DNA of 57,627 nt from a virus (lineage: Duplodnaviria > Caudoviricetes), in IMG/VR virus record IMGVR_UViG_3300037847_000264, positions 1-57,627 of that record. One strand, written 5' to 3'. The notes below the pieces were generated by a model, which was not told the DNA's origin, did no database searches, and worked only from the letters and a program-made list of their open reading frames with translations. Shown in pieces: positions 1 through 57,627 of this stretch. Every line of letters starts with the position of its first letter. Position 1 is the first letter of the stretch. Position numbers and translations under genes: made by a program.

Positions 1-323
1 TTTAAAAATTATGTAAGTAGTTCGGCTGTAGGCACTTCAGAGGTAACAATCTACACCGTACCATCAAGTACTACTGCAGTTATCATTGGTTGTAACATAG
101 CTAATGTAACAAGTAGTCAAATAAGAGTCACTGTAAAAGTTGCAGATACACATGTTGTGAAAGAAGTACCTGTACCTGCAAACTCTGCAATATCTGTTTT
201 AGACGGTAAAATAATTGCAGAAACAACAGACACTGTAAAGGTGACATCTAACACAGCAGCAAGTGCTGATGTAATCGTGAGTGCATTGGAGCAAACATAA
301 TGAGTAAATATATCGGTACTCCT
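1..323. repeat. Direct terminal overlap with 57305-57627 (circular permutation/assembly overlap)
   Basis: 1-323 matches 57305-57627 except 3 substitutions (138 A/G, 153 T/C, 318 A/C); the repeat starts mid-gene. Confidence 0.95.
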
Positions 324-1898
324 GTAGTAAGTCTCGTTACAGACACTGTAGACGTAACAGGAGATATTACAACTACAGATGCTACACCAGAGGTTATCAT
401 AGTAAATGATACACATGAGGATACCGATGGTGGACGTGAAGGTAAAGTCACTTTTAAAGGACAACAATCTGGTGGAGAAGAAACTACGCTTGCACAGATA
501 CAGGCTTCACATGACGGTACATCAGACGATGAAAAAGGCGATCTGATATTCAAAACAAATGACGGTTCTGACGGAGCATCACCTACCACTGCTATGGTTA
601 TAGACTCTGGTCAAAATATTTTGATTGGTAAAACTGATGCTGAAACTACAATTAGTGGTGGCACACCTGCTTTCCAAATAACTGGTGCAGGATTTGATTC
701 TATTTCTTCTCATACAAGAAGAGAAGCCAGTGCTTCTGGTGCAGCTTTAATATTGGCAAAAAGCAGAAACACAACTCCTAATAACTATACTATAGTTCAA
801 GATGGTGATACTTTAGGTTCTATAATATTTATTGGAGATGATGGAACTAACTTAGATACTTATGGCGCATCCATTGCTGCTACAGTTGAGGCTACTCCAG
901 GGGCTAATGATATGCCCACAAGATTAACCTTTTCAACAACTGCTGATGGTGCAGCCTCTCCTACAGAACGTATGCGTATTGCCAATCATGGTAACATTGG
1001 TCTAGGTTATAATTCTGATCCCCAAAGTTTAGTTCACATTCTAAGTGGCAACACAGGTTTTGTAGCATCAAATGGAGCAGGTGTTAACGGTATCCAATTA
1101 TCACGCTCTACTGGTAATAGTGAAAACCTCTACATATATACTAGCAGTGGTGCAGGTTTTAATGCAGGTGGTACTGGTTTTGTAGGACGTATAGAGACCT
1201 ATGGTAATAACGCATTGGAAATAGGCTCACAACAGACTGTGGCGATTGTTTTTGGTACTGGCAATACAGAACGTGCTAGATTTAATGCATCAGATGGAAA
1301 ACTTAAACTAGGAGATGCTAATGATGCTGCACATACCTTTACTAGCTCAAATATATTACAGACTGAGTTTGGTTGTGCATTCGGACACAACCATGTTGTT
1401 TGGGCAACAGGGGCGCATACCTCTGCGTATAATGTACAAGTTTTTAGAAATGGTAATGGTATTGTTGGTCATATTCAAACTTCTGGTTCTGCAACTTCTT
1501 ATCAAACATCATCAGATTACCGTCTTAAAGAAAATGTCGTAGATATTACCGATGGCATTACAAGAGTAAAGCAACTATCACCTAGACGTTTTAACTTTAT
1601 TGCAGACCCAGATACTACAGTAGATGGTTTTATTGCACATGAAGCTCAAACAGTTGTGCCTGAAGCAGTATCAGGAACAAAAGATGGCATGATGGATGAA
1701 GAGTATGAAGTTACTCCTATTGAATTTGATGATGACGGAAGAATAATCAATGATGCAGTTATGGGTACTCGTTCTGTTCCAGATATACAGGGTATTGACC
1801 AAGCCAAGTTAGTACCATTATTAACTGCTGCATTGCAAGAGGCTATAGCCAAGATAGAAACGCTAGAAACAAAAGTAGCGGCACTGGAGGGAGAATAA
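300..1898 (+). CDS. Tail fibre/spike with C-terminal intramolecular chaperone (peptidase S74-type)
   Basis: G/T/S-rich beta repeats, ERMRI motifs, C-terminal SDYRLKENV...GFIAHEAQ...DQAKLVPLL plus coiled coil. Confidence 0.85.
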   Translation: MSKYIGTPVVSLVTDTVDVTGDITTTDATPEVIIVNDTHEDTDGGREGKVTFKGQQSGGEETTLAQIQASHDGTSDDEKGDLIFKTNDGSDGASPTTAMVIDSGQNILIGKTDAETTISGGTPAFQITGAGFDSISSHTRREASASGAALILAKSRNTTPNNYTIVQDGDTLGSIIFIGDDGTNLDTYGASIAATVEATPGANDMPTRLTFSTTADGAASPTERMRIANHGNIGLGYNSDPQSLVHILSGNTGFVASNGAGVNGIQLSRSTGNSENLYIYTSSGAGFNAGGTGFVGRIETYGNNALEIGSQQTVAIVFGTGNTERARFNASDGKLKLGDANDAAHTFTSSNILQTEFGCAFGHNHVVWATGAHTSAYNVQVFRNGNGIVGHIQTSGSATSYQTSSDYRLKENVVDITDGITRVKQLSPRRFNFIADPDTTVDGFIAHEAQTVVPEAVSGTKDGMMDEEYEVTPIEFDDDGRIINDAVMGTRSVPDIQGIDQAKLVPLLTAALQEAIAKIETLETKVAALEGE

Positions 1899-1899
1899 C

Positions 1900-3750
1900 A
1901 TGTCAGGATATATAGGCCCAATACCAGTACCACAGGGTATACAAAACAAAGAAACGTTTACAGCAACTGCAGGGCAGACAACCTTTAACACAAATGGTTA
2001 TACAGATGGTGCGTTTATTAATGTGTATCTCAATGGTGTACGCCTTATAAATGGTACTGACTACACAGCCACAAACGGTAGTGACATTGTGCTTACACAA
2101 GCAGCAGGTGTTAGTGACGTACTGGACTTTGAAACATTCAATGAGTTTAGTCTAGCAAGTCAGCAGTTTGAAAACATTACCCTTAAAAATCCTACCCATG
2201 AAGATACAGACGGTGGTAGAGAAAGTGCTGTATCATTTAAAGGTGAGCAATCAGGTGGTGAGATTAGCACACTGGCTCAGATACAGGCATCACACGATGG
2301 CACATCTGATGATCAGAAGGGTGACTTAATCTTCAAGACCAATGATGGTAGTGACAACGATGCACCTACTGAGCGCATGAGGATAGATAGTGCAGGAACT
2401 ACAAGTATAACTGTAATTGGTAATGAAGATACATTAAATTTAATTAGTACAGATGCAGATGCTTCTTTTGGTCCTGTTTTAAATTTACATAGAAATAGTG
2501 CAAGCCCTGCTAATAGTGATTCCACAGGAAGAATAAATTTTCAAGCTGAAAATGATGCAGATGAAAAAATAACTTATGCACAAATTTTTACTTCCTTACA
2601 AAATGTAGCTGATGGTTCTGAAGATGGAAGGTTTAAACTAGGAACTATGGGCGGTGGTAATTTTAACAGCCGCATTGACATAACTAACACAGAGACAGTT
2701 TTTAATGATGATAGCAAAGACCTAAACTTTCGTGTTGAGTCAGATGGCAATGCTAATGCTTTGTTTGTTGATGCAGGAAATAACGTTGTAGTTATAGGAT
2801 CAGACGTTGCTGAAAACAGACTTAATCAACCTTTAGCTGTAACATCTGCAGGTGCTAGAGGCGGCATAACAATTAATTCGTTTTTTAATTCAGCATCTGG
2901 TCCAATTTTAGATTTCCAAGTGTCACGAAATGATACAGCAGGTTCTCATACTATTGTTCAAACTAATGATGCTTTAGGTACTATTATATTTAGAGGTGAC
3001 GATGGAGATGAGTTTAAAGACGCAGGTGCAATAGAATGTAATGTTGATGCTACTCCAGGCAATGATGATATGTCAGGTCGTTTAAGCTTTTTTACAGCAC
3101 CAGATGGGTCAAGTGGTTTATCAGAAAGGATGCGTCTTTCTAGTGCAGGTGATCTGATGTTTGAACAATTTGACATGTCTAGTGGATGGGGTGTTAATAA
3201 CAGGGCTGCCATACGTCACGGTGCTAATTACAAATTTTGGAGTTCTCGTAATTCTACAACTTCTCGTGGGCATATGATTTTTTATAATCCAAATGGGGCT
3301 GTAGGTTCTATAACTACAGATGGTACTGCAACACTATTTAACACATCTTCAGACTATCGTTTAAAAGAAAACGTAGTAGATATTTCGGATGGTATTACAA
3401 GAGTTAAACAATTAGCTCCTAAACGTTTTAACTTTATTGCAGACGCTAACAAAACAGTAGATGGTTTCTTAGCTCATGAAGCACAATCTGTAGTACCAGA
3501 AGCAATAACTGGCGCACATAACGGATTAAAGGTTTGGCAAGATGATGAAAAATTACCAGACGGTGTTTCTGTTGGCGACAACAAGTTAGATGAGGATGGT
3601 AACACTATTCCAGAATATCAAGGAATTGACCAAGCCAAATTTGTGCCATTGCTAACCGCTGCATTAAAAGAAGCAATCACAAAAATAGAAACACTAGAAA
3701 CAGAAATGACCAGTGTTAAATCGAGACTAGACGCATTGGAGGCAGAATAA
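1900..3750 (+). CDS. Tail fibre/spike with C-terminal intramolecular chaperone (paralogue of 300-1898)
   Basis: N-terminal ATAGQTTF...VYLNGVRL..DYTATNG anchor domain, ERMR motifs, SDYRLKENV chaperone. Confidence 0.85.
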   Translation: MSGYIGPIPVPQGIQNKETFTATAGQTTFNTNGYTDGAFINVYLNGVRLINGTDYTATNGSDIVLTQAAGVSDVLDFETFNEFSLASQQFENITLKNPTHEDTDGGRESAVSFKGEQSGGEISTLAQIQASHDGTSDDQKGDLIFKTNDGSDNDAPTERMRIDSAGTTSITVIGNEDTLNLISTDADASFGPVLNLHRNSASPANSDSTGRINFQAENDADEKITYAQIFTSLQNVADGSEDGRFKLGTMGGGNFNSRIDITNTETVFNDDSKDLNFRVESDGNANALFVDAGNNVVVIGSDVAENRLNQPLAVTSAGARGGITINSFFNSASGPILDFQVSRNDTAGSHTIVQTNDALGTIIFRGDDGDEFKDAGAIECNVDATPGNDDMSGRLSFFTAPDGSSGLSERMRLSSAGDLMFEQFDMSSGWGVNNRAAIRHGANYKFWSSRNSTTSRGHMIFYNPNGAVGSITTDGTATLFNTSSDYRLKENVVDISDGITRVKQLAPKRFNFIADANKTVDGFLAHEAQSVVPEAITGAHNGLKVWQDDEKLPDGVSVGDNKLDEDGNTIPEYQGIDQAKFVPLLTAALKEAITKIETLETEMTSVKSRLDALEAE

Positions 3751-4865
3751 TGACTAGAGCAAGAGAACTAGCTGAACTAGGTTCGGTGTATGATAATAGT
3801 GCGTTGTCGAACAGGAACCTCATAATTAATGGCGCACAGAATATTCATCAAAGAGGGAATCAAACTGGTTTAACTGCTAGTGCTTATGGAACAGATAGGT
3901 TTGAATTTACTATACAGGGGAGAGATGAATTAGTTTATAATCTTGCACAAAATACTGATGTGCCATCTGGTTATGGGTTTGCTAATAGTCTTAGCTATCA
4001 AACAACAACTCCTGAAAGTGCTATTGCAGCAAACGAATATGCTTTTATAAGTCAAAAAATCGAAGCACAAAATTTACAACACCTAGCTTATGGTACAAGT
4101 AGCGCAAAAAAACTAACAGCTTCTTTCTGGGTAAAGTCTAGTGTAACAGGAACTTTTTGTCTTGGATTGTATAAAGATGATAGTACAACACAAGTTCATA
4201 ACAAAACATACACAATTAGTTCTGCTTCAACGTGGGAGCATAAAACTATAACCTTTGAAGCTAATACTTTAAGTGGAGGAGCTATAGCTGACGATAATGG
4301 TCTTGGTCTTTACGTAACTTGGCATTTAGCCGCTGGAAGTGATTATGATTCAGGTTCTTCAACATCATCTGGTTGGGCAACTGCTGCTGCTAATAATTGG
4401 TGTGAACCTAGTACAACAGATGCTGTTATAACAACTACAAATGCTACTTTTCTTTTAACAGGCGTTCAGTTGGAAATAGGCGACACTGCCACACCCTTTG
4501 AGCATAGAAGCTATGGTGATGAGCTTATAAGGTGTCAGAGGTATTTTTGTAAAATAGAAAACACTACAGGTTCAGGACAATATTTTAGTATGTTGCAAGC
4601 CTATGGCAATAATGTATTCGGTGTTCTAGCAGATTATCCTGTAACTATGAGAACTACACCTGCTGCTGCACAAAGTGGAACTTTTGGTGCATATATTGCA
4701 GATTCTGCTAATGCTTCTCTGTCTAATACCATAGGTTCTTTAGTACCAACATCAAGGTCATGGACATCACAAGGTTGGGGAGCTAGTTCAAGTTTGGCCG
4801 CAGGGGATGCTTCTGTAACATTCTGGAATAGTGGTGCATTTCTAACAGCCGATGCGGAGTTATAA
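3750..4865 (+). CDS. Tail fibre-associated protein with carbohydrate-binding-like domain
   Basis: MTRARELA start, NRNLIING..I.QRG, TGVQLEIG..ATPFEHRSYGDEL.RCQRYF motifs typical of phage fibre modules. Confidence 0.7.
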   Translation: MTRARELAELGSVYDNSALSNRNLIINGAQNIHQRGNQTGLTASAYGTDRFEFTIQGRDELVYNLAQNTDVPSGYGFANSLSYQTTTPESAIAANEYAFISQKIEAQNLQHLAYGTSSAKKLTASFWVKSSVTGTFCLGLYKDDSTTQVHNKTYTISSASTWEHKTITFEANTLSGGAIADDNGLGLYVTWHLAAGSDYDSGSSTSSGWATAAANNWCEPSTTDAVITTTNATFLLTGVQLEIGDTATPFEHRSYGDELIRCQRYFCKIENTTGSGQYFSMLQAYGNNVFGVLADYPVTMRTTPAAAQSGTFGAYIADSANASLSNTIGSLVPTSRSWTSQGWGASSSLAAGDASVTFWNSGAFLTADAEL

Positions 4866-4867
4866 AA

Positions 4868-5044
4868 ATGAATATAGAGTCAGCAAAATATATTGAAGAT
4901 ATAAACAATAACAAAGTAGCGGTATCTGTTGTCATAGACGGAGAAACACTATCTGTTCCATTAAATGTAGAAGATAACCGACACTGGGTAGCTATTCAAA
5001 AATGGGTGGCTGAAGACGGTGGCGAAATACAAGCTGCCGATTAG
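4868..5044 (+). CDS. Small fibre-assembly-like protein (58 aa, not in ORF track)
   Basis: MNIESAKYIED...SVPLNVEDNRHWVAIQKWVAEDGGEIQAAD; fills gap directly after fibre gene. Confidence 0.7.
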   Translation: MNIESAKYIEDINNNKVAVSVVIDGETLSVPLNVEDNRHWVAIQKWVAEDGGEIQAAD

Positions 5045-5063
5045 TAAACTTTAACAAAGGAGA

Positions 5064-5288
5064 ATGACAATGGGAAAAAATGAAAAAACCCCTATCGTTA
5101 TAAACGACAAAGAATATTTAGTAGAAGACTTAACACAAGAGCAACAGGCTATGGTTAATCATGTAGCAGACTTAGATCGTAAATTATCTAGTGCTAAATT
5201 TAACCTAGACCAGTTAACTGTAGGACGTCAAGCATTTGTTGACATGCTAACAAAGTCTTTGGATACACCAGAAGAGAAAGCTGCATAA
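5064..5288 (+). CDS. Hypothetical protein (74 aa)
   Basis: AAGGAG RBS; coupled to next gene. Confidence 0.7.
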   Translation: MTMGKNEKTPIVINDKEYLVEDLTQEQQAMVNHVADLDRKLSSAKFNLDQLTVGRQAFVDMLTKSLDTPEEKAA

Positions 5289-5470
5289 TGAAACTTGAGC
5301 AAGTCATTGGTGTAATTGCACTAGGTCTATTAAGTTGGGGTTCACTCCAGATATACCAGATCAATGCCAAAGTCTTGCTCATGTCGTACAAAGTAGATGA
5401 GAATCATAAAATGATCAAACCCATGTGGGAAGACTTCTTGATTCGTAACTCACAGGTAGCAAAAAAATAA
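5288..5470 (+). CDS. Small membrane protein
   Basis: N-terminal hydrophobic helix; TAATG coupling on both sides. Confidence 0.6.
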   Translation: MKLEQVIGVIALGLLSWGSLQIYQINAKVLLMSYKVDENHKMIKPMWEDFLIRNSQVAKK

Positions 5471-5832
5471 TGGAAAACATGAAACTTCCTATAGCCCTTG
5501 TTATGGCAATGGCTGTACAACTTGCAGGTGGTGTCTGGTGGGTATCTCAACAGGCAGCTACAATAGAATCACTAGAAGAAAATGTAGAACAGTTTGCTAG
5601 TCGCATGGCTGTAGAAGACACTGTAAATCTTAAACGTGATGTACAGGAAGGTAAGTCTGACATAGCAGAACTATGGGAAGACAGTGATGAACTATGGGAA
5701 GAGATGGCAGCTATGCTTGCTTCCTTCAATTCCATTAATGAATTAAAACAAAGAATAGCTTTACTGGAAACAGAATTAAAATACATGAATCGTGAACATA
5801 ATAGAATGATAATGAATGACGATGGAATGTAG
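5470..5832 (+). CDS. Membrane-anchored coiled-coil protein
   Basis: N-terminal TM segment followed by heptad-rich acidic helix. Confidence 0.65.
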   Translation: MENMKLPIALVMAMAVQLAGGVWWVSQQAATIESLEENVEQFASRMAVEDTVNLKRDVQEGKSDIAELWEDSDELWEEMAAMLASFNSINELKQRIALLETELKYMNREHNRMIMNDDGM

Positions 5833-5834
5833 AC

Positions 5835-6311
5835 ATGATAGATCCTGCCAGTGCGATTGCTATTGCAACTACGGCCTTCTCTGGAATTAAGAAAGCTGTA
5901 GCTGCTGGTAAAGAAATATCAGAGCTAGGTAAAGACATATCCTCTTTTGGTAGGGCTGTATCTGACCTAGACTATATGGGAAACAAAGCTAAAGATCCAC
6001 CACTATGGAGAAAGCTTGACCCTAAGTTTGATACCTCTGCTATAGAGATATGGGCAGCGCAGCAAAAAGCCAAAGAGATGCGTGAGGAATTGAGACAACA
6101 CATTAGTCTCTACTACGGACCTTCAGCTTGGGAAAGTATTGTACAGATAGAAGCTGAACAACGAAGAATGCAGAAAGAAGCTGTATACCGTAGACAAGAA
6201 AAAATAGATAATCTTATAAACGTTACTATTGGAATTGTTATGGTGCTTACTGGCTTTATTATATTCGGTGCAGTAATATACTTTATAGGTAAACACCGAG
6301 GTACTTGGTAA
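5835..6311 (+). CDS. Membrane protein with C-terminal TM helix
   Basis: MIDPASAIAIAT start, coiled coil, C-terminal hydrophobic helix. Confidence 0.65.
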   Translation: MIDPASAIAIATTAFSGIKKAVAAGKEISELGKDISSFGRAVSDLDYMGNKAKDPPLWRKLDPKFDTSAIEIWAAQQKAKEMREELRQHISLYYGPSAWESIVQIEAEQRRMQKEAVYRRQEKIDNLINVTIGIVMVLTGFIIFGAVIYFIGKHRGTW

Positions 6312-6323
6312 TAGGAAATAAGC

Positions 6324-8198
6324 ATGGAACAAAATAAAGCACAAAGAGATTTAGAATTAGATGCTATGTATAACATGGCAAGTAAGTTTATGAATTACGA
6401 AGGTCCAAGAACTCGTAAGGCTATGCTTGAGTTTGCTAATTCTAGTCCTGCTATTGCCGCTAAGATGGGTCAGTATCAACAAACCATGAAAGGTATGTTG
6501 CAAAAGAAACCTGTAGGTATGGCTGCTGGTGGTTTTAGTTATGATAAAGATGTTGTTCCTAAGTTTGGTGATACTGTTAGTGCTACAATGGCAGCTACAG
6601 ATCCTAAAGATACTCAGGCTACAATAACAGAAGATCCCGATCAAATAATAGCAGATACAGCAGGTCAAGTTACTGGTACTGATCCTAGCTATACAGCTGG
6701 ACAAGGTACAGCATCAACAGCACAAGCTGCTGGTCAACCAGGCGCAGCTACTATGCAAGCTGCTCAATCAGCTCCAGGAGTTTCTCAAGCAGTCGGTGCA
6801 ATGAATGCTGCACAATATCAAACTCAAGTAAGTCCAGCAGCTCAGGTTCAAGCAGCACAAGCAAATCAATCATCTGTTAGCGGATTACAAGCAGCTCAGG
6901 GTGCTGCAACTATGATGAACAACCCTGTTCAAAGACAGATACAAAGTGGTGAACTTATATCTGGTGCTGCAGATGCAGCTAAAGCTGCTGCTTTTACTGA
7001 ACAGATACAAGCAGCTTCAGCAACTCCTTCCCAACAAGCTACAGTACAAGGTCAACTAGATGGGTTGATGCAAGACTTCCAAGGAGGTAAGACACCTGCT
7101 TGGGCTGCTGGTGCTATGAGAGCAGCTACCAGTGCTATGGCTGCTCGTGGATTAGGAGCTTCATCTTTAGCTGGACAAGCTGTCGTACAAGCTGCAATGG
7201 AAGCTGCATTACCTATAGCTCAAGCTGACGCAGCGACACAAGCAAGATTTGAATCTCAGAACTTGTCAAACCGTCAACAACGTGCTATGCTTGCTGCACA
7301 ACAACGTGCTGAGTTTATGGGTCAAGAGTTTGATCAAGCATTTCAATCTCGTGTTGCCAACGCTTCAAAGATTAGTGACATAGCTAACATGAATTTTACT
7401 GCTGAACAACAGGTAGCTCTAGAAAACTCTCGTGCAGCAAACACAATGAATCTTGCTAACCTAAACAATAATCAAGCTATGGTTATGGCAGAGGCTAGTG
7501 CGTTAGCTAATATGGATATGGCTAACCTTAGTAATAGGCAACAGGCTGCTGTTAAAAATGCACAGGCATTTCTAGAGACAGATTTTAGAAACATGGATCG
7601 TATGCAGCAGATAGATACATTTAAAACACAACAAAAAGTTGCTGCACTTTTTACTGACCAAGCTGCAGAAAATGCTGGAAGACAGTTTAATGCATCTAGT
7701 GAAAACCAAGTCAATCAATTTTTTGCTAATCTAGAAACTCAAACAGCACAGTTTAATTCTGCACAGAAAAATGCAATGGAACAATTTAATGTTAGTGCAG
7801 AAGATGCATCTCAACAGTTTAACCAAGAAATGAAAAACCAAAGACAACAGTTTAACGCTAAGAATGGTTTAGTTATCGCACAAGCAAATGCTCAGTGGAG
7901 ACAGAATATAGCTACAATTAATAATGCTGTAGAAAATGAAAACAATATGGAATACGCCAAGACTATGAACAATCTTACTACTAAGAACATAGACGCAGTA
8001 TGGCAACGTGAGCGTGACCTAATGAGCTACAATGTTTCTTCAGAAGAGTCTGCTAAAAATAGAGCATTAGAATTAATAAAAGCTGATATGGATCTTCAAG
8101 CCTTACAACAAAAGATTGGTTACAATAATGATGCAGCTAAAACAGAACTAGCATTTAGATTTTTATTTGGAAGTTCTTTTGGTGGACTATTTTCATAA
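6324..8198 (+). CDS. Q/A/N-rich internal virion (ejection) protein
   Basis: Long Ala/Gln-rich helical protein with QFNA repeats, located after tail genes. Confidence 0.6.
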   Translation: MEQNKAQRDLELDAMYNMASKFMNYEGPRTRKAMLEFANSSPAIAAKMGQYQQTMKGMLQKKPVGMAAGGFSYDKDVVPKFGDTVSATMAATDPKDTQATITEDPDQIIADTAGQVTGTDPSYTAGQGTASTAQAAGQPGAATMQAAQSAPGVSQAVGAMNAAQYQTQVSPAAQVQAAQANQSSVSGLQAAQGAATMMNNPVQRQIQSGELISGAADAAKAAAFTEQIQAASATPSQQATVQGQLDGLMQDFQGGKTPAWAAGAMRAATSAMAARGLGASSLAGQAVVQAAMEAALPIAQADAATQARFESQNLSNRQQRAMLAAQQRAEFMGQEFDQAFQSRVANASKISDIANMNFTAEQQVALENSRAANTMNLANLNNNQAMVMAEASALANMDMANLSNRQQAAVKNAQAFLETDFRNMDRMQQIDTFKTQQKVAALFTDQAAENAGRQFNASSENQVNQFFANLETQTAQFNSAQKNAMEQFNVSAEDASQQFNQEMKNQRQQFNAKNGLVIAQANAQWRQNIATINNAVENENNMEYAKTMNNLTTKNIDAVWQRERDLMSYNVSSEESAKNRALELIKADMDLQALQQKIGYNNDAAKTELAFRFLFGSSFGGLFS

Positions 8199-8207
8199 GG
8201 GTAAATA

Positions 8208-8981
8208 ATGTTTTACAAAGACGCAACTTTAAAATTTAGAAAGATGATAGAGCAGGGTGCATCTGGCACAGAGCTTACCGATCAATTACTATCAGATATT
8301 AAACGTACAAGTGGATTAGCATCGAGGTATTCTCAAGGTATGGATATAGAAGAGCCTGTAGTAGATCTTGAAACACAGATTCGTGGTCGTTATGAACAAG
8401 AGTTTAAAGAAAGTGCTGACTATTTAGCAGCTAAAGAACGTATGTTAGCTTCTTTAAATATGCCAAAAGATGGTGATGAGACTCCTGTAGTACCACAACC
8501 AAAACTTAATAAAGGATTGGGCAGTCGTATAGAAAAAACTGAAGATCAGTCAATAGCAGAGTTTATTGCTTCTTTCGAATTGTCTGAACAAAAAGAAACT
8601 TATGAAGCTTATTGGGATGAAAAACAATACTCAATAGGTTTTGGTACAAAAGCTAAAAGTAAAGATGAAGTAATTACTCATGAAGAAGCTTTATCTAGAT
8701 TAGAAGCTGCAACCCAAGAAGCAAAAGAAGATGTTCTGGAGATTGCAGAAAAGTTTGGATATGATTTTAATGATGATCAAATCAAAGCTCTTACAAGTTT
8801 TACATATAACTTAGGCAGAACAAACTTATTAAGGCTAACTGAAAATGGTACAAGAGGTACTGAAGAAATTGCTGATATGATTCTTGAGTATGACAAGGTT
8901 GGTAATACAGTTAGGCCAGGATTAACAGAACGTAGAAAAGCTGAGTACGAACTTTTTTCAGCAGGTTCAATAGCCGACTAA
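8208..8981 (+). CDS. Virion-associated lysozyme (GH24-like C-terminal domain)
   Basis: FIASFE...YWD..QYSIGFGT...ALTSFTYNLG...GLTERRKAEYELF. Confidence 0.75.
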   Translation: MFYKDATLKFRKMIEQGASGTELTDQLLSDIKRTSGLASRYSQGMDIEEPVVDLETQIRGRYEQEFKESADYLAAKERMLASLNMPKDGDETPVVPQPKLNKGLGSRIEKTEDQSIAEFIASFELSEQKETYEAYWDEKQYSIGFGTKAKSKDEVITHEEALSRLEAATQEAKEDVLEIAEKFGYDFNDDQIKALTSFTYNLGRTNLLRLTENGTRGTEEIADMILEYDKVGNTVRPGLTERRKAEYELFSAGSIAD

Positions 8982-8992
8982 GGAAATAATAA

Positions 8993-9508
8993 ATGTATAA
9001 TGCACCAATTCCAGGAGAGTCTTTAACGGTAGAACCAAAGAGTATGCCGTATGAAAGACCGCCAGAAATATCAGATCCTATAAAAGCTTTAGATGTACAC
9101 ATTGATAACCTATCAAATCCTACAGCTATGGAAGATGTACTATTCTTTTTAGAAATGGGTACACCTCTAACCAATTTGACAGAGGGTATTCTTAGAAGTG
9201 CAGTTATGGAAGGTATACACAGTGTTGATATAAGTCTTATTATTGCACCTGTTGTACATGAATTTATTCGTAAACATGCCATTGCAGCTGACTTAGATTT
9301 TGATGAGGGTTTTGATACTTCAAGACAAGATGAAGCTATACAGTATGAACGTGATACTATGAGAGCTAAAAATATGTTGCGTAAATTAAGGGAACAAGAG
9401 GGTACTGAAGAAGAACCACCTATGATGATGGCACAACCACAAGAAGAAGCAATGCCTGAAGAGCCTCCAAAAGAAGAAGCTCCTAAAGGTTTAATGGCGA
9501 GGGTATAA
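8993..9508 (+). CDS. Putative virion protein
   Basis: APIPGESLT.EPK..PYERPP N-terminus; operon context. Confidence 0.6.
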   Translation: MYNAPIPGESLTVEPKSMPYERPPEISDPIKALDVHIDNLSNPTAMEDVLFFLEMGTPLTNLTEGILRSAVMEGIHSVDISLIIAPVVHEFIRKHAIAADLDFDEGFDTSRQDEAIQYERDTMRAKNMLRKLREQEGTEEEPPMMMAQPQEEAMPEEPPKEEAPKGLMARV

Positions 9509-9510
9509 CA

Positions 9511-10518
9511 ATGGCATTTAGTTGGGTTGGTTTTAAAAACTACGTAGATTGGGCAGATGAAAAACAAGCCGAAGAACAAAAGAGGATGGACGACAAAGAA
9601 GCCTTAATATTTAGCATAGCTGGGAAGTATGGTGTAGACTTCTTAAATGGTGGTGCTAACACTACATTAGCAGGAGCTTCTGCAACTACAGAAGGTTTTA
9701 ATCAGGCTGCTAGTAGTAAAAGTGGTATTGCGGTTAAGGTTTTACAAGACAAATATAACATAAGTGATGATGTTCTTGTGCCTATAATTGCTAGTGGTGA
9801 TAAAGAAGGGCCAGCTAAATTATTAGCTCAATTAGAAAAACAAAGAATTGAGTATGAAAAAAGAAAAATGCAAATACCTGAGTCTGTTATTGCTCAAATT
9901 GCAGAAAGTGCTATAACAACTCAACCATCTGGAAAGAAAATAAACTTTGACAAGATGGAAGAGTACATAGGCCGTGAGATGGACTCATTGTATAAAGCAA
10001 TTTTAACAGCTCAAAGCACAAAAGCAGGTGAGGTTTTTGTACCAGAGGCAGCTTTTGCCCCGAATCCTGATCAAGATGATTTAGATAGATTTGAAAAACG
10101 TGCGCTTAGTTTTAATGTATCTCGTGCGGCAAATGAGATTAGTTTACTAAACAAACAATTAACTACACTTCAACAACTTCAAGAGTCACAAAACTTAAGT
10201 GTACAAAAACAAGCTGAATTAAGTTGGATTACCGACAGATTAGTAGAAGTAAAAGATAAGCTTGAATCTTATGAAAAAGGTAATATTGTACCTATTGCAG
10301 GTTTATATGGTACTTTATATTTTGATCAGTTACTAGAAGCTTATCCTAGTTTTAAAGGTGTGCCACTTAACCCTGCACTTTTAAACGAATCTAAAGCAAA
10401 TCAAATTACTGTACCTAGCAGAGCTGTAGCAGAAAGCTTGGCAAGAGCAGGTATACTTAAAGTTGGTGACGTAGTAATAAACTTAGAGACAAACAAAAAA
10501 ATTAAAATTGGTGGATAA
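9511..10518 (+). CDS. Putative internal virion protein
   Basis: 335-aa helical ORF in ejection-protein block. Confidence 0.55.
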   Translation: MAFSWVGFKNYVDWADEKQAEEQKRMDDKEALIFSIAGKYGVDFLNGGANTTLAGASATTEGFNQAASSKSGIAVKVLQDKYNISDDVLVPIIASGDKEGPAKLLAQLEKQRIEYEKRKMQIPESVIAQIAESAITTQPSGKKINFDKMEEYIGREMDSLYKAILTAQSTKAGEVFVPEAAFAPNPDQDDLDRFEKRALSFNVSRAANEISLLNKQLTTLQQLQESQNLSVQKQAELSWITDRLVEVKDKLESYEKGNIVPIAGLYGTLYFDQLLEAYPSFKGVPLNPALLNESKANQITVPSRAVAESLARAGILKVGDVVINLETNKKIKIGG

Positions 10519-13500
10519 ATGGACGAGTTTGAACAGCCAATTATTATAGGCGGAACTCAACCTGAACCCCCTATAGTTTTTGATCCAGATTTTGAAGAGC
10601 CTATTAGCATAGGTGAATCTATTTTTAATACAGACCCTATTGTATCTCAAGGTGTAGACAACTCTTCTTATACAGATCTTAACAATATATTTAGTCAGTA
10701 CAATCGTAAGCTAACTAAAGAAGACATCTTAAAAGATGATCGTCTTATGGATGTTATTCGTACTAACTTAGAAGCTAGGTTTACCCCAGGTGGCGCACTA
10801 ACTAAAGCCAGACGTGGACTTACAGGCTTAAGCGGTGGTGCTATTGGAGGTTTATCTTCTCAAGACTATCGTGACATGAGTGATGAAGATGTCTTCGAGG
10901 TCTGGCAAAACTATCAACGATCTTTTTCTGGTGGTCAGACTGTAACCACAGCTAATGAAATAGCTTATGGTATGGGTGCTGATGACACTATTAAAGCCCA
11001 ATTAGGCGCTGGATATTTATTGTTCGATCAGATGGACAATGCATTTACTGGTGAAGGTTCTTGGGCTGAGATGGGTGACGCAATCTGGGACTACGGTAAG
11101 TCTGCAGTATACGACCCATCAACTATTCTTTCCCTTGGTCTTGGTAAAATTATTGGTTGGGGTGGAACTAAAGCAGGTTCCGCAGCGGCTAGGTCTATGA
11201 TGACCAAGGCTTATCAAAACCAAATTAAAAAGGGTGTTACTAAGAAAACAGCTTTATCTAATATAGGTACAGCTGCAGCTAAGTCTTTACCTTATGCTAC
11301 AGCAGATGCTATTATAGGAGCTGGAGTTGATGTAGCTTATCAGATGCAGCTTATAGACGTAGGCGCTCAAGAAGAATACAGCAAGTTACAAACTTCCTTT
11401 GCTGCTTTAGGCTCTCTTGTCGTAATACCTACACTAGTTAGTCTAGGAGCTACAGCTAAAGAACTTCGTAAGAGTCCTTATGCCCCACAGTTTTTAGCTT
11501 ATAAAGAGTTTGATAAAACAGCTCTTAAACTTAGTGCAGATGAAGCTGAAAAACAGCTAAACAAAAGAGTCATTAAGGGTATGGTGCTTGACTCTGTTGA
11601 TGAAAACTTTGGACTAGTTCGTGGCGACACCAAAAACTTTTTAGAGTGGGCTGAGTTTAGACGTAAAGCAAAAGATCGTGTAACTGTACGTGGTGAAAGA
11701 TATACTGATGACGAAATAACCAACGCATTTTTTCAACAATTTTTCTTAGGTAGTGTAGATGGATCTACTAAAGGTTACTATCAAGTACTAAAAGAAGCTG
11801 GGTTTGTTTTACATCCAGCTATGAAAGAAAAATATGGTACAGCAGGTGCATTTGCACAGACCATAAAGTTTCTAACCCCAGCTAAAGTAAAGTCTGTTGT
11901 TAAAAAGTTTGAAGATGACACAGGTTATAAGCTAAGGTTTATGGATGCTGAAGGTAACATTGTTACTGGAGATAAAGTAACTCCTGTAAGTTTAGCTGCA
12001 CACTTTGGTCGTCAAGCAAGCGTTGCAGGTGAAAGTCTTTGGTTATCATCACATCTTAGTAGACTTGAAAAGTCTGGTGTAAATGTTAAACAAGCGGTAG
12101 AAATAGCTGGAGGTAAGACTAAACCTACAGAAGATCCAAAACGTTTACAATATTTACTGTCAGTATACAAAAGACTTATAACATCTCACTTATCTACAAC
12201 TGGTGCAAACGTAAAAGGTTTTACACAGCTTGTATCTTTAAACAGCGTTGCTGATATTTTTACAGCTTCTGTAAACTTAGGTCAATCAGGTGTTGCAAAA
12301 ATGATGGGTGACACAGCAGCTGCAGAAGTGTTTTACAATAGAGCATATGGCTCTTTGTTTGGCGCACTTCGTCGTGGTGCTGATGTATTTTCTCCAGATA
12401 TACCAATAGAATACGCAGATAAAATACTAGCACTTAACCCTGAAGAAGCGGCTAAGTTGTTTAGAGATGTTGCTGGAGATGGTGGTGTTAGAGATGCACT
12501 AACAGATTTTAATCTTGACCCCAATAATATACTTTATAAAGGTGTAGATGTAACAACTAAAGGCGCTCAAACAGTGAGTATGGTTAGACTACAAGATGAT
12601 TTAACTAAGCGTTGGGCATTTGGTACAAATGTAAACCAAGCTATTATGAGAGCTTATGGTCAAACACCAGAAGAATTTTTTAAACGATCTGATGCTGCAC
12701 TTGAAATGGCTTCTGACAAATTTCAAAAAGAAGTACTTGATAAGGCTGTGTTTAGAACACTACGAGAAACTGCATCTGTAAACTGGTCTAGTTTGCCAGG
12801 AAAAGAAAGTTTAATATCTGCTAGAACATGGGCAAAAGGTTTTGAATTTTTTACAAACAGAACACCAGTAGGTTTTGTCGTACCTTTCGGTAGTTTTTTA
12901 AATACTACTGCAGCTACAATGGGTGATTTAACTGGTATAAATGCCCTTAGATTTGGCATTAAAAGAATGACTGGTAAAGAGTTAGATTTTGCAACTCGTG
13001 AAGGTGCTGAGTCTCTCGGTAGAATGGCAGCAGGTTGGTCTATAATAACTCTAGGTGTTTATGCCAGAGGTGGTGGTAAAGATAGGATAGAAAACAATCT
13101 TGCTTATAACCAAGACTTGCAAGATGATGGATCTATACAAGACAGACGTTATGATTGGCCACTATCTACTATGAGATTGTTATCTCAAATAGCTGCTCAT
13201 GGTATGGGCGATAGTAATAATATTACTGATATTAAATTTGATAACATACCATCAGATCTTTTAAAAGAATTAGGAACACAAATAGGTGGTCAATCTGTAA
13301 GAGACTTAGATGAAGTTGGTCAGACAATGATCTATGCAAGTGAGCAACTTATAGAAGGTAATGCACAACCATTAATTGAAATGATGCAAGGCGCTGGTAG
13401 TCGTATAGTGAATGGTATGACAAGACCACTTGATCCAGTTAATCAGGTTGTAGGTATGGTAACTGATTCTAATATGAATCCAGATCTACGACAAGGTGCT

Positions 13501-14094
13501 GAGTTTCAAAACCAAATGCTTCGTTATGTAAATAATATTATTGGTGGTACAGAAGATGCGCCTCGAAGATCTACACCTACAAGAGGTTCTCAATATATAC
13601 CTGATATTGGTAAACAAATATTAGGTAACAGAACTTTACAAACTCCTAACCTTGTAGAAAAAATGATGAATGCTGCTGGTAAACCTTACTGGAAATCAAT
13701 TCGTTTTGACGGGCCAGCAGAGATACGAAATAAAATGGATGGATTAGCTGCCCCATTCTTTGAAGCTGCTGCTATAGAGTATCTCAAAAAGAATCCAAAT
13801 TACTTTGAGTTACCACAGCAAGACAAAGAAAAAATATTAAATCAAATGGCAGTTGAAGTTAGAGCTAATGTACTAAGTACAATGGAAGCTGGTATGCCCC
13901 GAAGCATAAACGTACTTAGACTTCTAACAAATAAAAATAAAAAACAAGTTAAAAATGTTATGGAGTTTTTAAATATAGAAGGTCCACTTGAAGATGTGTT
14001 GCAACAAGAGGACGCACTTCAAAAGTTACTAAAGATACAAGCGTTGGTAGATAACTACGATGATATATTTTATGGTGACTTAAACTTAGACTAA
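10519..14094 (+). CDS. Large internal virion/DNA ejection protein
   Basis: 1191 aa, last gene of the structural arm, as is typical for podoviruses. Confidence 0.65.
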   Translation: MDEFEQPIIIGGTQPEPPIVFDPDFEEPISIGESIFNTDPIVSQGVDNSSYTDLNNIFSQYNRKLTKEDILKDDRLMDVIRTNLEARFTPGGALTKARRGLTGLSGGAIGGLSSQDYRDMSDEDVFEVWQNYQRSFSGGQTVTTANEIAYGMGADDTIKAQLGAGYLLFDQMDNAFTGEGSWAEMGDAIWDYGKSAVYDPSTILSLGLGKIIGWGGTKAGSAAARSMMTKAYQNQIKKGVTKKTALSNIGTAAAKSLPYATADAIIGAGVDVAYQMQLIDVGAQEEYSKLQTSFAALGSLVVIPTLVSLGATAKELRKSPYAPQFLAYKEFDKTALKLSADEAEKQLNKRVIKGMVLDSVDENFGLVRGDTKNFLEWAEFRRKAKDRVTVRGERYTDDEITNAFFQQFFLGSVDGSTKGYYQVLKEAGFVLHPAMKEKYGTAGAFAQTIKFLTPAKVKSVVKKFEDDTGYKLRFMDAEGNIVTGDKVTPVSLAAHFGRQASVAGESLWLSSHLSRLEKSGVNVKQAVEIAGGKTKPTEDPKRLQYLLSVYKRLITSHLSTTGANVKGFTQLVSLNSVADIFTASVNLGQSGVAKMMGDTAAAEVFYNRAYGSLFGALRRGADVFSPDIPIEYADKILALNPEEAAKLFRDVAGDGGVRDALTDFNLDPNNILYKGVDVTTKGAQTVSMVRLQDDLTKRWAFGTNVNQAIMRAYGQTPEEFFKRSDAALEMASDKFQKEVLDKAVFRTLRETASVNWSSLPGKESLISARTWAKGFEFFTNRTPVGFVVPFGSFLNTTAATMGDLTGINALRFGIKRMTGKELDFATREGAESLGRMAAGWSIITLGVYARGGGKDRIENNLAYNQDLQDDGSIQDRRYDWPLSTMRLLSQIAAHGMGDSNNITDIKFDNIPSDLLKELGTQIGGQSVRDLDEVGQTMIYASEQLIEGNAQPLIEMMQGAGSRIVNGMTRPLDPVNQVVGMVTDSNMNPDLRQGAEFQNQMLRYVNNIIGGTEDAPRRSTPTRGSQYIPDIGKQILGNRTLQTPNLVEKMMNAAGKPYWKSIRFDGPAEIRNKMDGLAAPFFEAAAIEYLKKNPNYFELPQQDKEKILNQMAVEVRANVLSTMEAGMPRSINVLRLLTNKNKKQVKNVMEFLNIEGPLEDVLQQEDALQKLLKIQALVDNYDDIFYGDLNLD

Positions 14095-14122
14095 AAGAAA
14101 AGAGGTCTTACGACCCCTCCTC
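14095..14122 (-). terminator. Intrinsic terminator at the convergence of the two arms
   Basis: Minus strand GAGGGGUC-GUAA-GACCUCUU followed by UUCUUUU. Confidence 0.6.
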
Positions 14123-14341
14123 TAACATTTTATCTGCCCACTCATAAGCTTCTCTTCTTATATCTTCAAACCTAACATAGCCTGGTTGGTTAGCCAACAG
14201 TCCTGCAAGAGCTTGACCTGCTAGGTATATACGTGCTGTCATTGGTTTATCTGGTGGCAGCTTTTTTTGTTTGAACTGTCTAGCTTCTTCCAATAAATTG
14301 TTTGTTTTAGGTGGTCTACCTCTAGGTTTTTTTATCTCCAT
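14108..14341 (-). CDS. Hypothetical protein with AT-hook-like KPRGRPPK
   Basis: 77 aa; LAGQALAGLLAN...AYEWADKML motif common in phage small proteins. Confidence 0.65.
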   Translation of the reverse strand: MEIKKPRGRPPKTNNLLEEARQFKQKKLPPDKPMTARIYLAGQALAGLLANQPGYVRFEDIRREAYEWADKMLEEGS

Positions 14342-14342
14342 A

Positions 14343-14678
14343 TTATTTCCTTGACTGCTGCTGTATTAAAGCCTCAAGATACCATCGGGCTTTCTTTAAA
14401 TCTTCTATACCATTTTTATATCTCCAACGGTGTAGATATTTAGCAATGTTTCCTCGTAGATAGCCAGTGTATTCATCGTTACTTAAAAAGTCTTTTATAT
14501 ATTCTATGCACTCTATCCTACCCTGACCATAATGAGGAGGGTTATTTACAGAGTCTTCTATATCTTCTATGTCATCAAACAGATCTTCAATTTCAAACTC
14601 TGCTTCCTTATCTAGTTTATTTTTATTTAGTTCAGGAAACAACATTCCTTGATCTTTAAGGTATTCATCTACAATCAT
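14343..14678 (-). CDS. DUF3310-like (T7 gp1.7 nucleotide kinase-like) protein
   Basis: DSVNNPPHY..GRIECIEYI...GYLRGNIAKYLHRW.YKNGIEDLKKARWYL. Confidence 0.8.
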   Translation of the reverse strand: MIVDEYLKDQGMLFPELNKNKLDKEAEFEIEDLFDDIEDIEDSVNNPPHYGQGRIECIEYIKDFLSNDEYTGYLRGNIAKYLHRWRYKNGIEDLKKARWYLEALIQQQSRK

Positions 14679-15154
14679 TGCACCTCCACTACATGCTCAG
14701 TATGCTCTAACAAAAAGTCTACAGGTATCATTGCTGCTAGATCGTGTCGTCCTGGCCTAGTGTTTAAACCCCACAAACCTCTATAATGCTCTGTACATTT
14801 TTCCTGTAGTAAGTTGTTTACTTTATTTGGATCAACAAGAATAAATTTATCTTCTAATCTAAAAGCAATAAACCTTTTTTCTTTATTGGGTGTACCCCAC
14901 CCAGGTTTACCTGTAACATTTTTAAACTCCCACCAATGTATTGAGTAATCAACTGGGCCACCACGATACTTACGCTTACCTGCTTTGATGTCTACCTTTC
15001 CAAACTCTTTATCTAAAACATCCCAATGTTCATTCATATCCTCAGTGCGAGTAGCTCTGCGTATAAAATTATCTTGTCGTAAATTGGCAAACTCTTGTTC
15101 AGCCATTGTGCCTTCTTGAAAAGAATTATTATATTTTGTTCTAGCTGTTTGCAT
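14675..15154 (-). CDS. Putative PD-(D/E)XK-fold endonuclease
   Basis: E..F...D..EHWD...VDIK...WWEFKNVTGKPGW. Confidence 0.5.
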   Translation of the reverse strand: MQTARTKYNNSFQEGTMAEQEFANLRQDNFIRRATRTEDMNEHWDVLDKEFGKVDIKAGKRKYRGGPVDYSIHWWEFKNVTGKPGWGTPNKEKRFIAFRLEDKFILVDPNKVNNLLQEKCTEHYRGLWGLNTRPGRHDLAAMIPVDFLLEHTEHVVEVQ

Positions 15155-15377
15155 CTGAAAGATACTCCTTTAATTCTAACAGTCCACCAAGATGTGTTCC
15201 GTCTGGTTTAAATATTTGGGGTACTGTATTTATAGTAGACTTTTTTAATAAAGACAATACCCATTTACTACTTTGTGATTCAATATTATATTCAGTGCAG
15301 GATGCATCGACACTTTTTAGTAGTGCCTTTGCATCGTCACAAAAACTGCAGTGATCTCTTGTTATCATTACCCACAT
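15141..15377 (-). CDS. grx: Glutaredoxin
   Basis: CSFC active site, TVPQIF, GG; adjacent to RNR. Confidence 0.85.
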   Translation of the reverse strand: MWVMITRDHCSFCDDAKALLKSVDASCTEYNIESQSSKWVLSLLKKSTINTVPQIFKPDGTHLGGLLELKEYLSDANS

Positions 15378-17272
15378 TATGTTATGTCCACTATTTCACA
15401 GGCATCACCACTACATGCCATTGTTTGCATTGCTACTGTGTTATCTTCCTGTTCATAGTCTGATAGTTTAGACCAATCAATCTTATCTGGCATACATGAC
15501 AGTAACATTTCATAGTCATGCTTACCGCAGTCTTGATATGGTGCTTGTTGATAGGTGTGATCAGAGTGTGGTAGAAATGACACACCTGACATTTCATCAA
15601 AGTGATCATAAACAAATGCACCTACAGCCATCCACTCATTATCACGCACTGTAATAGTTACAGATGGTTTATGCTCACACCAATGTCTTTGATAGGTAAG
15701 CCATAACTCTAGCTGCTCAATAGCAGTCATGTCGTCACGAGTTACAGCTTTATTAGGAGACTTTTGTGGAAAGCTAAACACTGTAGTAGTATCGCCTTTG
15801 AAAACACAAGGCTCATTAGGTATGCCTTGGTCTTTCATAAATTGTGTTAGAGGATCTTTGTTATCACCTCTTACTGTTCTTATGTAATACTTGCTGTGTC
15901 TTGCGTGTATTCCAGAGGCACTATCGACAAGCTGGCTAACCGTTCCGCTAGGCTTGACGCAGGTGATAGATGTACTCTGTGGTATGCCAAGGCGATCAGC
16001 ATACTCAATATTAGTGCTAACAGCAACTTCTCGTAAATGTTCAAGAGTCTTATCCAATCCTTTGTTTTTAGATGTTAGTAATGGGTTATCCATTATTCCA
16101 GTGAGCGACACACCCAACAGTCGTTCTTCTTCTGTATTTCGTTGCCACACTTTTCGCAGGTAAGGGAACTTAGTGTAGGAAGATTGAATCGTTCCAAGAA
16201 TAGTTGCCAACCTAACTTTACGTTCAAGATCATTGATACTATCTGTAGACCTAACCACGACCTCAGTGAGGTTACAAAATTGATAAGGCCGTAAGATAAT
16301 TTCGGAACATGGGTTAGTACCAAACTCATGGTTTGGATCACGTCTACCATATTTTTGAGCTTGTTTCTTAGATGCTTCACGATTAAAAACTCCTCGCTCA
16401 CCTGATTTACTTTCAACTAATGAAAGCCACTCACGCATAAATGTTTCTGTGTCTGGTCTTTCTGTATAGGTAACAGAGTTGTTTGCTAATGCACGATGTG
16501 CAGCAGTCTCCCACCACTGTCCAGACTTTGCATGACGCATACGATCATCACTAAGATTAGACAGTGAGATCATTGCACTACGTCTTACTCCACCAACTAC
16601 GACTATCTGACCAATAAAACACATAAGGTCATGACACTCTATAGAAGATAGCCTACGTCCTTGTGCATCTTTAAATGTTTTAACAGCAAAGTTAAACAAC
16701 TCTACAAGAGGCGCTGGTCCAGATGCCCTACCGCCAAATGTTTTTAACCTAGATCCTGCAGGACGCACACGAGAAACATCCCACTTAGGAATCTCACCTG
16801 CCCACAACAAGGCTAATAGTTGACGAAATGCTTTAGCCCAACCTTCTTTACTGTCTTTAACAACAATCATTGTGTCGCTATCGTATAAGTCAGGAACTTC
16901 TGGTAGCTTTTGTACGAACTGTCGCTCAACACTAAAGCCTACACCTGTACCACACAGAAGAATAAACATAGCCTCATCAAAAGATTTAGGATCATCTACT
17001 GGTAAGTAACTACAATTATATCCTGCAGTATTGTCACGATCTAGTGCAGCTCCTGCTGTCATCATGGCTCTCATACTTGGCATAACTTCTAGACTAAGTA
17101 TAGCTTGTTCTATTTCGTTTGTAGTTTGTTCGTCAACAATAGTATGTACAACATTAGATACATAACGACTAACTGTTTCAGGCCAAGACTCTCGACCCTT
17201 GTCGTCAAAGTATTTTGCATAACGTGACTTGTGTATAAAGGACTGATAGTCAGTAGGTAAATAATTATTCAT
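15377..17272 (-). CDS. nrdJ: Class II (B12-dependent) ribonucleotide reductase
   Basis: MPSMR, YNCSY, GTGVGFSVE, VVVGGVRRSA, TNPCSEI, TCVKPSGTVS, C-terminal ACSGDAC; no beta-subunit gene. Confidence 0.9.
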   Translation of the reverse strand: MNNYLPTDYQSFIHKSRYAKYFDDKGRESWPETVSRYVSNVVHTIVDEQTTNEIEQAILSLEVMPSMRAMMTAGAALDRDNTAGYNCSYLPVDDPKSFDEAMFILLCGTGVGFSVERQFVQKLPEVPDLYDSDTMIVVKDSKEGWAKAFRQLLALLWAGEIPKWDVSRVRPAGSRLKTFGGRASGPAPLVELFNFAVKTFKDAQGRRLSSIECHDLMCFIGQIVVVGGVRRSAMISLSNLSDDRMRHAKSGQWWETAAHRALANNSVTYTERPDTETFMREWLSLVESKSGERGVFNREASKKQAQKYGRRDPNHEFGTNPCSEIILRPYQFCNLTEVVVRSTDSINDLERKVRLATILGTIQSSYTKFPYLRKVWQRNTEEERLLGVSLTGIMDNPLLTSKNKGLDKTLEHLREVAVSTNIEYADRLGIPQSTSITCVKPSGTVSQLVDSASGIHARHSKYYIRTVRGDNKDPLTQFMKDQGIPNEPCVFKGDTTTVFSFPQKSPNKAVTRDDMTAIEQLELWLTYQRHWCEHKPSVTITVRDNEWMAVGAFVYDHFDEMSGVSFLPHSDHTYQQAPYQDCGKHDYEMLLSCMPDKIDWSKLSDYEQEDNTVAMQTMACSGDACEIVDIT

Positions 17273-17355
17273 CTATCGTATCTCCTTGTTACAACCCATA
17301 TAGCACCTGCAATTATTGATGCAAGTATAAACATTGCTGTTAATATTTCACTCAT
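17269..17355 (-). CDS. 28-aa single-TM peptide (not in ORF track)
   Basis: MSEILTAMFILASIIAGAIWVVTRRYDR; ATGA overlaps with both neighbours. Confidence 0.6.
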   Translation of the reverse strand: MSEILTAMFILASIIAGAIWVVTRRYDR

Positions 17356-17711
17356 CTCTTGTCTCCTGATCCTGATAGCACACCACGTTCTTGTCTATCT
17401 TTTAATTTTTTAATGTTGTTATCTGCGACATCTTGCATGTTTACATTTAAGTCACGACATAAAGCAGCTATGTACCAAAGGCAGTCACCTACTTCATCTG
17501 CAATAGCTTCTCTATCAAACTTACCGTCACGCATTATCTTCTTTACTTTGTTTGCAACCTCTCCTGCTTCAGCAGCAAGTCCTAATGCAGGGTATATTAC
17601 TGCATGTTCTTGCTTGTATATAGCTGTACTTGCAGCAGCTCTTTGATAGTCGTTCATTTGATTAGAATCAAACAACTCAAAAGAGTCTATGTCAGTCCAC
17701 TTACTTATCAT
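17352..17711 (-). CDS. mazG: MazG-like nucleotide pyrophosphohydrolase
   Basis: LGLAAEAGEVANKVKK...DEVGDCLWYIA...N..KL..R..RG. Confidence 0.85.
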   Translation of the reverse strand: MISKWTDIDSFELFDSNQMNDYQRAAASTAIYKQEHAVIYPALGLAAEAGEVANKVKKIMRDGKFDREAIADEVGDCLWYIAALCRDLNVNMQDVADNNIKKLKDRQERGVLSGSGDKR

Positions 17712-17862
17712 CTTTTACCTCGCATTCAAGTATTGTTGTATCATCAATGTCGTACATCAAGTTGTAAATTAAATCTGCTAACACTTCTTTATTGTCACCA
17801 AAGGTTTCTAAAAAGTTTGCATCTGGATCTACTCTAAGTCTAATGTTAATTTCAAACTCCAT
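17701..17862 (-). CDS. Hypothetical acidic protein (53 aa, not in ORF track)
   Basis: MEFEINIRLRVDPDANFLE...ECEVKDDK; directly downstream of promoter. Confidence 0.6.
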   Translation of the reverse strand: MEFEINIRLRVDPDANFLETFGDNKEVLADLIYNLMYDIDDTTILECEVKDDK

Positions 17863-17871
17863 GACGAACCC

Positions 17872-18108
17872 CTAGTTATATCCAGCCATAGCCGACATGT
17901 CAATAATTAACGGCTCTATTGTTCTCATAAAATGTTTCTGCCATTCGTAGGCATCATTAAAATCTTCGAACCAAAAATTATCATCTGCTATAATACCATC
18001 TACTTCTGCCCTACAAACCATGTACCAGTTTGCTTCTTCTGGTCCTTCTTCTGGACATTCTTCAGCAGCAATCGGCCCTTCAATTACATCCCATATTTTA
18101 ACTATCAT
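17872..18108 (-). CDS. Hypothetical protein (78 aa)
   Basis: Overlaps upstream gene; acidic. Confidence 0.6.
   Translation of the reverse strand: MIVKIWDVIEGPIAAEECPEEGPEEANWYMVCRAEVDGIIADDNFWFEDFNDAYEWQKHFMRTIEPLIIDMSAMAGYN
17873..17903 (-). promoter_or_regulatory. Sigma70-type promoter TTGACA-N17-TATAAC(TA)
   Basis: Consensus -35, 17-nt spacer, same TATAACTA as 3 other sites. Confidence 0.7.
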
Positions 18109-18454
18109 TATTATTACTCCAGGATTTTAATAAGTTCATGTAGTGATCAAGGCCAACCATGACTACCCAAGGTTTACGATCTGATCTATAACAAACTACA
18201 GGCTCACCTTTACCGTGAGACTCAGCCTGTTCTATGTAGTCATACACAGTCTTCAGTGCAGACTTTCTTCTTTTAACTTCTATTGTTATTGGTATCCTTC
18301 GTCTAGCTGCAGGAGACAGTTGAATATCTTCTCCACTGTCCCCCATAGTAGTGGACTTAACGTCATCAGGTTCTAACTCAGGAAATGTTTCTAGTATTTT
18401 ATCTCTGATTTCGTTTTGTCCAAGACGACCTTTTGCTTTAGCTGCCCTTGTCAT
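18098..18454 (-). CDS. Holliday junction resolvase-like (Hjc-type) nuclease
   Basis: AKAKGR..Q...GEDI...IEVKR PD-(D/E)XK pattern. Confidence 0.7.
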   Translation of the reverse strand: MTRAAKAKGRLGQNEIRDKILETFPELEPDDVKSTTMGDSGEDIQLSPAARRRIPITIEVKRRKSALKTVYDYIEQAESHGKGEPVVCYRSDRKPWVVMVGLDHYMNLLKSWSNNNDS

Positions 18455-19301
18455 CAGTAACCTCTGGAACCTTTGGTGGTTTTTCTACATGTACCAAGTA
18501 CTCAATACCATAAGAGTACTGATACATCTTTAGGTTAGGCCAACAAACTTTCTTGTACTCACAGAACTGACAGGACTTGTCTAGCTTTGTGTTAGGACTA
18601 GACTTGCTGGCAGGTACGGGTGATATACGTTCAGTAGGTATAGAACCTGCGACCAATTCTTTTGCAGCTTCCATCTCTGTTTGTTTGGTAGAAAGCTCAT
18701 TAGAAAAATCATATACGTCAAGACAAATCTCCCCATTAACTTTATCAATAGCTAGGAAAGCACCACGAGTTTTATCTGTAACTAGTGGATCATCCTTTGC
18801 TGCATAAACATAAGATGATAACTGACTAATGTAACCAAAGGGATCATTGTCACGTAGCTCTCCATCACGAAACTTTTTAAATGCAAATGGACTGCAAGAC
18901 TTTACATCAATAGTCATACCATCAATAACTGCATCTCTGTGTCCACGAATGCCGTGAACATTTACACGATCTTGCATACCATTTACAGTATGACCAGAAG
19001 CCTTAACCATAGATAGTATTAACTCTTCTATCATATCTCCATAGAAAAACTTAAGCAGCATCTTAGAATCAAGACGCTCTCCAATCTCTGGTTTGTTTAC
19101 CTTATACCAAAGCTTACGTTTACAAGGCGTACCAATAGACGACAAAGATAGATACCCACGAGGTTCTTGTGGCTTACTAAATCTCTTACTTGCAACTTCA
19201 GCAATATTTTTACCCATTGCATTTGCAATAGAGTTAGTCCAACCACCTTGTCCGTAAATAACTGACTCAATGTCCTCGACTAAAGTATCAATATTTTTCA
19301 T
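18438..19301 (-). CDS. PD-(D/E)XK exonuclease (Cas4/lambda-exo-like)
   Basis: LSSIGTPCKRKLWY, GHRD..IDG..IDVKS, Y..QL..Y, CQFCEYK..C. Confidence 0.8.
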   Translation of the reverse strand: MKNIDTLVEDIESVIYGQGGWTNSIANAMGKNIAEVASKRFSKPQEPRGYLSLSSIGTPCKRKLWYKVNKPEIGERLDSKMLLKFFYGDMIEELILSMVKASGHTVNGMQDRVNVHGIRGHRDAVIDGMTIDVKSCSPFAFKKFRDGELRDNDPFGYISQLSSYVYAAKDDPLVTDKTRGAFLAIDKVNGEICLDVYDFSNELSTKQTEMEAAKELVAGSIPTERISPVPASKSSPNTKLDKSCQFCEYKKVCWPNLKMYQYSYGIEYLVHVEKPPKVPEVTDDKGS

Positions 19302-19312
19302 GTTGTATCCTT

Positions 19313-19339
19313 AAAAGGCAGCTCCCCGAAGGGAGCCAC
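19313..19339 (-). terminator. Terminator hairpin after SSB
   Basis: Minus strand GUGGCUCCC-UUCG-GGGAGCUGC then CUUUU. Confidence 0.7.
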
Positions 19340-19355
19340 AGTTGAGAGAGGAGTA

Positions 19356-19865
19356 TCAAAACAGAACTGCTTCTGCTTCTTTATTGTCTGCCTTTGGCAG
19401 AGTATCCGCTGAAATAGTGTCAGCTTGGATTACGGAGTCCACGGGTACGTGTTCGATAACCCTAACGGAATCAAGTCGTGTACCTGGACGGTTCTTGTAA
19501 CTGGTATCGTATACTGAAAGCATAACCTCTACAGTAGATCCGTTACCAATGGGACCATCATGATCGAAGCTCCAAGTATCACCATCAGCATTTGTAACAG
19601 TAGGCGCACCGCTGTCCCAATCCCTGCCAGTGTCAAACTTACGAACGAACTTCGCCTTAAATAAACCATTGCCAACATCCTTTGGATTTTTAATTGAACG
19701 TGATGCTTTTAGTGCAGCAACATTCTTTTCATCCATGAGTAGGTCAATAGTACAAGCACCATCATGTGCTTCGTATGCTCCCTCAAAACCTTTGAGGTCA
19801 CGATTTTGAGCAAACACTTTTGCCCATTCTGCAGTACCAGTTAATTTTACTTTTCGTGTAGCCAT
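19356..19865 (-). CDS. ssb: Single-stranded DNA-binding protein (T7 gp2.5-like)
   Basis: IGNGSTV...GTRL..VRVIEHV, acidic tail ending in Phe, position after DNA polymerase. Confidence 0.7.
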   Translation of the reverse strand: MATRKVKLTGTAEWAKVFAQNRDLKGFEGAYEAHDGACTIDLLMDEKNVAALKASRSIKNPKDVGNGLFKAKFVRKFDTGRDWDSGAPTVTNADGDTWSFDHDGPIGNGSTVEVMLSVYDTSYKNRPGTRLDSVRVIEHVPVDSVIQADTISADTLPKADNKEAEAVLF

Positions 19866-19882
19866 ATGGCTCTCCTTTCAAG

Positions 19883-21730
19883 TTAGTGTACTTCACTATA
19901 GCGTTGACCATATTGTATGTCAATACCTAAGTCAACATTTAATTTTAAATCTTCATTAAGTTTTTTGATAGCCCATGTCAATGCTGAACTATGCTCATCT
20001 TCTTCTCCTTTTTTAACAAGATTAATTGATTCATCATGAAACTGACCGATGATATTTGGTCTGCGAGTACGGTAGTAAGCAACCCATTTGTCAAAGCAGT
20101 ACGCTCCAGTAGATTGATTAAGAGTAGAGAATACATCTTTCTCATACCTAAGCGAATGCCAAAACTTACTTACAGGGTTTTGTACCCACATCTCTCCGTT
20201 GATCTTTCGTATTGATTGATCTTCAGAAAACTTTTTGACTGACCAATTACGTTCCCAATAAGCATCAAGAAGTTTTTGTGCTTCAGGCACTGGCAGTCCA
20301 GTAGTACGTGATAACTTAGGCGCACCAACGCCATAAGTAGCAGAGTAGTTTACAACTTTAAAGTTTTTACGTAAGTCTTTAAGTTGATTGTTTCTACCTG
20401 CATTGTATTCATCTATCTCTATTTGAGATACAGCATTAGCATGTAAAGCTAGGTCAAGGTGAGGATCAAATCCTTTTTGTGACATATCGTTTACATAGTC
20501 TGGATCATAAGGATACATGTAGTGACGTTTAGTTGTATCCTCTAGTGAGGTCATATCAGCACCACATAGAACATAACCATCTGGAACTGTAAGACAACCA
20601 CGTATTTCTTTACCCCAAGGTCTATCAACACCAGGAAGATTGACCAAAGGTTTTTTATGTTTGAATCGTAGCGTATTTGTTAAGCCATCTATCTCTGCTT
20701 TAACATAACCATTACGTTCACACTCAATAAAAGCTTCAAAGATTTTAAGTCTGTGTTGCATAACAGTCAAACCTTCTAGCACTTCTACTATTGGATTGTC
20801 GTCAATTAAAAGTTTAACTGAGTCTGTTAGCTCACCATCCTTACGGACTTGAGGTATCTTTCTTTCCTTACCAGTCTCTTTATTCTTATCGTACTTAAAT
20901 GTACAAGGCTCCCAACCAAGAGAGGTAAGCCACTCTTTAACTTGGTCAGTAGAGTTAGGGTTAGGATCTTCCCAACCTTTTGTAACAACAAGATCATCGT
21001 TGTAATGGTAAGGTAGTTTATGCTCATCAAGCAAAGCAAACCATCGCACACCATGCGAGGATGGACTGCCATCTTTTTTGAAACAAACTTTAGGTCTGCG
21101 TTTAATTGTAGTAAGCCTACGCTTAGGCATAACTAATTTAAGTTCAGACTCTTTGTCTGCCTTCTGTTTTGTTAAAGTATCTACACACTGCTTTGCCAAT
21201 TCAATATCTAACTTCCAACCTACCTGTTCTGCTTTAGCTGCACAGTCCATTTTAAATTGTAAGTATCGAAAGAACTTATCTAGCTCAAGCTTATCTTTAT
21301 AGATAAACATAAACCTTTCTAAAACATTTTGCCATAACTTCCAATTAATCTTTACATCTTCTACACAACGATGACGATAGTCATCTTGAGTAAGATTATG
21401 CCAGTCATCTATTACTGGTTTGGGTATACCAAAGTCTTCACCGAAAGACTCAAGTCCATGCTTAGGTCTGTTGTAGTTAAGAACCCAAGACATAGGCAGG
21501 GTATCAAACAACCTAGACTTAATCTTAATACCTAAGATCTTTTCTAACAATGGCACATCATACCTAATAATGTTATGACCTATCAGACCTGATTGACTTA
21601 GAAGTAAGTCTCGCATTTGATCGTAGTCAAACAAAGTATCTATGGCCTGACCATCAGATGTATATGACAAGCAATGTATTTTAGTAGCATCGTCTAATAG
21701 ACCATCAGCTTCTACATCAAATACAATCAT
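19883..21730 (-). CDS. polA: Family A DNA polymerase with 3'-5' exonuclease
   Basis: DVE ExoI, GHNIIRYD ExoII, GADMTSLE motif A, RKNFKVVNYSATYG motif B, QFHDE motif C. Confidence 0.92.
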   Translation of the reverse strand: MIVFDVEADGLLDDATKIHCLSYTSDGQAIDTLFDYDQMRDLLLSQSGLIGHNIIRYDVPLLEKILGIKIKSRLFDTLPMSWVLNYNRPKHGLESFGEDFGIPKPVIDDWHNLTQDDYRHRCVEDVKINWKLWQNVLERFMFIYKDKLELDKFFRYLQFKMDCAAKAEQVGWKLDIELAKQCVDTLTKQKADKESELKLVMPKRRLTTIKRRPKVCFKKDGSPSSHGVRWFALLDEHKLPYHYNDDLVVTKGWEDPNPNSTDQVKEWLTSLGWEPCTFKYDKNKETGKERKIPQVRKDGELTDSVKLLIDDNPIVEVLEGLTVMQHRLKIFEAFIECERNGYVKAEIDGLTNTLRFKHKKPLVNLPGVDRPWGKEIRGCLTVPDGYVLCGADMTSLEDTTKRHYMYPYDPDYVNDMSQKGFDPHLDLALHANAVSQIEIDEYNAGRNNQLKDLRKNFKVVNYSATYGVGAPKLSRTTGLPVPEAQKLLDAYWERNWSVKKFSEDQSIRKINGEMWVQNPVSKFWHSLRYEKDVFSTLNQSTGAYCFDKWVAYYRTRRPNIIGQFHDESINLVKKGEEDEHSSALTWAIKKLNEDLKLNVDLGIDIQYGQRYSEVH

Positions 21731-23325
21731 GCTGCAATTACACTCCCTTGATATGGTGCTTCTTCACTAAGGATCGTTGTCTCTGGATCGTAGTAGACTG
21801 ATCCTGCTCTACCTAATTTAGCAAACGGTCTGTTTTTGTCAACAATAAAATCAGTAGTATTCTGAACTATTTCATCATCAGACTCAACATCACGTTCAAT
21901 CTTTATACATATTATTGCCTCTTCTTCAAGAGACCCTGCGTATTTTGTACGCCCATCGTCATTGACCTGTGATATAAATACCACACCGATGTTGAGTTCC
22001 TTGGCTAGTTGTGCCATGCGTGAACCCAATGTGGTAAGCGTACTTGTCGCACCATCTACACCTGATTGTGATAAGTAGGCAAGACGTTGTACGTGATCAA
22101 CAAAGATAAAGTCAGCTCCATAAACAGACGCTGCAAGTCTGGTATAGTCAAGCAACTTAAGAGGATCGTCATGACTACGCATCTCAAATACTATTGTGCG
22201 TTCTCCTTGAGTCAACTCTTGTGCTGCTTTGATTACACTCTCCTCTGTATAGCCACTGTCTTTTGCGTCATCTTTAGTCCTGACATTTGTACCGAGGTGG
22301 TACGTAGCCATAGCACGATACGTTGTAGACTTCATCTCTTCCATGTGTAATAAAGCTATTCTTGTTGAGTTGTCACGGAGCAGACCAGTCTCAAAGTATC
22401 GGATGACTTCGGTCTTACCAGTACCACGAGGAGCTTTGATAAAAGTAAGACCTCCCTTAACCATACCACGTATCTTGTCATCGAGGCCAGAATGACCAGT
22501 GGGTACATACTCGTAAGGGTTTTCGTTAAGTATTGCCTGTTCGACATCCGTATCAGAACAGAAAAAGTTTTCTGGTGAGTAGCGTTGAGGTTTCTTTGCA
22601 GCCCACATAAGCTCACTACCATCACCTGCTTGTAAAAAATCATTAGCATCTTTGTGCTTTGTCATTGGCACGTACCAAAACTTTTCTGGAAAAGCTTGAT
22701 ATAATTTGTCAGCAGCTCTACGACCTGCATCATCTAGCTCACCTGCATATACAATCTCTTTGAAGGACGACAGATAAGCATGGTTGTGCTTGATAAACTT
22801 CTCACCGATAGCTGCGCTGGGCAGTGACTTGACAGGAAATGTTTTACCAAGAACCTGATACAAAGATGCGGCATCGAACTCGCCCTCAGTTATGTATATG
22901 CGTTGGCTTGTACCTGCGTTAAACTCAGGGCCAAACAAGAAGTGCATACCAAGTCCTTTGTCTTTCATCCAAGTCTTGGACTTGTCGTTATACAATCTGT
23001 ACTTGATTGTATGAGGGTACTTGTATGCGTACCGTACTGGTTTACCTTCACCAGTTTGAATTTGTATTCCGTATAACTCGCAGACATCTGGTTCGATACC
23101 ACGAATGCCTTCGTAAGTTACACCATCAACAGGTATATCCATAGGGTTTCTCCTCTCTTTTAATGGGTACTCTGAACTTACCCAATCAAAAACTTCTGGC
23201 ATGTCTTTCATTGGATAGGAATTTCCACAAGAATGGCAGTGACCAAAGCCATCGTCATTCCAATTAAATGCATCGCTAGATCCACAGTCAGTGTATGGAC
23301 AAGCTAGGTGTGGGTTGTCACTCAT
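21727..23325 (-). CDS. T7-type primase-helicase
   Basis: N-terminal Cys4 Zn-ribbon, TOPRIM EGEFD, Walker A APRGTGKT, VDH, SQVN, KNR. Confidence 0.9.
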   Translation of the reverse strand: MSDNPHLACPYTDCGSSDAFNWNDDGFGHCHSCGNSYPMKDMPEVFDWVSSEYPLKERRNPMDIPVDGVTYEGIRGIEPDVCELYGIQIQTGEGKPVRYAYKYPHTIKYRLYNDKSKTWMKDKGLGMHFLFGPEFNAGTSQRIYITEGEFDAASLYQVLGKTFPVKSLPSAAIGEKFIKHNHAYLSSFKEIVYAGELDDAGRRAADKLYQAFPEKFWYVPMTKHKDANDFLQAGDGSELMWAAKKPQRYSPENFFCSDTDVEQAILNENPYEYVPTGHSGLDDKIRGMVKGGLTFIKAPRGTGKTEVIRYFETGLLRDNSTRIALLHMEEMKSTTYRAMATYHLGTNVRTKDDAKDSGYTEESVIKAAQELTQGERTIVFEMRSHDDPLKLLDYTRLAASVYGADFIFVDHVQRLAYLSQSGVDGATSTLTTLGSRMAQLAKELNIGVVFISQVNDDGRTKYAGSLEEEAIICIKIERDVESDDEIVQNTTDFIVDKNRPFAKLGRAGSVYYDPETTILSEEAPYQGSVIAA

Positions 23326-23585
23326 GAGTTTATTTTACTCCTTTCTCTTGCCCTGTTACGTTCATCAAAACTAAATGGTCTGATGTCGTTATAACTATTT
23401 ACTTCATCTACAGATCTGTTTGTATCAAAGTCTACTATCACACCAGTATTCCATTTAGCACACTCAGCCTCTGCATCTTTTAAATTATCAAACAGTCTAG
23501 GCTTAGGGTAATTAGCAAATACACTGCTATCTTCTGGTACATACATGATGTCGCCATCTATGTCAATAACTATTGCAAGTCTCAT
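23322..23585 (-). CDS. Hypothetical protein (87 aa)
   Basis: ATGA-coupled to primase; AAGGA RBS. Confidence 0.6.
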   Translation of the reverse strand: MRLAIVIDIDGDIMYVPEDSSVFANYPKPRLFDNLKDAEAECAKWNTGVIVDFDTNRSVDEVNSYNDIRPFSFDERNRARERSKINS

Positions 23586-23596
23586 CTTTTATCCTT

Positions 23597-24286
23597 TCAC
23601 TCTGCGTACATCCTCAGTGCTTCCCATGATACAGGATACAGTTTCATCATTACATCTTCAATCTGTTCAGCTACAAGTCTTGTCTCGTACTGAGCATCAT
23701 CTTGTAGACGTAGCCCACACATCTTTGCAAATGCGTACAAGCTACCTGACCAATACCACTCTGTCATTGTTGATTGTGGCAACACCATACGTGCTTGCTC
23801 AGGTGCTACCCCTGCATCAATAAAGTTACGATAGGCTTCCAGTGCTTTACCATCTGATAAACTTTGTATTGTAGTTGCTGATAAAGGAAACTTACCGTTT
23901 ACATCAATCATTCCTACAGCACCACTGCTGCCTTGTTTCTTATCTTTACTACGTCCACGCCAAACTTCAGGTATATAAAACTCAGGTTCACTGTCAACAT
24001 ACCTACGGCTTATTTCATTCCAAGGCATGTACTCATGCTTCTGTAACTGTCGTGCTACAAAGATAGGAGCCTTGACATGGAACGTAGTAAAGACATGATT
24101 AAATGGGGACTTGTGATTGTGTTTGGCTAGGTAGTGTATCAGCTTAATATCTTTATTGTGAAGCAGCTGAGGTTCACCTGAATAAACACGTTGAATCCAA
24201 TCACTCTTTTTACCAAAGCTAACTCGTGCTGAGTTTACTATGGTAAGGTCATTACCCATGTGATCTATGTAAGTTGCTTCAATCAT
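23597..24286 (-). CDS. thyX: Flavin-dependent thymidylate synthase (start revised to MIEATY)
   Basis: NSARVSF, HKSPF, PIFVARQLQKH, NEISRRY, EQARMVLP. Confidence 0.9.
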   Translation of the reverse strand: MIEATYIDHMGNDLTIVNSARVSFGKKSDWIQRVYSGEPQLLHNKDIKLIHYLAKHNHKSPFNHVFTTFHVKAPIFVARQLQKHEYMPWNEISRRYVDSEPEFYIPEVWRGRSKDKKQGSSGAVGMIDVNGKFPLSATTIQSLSDGKALEAYRNFIDAGVAPEQARMVLPQSTMTEWYWSGSLYAFAKMCGLRLQDDAQYETRLVAEQIEDVMMKLYPVSWEALRMYAE

Positions 24287-24450
24287 CTTGTGTCTACCTC
24301 TAAACACGCCAGTGTTTCTGAGCTGTGGTTGACTAACACCACCGCTTCTTTCAATGCTAACATGCACTCTTCTTCTTTACCATAGTTACCTAGTTGGTAA
24401 TAGTCAACCCCTTGGTTAGTAACTAATTGCATCCATACTAATATCCACAT
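24283..24450 (-). CDS. Small hydrophobic-N-terminus protein with two Cys (55 aa, not in ORF track)
   Basis: MWILVWMQLV...EEEC...ACLEVDTR; coupled on both sides. Confidence 0.6.
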   Translation of the reverse strand: MWILVWMQLVTNQGVDYYQLGNYGKEEECMLALKEAVVLVNHSSETLACLEVDTR

Positions 24451-24794
24451 CATTGTTCATTCTCCTTCATCGTTATTTCCAATGCTCTCTTAATTAGTTC
24501 TTTACCTTCATCATACTCTCCAGTAAATAACTTATCGTAGCCCCATCTGAAATAAGATAATGCTTCGTTTGGGACATCAGTATTTCTTGTCTTATGAAAC
24601 CATTCAGATACTGCCTCTTCACCATGTGGATCAGTACCTGAGCCTACCTTATTAGCATTTAGAAACCGTAACAAGCTAGGCTTGTCAGTAGGTACATTTA
24701 CTTCAGTGTAATTCTTGCCGCACATCTTACGTGCATCTGCTTGTGTACCTGCCCATACACCATTACTGTTCTTATATAGTTTCATTGTTTCCAT
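24450..24794 (-). CDS. Hypothetical protein (114 aa)
   Basis: WAGTQADA...VPTDK..LL.FLN; GGAG RBS. Confidence 0.65.
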   Translation of the reverse strand: METMKLYKNSNGVWAGTQADARKMCGKNYTEVNVPTDKPSLLRFLNANKVGSGTDPHGEEAVSEWFHKTRNTDVPNEALSYFRWGYDKLFTGEYDEGKELIKRALEITMKENEQ

Positions 24795-25543
24795 GCTCCT
24801 TCTTCACAGAATATTCCACAGTCAACATCGTAGCTTTTCATCTTGTGTCCCTTTGCTTTGGGGTCAAGTTGTTCAAGCGGAATGTACTGACCTTTTACTC
24901 TCACCAGTTTTGCACCGATTTCTTTTGACTGCTCAAGCCTATCCTGAAATACATCAGGGTATGTAACACGTAACCAGTTCCAGTACGTAGGTGAGTTTAC
25001 CTTTACACATCCAAGGCAGTTAGCGTTGGGGTGTCCGTTACGGTACAGGTCTGGCAATCTTATACCTGCCTTGTTGATAATGTCAAAGCAGTCTTGTTTG
25101 TTAAGACCAAGATCAATCAAGGGTGTAAGCAAAGTGTCACGCTCAGTCATCTTAAATCTATCTGCCCTTGCTTGTTCCTCTGCGGTAAAGCCAAGCACAG
25201 TCCAGTCTGGATTATACTTTGCTTCCCACTCCTGTCGTGGTCTCTTTTTTAGTTCCAACGTACAGGGTGCGCCGTGTATTCCAGACATATACTTTCGGTC
25301 AGTCCACACTTCTTTAACCGATCCGTTAGGATACTTGCTAGACTTTACCTTAAAGATTGGATAACCTAGCCAGTCTGCTACATCTCGTAAGAACCGTTGA
25401 TTGTCCTCACCCTCTTCTTTGATAGGGTTGTTGCAGATGTAGACAGTATTAGAATAGCCGTAGTAATCTACAATTAACTTGGCTGCTACAGCTGATGCAG
25501 CACCACAAGAAAACCACACAGCTATCTTCTGATCTTTCATCAT
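24782..25543 (-). CDS. PAPS-reductase-like PP-loop ATPase with Cys motifs
   Basis: WFSCGAAS PP-loop, APCTLELKK, LGFTAEE..RA, NCLGCVK, C-terminal CGIFC. Confidence 0.75.
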   Translation of the reverse strand: MMKDQKIAVWFSCGAASAVAAKLIVDYYGYSNTVYICNNPIKEEGEDNQRFLRDVADWLGYPIFKVKSSKYPNGSVKEVWTDRKYMSGIHGAPCTLELKKRPRQEWEAKYNPDWTVLGFTAEEQARADRFKMTERDTLLTPLIDLGLNKQDCFDIINKAGIRLPDLYRNGHPNANCLGCVKVNSPTYWNWLRVTYPDVFQDRLEQSKEIGAKLVRVKGQYIPLEQLDPKAKGHKMKSYDVDCGIFCEEGAWKQ

Positions 25544-26424
25544 TGTCTTTGTCTCCTCTCAAGAGCATTGCTTGCAGTTTTAAAACTGAACTTGTTGTAT
25601 GGATTAAGACTCGATACGTTCTTATGTCCAGACACTGACTGAATAGCCAGATGATCTACTCCACTTTCAATCATCTGAACTATTGCAGTCTTGCGTAAGT
25701 CTCCTACTCTCAGCTCCTCAGGAAGCCGTGCAATAGCCTTTACTTCTCCAAGCAGGGCAGTCATCTGCATGACTGTTAGTGGCTTGTATGCATCGTCTGA
25801 GGGCTTGTGGTGAGGGACTACATATTCTTGGAAGTCTAAGTCTTCTTTCTGCTGAGATAACATCTCAAATAAATTATCTGGTATTGGTAATTCTACCGTA
25901 GCTCCACGCTTGCTTTGTGTTATCGTAACCTTACGTTGATCTAAGTCAACACTCTCCCATTTCAAGTTACGAATATCAACTGGACGTTGACCCCACTCAT
26001 AACACATAAGCACAATCAAACCAATACTTCGATAGTCAAACTTAGTAAACGCTACATCTAAAAAGGACATCACTTGGTCGTGAGTCCAGACGACAGAGCG
26101 AGGTGTAGATGATCGCTTCTTAACTCTAGCCATAGGATTGAATAGCAATACGTCAGTAGCAATCAAGTAGTTCATGAGAACAGAGAACACTCTTGCATTA
26201 TGGTTTGCGTTGGAGGTCGATGTCTCTGCTTCCCATGTATCGTATATCTCGTGACACATAGGTGAGTTTATTCTATCAACTCTTACATTACCTAGCGTCT
26301 TGCCCATAATAGACATACGACAGAAAGATGCTAGAGCATACTCGTAGTTGCGTTGTGAGGAACGAGAGAGAGCAGCAAACTGCCGAGTATTTAAGTATTT
26401 ATTTTTAGCATCTTTTAACTTCAT
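25540..26424 (-). CDS. int: Tyrosine integrase/recombinase (start 26424 or 26448)
   Basis: GQRPVDI (R), QSKRG (K), DLRKT (R), SGHKN (H), LNPY (Y); N-terminal core-binding domain. Confidence 0.85.
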   Translation of the reverse strand: MKLKDAKNKYLNTRQFAALSRSSQRNYEYALASFCRMSIMGKTLGNVRVDRINSPMCHEIYDTWEAETSTSNANHNARVFSVLMNYLIATDVLLFNPMARVKKRSSTPRSVVWTHDQVMSFLDVAFTKFDYRSIGLIVLMCYEWGQRPVDIRNLKWESVDLDQRKVTITQSKRGATVELPIPDNLFEMLSQQKEDLDFQEYVVPHHKPSDDAYKPLTVMQMTALLGEVKAIARLPEELRVGDLRKTAIVQMIESGVDHLAIQSVSGHKNVSSLNPYNKFSFKTASNALERRQRQ

Positions 26425-26557
26425 ATTTTTCCTACCCAATGTGTACAATCATCATGTGCATCGTCCATAGTAATACCTCCAGTACTTTAAGTTTAACTTA
26501 TAGTATTAATAACTCTAATATTAAAGTTATTAAAACACCCTTAGTTATACTTATAGT

Positions 26558-26588
26558 ATTATATATAAGCAAACTAAAAGTTAGTCAA
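26558..26588 (-). promoter_or_regulatory. Promoter for integrase/replication arm
   Basis: TTGACT-N17-TATATAAT. Confidence 0.6.
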
Positions 26589-26601
26589 GTGTGACAGGTT
26601 G

Positions 26602-27567
26602 TCACATATACTTACGCCACGAATCCTCATCCAAATAATTACCTAGATGGTATGTGTCTTGTATACTACACTCTTCCATCAAATCATACGGATTAAATCC
26701 ATAGTCAGCAAGCATCTCACTGATCTCATAAGGATAGTCTTGTACTATATTGTATATAGCTTGGACATTCTCCTTAGATACATGATAGTTACCTCTTGTA
26801 ATACCTGATGACCTACCATAGTAAGGTGCATACTCCATGTCTTTCGGGTCACGAACAAAGACCAACTGCGACCAATCAGCGCACAGTAAAGCAGCAACCA
26901 ACATGTCCAAGTATTGCAAGTCTTGTGTCTCATTGACACCATGCTGACCATAGTAACCAACGCTGATATTAGTACATTCAGGTACTATCAATGAGTACTC
27001 GTTACTGTCTGTGTATGAGCCACCAGTGTCAGGCTTAAGCTGCGGCATGTTTAGTGCCTCTGCAAAAGATAAAGCAAACTCATCTGATGCAGTACGCAAC
27101 CCCATCTGGTGTGTGATCACAGAGTTGTCACCATATCTGTCAAAAGATATAACAGCTCTAGTATATTCCAACCAAGACGGATAGTCCTCTACAAGAGCAA
27201 AGCTACCCTTACAACCAGACTCTTCAGCTGCATGGATAACATACGTACCATCAATACCTGCTTCAATCATACAAAGTATGATGTAGATACCAGTGGTACA
27301 ATCAGCACCCAAACAGTTGGATACCTTGTTGTCAGCTACAGACACTATGTCGTTACTTACCAACAACTTCTGCATTCCACTGTCTTTGTGTACAGTGTCA
27401 TGGTGTGCAGTAAAACACAACTTAGGTGTGTCACCTACCTGATGTATGTAGTTGCCATGCTCATCAGGCAAACCAAACACAGGTTCTAAAAATCTTTTAC
27501 AAAACTGCCTCTGACTTACACTGTCTTGAGGCCGCATGTATCTCAACATTTCAATAATGCTATGCAT
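26602..27567 (-). CDS. M28/M20-family Zn peptidase-like protein
   Basis: FTAHHDTVH, LGADC, AEESGC.GS, SFDR, YTDS, NISVGY..QH metal-ligand pattern. Confidence 0.8.
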   Translation of the reverse strand: MHSIIEMLRYMRPQDSVSQRQFCKRFLEPVFGLPDEHGNYIHQVGDTPKLCFTAHHDTVHKDSGMQKLLVSNDIVSVADNKVSNCLGADCTTGIYIILCMIEAGIDGTYVIHAAEESGCKGSFALVEDYPSWLEYTRAVISFDRYGDNSVITHQMGLRTASDEFALSFAEALNMPQLKPDTGGSYTDSNEYSLIVPECTNISVGYYGQHGVNETQDLQYLDMLVAALLCADWSQLVFVRDPKDMEYAPYYGRSSGITRGNYHVSKENVQAIYNIVQDYPYEISEMLADYGFNPYDLMEECSIQDTYHLGNYLDEDSWRKYM

Positions 27568-29155
27568 CTTTTCTCTCTCCTTTTAATTCCCAAACATCAT
27601 TGTCTGGGTTCTTTACATACCCATCGTTCTTTGCTTCATCAATGGATATGTCATGACCATCTTCGGTCATAGCCATTTGATCTAGGGGATACCACTCATT
27701 GTCAAAGTCAGACTCAAAGTAATCACTTAGTAATGTCTCTGGTATCCAGTCACTTTCATACTCTGACCAAACGCAGCAATCAGCGTGCCACCACTCACCA
27801 TCAACCTCTGAGTAACAGAATGTATCTCCATCGGTTTCCCACTCAGCAACTCTTTCTGTATCTGGTTGACCGTTTCTCAGGAAGTACACTGTCATCATAG
27901 CACTGTCATGCACATGCTCTCCTGCATACTCACAGTAGCTGTGAGTGTCATAGTAACAATCCTCACAGTAATGCTCGTCAGTACTCTCTGAGTAGTAGTA
28001 AGCATCCTCATTCAACCCCACATTACAACAGCTACAGTTAGTGTAGTGACCACCAAGTACACCGCTGTAACAGGTAGCATCAATCTCACCATCTTCACAG
28101 ACAACTAGGTGTTCACCATCATCATGCAGTGCCTGTGGAGATAGGTCTAAGTAAGGTGCGACAAAGCTATCCTCATCATGTACGATACGAGTTAGCCTAG
28201 CGCCATCCCAAGTAGCACTACCTGCCATTACAGCACCCTCGCTAGAGAGATGGTTCTCTATCATACTGATAGCTTGCTCTGACACGCCATAGATTGGCCC
28301 TGCCTGTGGTGCATCCAAGTGTGTAGCTACCACACACCTACCTGCAACCAAGTCATTCTGATCTAGTACATAGATAATCTTGAAGTCACCACTAGCATAT
28401 ACCTCAGCAGGATGTACTTGAAGATGATCAAAGTCATAACGCATACAGCTGTGAGCCATATGTTTTCTAGACCAAGTAGTATTTACATTCTCATTCTCAG
28501 ACTGCTCACCTGCATATGCAAGATAAAATTTAGCAGGTTCTGTTGACTCATGTACAGTAAGTTTACGAGGTGCAAACCTCTGCAAGAATCCATCGGTAAT
28601 ACCGATCAAAGTCTTGTGATCCAACTCAGGAAACATCAGACTGATTGCACGACCAGGTTTCATAGCCACCTCACGATTATCATCACGATCCTTGTGAGAT
28701 TGAAACACCTTGATCTTACCCTTATACTTGTCGGAACGTCTGGCATTGAATGCCCGTATACGACACATTACTTTGATCTTATCAAGGTGGTCAACACCAG
28801 AAAACAAAGGTACAATTTGCGTCTGTAGCCACAGCTGAAAATCAGTATCGTTCTCCTGACCAACCATAAACTCTCTGTAATCACCCCACTCTTGCAATAC
28901 TTTATCACTTTCATCAGGGTCTTTACGGTATTGTTTTTTAACAACAAATCCGTGGTCAGTAGGTTTAACTACATAGACTTGACTTGTGTCCGATAGTTGA
29001 ACACGACCACTGAAAGGGACATCACTATCAGTAGCGTCCCATTCAATATCATCAAACAAATGTGGTTGATATGGTACAAGTTTTTCAAAGAGTGCATCAC
29101 CGAAGTGATCTTTGATTTTGTTACCATCCACAGGTACAAGAGTATAATTAGCCAT
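27560..29155 (-). CDS. Hypothetical protein with central SCM domain and C-terminal Cys/His/acidic repeats
   Basis: 531 aa; SCMRY..HPAEVY..AGRCVV..IYG; CSCC, YCEDC, YCEY repeats; overlaps peptidase start. Confidence 0.7.
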   Translation of the reverse strand: MANYTLVPVDGNKIKDHFGDALFEKLVPYQPHLFDDIEWDATDSDVPFSGRVQLSDTSQVYVVKPTDHGFVVKKQYRKDPDESDKVLQEWGDYREFMVGQENDTDFQLWLQTQIVPLFSGVDHLDKIKVMCRIRAFNARRSDKYKGKIKVFQSHKDRDDNREVAMKPGRAISLMFPELDHKTLIGITDGFLQRFAPRKLTVHESTEPAKFYLAYAGEQSENENVNTTWSRKHMAHSCMRYDFDHLQVHPAEVYASGDFKIIYVLDQNDLVAGRCVVATHLDAPQAGPIYGVSEQAISMIENHLSSEGAVMAGSATWDGARLTRIVHDEDSFVAPYLDLSPQALHDDGEHLVVCEDGEIDATCYSGVLGGHYTNCSCCNVGLNEDAYYYSESTDEHYCEDCYYDTHSYCEYAGEHVHDSAMMTVYFLRNGQPDTERVAEWETDGDTFCYSEVDGEWWHADCCVWSEYESDWIPETLLSDYFESDFDNEWYPLDQMAMTEDGHDISIDEAKNDGYVKNPDNDVWELKGERKDA

Positions 29156-29156
29156 A

Positions 29157-29648
29157 TTAAGACCTCCAATCTGGCTCCTTACCCCAACGCCAAGTCAAGG
29201 TAATATTACGTTCTTTCCAACGATCATTCATGTACATACGATACGCTTGATGCACATCATCGACATCTGAATAATCCACTCCACGTTCTAAATTCCTAGC
29301 ACAGTTTGCAAACGGTGTCAAGTATTCATCTGGAAAGTCACCGTTGTCTGCATACTTTTGGAACTCAGGTATAAGTCGGGCAGACTTGTGTTCGCCAGAC
29401 TTTTGATTGAATAGCCAACTCATGTGGTGTAACAGCCACTGAAAGTTAGCACGAGATTTCCTTGCCCATTTACTACATGGATGATTGATATAAGCCAGTT
29501 TGTATACAGGCAAGGTTGTGTCAGGATCAAGCCAACGTACTGCGGTGGACAACATCTGTGCAGACTCAAGAATCATCTTGTTCTTACGGACATCATCCAA
29601 CCACAGTGCGGATTGCATCGGACACTTGTCGAATGCGAATATATTCAT
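29157..29648 (-). CDS. Pyrimidine-dimer DNA glycosylase-like (DenV family)
   Basis: MNIF......SA..LDD....KMILESAQMLST...Y....NHPCSKWAR. Confidence 0.7.
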   Translation of the reverse strand: MNIFAFDKCPMQSALWLDDVRKNKMILESAQMLSTAVRWLDPDTTLPVYKLAYINHPCSKWARKSRANFQWLLHHMSWLFNQKSGEHKSARLIPEFQKYADNGDFPDEYLTPFANCARNLERGVDYSDVDDVHQAYRMYMNDRWKERNITLTWRWGKEPDWRS

Positions 29649-29656
29649 AGCACCTC

Positions 29657-30049
29657 CTAGTTGTCAAACCCTCGTAACTTTATAACAGGGTTCTTTGCTT
29701 GCGGTGGAATTGCATCACCAATGTCATACAACTTATTCTTTAACCATTGCATATCCAAATTCGAATTGGTCAGGCGAGTTTCAAGTTCTGTAATACGATC
29801 TTTCAACTCAGTATTTTCTTTCTTAGTAATCAAGAAAGACTTACTCTTACGTTTCTGCACAGTGGGTTGCAAGTCTTCAGTATACAAATTGTAATTAAAA
29901 ATCTTGTTGCGATACCCAAGAGTAGCTCGCCAATTCTGTAAGGTATTTCTTTCGATACCATACTTTTCAATAGTCTGAACACCAGTGTGATTGTCGTAAT
30001 ACTTACACACCTCATGCTTAAACTCATTCGAATAATTTTTATACGCCAT
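29657..30049 (-). CDS. HTH plus coiled-coil protein (putative regulator)
   Basis: YSNEFKHEVC...KYGIERNTLQNWR transposase-like HTH; leucine heptads. Confidence 0.6.
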   Translation of the reverse strand: MAYKNYSNEFKHEVCKYYDNHTGVQTIEKYGIERNTLQNWRATLGYRNKIFNYNLYTEDLQPTVQKRKSKSFLITKKENTELKDRITELETRLTNSNLDMQWLKNKLYDIGDAIPPQAKNPVIKLRGFDN

Positions 30050-30064
30050 GATATTTACTCCTCT

Positions 30065-30274
30065 CTATAGATTATCATTGACCATTCTGTAAACAATACT
30101 GTTTACATTTTTGGTATCGCCATTAGGTAATAGCAATTCCAAATCCATATCGGTATGACCGAAATCCTCATCATCTTTTTTCAGACGACATACAATCTCA
30201 TTAAGACTGTGACCTTCCTCATTGACAGGCATTGCACCACCCTCAGTGTCGTACCATCCATTTAATTCCATCAT
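30065..30274 (-). CDS. Hypothetical early protein
   Basis: 69 aa; tightly packed operon. Confidence 0.55.
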   Translation of the reverse strand: MMELNGWYDTEGGAMPVNEEGHSLNEIVCRLKKDDEDFGHTDMDLELLLPNGDTKNVNSIVYRMVNDNL

Positions 30275-30384
30275 TTCATTAATCCTTCACAAATTCTGCG
30301 GTCAGTGGATATGATAACGATCTTACCATTGTCATCATACAGTATCCACTTTCTACCACGTTGCACCAATGTCATTATATCCAT
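30271..30384 (-). CDS. Hypothetical early protein (37 aa, not in ORF track)
   Basis: MDIMTLVQRGRKWILYDDNGKIVIISTDRRICEGLMK; GGAGGAG RBS; coupled both sides. Confidence 0.55.
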   Translation of the reverse strand: MDIMTLVQRGRKWILYDDNGKIVIISTDRRICEGLMK

Positions 30385-30599
30385 CACTCCTCCTCAATCC
30401 AAGCACGAGCATTATACCTACATCTTGCAGCCCACTTACGTTCTTCAAGCGTAGCTTCTCGTGCATCCTCATCCCATTCCATCATCTGACCAACGCTATC
30501 CCATCCAAGATCAGCCCTATCGGGGTCTGGATCATCGGTCAGGCGTCCATCAGGTTGTTCATAGAACGGCCATGAATCACTTGTAATGTACATTTTCAT
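30384..30599 (-). CDS. Hypothetical early protein
   Basis: 71 aa; GGAGG RBS. Confidence 0.6.
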   Translation of the reverse strand: MKMYITSDSWPFYEQPDGRLTDDPDPDRADLGWDSVGQMMEWDEDAREATLEERKWAARCRYNARAWIEEE

Positions 30600-30617
30600 A
30601 GTACACCTCCATAAAAT

Positions 30618-30691
30618 TGGCAGGGGTTGTAGGAATCGAACCTACAGCGATGGGTTTGGAATCCATCGTGTTACCATTACACCAAACCCCT
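30618..30691 (-). tRNA. trnW: tRNA-Trp (CCA)
   Basis: AGGGGTT/AACCCCT acceptor stem, GTGT/ACAC D-stem, TT-CCA-AA anticodon loop, GTAGG-TTCGATT-CCTAC T-arm, encoded CCA end. Confidence 0.92.
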
Positions 30692-30707
30692 AACATAGGT
30701 ATAGGAA

Positions 30708-30733
30708 AGCACCCCATGCAATCACAGGGTACT
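30708..30733 (-). terminator. Stem-loop between first early ORF and tRNA (terminator or processing site)
   Basis: Minus strand AGUACCCUGUG/CAUGGGGUGCU with G-U pairs, followed by a short U-run. Confidence 0.5.
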
Positions 30734-30743
30734 CATCCAATAC

Positions 30744-31241
30744 TCACGCAATGATAGCTTTGAGTGCTTTGATCTTGTCTGCATCGACAACATCACCATC
30801 TTGCAAACCATCTTGACGCCGCTTGTCTGCACGTGCAATCAGTGCAGCAATCATGTCGTCAAGGTTCATGGGTTTGTACTCAGGTTCTTTCTTGAACTCC
30901 CAGAATGGCGTAGCACATGCAGCCTTAGCATCATCAAGAGAAATCTTGGTGCGCTTCGCATGATAGGCAAAGCATGAATTGTCAGCGTCCCACACGAATG
31001 TGGCATAAGCCTCAACCCAAGCTTTGAACGCATTAGCACGAGCCATACTTGGTATAGCTGCAAGCAATGCATTCATCTGACGAACAGCAACAGACACGTC
31101 ACTGCTCTCATGCCATCGACGAACGATAGAACAAGCAGTACGGTGGATGTCCTTCTGAATAGACTTTCCACGCTTACTGATTGAAGCAATCATATCATCA
31201 ATCTTTGCATCGGTAGTAATAAGAGAAATTTTAGTAGCCAT
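30744..31241 (-). CDS. First early protein, 165 aa (start revised to MATKISL)
   Basis: GGAGG RBS 5 nt upstream of the ATG at 31241; helical protein with ATPFWEF motif. Confidence 0.75.
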   Translation of the reverse strand: MATKISLITTDAKIDDMIASISKRGKSIQKDIHRTACSIVRRWHESSDVSVAVRQMNALLAAIPSMARANAFKAWVEAYATFVWDADNSCFAYHAKRTKISLDDAKAACATPFWEFKKEPEYKPMNLDDMIAALIARADKRRQDGLQDGDVVDADKIKALKAIIA

Positions 31242-31244
31242 GTA

Positions 31245-31810
31245 AACCTCCAACGATATAGCCAAACACCATGCACTCACCATGAATGCACAGTGCAAGC
31301 TATACCGTAGGCCACGCACAAACCACAGTGTACGCAAAGTACCATTTACAAAAAATATTCCATGTAAACAGGTACTAATGTTTGCAGGTTCTCTACTAAC
31401 TCGAACACGTTTTTCGGTAATTGCAAACATAAGCTACGTGGCCTATGGGTTCACTTGCATAACAATGGGTGCAGGTCTCAGCAGGTGCGTAGCATGTGTC
31501 GCACTTATCCCATTGCAATAATATTGCTATCCGAAACGGACGGTCATTTTGCAGGTTGACAGGCATCGCATAACGTTCCTGACCAATCAGGTAACGCACT
31601 TGCACTGATGCAAACGCACTGCAATATCGCATCCGATATACTTACTGTCCACCCTGAACCAATCCAAGCATTAGGCATGGCTCAGGCCTTACGGCACTGT
31701 CTTATTGGGCATCCTTCTAGCCACCAATAAGTATACGGTACACCCTAGGGTGCTATAGTCACTCTTTACGGTAGGTTCACCCGTCTGGCTGTGATAACCA
31801 GTAATATTGT
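31245..31810 (-). ncRNA. Candidate large structured ncRNA / ornate leader RNA
   Basis: >10 hairpins and nested long-range stems, GNRA-capped GCC-GUAA-GGC hairpin, several G-U pairs on minus strand, no convincing ORF. Confidence 0.6.
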
Positions 31811-31937
31811 GAAAACAGAATACCAAATAAGAATAAGAAATAAACAAAAAAGAATTGTTTAAAATCAAAGACTTAGAAAAAAAGTTATATTCAGTAAAAT
31901 GAATATGATCACCTGAGCCTGACCAAATTCACGTTTT

Positions 31938-31981
31938 GTTCTCTTGATGTTCTATGTTAGTGATTCGTTCATGATTCGTTC
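31938..31981. promoter_or_regulatory. Two alphaproteobacterial LexA (SOS) boxes GTTC-N7-GTTC
   Basis: GTTCtcttgatGTTC (31938-31952) and GTTCatgattcGTTC (31967-31981), each with a degenerate third unit upstream. Confidence 0.7.
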
Positions 31982-32063
31982 TCTTTTATTATATATAATG
32001 TGTCGGGTAGCTATGGGGTATATATTCAAGTATATGAATGTTTGAATATGTTGTAATTCCTAG

Positions 32064-32080
32064 TTGCGAATGAGTCGCAA
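32064..32080. promoter_or_regulatory. Palindrome resembling a Fur/Mur-family operator
   Basis: TTGCGA-atgag-TCGCAA perfect inverted repeat. Confidence 0.4.
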
Positions 32081-32565
32081 TTTCAAGAATACTTTATGTT
32101 TTTAGTAAGGTATTATTGTTTTATAATACTATATTGTGTAAATTATGTAATAAATACAATGTATTAACCTAATAAATTAGTGTCATATTCACATATTCGA
32201 ATATTTGAATGTATTGATTGGGATAGGCATGGGACATACGGGGGGTATGGGATACGTATATACCCAGAATGACAGAAATTAGGAATTTAAAGTCTGTTAA
32301 CCACAATGAAATATCTACATGTTATACTATAACACCTTTATTTTATTAAATATATCAGTAGTATTGACCTATATTATGTAAATACTGTAGGAAGCCCCAG
32401 GAATTACGTTATCTCTCCACACAATGTGGGGTAGCCTGGGGGGTATCTTAGGTTATTCTGGGGGCATCTCAGGAACTCTGACAGCTATTTTGCAGTGTTA
32501 CCCAATATATACGACATAATGGGGACACGTAATCAATAAATATTAAAAATATTTTGTCGTACCCC

Positions 32566-32595
32566 TTGACAGCGGGGCATAAAGTAATATATAAT
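32566..32595 (+). promoter_or_regulatory. Sigma70 promoter
   Basis: TTGACA-N18-TATAAT (or N16-TATATA). Confidence 0.55.
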
Positions 32596-32661
32596 ATACT
32601 TAATGTAATACATTACGCTTAACTTTAACTTTATTACTACTTTAATATAATAGTAATATTA

Positions 32662-32697
32662 ATACTTATAGTAATACTTATAGTAATACTTCTAGTA
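32662..32697. repeat. 12-bp tandem repeat (ATACTTATAGTA x3), iteron/operator-like
   Basis: ACTTATAGTA at 32664 and 32676, ACTTCTAGTA at 32688; same 10-mer at 26496 and 26549. Confidence 0.75.
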
Positions 32698-32741
32698 TGT
32701 ACACTCGATCTAACTTTTTTCTGTCGTATCAAGAAAAAGTA

Positions 32742-32771
32742 TTGACCTTAGTAGTTAAAAAGGTATAACTA
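32742..32771 (+). promoter_or_regulatory. Promoter TTGACC-N16-TATAAC(TA), probably giving a leaderless mRNA
   Basis: ATG at 32775 lies at the expected TSS. Confidence 0.6.
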
Positions 32772-32774
32772 AGG

Positions 32775-33026
32775 ATGTCCAAATCAAGACTGTTTGCTTC
32801 AGACAAAGTAATAGAGGAATTTTACAAAGCTCTTGCTGACAAAAACGAAGCAAAGCTACGTAGAGTACACATACCACGTTCAGATGTATTCTACATACGA
32901 GAAAAAATTTACCAAGACACAGGCATTAGGTATTCTCTTGATAGAGTAGAAAGAGCTATGTACCTTGAGGGACATCTTAATAGGTACGATGTACTAGATC
33001 CTGACAAAAAGAGAGATTGGGAATAA
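32775..33026 (+). CDS. Hypothetical protein (83 aa)
   Basis: First gene of + arm; TAATG-coupled to next gene. Confidence 0.7.
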   Translation: MSKSRLFASDKVIEEFYKALADKNEAKLRRVHIPRSDVFYIREKIYQDTGIRYSLDRVERAMYLEGHLNRYDVLDPDKKRDWE

Positions 33027-33328
33027 TGGTAGAAGAGTACGACTTAGATAAAAACGGAAAGTTAGACGCAGAAGAGCGTGAGATCTATCTTGAAGATAGA
33101 CGTAGAAAGATGGAAGACGAAGATGCCAAGCGTGATGCCCAGCGCAACATGACTTGGTTTGCTCTTTCAGGAATGGTACTCTATCCAATGGGTATCTTTC
33201 TTTGTACATTACTTAACATGGATACAGCAGCAATGTTGATAGCAGACATAGCTAACATCTATGTGGTATCTGTATCAGCACTCGTTGGTGCATACTTTGG
33301 ATTCAATGCAATAGGAAATAAAAAATGA
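33026..33328 (+). CDS. EF-hand-containing two-TM membrane protein (holin/antiholin-like)
   Basis: DLDKNGKLDAEE loop, two hydrophobic helices; start revised to ATG 33026. Confidence 0.65.
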   Translation: MVEEYDLDKNGKLDAEEREIYLEDRRRKMEDEDAKRDAQRNMTWFALSGMVLYPMGIFLCTLLNMDTAAMLIADIANIYVVSVSALVGAYFGFNAIGNKK

Positions 33329-33711
33329 TACAAGGTTTGATTGGACCTATAGCAAATTTAGCAGGGACATGGTTAAATGGAAAAGTTGAAACAAAAGCTG
33401 CAGAGACTAAAGCAAAAGTTGCCAAAGCTGAAGCTGAAGCGCAGATTATGCTGTCTCGTGCAACCAGTGAGGCAGATTGGGAAAAGATTATGGCACAAGG
33501 TAGCCAAGCTTCGTGGAAAGACGAATGGCTAACTATCCTATTTTCAATTCCATTAATACTAGCCTTTCTACCTTTTGAATGGGCAGACGCAGCTGTAGCT
33601 AATGGCTTTGCTGCTTTGGAGACTATGCCTCAGTGGTATAGCTATACACTTGGAGTAATCGTAGCGGCCAGCTTTGGTGTAAGGTCAGCTACTAAGTTTT
33701 TTGGGAAATAG
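33325..33711 (+). CDS. Holin (3TM/GTA-holin-like)
   Basis: SWKDEW, TM helices, PQWY...ASFGVR; upstream of endolysin. Confidence 0.65.
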   Translation: MIQGLIGPIANLAGTWLNGKVETKAAETKAKVAKAEAEAQIMLSRATSEADWEKIMAQGSQASWKDEWLTILFSIPLILAFLPFEWADAAVANGFAALETMPQWYSYTLGVIVAASFGVRSATKFFGK

Positions 33712-33713
33712 AC

Positions 33714-34169
33714 ATGGCATTTAAATTAAGCAGACGTAGCCTTGATAGGCTAGAGGGTGTTGACGATAGAATGGTAGCAGTTGTTAAACATGCTATCACA
33801 GCTACTAACACCGACTTCGGGGTTATCCAAGGTATGAGAACTCTGGAACAACAAAAAGAATTAGTTGCAAAAGGCGCAAGCCAAACCATGAAGAGTAAGC
33901 ATTTAGAGGGACTAGCAGTAGATCTTATGGCTTATATCAATGGTCGTGGCTCTTGGGAGTTAAACCTATATGATGACTTAGCAGATGCTATGAAAGAAGG
34001 TGCAAACTTTGTAGGTTGTAAGGTTCGTTGGGGAGCAGCTTGGCACATAGACAATATCGGTGAGTACGAAGGTTCTATGGAAGAAGCTATGAATGAATAT
34101 ATTGATCTACGTAGATCTCAAGGACGTAGACCTTTTATTGATGGGCCACATTTTGAGTTGATGGTGTAG
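33714..34169 (+). CDS. Endolysin, M15 L-Ala-D-Glu peptidase
   Basis: LS.RS..RLEGV, GMRTLEQQ, SKHLEGLAVD, RWG..W, DGPHFEL. Confidence 0.85.
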   Translation: MAFKLSRRSLDRLEGVDDRMVAVVKHAITATNTDFGVIQGMRTLEQQKELVAKGASQTMKSKHLEGLAVDLMAYINGRGSWELNLYDDLADAMKEGANFVGCKVRWGAAWHIDNIGEYEGSMEEAMNEYIDLRRSQGRRPFIDGPHFELMV

Positions 34170-34171
34170 GT

Positions 34172-34456
34172 ATGGCAACAACTAAAGATGTAGAAAATTT
34201 AAGTAACGGTAGAAAAAAATATCGTGGTGAAATCTATCCAGGATATAACAAACCAAAGAAAACACCTGGCGGAGCTAAGAAATCTGCAGTGTTAGCAAAG
34301 AAAGGCGACCAAGTAAAGGTTGTTCGTTTTGGTGATCCCAACATGTCTATTAAAAAGGATCAGCCAGCTAGACGTAAAAGTTTTAGGGCTAGACATAATT
34401 GCGATACAGCAACTGACAAATTTACTGCAAGGTATTGGTCGTGTAAGGCTTGGTAA
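34172..34456 (+). CDS. Small basic conserved viral protein
   Basis: KVVRFGDPNM...RRKSFRARHNC...ARYWSC. Confidence 0.7.
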   Translation: MATTKDVENLSNGRKKYRGEIYPGYNKPKKTPGGAKKSAVLAKKGDQVKVVRFGDPNMSIKKDQPARRKSFRARHNCDTATDKFTARYWSCKAW

Positions 34457-34644
34457 TGTGGCTTGCTATGGTATTAGCTTGCAGTACACCATACGCTCAG
34501 TCGTGCATAGTATTTGCAAAGAATGAAGAATTATTTATGACAGAAGAACTGTGTAAAGAAGAAACAGATAGAGTTACGCTTATGATGCAATCTCAAGGAA
34601 CATTTGCTAGACCTGCCTGTTTTAAAATCGGAACAAACTTATAG
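34456..34644 (+). CDS. Small secreted Cys-containing protein
   Basis: MWLAMVLAC signal-like N-terminus, 4 Cys; TAATG coupling. Confidence 0.55.
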   Translation: MWLAMVLACSTPYAQSCIVFAKNEELFMTEELCKEETDRVTLMMQSQGTFARPACFKIGTNL

Positions 34645-34653
34645 GAGTATAAA

Positions 34654-35004
34654 ATGAAAAAATTATTACTGGCATCTGCATTTGCAGTTGCAGCTACATC
34701 GGTATCGGCTATTGATCTAGGTTATGGATTATCTGTTGGTGCTGAAACAGATATGAGTTATACAACAGGAACAGAAACATGGGAACTGGATGTTACCCCT
34801 AAACTAAGTATGGGTGCATACGGAGTTTCTTTTTCTGCTGAAACAACTGTAGATGTGTTAGACATTAACAATGGTGACATCTTTACAGGAGTAGACTGGA
34901 AAGCTGAATACGCTTGGAAAGGTCTAACAACATACACGGAAGTATCATCAGATGCTGACTTTGAATTTGGTGATATCACAATGGGTGCTAAGTTTAAATT
35001 TTAA
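34654..35004 (+). CDS. Small outer-membrane beta-barrel/porin-like protein
   Basis: Sec signal MKKLLLASAFAVAATSVSA, amphipathic beta strands, C-terminal GAKFKF. Confidence 0.75.
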   Translation: MKKLLLASAFAVAATSVSAIDLGYGLSVGAETDMSYTTGTETWELDVTPKLSMGAYGVSFSAETTVDVLDINNGDIFTGVDWKAEYAWKGLTTYTEVSSDADFEFGDITMGAKFKF

Positions 35005-35007
35005 TCG

Positions 35008-35226
35008 GTGAGTAAAATGACAGAAGAACAACTAGAAAAAGAAATCCAAGAAAAGCAACAGCAACTTCATGAACTTCGTTATGGAGAGATTGATAAAGCT
35101 TATGCTGAGTTTCAAGATGCACGAAAGGTTGCATTAGAAAAATATGAAGCTTGGAGAGAAGCTTGTCAAAAGCATGGCTCTTCTCCTAATAGTATTATGT
35201 ATTACTTCAACACTTGGAAATTCTGA
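35008..35226 (+). CDS. Hypothetical coiled-coil protein
   Basis: 72 aa; operon context. Confidence 0.55.
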   Translation: MSKMTEEQLEKEIQEKQQQLHELRYGEIDKAYAEFQDARKVALEKYEAWREACQKHGSSPNSIMYYFNTWKF

Positions 35227-35405
35227 TGCCTAAGAAAAAGAGTACAGTAAATGCTGCTGGTAACTACACTAAACCAACCATGCGTAAAAACTTGGTCGCA
35301 AAGATCAAGGCAGGTTCAAAAGGTGGCAAGCCTGGACAATGGTCAGCGAGAAAAGCGCAGATGGTTGCCAAACAATACAAAGCAAAAGGGGGAGGCTACA
35401 GGTAA
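35226..35405 (+). CDS. Small basic protein
   Basis: YTKP.MRK...GSKGGKPGQWSARKAQMVAKQYKAKGGGY. Confidence 0.7.
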   Translation: MPKKKSTVNAAGNYTKPTMRKNLVAKIKAGSKGGKPGQWSARKAQMVAKQYKAKGGGYR

Positions 35406-35698
35406 TGAAGGCTCCCCAAAAGTCTCTGAAAAAGTGGACAAAGCAAAAGTGGCGAACCAAAAGTGGGAAGCCTAGTTCTAAAACTGGTGAACGTTATTTA
35501 CCTACTGCGGCTATTAAGTCTCTTAGCAGCGCTGAGTATGCCGCTACAACCAGAGCTAAACGAAAAGGCACGAAGGCAGGTAAGCAGCATGTGGCTCAAC
35601 CTAAGAAAGTCGCAGAAAAAACTAAACGATTTAGAGCCGCCAAAGGTGGAGTTGTAGGCAATGGCAAAACGACCAGATCCAAAAGTAGGAACAGGTAA
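35405..35698 (+). CDS. Small basic protein (start revised to ATG 35405)
   Basis: QKSLKKWTKQKWRTK...TGERYLP; TAATG coupling. Confidence 0.7.
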   Translation: MKAPQKSLKKWTKQKWRTKSGKPSSKTGERYLPTAAIKSLSSAEYAATTRAKRKGTKAGKQHVAQPKKVAEKTKRFRAAKGGVVGNGKTTRSKSRNR

Positions 35699-35960
35699 AA
35701 AACCTAAAGGTTCTGGACGTAGGTTATATACAGACGAGAACCCAAAAGATACAGTATCTATAAAGTTTGCTACTATAGCTGATGCAAAAGCTACTATAGC
35801 AAAAGTAAAAAGAATTAAAAAATCCTACGCAAGAAAGATTCAAATCTTGACAGTGGCGGAGCAACGTGCTAAGGTTATGGGAAAAACCGCAATAGCTAAA
35901 CTATTTAAAGAAGCTAAAGCACAGTTGCGAAGGAAACATAATGCCGTATCTAACAAGTAG
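35661..35960 (+). CDS. Small basic protein
   Basis: LYTDENPKDTVSIKFAT; Lys/Arg-rich. Confidence 0.65.
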   Translation: MAKRPDPKVGTGKKPKGSGRRLYTDENPKDTVSIKFATIADAKATIAKVKRIKKSYARKIQILTVAEQRAKVMGKTAIAKLFKEAKAQLRRKHNAVSNK

Positions 35961-36621
35961 TATCCCTCACTTTAAAGCTTGGGTAAGAAGAGAATACACT
36001 AAAAACTTAGAAGAGTATCATGGAGAGTTCTTACATTGTATGGTCATTGGCGTCACTACTATGCCAAACAGGACTCTCAGCTTTCAAGTTATTTTTACAG
36101 GCTGCGAGTCTGACTTTGATGATGGTCCCAATATACATGGCGGTGCGATGTGGGCTAGATTACCTCTTGTAGCTCTTGTGGCAGACACCCCCCTAGAAGA
36201 TTGGCCAGAAGAGTTACCACCGTATCTAGCACAACCTTGGGATTGTATGTCGCACTATCACAGTGTATACAAGTTAGAACGTGCAAGCCCAGCGCCTTGG
36301 ATAGCAAAGATAGATGGAGAGTTTTATCCAGCTAAATATTATTTTACAGTAGACTACACAGATAGTGAAGTTGCTGACGATCCAGCACAACATAAACAAT
36401 CTCACGTATTAGAGTTGTTAGATGCTGGACAGTATACTGGTAACATTGTTGCGTTACCCAATAATAGAGTGAGAGTAACTCACCCAGCTTGGTTTGAAAC
36501 AGGAGAAGGCGCTCCAGACTTTAAACCAAATCAACATGTATACAACTCGAAAGAAAACGTAGACTATGTTTGGGATACGCAACGAGTTTTTAACAATTTA
36601 TATAGTGAGGAAGAATCATGA
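35941..36621 (+). CDS. Hypothetical protein (226 aa)
   Basis: His/Cys/Trp-rich, HGGAMWARLP, QPWDC, QHKQSH, LPNNRVR. Confidence 0.75.
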   Translation: MPYLTSSIPHFKAWVRREYTKNLEEYHGEFLHCMVIGVTTMPNRTLSFQVIFTGCESDFDDGPNIHGGAMWARLPLVALVADTPLEDWPEELPPYLAQPWDCMSHYHSVYKLERASPAPWIAKIDGEFYPAKYYFTVDYTDSEVADDPAQHKQSHVLELLDAGQYTGNIVALPNNRVRVTHPAWFETGEGAPDFKPNQHVYNSKENVDYVWDTQRVFNNLYSEEES

Positions 36622-36959
36622 TGATGAAGAAAAAAGGTTACGCTAAGGGCGGCATGAAGAAAAAAGGAATGGCTAAAGGTGGAGCCATGATGAAAAAGAA
36701 AGGCTACGCAAAAGGTGGTTTGAAACCAGCACCAAACAAAGGTGCAGCATCACTACCTAAAAAAGTTCGCAACCAAATGGGTTTTATGAATAAAGGTGGA
36801 ATGGCTAAGAAAAAAGGTTACGCTAAAGGTGGTGCTATGATGAAGAAGAAAGCATACGCTAAAGGTGGTAAAGTAGCTATGTACAATCAAGGTGGCATGG
36901 TTAAGTCTACTGGCACAATGAATACTGGTATTAAGACTGCTAAAAACACATACAAGTAG
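36618..36959 (+). CDS. Lys/Gly/Met-rich repeat protein (7 x [YFM]-x-x-GG units)
   Basis: KKKGYAKGG-type repeats; GAGGA RBS. Confidence 0.75.
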   Translation: MMMKKKGYAKGGMKKKGMAKGGAMMKKKGYAKGGLKPAPNKGAASLPKKVRNQMGFMNKGGMAKKKGYAKGGAMMKKKAYAKGGKVAMYNQGGMVKSTGTMNTGIKTAKNTYK

Positions 36960-36967
36960 GAAACGAT

Positions 36968-37480
36968 ATGGCTGTATCATTAAAAACATATTTAAATAAA
37001 AAACTAAAAGAAAAAGGCTTAACTGTTAAAGAAGCTAAAAAGAATGCTGGTAAATATAAGAGTATTGCTGCAGCCAAAAAAGCTGGGTCATTATATTACA
37101 CTAATAAAGAAGGTAAAGTAATGGCAGCTGTCTATGCAGAAGATCTAAAGAAAGCGTCTGTAAGACCTAAAGTTAGACCGAAAAAAGTTCCTGACAAAGC
37201 TCAAGGTCCAACTAAAGGAAGTGTAATGACACTTGATGAACAGATGGAAGTGATGGATGCTAATAGAACAACAAGACTTAGCAAACAACTACCTATGAGT
37301 ACTGCAGGAATTAGAAAGATGGTTCTTAGATCTTTGATGGAAGTTCCAGAAAATCAAAGTCAATCTTCTAGATTTAATGCTTGGTTTAAACAAAATCAAG
37401 CTAAGTATAAAAAAGAAGATGGTAGCTACAACTTATCTAAAGCTGTAAAAGATTTTTCTCTACTAACTAAAAGACGGTAA
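36968..37480 (+). CDS. Basic hypothetical protein
   Basis: 170 aa, Lys-rich. Confidence 0.65.
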   Translation: MAVSLKTYLNKKLKEKGLTVKEAKKNAGKYKSIAAAKKAGSLYYTNKEGKVMAAVYAEDLKKASVRPKVRPKKVPDKAQGPTKGSVMTLDEQMEVMDANRTTRLSKQLPMSTAGIRKMVLRSLMEVPENQSQSSRFNAWFKQNQAKYKKEDGSYNLSKAVKDFSLLTKRR

Positions 37481-37485
37481 CATAT

Positions 37486-37851
37486 ATGGCAAACCCTGCT
37501 ACAGCTAAATACTTTACAAAAGCAAAGAACCTTTCAGCAACATCAGGTGGTGCAAGTGGTGATGTAGTGTATACATGTCCAAACAATCATGTGGCACTTA
37601 TTACTTTTTTGCATGTATCGAATGGAGCTACAAGTGCAAAGAAGTATAGCATACAGTGGTATGAACTTGCTACAACTACCTACCACAGTGTTGTAGACGA
37701 AGTAAGTTTAGCAGCAAGTACAAATGAAAATGTACTACAAGGTGGTGCATATCTTGCATTAGCTGCAGGTGATAAGATTATAGGATTTGAAGAAAGTAGT
37801 TCTGACTTCCACGTAACTCTGTCAGGTGCTGAGTATTACCAGCCGACATAA
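37486..37851 (+). CDS. Small beta-rich structural protein, paralogue of 57293-57604
   Basis: VVYTCP...LHVSN resembles TIYTVP...CNIAN. Confidence 0.6.
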   Translation: MANPATAKYFTKAKNLSATSGGASGDVVYTCPNNHVALITFLHVSNGATSAKKYSIQWYELATTTYHSVVDEVSLAASTNENVLQGGAYLALAAGDKIIGFEESSSDFHVTLSGAEYYQPT

Positions 37852-37856
37852 CGGGG

Positions 37857-37887
37857 TTGCAATATTATCTATAGTATGTTATAACTA
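37857..37887 (+). promoter_or_regulatory. Promoter TTGCAA-N17-TATAAC(TA)
   Basis: Same -10 element as other phage promoters; upstream of DUF1127 gene. Confidence 0.6.
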
Positions 37888-37930
37888 TATGTGTAAAACT
37901 ACTCCTGCACAAATAAAAAGGAGTAGTGCA

Positions 37931-38092
37931 ATGAAAAAATGGTTAAAAGCTTTAGGTAAAGCTATTCAAGAAAATCAACAAAAACGTGCAGATTATAGAA
38001 TACTGCAGATGTTAAGTGACAAAGATCTGAATGACCTTGGTATAGGAAGGTCACAAATAAAAGAAGTAATTTATGGCGAGAAACCTCACTGA
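37931..38092 (+). CDS. DUF1127 (YjiS-like) small protein, 53 aa
   Basis: R..YR.LQMLSDKDLNDLGIGRSQI signature; AGGAG RBS. Confidence 0.85.
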   Translation: MKKWLKALGKAIQENQQKRADYRILQMLSDKDLNDLGIGRSQIKEVIYGEKPH

Positions 38093-38438
38093 AAAACAAC
38101 AAGCATTTATAGATGCATTGTTTAATGAAGCTGAAGGCAACCCTGTTATGGCATTGAAAATGGCAGGGTATGCCGAAGGCACATCTACAACTACGGTTAT
38201 GGCTCCTCTTAAAGAAGAGATAGCTGAACGTACCCGTGATTTTATAGCAACTCGTGGACCTCAAGCTGTTTGGTCTATGATGCAGGTTATGAGATCCCCC
38301 ACCGACTTGGGCAATAAAGAGAAGATGGCAGCAGCTAAAGACTTTCTTGATAGAGCTGGCTTTGTAAAAACAGAAAAAGTCGAAGTTAAATCAGAAAGTC
38401 CTTTGTTTATCCTGCCTCCAAAAGCAGATGAAAACTAA
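38073..38438 (+). CDS. terS: Terminase small subunit
   Basis: NLTEKQQAFI...ALKMAGY HTH; AAKDFLDRAG; upstream of TerL. Confidence 0.7.
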   Translation: MARNLTEKQQAFIDALFNEAEGNPVMALKMAGYAEGTSTTTVMAPLKEEIAERTRDFIATRGPQAVWSMMQVMRSPTDLGNKEKMAAAKDFLDRAGFVKTEKVEVKSESPLFILPPKADEN

Positions 38439-38850
38439 GACTTGGAAATTACCTAAGCCTGAAAAAGTAGACGGTGAATGGAAATGGGAACCAATAGTTA
38501 GAGTTGGAAGATTTATACCATTTGGGTATAGACAAGACTCAGATGATTGTGATATACTACAACCAATTCCAGAAGAGCTAGAGCTTTTTGAACAGGCTAA
38601 AAAACATTTAAAACAGTATAGCTACAGAGAAGTAGCTGCTTGGTTAAGTGAAACTTCTGGTAGATACCTTTCACATGTAGGTCTATATAAGAGAGTTAAA
38701 CTTGAACACAAGCGTAAGAAAGAGGCTTCAGTCCAACGTTTCTATGCCGAAAGGTACAAAGAGGCAGCAGAAAAAGCGGAAAAGCTTGAAGCCCAAAGAC
38801 TCGGTGCAAGAACCAGAGTTGACTCCAGTCACTCCGAAGTACACGCCTAG
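38428..38850 (+). CDS. DNA-binding protein (recombinase-type HTH)
   Basis: GRFIPFGY...PIPEE...YSYREVAAWL...LSHVGL. Confidence 0.6.
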   Translation: MKTKTWKLPKPEKVDGEWKWEPIVRVGRFIPFGYRQDSDDCDILQPIPEELELFEQAKKHLKQYSYREVAAWLSETSGRYLSHVGLYKRVKLEHKRKKEASVQRFYAERYKEAAEKAEKLEAQRLGARTRVDSSHSEVHA

Positions 38851-40261
38851 TATTGAAGAACAGGTACAAAGAGAAGTAATCTTTGAACCAAACCCTGGCC
38901 CACAAACAGACTTCTTAGCTTCAACAGAACAAGAAGTTTTATACGGGGGTTCTGCAGGTGGTGGTAAATCATATGCGATGGTTGCCGACCCTGTAAGATA
39001 TTTAAATAATCCAAATGCTCGAATGCTTCTGGTACGTAGAAGTACTGAAGAGCTTAGGGAACTTATCTCTGTCTCTAAACAGTTATATCCCAAAGCAATT
39101 CCTGGTATCAAGTTTATGGAACGAGATAAGACTTGGGTAGCCCCTAGCGGAGCTACACTCTGGATGTCGTACCTTGACCGTGACGATGATGTTATGAGAT
39201 ACCAAGGTCAGGCATTTAACTGGATTGGTTTCGACGAATTAACGCAATGGCCTACACCCTATCCTTGGAATTATATGAGGTCACGTCTTCGTACAACCAA
39301 AGCTAGTGGGCTACCTTTATATATGAGAGCTACTAGTAACCCAGGTGGTCCTGGCCACCAGTGGGTAAAGAAAACATTTATAGATCCTAGTACACCTAAT
39401 GAAGATTTTTGGGCAACAGATACAGACAGTGGTGAAGTCATCTCTTGGCCGAAAGGACATTCAAGAGAGGGTGAGCCATTATTTAAACGTAGGTTTATAC
39501 CTGCTACCTTATTCGATAATCCTTACTTAGCTGAGGATGGAATGTATGAAGCAAACTTGCTTTCACTTCCAGAACATCAACGTAGGCAGCTATTAGAAGG
39601 TGATTGGGATATTAACGAGGGGGCAGCATTTCCTGAGTTTAACCGTAACATACATGTGGTAGAACCGTATGATATACCAAAAAGCTGGGTTAGGTTTAGA
39701 GCTTGCGACTATGGTTATGGTTCTTATACTGGTGTTGTATGGTTTACTATTACCCCAGCAGAACAGTTGGTTGTATACAGAGAGTTATATGTTTCAAAGG
39801 TTACAGCTACAGATTTAGCTGATATGATACTTGAAATAGAAGACGGAGAAAAAATACGCTATGGGGTTTTAGACTCTAGTCTTTGGCACAATCGTGGTGA
39901 TACTGGTCCTTCACTGGCGGAACAAATGATAATGAAGGGTTGTAGATGGAGACCCTCTGACAGATCTAAGGGTTCTCGTGTCGCAGGTAAAAACGAATTA
40001 CATAGAAGATTACAGGTAGATGAATTTACAGAAGAACCTAGATTAATCTTTTTTAACAACTGTACTAACATTATTTCACAACTACCTGCTATACCACTAG
40101 ATAAAAATAATCCAGAAGATGTGGATACAAAAGCAGAAGATCACTTGTATGATGCTTTACGATATGGTATAATGACTAGACCACGTAGTAGTATATTTGA
40201 TTTTGATGCTAGTACTCAAAGATCTGGATTTCAAATATCAGATTCAACGTTTGGTTATTAA
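38702..40261 (+). CDS. terL: Terminase large subunit (exact start uncertain)
   Basis: PGPQ..FL, YGGSAGGGKS Walker A, GFDELTQ Walker B, ATSNPGGPGH, RuvC-like DYGY...DHLYDALRY. Confidence 0.92.
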   Translation: MNTSVRKRLQSNVSMPKGTKRQQKKRKSLKPKDSVQEPELTPVTPKYTPSIEEQVQREVIFEPNPGPQTDFLASTEQEVLYGGSAGGGKSYAMVADPVRYLNNPNARMLLVRRSTEELRELISVSKQLYPKAIPGIKFMERDKTWVAPSGATLWMSYLDRDDDVMRYQGQAFNWIGFDELTQWPTPYPWNYMRSRLRTTKASGLPLYMRATSNPGGPGHQWVKKTFIDPSTPNEDFWATDTDSGEVISWPKGHSREGEPLFKRRFIPATLFDNPYLAEDGMYEANLLSLPEHQRRQLLEGDWDINEGAAFPEFNRNIHVVEPYDIPKSWVRFRACDYGYGSYTGVVWFTITPAEQLVVYRELYVSKVTATDLADMILEIEDGEKIRYGVLDSSLWHNRGDTGPSLAEQMIMKGCRWRPSDRSKGSRVAGKNELHRRLQVDEFTEEPRLIFFNNCTNIISQLPAIPLDKNNPEDVDTKAEDHLYDALRYGIMTRPRSSIFDFDASTQRSGFQISDSTFGY

Positions 40262-40270
40262 GGAATTAAT

Positions 40271-42388
40271 ATGGAAGAAGATAAAATCCTAGAAAACGAA
40301 ATGATGATGGATGCTGAAACGGCATCATCAATAGACGATGTAGATAAGGATTTGTTTCATGATCCGCAATCTGGTCAGATTGTTCAGTTTGTTAAAGAAA
40401 AGTATAGTAAGGCTAATACGGCTAGGCAACTGGATGAAGAACGTTGGATTCAAGCTTACCGTAATTATCGTGGTATATATGGACCAGATGTACAGTTTAC
40501 TTCTACAGAGAGATCTCAAGTCTTTGTTAAAGTTACTAAGACGAAAGTACTAGCAGCTTATGGTCAGATAGCTGATGTATTGTTTGGTGGTAACAAGTTT
40601 CCAATTACCATTGACCCTACTAAACTTCCTGAAGGTATTGAAGAGGTAGTAAACTTTGAAACTAATCCACAGATTAGAAAAGCTGTAGCTGAACAACCAG
40701 AAGCTATGGAAGAACTACTTCCAGGAGAAACACACCAAGAGTTTACAGAACGTCTTGGTTCTATGAGAAAAAAGTTAGAACCTGTTCTAGATGATATAGA
40801 ATCTGGATTTAATGGTAGTGCTACTGCAGCTAACTTTTATCCTGCAGAAGTTGCTGCTAAAAAGATGGAAAAGAAAATCCATGATCAGCTAGAAGAATCT
40901 CATGCAAAGAAACACCTTCGTGCTGCAGCTTTTGAAGCTGCCCTGTTTGGTACAGGTATCATGAAAGGGCCGTTTGCAATAGATAAAGAATACCCTAATT
41001 GGAATGATCAGGGTGAATACTCTCCAGTATTTAAAACAATTCCACAAACATCGTCTGTATCTATCTGGAACTTTTATCCAGACCCTGATGCAGCTACGAT
41101 GGAAGAAGCAGAGTATGTATTAGAGCGTCATAAGATGTCACGCTCTCAATTACGTAGTTTAAAAAATCGTCCTTACTTTCGTAAGAATGCGATTGACCAT
41201 GCACTAACTCTTGGTGAAAATTATAACAAAGAGTGGTGGGAACATATTATGGAAGACAACACCGAACAGGATCAAGCAGATCGTTTTGAGGTCTTAGAGT
41301 TCTGGGGTTTTGTTGATACAGATATTGTTAAAGATCAGGGTGTAGAAATTCCAGCAGAGTTAGCAGACTCTGAACAACTTAGTATGAATGTCTGGGTATG
41401 TAATGGACAAGTAATTCGTTTAGTAATGAATCCATTTACTCCTGCATATATTCCATACTTTGCTGCACCTTATGAAATGAATCCTTACAGTGTTTTTGGT
41501 ATAGGTATCGCAGAAAATATGGATGATACCCAAACACTTATGAATGGCTTTATGCGTATGGCAGTTGATAACGCTGCCCTATCTGGTAACTTGCTAATTG
41601 AGATAGACGAGACTAATCTCGTCCCAGGGCAAGACCTCTCCGTGTATCCAGGCAAAGTGTTTAGGAGACAGGGAGGGGCGCCTGGTCAGGCTATCTTCGG
41701 AACTAAATTTCCTAACGTATCTAACGAGAACATGCAGATGTTCGATAAGGCAAGGGTATTAGCCGATGAATCAACTGGATTTCCATCTTTCGCTCATGGT
41801 CAAACAGGCGTACAAGGCGTGGGCCGTACTGCTTCTGGCATTAGTATGCTCATGTCTGCTGCCAACGGCTCTATCCGTAATGTAGTTAAAAACGTAGATG
41901 ACTATTTACTAGCACCACTAGGTAAAGCATTCTTTAACTTTAACATGCAGTTTGACTTCGACGATGAGATCAAAGGAGATCTTGAAGTCAAAGCTCGTGG
42001 TACAGAAAGCTTGATGGCTAACGAAGTACGTAGCCAACGCCTAATGCAATTTATGCAGGTCGTATCCAACCCAGCGCTTGCACCGTTTGCTAGGATGGAT
42101 TATATTGTTCGTGAGATTGCTAAGTCTATGGATCTTGATCCAGATAAAGTTGGTAACAATATGTCAGAAGCAGCTATACAAGCTGAGATACTAAAACAAT
42201 TTCAAGCAGCAAATCCACCTGAACCACAGCCAGGTCCACCTCAAGAAGGCGCACAGGGCGCTCCTGCTGGCGCACAGGTGCAAGATACCAGTGGCGCAGG
42301 GGGAGGTACTATAGGAACAGGAACAGCACCTCAGCCAGGAGAACAGGGCTTTTCAGGCAATACTGGTGAAGAACCTACAGTACAATGA
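40271..42388 (+). CDS. Portal protein
   Basis: 705 aa after TerL; FGTGIMKGP, FYPDP, GIGIAE, RTASGISML. Confidence 0.85.
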   Translation: MEEDKILENEMMMDAETASSIDDVDKDLFHDPQSGQIVQFVKEKYSKANTARQLDEERWIQAYRNYRGIYGPDVQFTSTERSQVFVKVTKTKVLAAYGQIADVLFGGNKFPITIDPTKLPEGIEEVVNFETNPQIRKAVAEQPEAMEELLPGETHQEFTERLGSMRKKLEPVLDDIESGFNGSATAANFYPAEVAAKKMEKKIHDQLEESHAKKHLRAAAFEAALFGTGIMKGPFAIDKEYPNWNDQGEYSPVFKTIPQTSSVSIWNFYPDPDAATMEEAEYVLERHKMSRSQLRSLKNRPYFRKNAIDHALTLGENYNKEWWEHIMEDNTEQDQADRFEVLEFWGFVDTDIVKDQGVEIPAELADSEQLSMNVWVCNGQVIRLVMNPFTPAYIPYFAAPYEMNPYSVFGIGIAENMDDTQTLMNGFMRMAVDNAALSGNLLIEIDETNLVPGQDLSVYPGKVFRRQGGAPGQAIFGTKFPNVSNENMQMFDKARVLADESTGFPSFAHGQTGVQGVGRTASGISMLMSAANGSIRNVVKNVDDYLLAPLGKAFFNFNMQFDFDDEIKGDLEVKARGTESLMANEVRSQRLMQFMQVVSNPALAPFARMDYIVREIAKSMDLDPDKVGNNMSEAAIQAEILKQFQAANPPEPQPGPPQEGAQGAPAGAQVQDTSGAGGGTIGTGTAPQPGEQGFSGNTGEEPTVQ

Positions 42389-42591
42389 AGCTAGTCGTGA
42401 ATAATACATTAAAACCTTTTGTAAACAATCCAGAATTTTATACCCCTTATATAGAGGAGATAGCTGAACGGATTGCATTTACTCATGTTGCTCTAGAACA
42501 ATCTAGAGAGTTAGATGAAATCTACAGACTACAGGGTGAGATACGTGCATTACGTAGTCTGTTAAAACTACGAGAAAAAATAAATGCCTGA
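42385..42591 (+). CDS. Small post-portal protein
   Basis: IYRLQGEIRALR.L..LRE. Confidence 0.65.
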   Translation: MKLVVNNTLKPFVNNPEFYTPYIEEIAERIAFTHVALEQSRELDEIYRLQGEIRALRSLLKLREKINA

Positions 42592-45013
42592 GTTTACGGA
42601 TCGTGATCGTTCTATTATAAGAAATGCTATTAACCTTGAGTGGTTTTTAAGTGCAATAGATAAACGTAATCCTGAACACGAAGAAGAAGGTGCAGCTCAT
42701 ACTGAAAGTTATGAGTATAATGGTATGAATATACTAGTACCAAGAGTTCGTATAGTAGATGGCAAAGCTGTTTTAAATGAAGATCCTGTAGAAGAGTCTG
42801 TAAAGAGGGGAGACTTTCTTGTTGTACCCAAAGGAGAAGATCCAGATCAGTATTCTCAAGATCTAAGTAAGGTAATAGGTAAGTTTAGGTACGGATACTC
42901 TAGTGGTGGACTTTCTTTAGATAGTATACCATTTTTTAAAAGGCCAATAGGTGCTAGTAAAAATGATCAGATTGTAGGTTACGTTGACGGTGATAAACGT
43001 TTTCCTATTTATCAAAGTGCAACTGGTGGTCAGTATACTATAAATTTAGCTGAAGACCAAAGAACTGGAATGCAGCAATTTAAACAGGATACCTTACCTG
43101 TTATAAAAAATTGGATTAAAAACCCAACTGCACCCTCATTAGATCAGATAAAAGAAATGGGTAAAGCCATTGCAAGTTCTGTATATGAAACAGCTAGTAT
43201 ACCTGCAGATTTACTAACGGGTAAAAAGTCTGCTATGGATGTAACCTATCAAGATGTGGCTGATATTGCTACAGGTGTAGGAACCGCATCAGCAACCTTT
43301 GAAGTTCCTGAAGGTGCGTTAAGAGTCTTTGGTGGCGTTGGTGCTAAGAAGACTAAAAACTTTAAAGAAGCTCAATCATTTCTGCAAGATGAAATGAAGA
43401 AAATAAATCCTAACAACCCTGATCAATTTTATTGGGCAAACTATAGAACATGGAAAAAGACTGGTTGGTATATTGATCCTGCAGATAAACAGTGGCGTTT
43501 TGAAATTGACGACTCAGCTTCAAAACCTACCCTTGAAAATTTACAGATGACAACATATGAGTTGTTAGAACAAACTTCACTTGGCAAAAGTAATAATGTA
43601 GAAACTACTTTATCTCAAATATTTAAACACGATAAGTTATATAAACAATACCCACACTTAAAAGATATGAAAGTAGTTTTATATAATGACCCTAATAGTT
43701 CGACACTAGGTTCTAAAATTGTTGGTGAAAATACTATAACAGTAAATCTTGACGCTCATAGATATGATTTTGTAGAACAAAAAACTCGTGCAGGTGGGCT
43801 AGAAAATGATACAGCTCAAGGTAACTTAGCTAGAACTATACTACACGAAATTCAACATGCTGTACAAGAGTATGAAGGATTTACAAAAGGTGCTAATCAA
43901 GCTAACATTCCAGATGAATTACTGGCCAATACAGCTTATAACTTAGGTAATATTTACAACAAAGCTGATGCTTCTTTTAATGATAGTGTTGCAAAAATTA
44001 ATGATATAATGACTAGCCTTCCAAAAATTCCTGGAGTAGAATTTAACATAGCAGGTTATTTTCCTAGAGGTTATAATCAATTAGACATAGGTTATAACGG
44101 AGAAAGAGCAAGAAAACAATTTCAGGATATGGTTAAAATACATAATATCCCAGAAGGGTCTCCTTCTTATAAGGCTATTAAAAAAGAAGTAGAAAATATA
44201 ATAAAAGCAGTAACTGATAGAAGAGCTGCTGAACGATTACAAAGCAAAATGGAAACTGAGTTTTACATGGGTGCTGGGGGAGAGATAGAATCTCGACTTG
44301 TTGAAGATAGGTATTTATTTACAGAAGCAGATCGTGCAGAAAGTTTTCCTGTAAAAGCCCGAGAAACAATGTTAAAGTCTGAAGTAGACAAAGGTGAAAT
44401 AGAAGACACATCTACTTTCGCAGGTCAAAAAGGTGTTGACCCGTATCAACCCAGAAGAGTTTTTGAAGGTGAGGGTATCGGTCAGAGAGATATAATGTTA
44501 GACTTAAGTTGGAGAGATTTTAGACGACCTAAAGATTCTCAAGGTAAGCTTGTTAGAAATACTCAAAAGGCAGCATGGGGTAAACTAAGAAGTATCTTTA
44601 AAGATGACCCACGACTTAATTTTATATTAGATCCTAAAAATAAAGGTAAAAAATTTGAATACAAAGGCAATACTTACATACTAAAAGACTTAGTAGATGG
44701 TGAGTATGCAAAAGAAGGTTTACCTAAAGATAAAGGTGTTTTTACTTTAGATCATTTACAAAGAAACCCATATAGTAAAAATGCATCGGAAAAATATGTA
44801 CAGATTCCAGAGATAGTAGCAGAAAGAACTGATGGTCAAACTGCTAGAATAGGTTTACATCATTTTGTAGATGATACTCAAAAATATGCAGATGTAAAAA
44901 TAAAATCTGATGATGATGATAGTATCTTTGGGGCTATAAAGAAAACATTCGGATTTGCCGAAGGTGGGGCAGTAGATAAACAAATGGACGAATTATTCGC
45001 AGGGAGTATATAA
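42584..45013 (+). CDS. Polyvalent protein: LPD23-like domain plus zincin metallopeptidase
   Basis: TGWY...DKQWRFEIDD; TILHEIQHAVQEYEGF; GEIESR. Confidence 0.7.
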   Translation: MPEFTDRDRSIIRNAINLEWFLSAIDKRNPEHEEEGAAHTESYEYNGMNILVPRVRIVDGKAVLNEDPVEESVKRGDFLVVPKGEDPDQYSQDLSKVIGKFRYGYSSGGLSLDSIPFFKRPIGASKNDQIVGYVDGDKRFPIYQSATGGQYTINLAEDQRTGMQQFKQDTLPVIKNWIKNPTAPSLDQIKEMGKAIASSVYETASIPADLLTGKKSAMDVTYQDVADIATGVGTASATFEVPEGALRVFGGVGAKKTKNFKEAQSFLQDEMKKINPNNPDQFYWANYRTWKKTGWYIDPADKQWRFEIDDSASKPTLENLQMTTYELLEQTSLGKSNNVETTLSQIFKHDKLYKQYPHLKDMKVVLYNDPNSSTLGSKIVGENTITVNLDAHRYDFVEQKTRAGGLENDTAQGNLARTILHEIQHAVQEYEGFTKGANQANIPDELLANTAYNLGNIYNKADASFNDSVAKINDIMTSLPKIPGVEFNIAGYFPRGYNQLDIGYNGERARKQFQDMVKIHNIPEGSPSYKAIKKEVENIIKAVTDRRAAERLQSKMETEFYMGAGGEIESRLVEDRYLFTEADRAESFPVKARETMLKSEVDKGEIEDTSTFAGQKGVDPYQPRRVFEGEGIGQRDIMLDLSWRDFRRPKDSQGKLVRNTQKAAWGKLRSIFKDDPRLNFILDPKNKGKKFEYKGNTYILKDLVDGEYAKEGLPKDKGVFTLDHLQRNPYSKNASEKYVQIPEIVAERTDGQTARIGLHHFVDDTQKYADVKIKSDDDDSIFGAIKKTFGFAEGGAVDKQMDELFAGSI

Positions 45014-45014
45014 C

Positions 45015-47351
45015 ATGCAGAACAACGCAGTACCACCGCAGGGTGGTCTCACAACAGATGGACAAAAGGTAGACCCTGTATCAGGTAATGAAGTTCCTTT
45101 AGGTTCAAATGCACAGGAAGTACGTGACGATCTTCCAGCTCAGTTATCTGAGGGGGAGTATGTTGTACCTTCTGATATTGTTCGTTATTATGGTGTAAAG
45201 TTTTTTGAAGATCTTCGAGATCAAGGCAAGGGTGGACTAAATGAAATGGCTGCTAATGGTCGTATTGGTGGACAACCTATGCCTCAAGGTGGACCTCAAG
45301 CTAACGATATAACTCCTGAAGAAATGAAACAAATGCAAAGTATGACTCAGGGTTATTATACTGGTGGCTTTGGTACTAGAGAATCTATTACAACTCCTTC
45401 AAGATATACAGGTGCTTTTAGTTGGGAAACCCCAGACCCAGAAGAAACTAGTGGTGGTGGAGAAGACGAAGGTACTCAAGTAACTTTATACTGTCCTGAT
45501 GGTTCTGTAAATGTTTTACAGTTACCTGCTGACCAAGATAGATACAATGAACTTACCCAACAAGGTTGTGGTGTTGATTCAGCTATTGCTCAACCAGCTC
45601 AAGATGATGACGGACCTGACCCAGATGATATGCCAAAAGCAGATCCAACTGCTTGGATGGAAGACTATGGTTATGTAAAATGGGAAGATCGACTTAATCC
45701 TGAAAACGATGGTAAGACAGAAAGTTGGCAGGACATTTGGCAATCTTCTATGGATGCACTTGAAGAAAAAGATCAAAACTTTATTGAAAAACTTTTATCA
45801 GGTGGTGCTATTGGTAAATTTCAACAGGCAACTACAGCAGCTCAAGTAGCTGGTAACTGGGCTGTTTTAAATGCTAACGCTCAAACAGATGAAGAAAAAG
45901 CACAGGTTGCAAAACTTAAAGCAGAGTGGGATAAGTATGTAAAAGAAAAAGGTTTGGGTTTACTACCAGATGAATTTATTAATGGCGATCAGTTTGCAAA
46001 ACAAATTAGTTCTACTCAAGTAGATTGGGCATTAGCAGAAGATGATGTAGATATAAATGGTGATCCAATATTTAATAGCACAGAAGAGTTTATTGAACAG
46101 ATGGAAGAAACTGCATCAGATAAAGATAAAGGTATAACTGCTACTTACATAGCACCTGGAGCTACATATACTGATTCTATAACAGGAGAGCAAAAGACTA
46201 ATACTGGAGAAGGTTTTCTCCAAATGGACTACGATGATAAAAAAGCAGGCTATCTAGCAACTGTAAAACCAAAGCTTAGACCTGAAACTTCAAAAATAAT
46301 AGATGGTAATCAAGACGATGATGATGACGATGAAGGTCCAGAGGTAACATTACTTCCTGACGAATTAAGTTTTGAAACTCCTTTTGATAACACACCAACT
46401 ACTGATGTTGGACTAACTGATGATGACATGGGTTTACCATCAGAGCCAGTAGACTTTTCTCAGTTTGAAACAGCATCAGTACCTAATAAAGATATGACTA
46501 TGGCAGAACAGTATGCATCATATGGTCAAGGTAAAGCTGGAGAGGTTGATGATGGTTCATACGAAGTTGCGACTAGTGATCCTACTGCAGCGTTTGATAA
46601 GTTTATAGAAGATACAAGTCAACCTCTTGAAATAACTACCTACACAGGTCAACCTCAAAAAGAAGATACAGGTAGTTATGACGAAGCTCCTGTTACTTAC
46701 ACACCACCAGCTGATGACGATCCTACCCCTGCTTTTACTTATACTGCACCTGCTAGTGATCCATACGCAGAGCCAGGTAGACCTACAAGTAGTAGTAATG
46801 ATGATGATCCAAACTCCATCTTTAACCCAAGCTCTCCTATAAATACAGCTGGAAATAAAAACGTTACAAAAACTTCATTTGATAATCAAAGTGCAGCAGA
46901 AGAAGCTATGTATGGTGGTAGTTCTACAAGTAGTTCACCTTCTTACAGCAAACCTGCAAACGATCCATATGCAGAAAAACGTGGAGGTAGTTCTAGCTCA
47001 AGTAGTTCTAGTTCTAGCTCAAGCAGCTCAAGTAGTAGTAGCAGTGGAGGTGGTTGTGTAATTGCAACTCACGCTGTAGCTAGTGGTTCATTTCAATGGT
47101 CAGATAAAGAAAACGCTATGGAATGGTGCAAGAAAACACTTCACGATAAATGGTGGGGTGAGACAATGCGTAGAGGTTATAGATACCTAGGACGTAAACA
47201 TATTGCAAATGGAACTGCAGAAACAGTATACAAAGAGTTTAAAGAATGTATTGAGTGGGCAAATGGTAAACGTCCATTTGAAACTAAAATTGCAGCTAGA
47301 TATTATTATCGTGCAATACAAACATTTTTTGTTGGACTATTTGTAAAGTAA
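45015..47351 (+). CDS. Acidic, largely disordered virion/cargo protein
   Basis: N-terminal DDLPAQLSEGEYVVP domain, poly-Ser linker, C-terminal GGGCVIAT (CFI-box-like) domain. Confidence 0.65.
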   Translation: MQNNAVPPQGGLTTDGQKVDPVSGNEVPLGSNAQEVRDDLPAQLSEGEYVVPSDIVRYYGVKFFEDLRDQGKGGLNEMAANGRIGGQPMPQGGPQANDITPEEMKQMQSMTQGYYTGGFGTRESITTPSRYTGAFSWETPDPEETSGGGEDEGTQVTLYCPDGSVNVLQLPADQDRYNELTQQGCGVDSAIAQPAQDDDGPDPDDMPKADPTAWMEDYGYVKWEDRLNPENDGKTESWQDIWQSSMDALEEKDQNFIEKLLSGGAIGKFQQATTAAQVAGNWAVLNANAQTDEEKAQVAKLKAEWDKYVKEKGLGLLPDEFINGDQFAKQISSTQVDWALAEDDVDINGDPIFNSTEEFIEQMEETASDKDKGITATYIAPGATYTDSITGEQKTNTGEGFLQMDYDDKKAGYLATVKPKLRPETSKIIDGNQDDDDDDEGPEVTLLPDELSFETPFDNTPTTDVGLTDDDMGLPSEPVDFSQFETASVPNKDMTMAEQYASYGQGKAGEVDDGSYEVATSDPTAAFDKFIEDTSQPLEITTYTGQPQKEDTGSYDEAPVTYTPPADDDPTPAFTYTAPASDPYAEPGRPTSSSNDDDPNSIFNPSSPINTAGNKNVTKTSFDNQSAAEEAMYGGSSTSSSPSYSKPANDPYAEKRGGSSSSSSSSSSSSSSSSSSSGGGCVIATHAVASGSFQWSDKENAMEWCKKTLHDKWWGETMRRGYRYLGRKHIANGTAETVYKEFKECIEWANGKRPFETKIAARYYYRAIQTFFVGLFVK
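46989..47045 (+). repeat. Low-complexity poly-Ser coding repeat
   Basis: AGTTCTAGCTCA-type units encoding ~19 Ser. Confidence 0.8.
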
Positions 47352-47359
47352 GTGTTATA

Positions 47360-47560
47360 ATGGATATAACTGAATATATAAACAAAGTGGCAGAGCGCCA
47401 CAAGACTCTTTCTGATGAAGAGAAAGAAACTGTTAGACGTACAGTAGGAACTCCTGTAGGAAGCATCATAACAAAACTATTGCCTGAGTTAAGGCAAGCA
47501 GTTACTATTGGTAAACCTACAGAAGCACAACCTAAGCGTAGTGGCTTAGGATCACGATAG
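47360..47560 (+). CDS. Hypothetical protein (66 aa)
   Basis: Ends in GLGSR, similar to the GLMAR end of 8993-9508. Confidence 0.55.
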   Translation: MDITEYINKVAERHKTLSDEEKETVRRTVGTPVGSIITKLLPELRQAVTIGKPTEAQPKRSGLGSR

Positions 47561-47608
47561 GCGATAAGGCTACCCAGCGCAGCTGGCCCCAACATAAGGA
47601 GAATATAA

Positions 47609-48553
47609 ATGCCTGAATTACAAGCAGTAGAAACCCCAAAGAATGCTGGTTTTGTACAACGTGGAAGTAACTATGCACGTAAACAAGAACGAATGAAACA
47701 AGAAGAAGAAGAAATTGCTAGACTAGAGGCACAGGCTCGTGGCGAAGAAGTTGAAGAGAATGAACCCGATGGCGAAGGATCTGAGACAACCGAAGTACAA
47801 GCCACAGGTGATACCGAACAAGAAGAAACCGACACTAAAGAAGAAGCACAAGAAGATGATTCTAACTTAAGTCGTGAAGAAAAGTCGTTTAAGAAACGTT
47901 ATGGTGATCTTAGACGACATATGAATGAGAAAGAAAAAGAGTGGAAAGAAAGACTTTCTGCGTTGGAAAAACGTATGGAAGGTGAAAACATTCGTCCACC
48001 AAAGTCCAATGAAGATATAGAACAGTGGGCTAATAAATATCCTGACGTAGCTGGTATCGTAGAAACGATTGCAGCAAAGAAAGCACAAGAGATGTTTTCT
48101 AAAGCTGAAGGTAAACTGCAAGAGTTAAATGAAGCTCATGAAGAAGCTTCTCGTGTAAAAGCAGAAAATATAATTCGTAAAACACACAAAGACTTTGATG
48201 ATTTACGTGCAGCAGATGAGTTTCATGATTGGGCTGAAGAACAACCTAAGTGGGTTCAAGATGCTTTATACGAAAACTCAGACGATCCTAAGTCTGTAAT
48301 ACGAGTTATTGATCTTTACAAATCTGATAAAGGTTTAACTCCTGCAGCAAAGAAAGAAAAAACAAAAGCAGCAGCTTCCTCAGTTACTAAACGTAGTAAG
48401 ACACAGGTAGATGTAGCTGATGCTAATGACGTAATTCGTGAATCAGATGTTGCTAAGATGTCTGATAAAGAGTTTGAAGAACGGTCAGACGATATTAATA
48501 AGGCTATCCGTTCAGGCAAATTTCTATACGATGTTTCTGGCAAAGCCAGATAA
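47609..48553 (+). CDS. Capsid scaffolding protein
   Basis: Acidic coiled coil, FKKRYGDLRRH, directly upstream of MCP. Confidence 0.75.
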   Translation: MPELQAVETPKNAGFVQRGSNYARKQERMKQEEEEIARLEAQARGEEVEENEPDGEGSETTEVQATGDTEQEETDTKEEAQEDDSNLSREEKSFKKRYGDLRRHMNEKEKEWKERLSALEKRMEGENIRPPKSNEDIEQWANKYPDVAGIVETIAAKKAQEMFSKAEGKLQELNEAHEEASRVKAENIIRKTHKDFDDLRAADEFHDWAEEQPKWVQDALYENSDDPKSVIRVIDLYKSDKGLTPAAKKEKTKAAASSVTKRSKTQVDVADANDVIRESDVAKMSDKEFEERSDDINKAIRSGKFLYDVSGKAR

Positions 48554-48557
48554 ACTG

Positions 48558-48587
48558 TTGACAATAAACAAATCAGCAGTATAACTA
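48558..48587 (+). promoter_or_regulatory. Capsid promoter TTGACA-N16-TATAAC(TA)
   Basis: Consensus -35 and shared -10. Confidence 0.7.
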
Positions 48588-48795
48588 TGAGAATAGAGAC
48601 AAAAGCCTCTTGATGACTACCTTTTGTCTCGACTCAATTTCCGAAAGTCTAAAACTAATAAGAACTACCTGCTCAAGTACAGGCCCGTTAATTATCTGGT
48701 AGGCCAACTAGATAGGAAACGCACCCTAGAAAACGAACAGCCTCTTGTCGGTGTTTAGCTTTGTAACTCGAAGCCAAATATCAGGAGGATTTACT

Positions 48796-49869
48796 ATGGC
48801 TTTTACAACTGCAACGGGTCACGGAAATTTACCAAACGGTAATTTTAGTTCCGTAATCTATTCCAAAAAGGTGCAGCTTGCATTCCGTAAGTCTACGGTT
48901 GCAGGTGACATCACAAACTCTGACTATTTTGGCGAGATCGCTGCTCAAGGTGATACCGTTAAAATTATCAAAGAACCTGAAATCTCAGTTAGTTCTTATG
49001 CACGTGGTACAACAATCACTGCACAAGATCTTGACGATGAAGATTTTTCTCTTGTCGTAGATAAAGCAAACTACTTTGCGTTTAAAATCGACGACATCGA
49101 AGAAGCTCACTCACATGTGAACTTCATGGACTTGGCTACTAATCGTGCAGCATATCGCTTGTCAGATCAGTACGACCAAGAAGTATTAGGCTACTTGGCA
49201 GGATACAAACAGTCTGCACTACATACTGCAGCTGATACTGTAAACGACCAAGTAAACGGTACAAAAGCTGTTTCAACCGCAGGTTCAGACGAATTGCTTT
49301 CAAGCATGAAGCTGAAAAAAGGTGACTTTGGCAACATCACAACAACTTCTGCTGGCGATCACTCGATTCCAGTAGCAGCTCGTTTGCCAGGAGCAACAGC
49401 TTTACCAACAGCCACAGCTTCACCAGCAATGGTTGTAGCTCGTATGGCTCGTCTACTTGATCAACAACAAGTTGATAAAGATGGACGTTGGTTGGTTGTA
49501 GATCCAGTATTCATGGAAATTCTACGTGATGAAGACTCACGTCTTTTCAACGCAGACTTCGGTGAATCAGGTGGACTACGAAATGGTCTTGTCTTGAATA
49601 ACTTCCACGGATTCCGTGTATATACTTCAAGCAACCTACCATCAGTCGGTACAGGCCCAGGTACAACTGGTTCTGCTAACCAAAACACTAACTATGGTGC
49701 TATTGTTGCAGGTCATGATTCTGCTGTCGCAACTGCGGAGCAAATCAATAAGACTGAAACTTACCGTGATCCAGACAGCTTTGCTGACATCGTTCGTGGT
49801 ATGCATCTATATGGTAGAAAGATCCTTCGTCCTGAAGGTATCGTTACTGCCAAGTACAACGCAGCGTAA
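48796..49869 (+). CDS. Major capsid protein (start revised to MAFTTA)
   Basis: GGAGGA RBS; GEI...GDTVKI, F.IDDIE, DPDSFADIVRGMHLYGRKILRPE. Confidence 0.88.
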   Translation: MAFTTATGHGNLPNGNFSSVIYSKKVQLAFRKSTVAGDITNSDYFGEIAAQGDTVKIIKEPEISVSSYARGTTITAQDLDDEDFSLVVDKANYFAFKIDDIEEAHSHVNFMDLATNRAAYRLSDQYDQEVLGYLAGYKQSALHTAADTVNDQVNGTKAVSTAGSDELLSSMKLKKGDFGNITTTSAGDHSIPVAARLPGATALPTATASPAMVVARMARLLDQQQVDKDGRWLVVDPVFMEILRDEDSRLFNADFGESGGLRNGLVLNNFHGFRVYTSSNLPSVGTGPGTTGSANQNTNYGAIVAGHDSAVATAEQINKTETYRDPDSFADIVRGMHLYGRKILRPEGIVTAKYNAA

Positions 49870-49883
49870 GGGAGGATTGAACT

Positions 49884-50369
49884 ATGGCATTAGGTGATAA
49901 CACACTCCAAGCGGCACGAGGTAACTCACAACGTGGACGCAACCCTTATTACGTTCAAACTGTATTGAACTTAGCAACTGCTTTGTCTGACAAAGGTACT
50001 GCATTAGCAGCAGCTGATGCTATTCCTGTAATTGCTGTACCAAAAGGTCATATGGTATTAAATGCAGGTATTGAAGTTGATACTCAATCCGATGGTTCTA
50101 CTTTTACAGTAGACCTAGGTATGGTAGATGCTGACGTATTTGTTGATGGCTTTGACGGTACATCTGCAGCAGCAGTAGTTGCACAAAACCCTGCAGCATA
50201 TCAGCCAGTAATGGCTGTAGCTAATGACAACATTGATTTGACAATAGCTACATTGTCAGGTGGTGCTGTTACTACAGGTAAATTCCGTATCTGGGCTGTT
50301 CTTATGGACTGTACAGATGCAGGTAATGACGGTACTGCTAATGAAGTAGACCGTGACTTACTAGCATAA
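49884..50369 (+). CDS. Capsid decoration/minor head protein
   Basis: Beta-rich 161 aa directly after MCP, strong RBS, followed by terminator. Confidence 0.6.
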   Translation: MALGDNTLQAARGNSQRGRNPYYVQTVLNLATALSDKGTALAAADAIPVIAVPKGHMVLNAGIEVDTQSDGSTFTVDLGMVDADVFVDGFDGTSAAAVVAQNPAAYQPVMAVANDNIDLTIATLSGGAVTTGKFRIWAVLMDCTDAGNDGTANEVDRDLLA

Positions 50370-50378
50370 AATAACTTT

Positions 50379-50405
50379 AGGGGCTGCTTTTGGGTGGCCC
50401 CTTTA
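50379..50405 (+). terminator. Intrinsic terminator after capsid genes
   Basis: AGGGGCUGCU-UUU-GGGUGGCCCCU-UU. Confidence 0.7.
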
Positions 50406-50415
50406 GCACATCTAA

Positions 50416-50808
50416 ATGATACTTAAAGCTAAAAATAAACTACCTAGTTGGGATATTAGAGTATTTAATCTAGATGAAGTACACACCGAAATGGATGAAG
50501 CTGCTTTACTAGATAGAAATTTTTTAGCTGCTATTAAAAAATCATTAGATAATAATGGAATGCTTTGGCCTCCTATAGTTTGGACACAAGAAACTTTTTT
50601 AGTTTATTGGCAAGAGCAATCACACAGACAAGACCCTAATAAACCTGTAGACGTAGATTTTAAATATCGTTGTGCTATAGGAAATAATAGGTTTAACTAC
50701 GCTAAAGAAAATGGATATAAACAAATAGAATGTGTTTATGTTCCAACTTGGCAAGATAAAGATGCAGTATTAGAAACAACTAAGATGGAATACTGCGTAG
50801 ACTTTTAA
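50416..50808 (+). CDS. ParB/Srx-like fold protein
   Basis: SLDNNGMLWPPIV...IGNNRF..AKE.G...IEC. Confidence 0.5.
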   Translation: MILKAKNKLPSWDIRVFNLDEVHTEMDEAALLDRNFLAAIKKSLDNNGMLWPPIVWTQETFLVYWQEQSHRQDPNKPVDVDFKYRCAIGNNRFNYAKENGYKQIECVYVPTWQDKDAVLETTKMEYCVDF

Positions 50809-50824
50809 ACAAAGGGATTCAAAC

Positions 50825-51262
50825 ATGGGCATTACAACAGCAATGTGTACAAGTTTTAAATCAGAAGTTCTGGGTGGTGTCCACGATCTGGATACCCATA
50901 CATTAAAACTTGCATTAATTAAAAGCGGTGAGTCTGGTACATATGGCGCAGCAACAACTAATTACTCAGACGTTACAGGTAACTCTGACGAAGCAACAGG
51001 TACTAACTACACAGCAGGTGGACAAAACCTAGATGGTGCTACTATTAGTACAGATGGTACTACAGCCATAGTAGATTTTACAGATGAGGTTTTTTCTAAC
51101 GTAACAACTTCAGCAGCAGGTTGTATTATTTACAACTCCTCTGCTTCAAACAAAGCAATATGCGTAATTTCTTTTGGTGGTACTGTAAGTGCTACAGCAG
51201 GTGACTTAACTATTGAATTTCCTGCAGCAGCAGCGAGTACTGCCGTAATACGTATTGCCTAA
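50825..51262 (+). CDS. Structural protein
   Basis: CTSFKSEVL, YTAGGQ.L, A.GCIIYN, typical virion beta protein. Confidence 0.65.
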   Translation: MGITTAMCTSFKSEVLGGVHDLDTHTLKLALIKSGESGTYGAATTNYSDVTGNSDEATGTNYTAGGQNLDGATISTDGTTAIVDFTDEVFSNVTTSAAGCIIYNSSASNKAICVISFGGTVSATAGDLTIEFPAAAASTAVIRIA

Positions 51263-51265
51263 CAA

Positions 51266-52024
51266 ATGTCTTTCTCAGGAGTTAGTGCAACTGGCGCAAT
51301 AGAAACTGTAAGCGTTGGTGGTTTTGAAATTGACATATCTGAGAACCTACTTAGTGTATCAGCAACAGGTACAATAGGTTCTGTAGGAGTAGGCAATAGT
51401 GCAACACTTACTGGTGTAAGTGCTACTGGTAGCATAAACACAGTAAAAGAAAATGTTGCAGAAGAATTAGGAAGTGTATCTGCCACAGGTGCTATAGGTA
51501 CAATAGAACCACAGGTAGATGAAGACCTAGTTAGTGTATCAGCTACAGGTGCAATAGGTACACTAACAGTAAATGTAAGTGAAGCTTTAGCAAGCGTATC
51601 TGGTACAGGCGCAATAGGTACAGTAGAAGCTAAAACTTCTGAAGACTTACTTAGTGTAACAGCCACATTTACAGTAGGCACTGTTAAACCCAATGTATCT
51701 GAAACACTAGGAACAGTAGTCGGTACATCTAGTACTAGTGCAGTAACTACTAGGGCAACTGCCACACCACCAATTACAGGACTAGAATTAACTGGTTCGA
51801 TAAATGCACCAGAACCAGTAGTAGATGAATCACTACAAAGTGTATCAGCAACAGGTGCAGTCGGCAGTGTTAATATAAGTGTTACTGAAAAATTAGTAGG
51901 TGCATCTTCTTCTGCTTTAATAAACTTACCAGTAGGAAATGTAACATCAATTCAATTTGATTACGAAGCAGTTAAACACAGATACAATAAAAGAAGAACT
52001 GTCTTACTACCGAGGGTTGCATAA
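51266..52024 (+). CDS. Repetitive fibre-like structural protein
   Basis: ~10 repeats of (E.L.S)VSATG(A/T)IG(T/S)V with ~20-aa period. Confidence 0.65.
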   Translation: MSFSGVSATGAIETVSVGGFEIDISENLLSVSATGTIGSVGVGNSATLTGVSATGSINTVKENVAEELGSVSATGAIGTIEPQVDEDLVSVSATGAIGTLTVNVSEALASVSGTGAIGTVEAKTSEDLLSVTATFTVGTVKPNVSETLGTVVGTSSTSAVTTRATATPPITGLELTGSINAPEPVVDESLQSVSATGAVGSVNISVTEKLVGASSSALINLPVGNVTSIQFDYEAVKHRYNKRRTVLLPRVA

Positions 52025-52209
52025 TGCCCACTTCACCTTCAGAAAGAACTGTGCTAGTAAGACCTCAAAACAGATTAGTTTTTGTAGACGCACAAACCAC
52101 TACTAGTTCTAAAGATAGAACTGTGATAGTAGAAAAACAAAATAGATTCGTATTTATAAAAAGAAAGCCTAGATCAGCAGATCGTGTTGTCTATGCTAAT
52201 GAGGATTAA
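52024..52209 (+). CDS. Small basic protein with internal repeat
   Basis: RTV.V..QNR.VF occurs twice. Confidence 0.55.
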   Translation: MPTSPSERTVLVRPQNRLVFVDAQTTTSSKDRTVIVEKQNRFVFIKRKPRSADRVVYANED

Positions 52210-52211
52210 AA

Positions 52212-52559
52212 ATGAGTTTCCGTTGGCCAAGTAAAGACCCTGATGAAACATTAGACTATAGCGTAGACTGGTCAAGATTTCTTGATACAGCTATAATTAA
52301 CTCAGTAGTATGGTTTGTAAAGTCTAATGTGTATAATGTAAAAACACAATTAAATGCAGGACAAAACTTAACCAACGCTTCTAGTAATGCAGTAACAGAT
52401 ACAATACAAAATGTGTCTCAAACAAACACTAATACTGTTGCAACTATAAATATTGCTGGTGGATCAAACAATGTAGAGTATACTTTCTTTTGTCAGATGA
52501 CAGACGATACAGGAAGTACTGCAGAACGTAGTATTAAACTTCGACTAAAGGAACGTTAA
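52212..52559 (+). CDS. Fibre-tail adaptor-like structural protein
   Basis: KDPDETLDYSVDWS. Confidence 0.6.
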   Translation: MSFRWPSKDPDETLDYSVDWSRFLDTAIINSVVWFVKSNVYNVKTQLNAGQNLTNASSNAVTDTIQNVSQTNTNTVATINIAGGSNNVEYTFFCQMTDDTGSTAERSIKLRLKER

Positions 52560-52560
52560 G

Positions 52561-53298
52561 ATGGCTTATGATTATATTGGAATTGTAAACGACATAAATC
52601 GTAGACTTAACGAAGTTGAACTTACAGGTGGCACAGGAACAAACGCAAACTTCCTTACAGCCACTGGTGAATACTCTATGATTAAAGATGCAGTTAACTC
52701 TGCAATTCGTTTTATTAATCAACACGAATACGAATGGCCTTTTAATCACGTAGAAGAAACTGAAACACTAACCCCAGGTTTGGTAAGATATGCATCTCCT
52801 ACTGATTCTAAAGTATTAGACTTTGATAGTTTTCGTATTAAACGAAATGACACACTAGGAAACGACACCAAAAAACTTCGTTTGCTATCTTACGAAGAGT
52901 ATTTAGAAAAGTATTCTGATTATGAATACAATACTTCTACTGGTATACGTGCATTACCAGAGTTTGTTTTTAGAACTCCTGATGATGGCTTTGGTATAGT
53001 AGCTCCGCCAGATAAAGCTTACGAGTTAGTCTACGAGTATTACAGACTACCTGTTGATTTAATTAATGATACTGATGTACCCACAGTCCCAGAACAATTT
53101 AGACATGTTATCGTAAATGGTGCAATGCACTTTGCCTATATGTTTAGAGGTGAAACACAAGAGTCTATGCTTATGCAAACAAAGTTTGAGACTGAAATAA
53201 AACAAATGAGGAGCCTGTATATTAACCGTTACGATTATGCTAGATCTACTGTTGTAAACAGAGGTAACGTTTCTTACAACACTATTCAGGTCAACTAA
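52561..53298 (+). CDS. Head-tail adaptor (tail tubular A-like)
   Basis: VN....RLNE, WPF, P.PDKAY.L.YEYY..P.DL....D.P.VP. Confidence 0.7.
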   Translation: MAYDYIGIVNDINRRLNEVELTGGTGTNANFLTATGEYSMIKDAVNSAIRFINQHEYEWPFNHVEETETLTPGLVRYASPTDSKVLDFDSFRIKRNDTLGNDTKKLRLLSYEEYLEKYSDYEYNTSTGIRALPEFVFRTPDDGFGIVAPPDKAYELVYEYYRLPVDLINDTDVPTVPEQFRHVIVNGAMHFAYMFRGETQESMLMQTKFETEIKQMRSLYINRYDYARSTVVNRGNVSYNTIQVN

Positions 53299-53301
53299 TA
53301 A

Positions 53302-55725
53302 ATGCCTACCAATCGCCAAACATATCCCATTAAGTTTAGTGGTGGGCTTATAACTAATATGAGTCCTTTGCAGCAAGGTATGGAAATGCCTGGATCTGCA
53401 CGTATTCTTAGAAACTTTGAACCATCTATCGAGGGTGGATATAAACGAATACTAGGCTACGATAAATACGATCTAGATATTATACCACCTTATGGTATAC
53501 CTGTCGTACATGGTGCATCACAAACTGGTACAAGTTTAGCTCTTGCAAATATTAGACAAACACCAGAAACAGGTGATAAGTTTAAACTAGTGCATGGCAC
53601 TGCAAACATAAATGGCACATCTACTATTGGTACTTCAAATGGTCCAACTGCTCTTGTTAATGGTGCAGTAACAGCAGACAATACTATTATTGTAGATACA
53701 GTTGCTGCAGGTACTATAGCAAAAGGTCAGGCTGTAACAGGTGTAGGTATTGGAAGTAATGTTACAGTATCTAGTGTTACAGCAGGAGCAGCAGGTAACT
53801 TTACTGTAGTGTTAAATAGTAATGTAACTGTTGCAGATAACTTAGCATTACAGTTTACTTTTAAAACTACTACCTTTGCAATAGATGGTATAACAGGTAC
53901 AATACAAACAGGTATGGAAATTGTTGGCACTGGTATTCCAAGAGGAACAACAGTACAAGCTTTTTCATCACCAAATATTACAATAGGTAGTGCAGCAGAT
54001 ACACTATCATTAGTACTTACAGATGATACTGCATTAGAGTTTAAAACTGAGTATACCATTGGTGCAAGTGTTACTTTTGACGATGATGATAATAGAGCAA
54101 CTGTAGATATATCACCTACTCTTGTTGCCTCACCTGCTAACGGAGATGATGTAGAGTTTACAAGTACAACTACCAAACATCTTACAATAGGGTGTGGTGT
54201 ATTTCTTGACTCAGTTATTGTAGCTAGAAACGAAAGTTTAGTTAAAACATCTGGTACTGGGTTCTCACTAGTAAATGTACCTACATACGGAACTGTATTA
54301 GTAAACGGTGCATCACAAACAGGAAGCAGCTTAGTTGTAGATGGATTAGATTCTACACCACAACTAGGCGATGTATTTAAAATTGCAGGTGTAGATAAAA
54401 TATATACAGTAACTGCAACACCAACAGTTACATCAGGTGGAGCTACAATAGCAATAGATCCTGCACTAGCAAGCTCTCCTGCAGATAATGCTGTTATAAC
54501 TTTTTTAAGTACGTCAAGAGAAAATGCTGGTAAAACTAGATTTTCTAGGTATAACTATACGGGAACAGAAAAAATTGCTATAGTTGATGGTATTAACGTT
54601 CCTGCACTATACAATGGTTCTCAGTTTACAGCACTTAACGATGCACCTACAGATGTAAATGCAGCAGAGTTTGTAGTAAGTTTTAAAAATCACTTATTTT
54701 TTGGTAAAAATAACTTACTAACTTTTACTGCTCCCTTTACAGATACTGACTTTACAGCAGCTAATGGTTCTGGTACAATATCTGTAGGAGCAAACATTAC
54801 TGGTCTAATCGTATTTAGACAACAGCTTATTATCTTTACTGAGTCATCTATATTTCAACTACTAGGAAATACTTTAGGTGATTTTAACTTACAACCAGTA
54901 ACAACTGATATTGGTTGTGTAGATAAAGACACAATACAAGAAGTTGGTGGCGATGTAATGTTTCTTGGTCCAGACGGTCTAAGACTTTTAAGTGCTACAG
55001 AAAGACTTGGTGACTACGGACTAGGTGTTGTATCTAAAACAATACAAAAAGAAGTAACAGACTTTATTACAGCCAACACTTCTTTTACTAGTGTAGTTAT
55101 ACGTGATAAGTCGCAGTACAGAATATTAGGTTACAATAATAATATTGCTGAGGCTAACGCTCAAGGCATACTTGGCACACAGATGGCAGGTCAAGGTGGC
55201 GAGGGAATGGCTTGGGCAGACTTGAGAGGAATAAGAGCATACGTAGCAGATAGTAGATTCTTTCAAAATGCAGAAACAATAGTATTTGCAAATGATGATG
55301 GTTACTTATATCAGATGGAAGAAGGTAATAGTTTTGATGGAGATAACATTCAAACAACTTTTGCTACACCTTATATGCCAATTAACGATCCAAGGGTACG
55401 TAAGACATTTTATAAAATGTTTTTATATACCGATCCGCAAGGTAGTGTTTCATTTGATGTAAGTTTAAAACTAGACTTTGACCAAAAAAATAGTGTGCAA
55501 CCTACAAAGATTGACTTTAATAATGCTACAGGAACGGTTGCATTTATGGGTGCAGCTACATTTGGATCATCAGCGGTGTATAGCTCTAAACTAAAAACAT
55601 TATTTGAAACTCAAATTATAGGATCAGCTTTTGTCGTATCTCTACAGTATACATCAGACAGCGTAGATCCACCGTTTTCTTTAGACGCTATAACATTAGA
55701 ATACGCTACAAACACGAGAAGGTAA
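53302..55725 (+). CDS. Tail nozzle/stabilisation protein with inserted repeated beta domains
   Basis: GGL...NFEPSIEGGY.RI.G start, propeller-like C-terminal half, GASQTG repeats. Confidence 0.65.
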   Translation: MPTNRQTYPIKFSGGLITNMSPLQQGMEMPGSARILRNFEPSIEGGYKRILGYDKYDLDIIPPYGIPVVHGASQTGTSLALANIRQTPETGDKFKLVHGTANINGTSTIGTSNGPTALVNGAVTADNTIIVDTVAAGTIAKGQAVTGVGIGSNVTVSSVTAGAAGNFTVVLNSNVTVADNLALQFTFKTTTFAIDGITGTIQTGMEIVGTGIPRGTTVQAFSSPNITIGSAADTLSLVLTDDTALEFKTEYTIGASVTFDDDDNRATVDISPTLVASPANGDDVEFTSTTTKHLTIGCGVFLDSVIVARNESLVKTSGTGFSLVNVPTYGTVLVNGASQTGSSLVVDGLDSTPQLGDVFKIAGVDKIYTVTATPTVTSGGATIAIDPALASSPADNAVITFLSTSRENAGKTRFSRYNYTGTEKIAIVDGINVPALYNGSQFTALNDAPTDVNAAEFVVSFKNHLFFGKNNLLTFTAPFTDTDFTAANGSGTISVGANITGLIVFRQQLIIFTESSIFQLLGNTLGDFNLQPVTTDIGCVDKDTIQEVGGDVMFLGPDGLRLLSATERLGDYGLGVVSKTIQKEVTDFITANTSFTSVVIRDKSQYRILGYNNNIAEANAQGILGTQMAGQGGEGMAWADLRGIRAYVADSRFFQNAETIVFANDDGYLYQMEEGNSFDGDNIQTTFATPYMPINDPRVRKTFYKMFLYTDPQGSVSFDVSLKLDFDQKNSVQPTKIDFNNATGTVAFMGAATFGSSAVYSSKLKTLFETQIIGSAFVVSLQYTSDSVDPPFSLDAITLEYATNTRR

Positions 55726-55729
55726 AAAT

Positions 55730-57286
55730 ATGGGAACAGGCTACACACGTAACGACACAGCAAATAACATTGCTGATGGTAACGTTATTAACGCTGCCGA
55801 TTTTGATGGTGAATATGACGCTATTGAAGCTGCATTTAATTCGTCTACAGGCCACACACACGATGGTACTGCTGCAGAAGGTGGTGCTATTACAGTTATT
55901 GGTCCTGCCCAACAGCTAGTAGCAACATCTACATCTATTAATCCAAGTACAAACGCAGGGTTAGACTTGGGTACATCATCATTACAATTTAAAGATTTGT
56001 ACGTTGATGGTGTTGCATACATAGACAGTTTTAGTGGAGACATGTCTGTTGCCACAAACAATAAGTTACAATTTCGTGATGCAGACTTATCCATTAACTC
56101 TAGTGCAGATGGTCAATTAGATGTTGCAGCAGATACTACAGTAAAGATTACATCACCAGAAGTTATTATGACAGATGATGTAAGACTAAAAAGTGATGCT
56201 TCTATTCTTACATTTGGTGCAGACGATGATGTTAAACTTACACACGTAGCTGACACAGGTCTTGGTGCTACAGCAGCTAGTGGGTTTCAACTATCATTAC
56301 AAACATCTGACATTTCTGTAGACAGTGGTAATACAATCGGTAAGATTAGTTTTAATGCTCCACTAGAAGACAGTGGTACAGATGCTATACTTGTAGGTGC
56401 TGAGATAGAAGCACAAGCAGAAGCTAACTTTGGTGCAGCAGATAACTCTACTGCCCTTATATTTAAAACAAATACAAGTGCTGCAGCTACAGAGCGTATG
56501 CGTATTAAATCAGATGGTGACATTGTATTTACTGGTGCAGCATACAATATGACCTGGGATACCAGCGCCAATGCGTTAGACTTTGCAGATAATGCAAGTA
56601 TAGTTCTTGGTACAGGTAATGATCTTACAATTAAACATGACTCGTCTGATTCTTCTATAGTAAATACAACAGGGGAGTTGACAATACAAGGCGATGGTGT
56701 TACAATACAAAGTAACACTGGCACTGAAAAGTATATGGATATGGATGTTAACGGTGCGGTTAACTTATACCATAACAATGTAAAGAAAATAGAAACAACA
56801 GCAGATGGTGTAGACGTTAGTGGTGACATTAGCGTTGGTAATCTTAACGTAGATGGAAACACAGTATCTTCTACAGATACAAATGGTAATATAAACCTAT
56901 CACCAAATGGTACAGGCACTGTTGTAATTAATACTGATCTTGATGTAGATAATGTTAACATAAATGGTAATGCTATTACATCAACAGATACCAATGGAAA
57001 CATTGACATAAATCCGAATGGCACTGGTATCGTTAAACTAAAATATAACAATTCGGATGTATTAGTAACAAGTGCCACTGGTGCAACTTTGACAGGTGCA
57101 ATCGCTGCAACTACTTTTAGTGGTCAGTTAGATGGTACTATATCGTCAGCTACGACAGCAACAACACAGAGTGCAGGTGACGACAGCACAAAGATAGCAA
57201 CAACTGCATACGTTGATGGTGCTACTGGAACAACATCAACAGCATCAGATGCTTCTGCACTTGCATTCGCAATAGCTTTAGGGTAA
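55730..57286 (+). CDS. Tail fibre protein
   Basis: GHTHDGT..EG anchor, TERMRI motif, (STDTNGNI...PNGTG)x2, KIATTAYV. Confidence 0.75.
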   Translation: MGTGYTRNDTANNIADGNVINAADFDGEYDAIEAAFNSSTGHTHDGTAAEGGAITVIGPAQQLVATSTSINPSTNAGLDLGTSSLQFKDLYVDGVAYIDSFSGDMSVATNNKLQFRDADLSINSSADGQLDVAADTTVKITSPEVIMTDDVRLKSDASILTFGADDDVKLTHVADTGLGATAASGFQLSLQTSDISVDSGNTIGKISFNAPLEDSGTDAILVGAEIEAQAEANFGAADNSTALIFKTNTSAAATERMRIKSDGDIVFTGAAYNMTWDTSANALDFADNASIVLGTGNDLTIKHDSSDSSIVNTTGELTIQGDGVTIQSNTGTEKYMDMDVNGAVNLYHNNVKKIETTADGVDVSGDISVGNLNVDGNTVSSTDTNGNINLSPNGTGTVVINTDLDVDNVNINGNAITSTDTNGNIDINPNGTGIVKLKYNNSDVLVTSATGATLTGAIAATTFSGQLDGTISSATTATTQSAGDDSTKIATTAYVDGATGTTSTASDASALAFAIALG

Positions 57287-57292
57287 AATAAT

Positions 57293-57604
57293 ATGGCAAA
57301 CACATTTAAAAATTATGTAAGTAGTTCGGCTGTAGGCACTTCAGAGGTAACAATCTACACCGTACCATCAAGTACTACTGCAGTTATCATTGGTTGTAAC
57401 ATAGCTAATGTAACAAGTAGTCAAATAAGAGTCACTGTAAAGGTTGCAGATACACACGTTGTGAAAGAAGTACCTGTACCTGCAAACTCTGCAATATCTG
57501 TTTTAGACGGTAAAATAATTGCAGAAACAACAGACACTGTAAAGGTGACATCTAACACAGCAGCAAGTGCTGATGTAATCGTGAGTGCATTGGAGCAAAC
57601 ATAA
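57293..57604 (+). CDS. Small tail-fibre-associated protein (partial copy at 1-300)
   Basis: MANTFKN...YTVP motif; TAATG-coupled to the fibre gene that starts at 300 in the other copy. Confidence 0.7.
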   Translation: MANTFKNYVSSSAVGTSEVTIYTVPSSTTAVIIGCNIANVTSSQIRVTVKVADTHVVKEVPVPANSAISVLDGKIIAETTDTVKVTSNTAASADVIVSALEQT

Positions 57605-57627
57605 TGAGTAAATATATCGGTCCTCCT

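What the first reader, a model, noticed from the sequence alone, without database searches (positions are those of the whole stretch)
31245..31810. Candidate ~560-nt ornate non-coding RNA heading the early operon, joined to a 165-aa protein gene
This segment is more GC-rich than the AT-rich DNA at 31810-32770, has no credible ORF, and is almost fully foldable. Stems seen (+ coordinates): 31642-47/31799-804 (long-range, closing a domain); 31701-08/31724-31; 31653-61/31678-86; 31686-95 (GCC-GUAA-GGC GNRA hairpin on minus); 31624-29/31634-39; 31578-82/31587-91; 31463-69/31509-15 (multiloop); 31305-16/31437-48, which encloses 31338-43/31371-76 and 31378-86/31422-30; and 31272-79/31283-90. The GNRA loop and several G-U pairs favour the minus strand, although some pairs favour plus. 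A TGn-TATTCT extended -10 near 31817-31825 would start transcription right at its 5' edge. It runs into the GGAGG RBS of the 165-aa ORF, which is followed by a hairpin and the tRNA. Inference: an RNA-protein system expressed first on infection (RNP, decoy against defence, ribozyme or giant riboregulator), comparable in scale to ROOL/GOLLD RNAs but not recognisable to me as either.
Basis: partly seen in the sequence, partly recalled or inferred. Interest (0 to 1): 0.9.

Follow-up and report, generated by a model that had tools for sequence, protein, structure and literature searches.

The report
Large structured leader RNA of phage
A marine phage and its relatives carry a conserved, intricately folded RNA of about 450-570 bases in front of their first early gene; it matches no catalogued RNA family and its job is still unknown.

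Summary
The finding is real, and it is a structured RNA. The window is a complete 57.6-kb phage genome. The stretch 31242-31810, read on the minus strand, is the non-coding leader of the 165-aa gene 30744-31241.

I collected 26 distinct homologues from viral and metagenome contigs. All lie directly upstream of a homologue of that gene.
- Covariation is strong. In the core, 94% of cells pair against 27-44% in slid controls, and 33 of 46 pairs show compensatory changes.
- In the 3' domain, 95% of cells pair against 25-48%, with compensatory changes in 20 of 34 pairs.
- Invariant G-U pairs fix the strand.
- No Rfam family matches, even at E<=10.
- No ORF is conserved in the leader.

The folding z-score alone is not decisive: 2 of 16 coding control windows reach it. 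The "GNRA hairpin", the long-range closing stem and the tRNA link are not.

Function is not shown. My best guess is a cis-acting riboregulator of the early operon. The ribosome-binding site sits 2-4 nt after a nearly invariant helix and is complementary to conserved RACC motifs. No RNA-seq data were available.

The parts
31817..31825 (-). Extended -10-like element TGG-TATTCT. The inferred transcription start is near 31810.
   Evidence: Read directly from the sequence. A TGn+-10-like hexamer followed by GGTTTCA-like letters sits at the same alignment columns in relatives. It was not picked up by the consensus scan, which needs a -35. Inference only.
31758..31794 (-). 5' domain hairpin H1: UCAC/GUGA closing pairs, ACGG/CCGU inner pairs. 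The apical loop GUGAACCUACC (31780-31770) is complementary to the ribosome-binding region.
   Evidence: Group alignment and RNAalifold. Best duplex partner of the SD segment, -14.0 kcal/mol. Unconstrained MFE.
31741..31752 (-). Hairpin H2 (CACCC-UA-GGGUG).
   Evidence: The hairpin position is kept with different sequences in relatives.
31634..31737 (-). Core three-way junction. It comprises helix H3 (31737-31725 with 31647-31634), hairpin H3a (31724-31720 with 31710-31707), the invariant strand AAUAAGACAGUGCCGUAAGG (31706-31687) and hairpin H4 (31686-31674 with 31665-31653).
   Evidence: Covariation counts on A3. H3: 10 of 13 pairs with double changes. H4: 7 of 10. H3a pair 34/53: G-C in 20 rows, A-U in 4. 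R1 scores 149.9 bits.
31549..31624 (-). Domain H5. Closing helix 31624-31619 with 31554-31549. Conserved strands GUGCGUUUG and CCUGUCAA. Inner helices include the window's CCUGA/UCAGG hairpin (31591-31587 with 31582-31578). CUGUC (31562-31558) is a candidate pseudoknot partner of GACAG (31701-31697).
   Evidence: helices 4-8: 14 of 17 pairs with double changes. Pseudoknot: 120 of 120 cells pairable but no double change.
31458..31546 (-). Hairpin H6 (about 31540-31530) and domain H10 (31520-31509 with 31469-31458). H10 encloses hairpin 31504-31485 and the conserved loop GCUGAGACCUGCA.
   Evidence: Per-sequence folds show the same closing helix with different sequences: CAAUGGG/CCCAUUG, CAGUGAG/CUCACUG, GGACGUUG/CAACGUCC.
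31448..31454 (-). Conserved single strand GUGAACC, complementary to GGUUUAC (the 3' part of the SD plus spacer).
   Evidence: RNAduplex finds 7-8 bp. It ranks among the best 22 of 353-630 11-mers in 25 of 26 sequences. A matched one-base deletion occurs on both sides in L005.
31308..31445 (-). Helix H7 (31445-31437 with 31316-31308) with apical hairpin and loop CUGUGGUU (31335-31314). It is interrupted in this genome only by an extra branch of about 105 nt (31330-31436).
   Evidence: H7: 12 of 13 pairs with double changes. The insert is absent in all 25 other distinct homologues. It is present in contigs of two other studies and absent in co-occurring close relatives. No other copy was found.
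31254..31307 (-). Helix H8 (31307-31298 with 31263-31254) enclosing hairpin H9 (31296-31286 with 31276-31266; loop UCAUGGUGA).
   Evidence: H8: 98.8% of cells paired, and one pair is A-U in 8 rows, G-C in 7 and C-G in 1. H9: 6 of 11 pairs with double changes. G-U pairs are invariant in 16 of 16 rows.
31239..31251 (-). Shine-Dalgarno GGAGG (31251-31247) and start codon (31241-31239) of the 165-aa gene, 2-4 nt after H8 in all 26 homologues.
   Evidence: Alignments A2 and A5.
30744..31241 (-). 165-aa protein gene (phrog_1448, function unknown), always downstream of the RNA.

Best explanation
Window 31242 to about 31810, minus strand, encodes a conserved multi-domain structured RNA. It is about 570 nt here and about 420-470 nt in relatives. 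It forms the untranslated leader of the phage's leftward early/replication operon and runs without a terminator into the ribosome-binding site of the first gene, a 165-aa protein of unknown function.

Shown: the RNA fold. It consists of a 5' hairpin domain, a three-way junction carrying the invariant strand CCAAUAAGACAGU, a second multi-helix domain, a variable domain, and a 3' domain of three helices ending 2-4 nt before GGAGG.

Inferred: it acts in cis as a riboregulator of early gene expression. The ribosome-binding region can pair either with the adjacent conserved GUGAACC strand, closing the 3' domain, or with the apical loop of the 5' domain. Translation of the first gene would then depend on the fold of the leader.

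The conserved core would be the platform for an unknown partner that sets this state. That partner could be the gene's own, mildly basic product, a host factor or a small ligand.
For: - Homologues: 52 places hold the core motif (51 loci and the window). All 47 with enough downstream DNA encode the protein homologue at a fixed distance.
- Covariation overall: 42 of 67 RNAalifold pairs have compensatory changes.
- Covariation, core: 94.0% of cells paired against 27-44% slid; 33 of 46 pairs with double changes; 0 of 500 shuffles reach it.
- Covariation, 3' domain: 95.3% against 25-48%; 20 of 34 pairs; 0 of 500 shuffles.
- Strand: invariant G-U pairs (24 of 24 rows and 16 of 16 rows) would be A-C on the other strand.
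- No conserved ORF. No Rfam match. No terminator-like site in 30300-33000.
- H8 ends 2-4 nt before the SD in 26 of 26 sequences.
- GUGAACC pairs 7-8 bp with the SD/spacer and ranks in the top 22 of 353-630 windows in 25 of 26 sequences. The changes in L005, L014 and L025 keep the pairing.
- The best partner of the SD segment is the 5' domain's apical loop in 10 of 21 distinct sequences, and it is in the top four in 14 of 21. This holds across both 5' architectures.
- The unconstrained MFE of the window closes the whole RNA by this same pairing.
- A helix expansion that is polymorphic between close strains is typical of the periphery of a functional RNA.
- The protein has pI 8.96; the family median is 9.0.
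Against: - No transcript data of any kind exist. The promoter, 5' end and integrity of the RNA are inferred.
- The two anti-SD pairings rest on complementarity of conserved sequences and on rank tests, not on clean double compensations.
- 7 of 21 sequences lack the long-range one among their top four partners, and L008 has only 5 bp for the proximal one.
- In Stappia phage SI01 the only recognisable part, the three-way junction with CCAAUAAGACAGU, lies about 570 nt upstream of the homologue. An annotated 66-aa ORF lies between them. The most conserved module is therefore not tied to that ribosome-binding site.
- About 450 nt of conserved structure is far more than known translational operators need.
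- The candidate pseudoknot has no statistical support: 500 of 500 shuffles equal it.
- The folding z-score is matched by 2 of 16 coding controls.
Confidence: 0.45

Rival explanations
1. The RNA is a trans-acting non-coding RNA, or the scaffold of an RNP, for example with the 165-aa protein or a host protein. It would be released from the leader by processing and used for host take-over or counter-defence. Linkage to the gene would reflect co-expression, not cis regulation.
For: - The size, the multi-domain architecture, the invariant unpaired strands (CCAAUAAGACAGU, GUGCGUUUG, UGUCAA, GCUGAGAC) and a variable peripheral expansion resemble stand-alone ornate RNAs.
- The RACC motif recurs in three exposed places, as repeated protein-binding sites do.
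- The core module is kept in Stappia phage SI01, far from the homologue's start codon.
- RNA and protein gene co-occur in 47 of 47 testable places.
- 5'UTR-derived ncRNA candidates are reported for other phages (PMC10914365, section 20 read).
Against: - No terminator or recognisable processing site lies before the SD.
- H8-SD spacing is invariant in 26 of 26 sequences, which a free RNA would not need.
- The protein has no detectable RNA-binding fold or family.
- No expression data exist.
Confidence: 0.27
2. The RNA acts on transcription. It would be a cis-acting element in the nascent early transcript that modifies or protects the host RNA polymerase. That could mean processive antitermination in the manner of HK022 put, or a structure that denies Rho a loading site on a long untranslated leader. 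Either way, the whole 17-kb leftward operon gets transcribed.
For: - It lies immediately downstream of the inferred early promoter and ahead of all leftward genes.
- The phage has no RNA polymerase of its own among the ORFs scanned.
- What the family shares with SI01 is the 'start of the early transcript' context, not the distance to the gene.
- That put works this way is recalled knowledge, not from a call.
Against: No sequence or size likeness to put or nut elements was tested or seen. No terminators were predicted nearby that would need reading through. Rho-proofing needs structure but not invariant loops.
Confidence: 0.13
3. The structure mainly governs RNA stability or processing. It would be a set of RNase III/E sites, or a protective 5' structure for the early mRNA as in T7 early RNA, without a specific sensing function.
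For: Long perfect helices (H3, H7, H8/H9) are potential RNase III substrates. The leader sits at the 5' end of a polycistronic RNA.
Against: Processing hairpins do not need conserved junction strands, a three-way junction kept at about 30% protein identity distance, or conserved hairpin loops.
Confidence: 0.08
4. It is a DNA-level element, such as a single-stranded DNA structure at an origin or packaging site, or it has no function and the conservation is only shared ancestry.
For: Both strands give low folding energies. The element abuts an AT-rich, repeat-rich spacer that looks like a control or origin region.
Against: - Invariant G-U pairs and C-G to U-G changes are strand-specific and typical of RNA.
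- Pairing is kept while sequences diverge to 49% mean column identity.
- Slid-partner controls, which keep relatedness, fall to 25-48% paired.
Confidence: 0.04

Closest known systems
ROOL and GOLLD RNAs (large ornate RNAs, often in phages or prophages; Rfam families; cryo-EM structures in PMC12286853, of which I saw the search listing and the start of the abstract only)
   Same: They are several hundred nucleotides long, multi-domain, supported by covariation, phage-associated and of unknown function.
   Different: No Rfam model matches at E<=10. This RNA is fused to a ribosome-binding site and always precedes one gene family. Nearness to a tRNA is not conserved. That ROOL and GOLLD are free-standing and often lie near tRNAs is recalled.
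5'UTR-derived ncRNA candidates of Pseudomonas phages seen by ONT-cappable-seq (PMC10914365; passages and section 20 read)
   Same: They are phage RNAs arising from leaders just downstream of promoters, and they are conserved within a genus.
   Different: Those are under 250 nt, defined by premature termination and have expression evidence. This one is 420-570 nt, has no terminator, is defined by covariation and has no expression evidence. Their supplementary tables could not be opened.
Autoregulatory translational operators of phage mRNAs (T4 gene 32 leader pseudoknot, RegA sites; recalled) and candidate gp32 leader structures (PMC10690425, passages seen)
   Same: They are structures at or next to the ribosome-binding site of a phage gene, possibly bound by the gene's own product.
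   Different: They are an order of magnitude smaller. No binding of the 165-aa protein to RNA has been shown.
Riboswitch and T-box leaders
   Same: They are long structured 5' leaders in which a conserved sensing core is coupled to alternative pairing of an expression platform. Here there are two candidate anti-SD partners.
   Different: No ligand or tRNA link was found, no Rfam riboswitch matched, and this RNA is twice the usual size or more.
HK022 put RNA and satellite phage P4 leader/CI RNA (recalled)
   Same: They are functional RNA elements encoded in the untranslated leader of a phage early operon.
   Different: Size and structure are unrelated. No test of antitermination or immunity is possible with these tools.

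Membership tests
Any Rfam 15 family (including ROOL, GOLLD, OLE, HEARO, group I/II introns, RNase P, tmRNA, 6S, riboswitches, T-box) | Covariance-model score at or above the family's gathering threshold | tested here: not met
   Whole window: only the tRNA passes. In 30500-33000 at E<=10: only the tRNA. Seven relatives' loci at E<=1: a tRNA, plus one sub-threshold lncRNA hit outside the element.
Structured non-coding RNA (generic) | Base pairs maintained by compensatory substitutions beyond what relatedness gives | tested here: met
   33 of 46 pairs; 94.0% paired against 27-44% slid; 20 of 34 pairs; 95.3% against 25-48%; 42 of 67 pairs.
Structured non-coding RNA (generic) | No conserved reading frame | tested here: met
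   The longest sense ORFs are 30-105 aa and start at different alignment columns. In 5 of 26 sequences none exceeds 36 aa.
Structured non-coding RNA (generic) | Transcribed | not testable with these tools
   No RNA run holds the locus. The promoter is inferred only.
Cis-regulatory leader / riboregulator | Contiguous with the regulated gene and fixed in geometry to its ribosome-binding site | tested here: met
   No terminator-like site. H8 ends 2-4 nt before GGAGG in 26 of 26 sequences.
Cis-regulatory leader / riboregulator | Conserved alternative pairing that occludes the ribosome-binding site | tested here: inconclusive
   Proximal GUGAACC: 7-8 bp in most sequences, ranked in the top 22 of 353-630 windows in 25 of 26. 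Distal apical loop: best partner in 10 of 21, top four in 14 of 21. No formal covariation test was possible because of indels.
Cis-regulatory leader / riboregulator | Identified effector (ligand, protein, tRNA, temperature) | not testable with these tools
   None identified.
RNP with the 165-aa protein | The protein has an RNA-binding fold or family | tested here: not met
   No Pfam or NCBIfam family. PHROG 1448 has unknown function. The confident AF2 model (pLDDT 95.9) has no PDB match at E<=0.001. The 19 BFVD matches at E<=0.001 carry no functional annotation: 'Uncharacterized protein', or no name in the tables at hand. The only hint is a mildly basic pI.

The most novel reading that the evidence does not exclude
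A previously undescribed class of large ornate phage RNA is made as the very first transcript of infection. Its conserved three-way-junction core (CCAAUAAGACAGU) binds a host machine such as the ribosome, RNA polymerase or an RNase. Its exposed RACC loops, which resemble the 3' end of 16S rRNA in being complementary to Shine-Dalgarno regions, let it switch its own translation. They might also capture other messages. The core module is shared with at least one cultured T7-like phage (Stappia phage SI01). It may therefore be an old component of podophage early regions, partnered with the widespread 'first early gene' family phrog_1448.
Probability: 0.2. Interest if true: 0.85.

Novelty: new variant of a known kind. 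Interest (0 to 1): 0.72.

Why it matters
Large, covariation-supported RNAs without a known function are rare, and several (OLE, ROOL, GOLLD) have turned out to form unexpected assemblies.

This one has a defined genetic setting. It is the first thing a group of marine podophages would transcribe, and it is fused to the ribosome-binding site of a protein family present in at least 616 sequence clusters of phage proteins, whose role is also unknown.

It therefore offers a handle both on early-gene control in uncultured marine phages and on that protein family. Stappia phage SI01 is cultured and carries the core module, so the question can be tested at the bench.

Tried and rejected
- Rfam at permissive thresholds on the window and on seven relatives: nothing.
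- Sequencing runs: no RNA holder is listed for the locus, so expression could not be examined. The DNA contigs laid speak only to the insert.
I instead fetched eight named phage records by tblastn hit.
- A looser DNA pattern for the core motif in viral contigs gave 31 loci, 24 of them new. None of the 24 has the protein homologue within 2.5 kb, and all look like chance matches inside genes.
- The strict motif has 0 matches in 185,579 species' genomes.
- CM R1 found nothing convincing in ParMal1, RSB1, TacPo2, RHEph27, IME271, RHph_X3_9 or VAC_51. Only Stappia SI01 scored (17.1 bits).
- CM R2 gave one weak partial hit in TacPo2 (15.1 bits). I treat it as a lead only.
- A kissing interaction of the H9 loop was sought. 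The best partners fall at inconsistent columns, so I rejected it, apart from one suggestive case in L008.
- The GACAG:CUGUC pseudoknot is always pairable but has no double change. It is unproven.
- A coding N-terminal extension (the 228-aa ORF from 31430) is rejected because no relative keeps it.
- The window-specific insert has no second copy in the genome or in the loci, so it was not pursued as a mobile element.
- Protein function: Pfam, NCBIfam, PDB sequence and fold searches, BFVD and the ESM Atlas all came back uninformative.
- Literature: three full-text searches found no description of this RNA. The supplementary tables of PMC10690425 (more than 8,000 candidate viral RNA motifs from IMG/VR, mean length 67 nt) and of PMC10914365 could not be opened. 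They might list pieces of it.
Full report
**Setting.** The window is a complete single-contig genome of 57,627 bp.
- ORF and PHROG scans show a podophage-like layout. A rightward arm from 32775 carries lysis, terminase, portal, head and tail-fibre genes. A leftward arm from 31241 down to about 14300 carries a DNA-binding protein, peptidase, integrase, PAPS reductase, thymidylate synthase, primase/helicase, family-A DNA polymerase, Cas4-like nuclease and ribonucleotide reductase.
- No phage RNA polymerase was seen among the ORFs scanned.
- The polymerase is closest to Roseobacter phage CRP-6 (54.6%) and to a group of 45-50-kb Pseudomonas aeruginosa phages (about 48%) that I recall as LUZ24-like.
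- The two arms diverge from a 1.5-kb non-coding stretch, 31242-32774. Its right two thirds are AT-rich (GC 0.25-0.34). Its left third, the finding, has GC 0.44-0.49, the same as the coding DNA.

- The only long frame, 228 aa from 31430, is an in-frame extension that no relative keeps.
- The minus strand folds to -196.5 kcal/mol (z -3.58; 0 of 100 shuffles reach it). The plus strand folds to -171.3 kcal/mol (z -4.03).
- I do not lean on these numbers. In a control of 16 coding windows of the same length (20 shuffles each), z ranged from +0.25 to -5.71, and 2 of 16 were at or below -3.58.
- The decisive evidence is comparative.

**Homologues.**
- A protein-anchored search gave 10 viral loci.
- A DNA pattern from the most conserved block gave 13 viral loci, from 3 new contigs.
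- A stricter pattern gave 28 metagenome contigs.
- Together with the window, 52 places hold the motif, all in the same orientation relative to a homologue of the 165-aa gene.
- tblastn finds that homologue in 47 of the 52. The other 5 have only 88-371 nt of DNA downstream of the motif.
- The distance from motif to start codon is 317-362 nt in relatives and 465 nt in the window.
- After removing duplicates, 26 distinct sequences remain (alignment A2, mean column identity 49%).

**Structure.** RNAalifold on A2 predicts 67 pairs, 42 of them with compensatory double changes. I refined two sub-alignments by hand.

*Core (A3, 46 pairs, 24 distinct rows):*
- 94.0% of cells form standard pairs, against 73.0% in column shuffles (0 of 500 reach the observed value) and 27.3-43.5% when partners are slid by 1-3 columns.
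- 33 of 46 pairs show changes on both sides.
- The covariation score is 0.600, against 0.05-0.13 for slid partners.

*3' domain (A5, 34 pairs, 16 distinct rows):*
- 95.3% of cells are paired, against 83.4% in column shuffles and 24.9-47.7% slid.
- 20 of 34 pairs show double changes.
- The covariation score is 0.444, against 0.04-0.15.
- 0 of 500 shuffles reach the observed value.

*Strand:* several G-U pairs never change: A3 31/116 in 24 of 24 rows, and A5 164/214 and 179/199 in 16 of 16. On the opposite strand these would be A-C. The folded molecule is therefore the minus-strand transcript, sense to the gene.

**The resulting model** (window coordinates):
- Hairpin H1 (31794-31758) and hairpin H2.
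- A three-way junction made of H3 (31737-31725 with 31647-31634), H3a and H4. It carries the invariant strand AAUAAGACAGUGCCGUAAGG (31706-31687).
- A multi-helix domain H5 (31624-31549) with the conserved strands GUGCGUUUG and CCUGUCAA.
- Hairpin H6.
- Domain H10 (31520-31458). Its closing helix has quite different sequences in different relatives.
- A conserved strand AAGUGAACCC.
- Helices H7, H8 and H9 (31445-31254).

Relatives fall into two 5' architectures. In this genome alone, H7 carries an extra branch of about 105 nt.
- Contigs from two other studies contain that branch with 0-1 differences.
- Closely related co-occurring strains lack it at exactly the same point.
- It has no other copy.
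- A strain-specific expansion at the tip of a helix is what one expects at the periphery of a functional RNA. It also shows the insert is not an assembly artefact.

- Four match covarying helices: H4, H10, H7 and H9.
- Three are plausible but specific to this window.
- The long-range 31642-47/31799-804 stem and the 31624-29/31634-39 hairpin use bases that belong to H3.
- The 31701-08/31724-31 stem is the wrong partner choice.
- The 'GNRA hairpin' has an invariant GUAAG, but its supposed closing bases vary independently.

**What is it not?**
- No Rfam 15 family matches, in the window at E<=10 or in seven relatives at E<=1. It is therefore not ROOL, GOLLD, OLE, a group I/II intron, RNase P, tmRNA, 6S or a catalogued riboswitch.
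- It is not coding.
- It is single-copy in the genome. R1 scores 149.9 bits and R2 scores 101.6 bits; the next hits are at or below 20.7 bits, and the best of those is the reverse strand of the same place.
- The strict motif is absent from one genome each of 185,579 prokaryote species.

**How far does it reach?** The protein family is large.
- It has 616 representative clusters at E<=1e-3 and hits in 237 phage records.
- In linear Autographiviridae records the gene lies about 0.4-2.7 kb from the left end, among the first genes.
- I fetched eight such phages and searched their upstream regions with R1 and R2.
- Only Stappia phage SI01 carries a recognisable piece. It has an exact CCAAUAAGACAGU flanked by a 12-bp H3-like helix, an H3a-like hairpin and an H4-like hairpin (17.1 bits; E 3e-4 within its locus). 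This lies about 570 nt upstream of its homologue, with a 66-aa ORF annotated in between.
- Pantoea phage TacPo2 has an H8/H9-like nested hairpin with a similar loop 25 nt before its homologue (15.1 bits; a lead only).
- Several of these phages have 0.7-1.6 kb without annotation upstream of the gene.

**Mechanism.** What is shown is a fold and a linkage. The rest is inference.
- The RNA runs into the gene without any terminator-like site.
- Helix H8 ends 2-4 nt before GGAGG in all 26 sequences. That geometry would not be constrained in a free-standing RNA.

*Proximal partner:* the strand GUGAACC just 5' of H7 is complementary to GGUUUAC, the 3' half of the SD plus the spacer. Pairing them would simply close the 3' domain as a three-way junction.
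- The duplex is 7-8 bp in most sequences (-5.2 to -10.9 kcal/mol).
- It ranks within the best 22 of 353-630 windows of the same RNA in 25 of 26 sequences.
- It survives changes on both sides: GUAAACC with UUUAC, GUGACC with GGUUAC in L005, and the variants in L014 and L025.

*Distal partner:* the energetically best partner of the same SD segment is the apical loop of the 5' domain.
- This holds in 10 of 21 distinct sequences, and the loop is in the top four in 14 of 21.
- It holds in both 5' architectures, although their loop sequences differ.
- The unconstrained fold of the window uses exactly this pairing to close the whole molecule.

A third exposed RACC motif sits in the H10 loop. I therefore favour a riboregulator in which the state of the conserved core decides whether the ribosome-binding site is free. 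The partner that sets that state is unknown. The gene product is a candidate because it always co-occurs and is mildly basic (pI 8.96). However, it has no recognisable RNA-binding fold. The AF2 model is confident (pLDDT 95.9), has no PDB match at E<=0.001 and matches only viral proteins without functional annotation.

**Against this reading.**
- The most conserved module is not next to the homologue's ribosome-binding site in SI01.
- The anti-SD pairings lack clean covariation statistics.
- The RNA is much larger than any known translational operator.

These points keep three rivals alive: a processed trans-acting RNA or RNP, a transcription-level role on the host polymerase or against Rho, and a stability or processing role. 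The candidate pseudoknot GACAG:CUGUC is pairable in 120 of 120 cells. Its two variable positions change only C to U opposite G. It has no double change and no statistical support.

**Promoter.**
- A TGn plus -10-like hexamer followed by GGTTTCA-like letters occupies the same alignment columns in most relatives. A start near 31810 is therefore reasonable but unproven.
- The generic scan shows no excess of promoter-like sites (9 found, 9.7 expected).
- A palindrome ATATTCA-N6-TGAATAT lies about 70 bp upstream (31887-31908). It recurs in the spacer and in relatives, suggesting a protein operator for the divergent promoters.

**Novelty and verdict.**
- Three full-text searches found no description of this RNA.
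- A survey of IMG/VR reported more than 8,000 short candidate motifs with mean length 67 nt (PMC10690425, passages seen). Its tables could hold fragments of this RNA, but supplements were closed.
- I file it as a new family of large structured phage RNA. It is a new variant of the known kind 'structured leader / ornate ncRNA'. It is real with about 90% confidence, and its function is open.

Noticed in passing
window 31810-32770: The AT-rich divergent control region holds several repeats: the palindrome ATTCA-N6/7-TGAAT at 31887-31908, 32020-32041 and 32185-32210; a 12-nt tandem repeat TAATACTTATAG at 32648-32695; and G-rich boxes GGGTAGCYNTGGGG at 32005, 32429 and 32451. A perfect TTGACA-18-TATAAT promoter for the rightward arm lies at 32566-32595. 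It looks like an operator/origin region.
   Followed up: partly
window 31330-31436: An extra RNA branch of about 105 nt is inserted in helix H7 in this genome only. It is present in contigs of two other studies and missing in close co-occurring relatives (skip 31328->31462 with 28 replacing letters; loose ends at 31332). No second copy exists.
   Followed up: yes
window 49000-49570 and 20000-20570: Coding windows in the major head protein gene (z -5.7) and the DNA polymerase gene (z -3.9) fold as far below their shuffles as the finding does (only 20 shuffles each).
   Followed up: no
L053 (Stappia phage SI01) 1398-1496 and 1940-2000: A cultured T7-like phage carries the core three-way junction with an exact CCAAUAAGACAGU. 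It also has a hairpin with GUGCAU arms plus GUGAAC just before its homologue of the 165-aa gene.
   Followed up: partly
L055 (Pantoea phage TacPo2) 1934-1976: A nested hairpin resembling H8/H9, with loop UCAUUGUGA, lies 25 nt before the homologous gene. It sits at the end of a 1.6-kb unannotated stretch.
   Followed up: no
L034 1-60: This metagenome contig begins with letters that look like a sequencing adaptor (identification recalled, not tested). Its 5' end is not part of the RNA.
   Followed up: no
window 27560-29155 (-): A 531-aa ORF in the early arm has no Pfam, PHROG or NCBIfam match and a Cys/His-rich C-terminal half.
   Followed up: no
window 30618-30691 (-): tRNA-Trp follows the 165-aa gene here and in L001. 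It is absent from the other 13 family loci scanned, so it is not part of the conserved module.
   Followed up: yes
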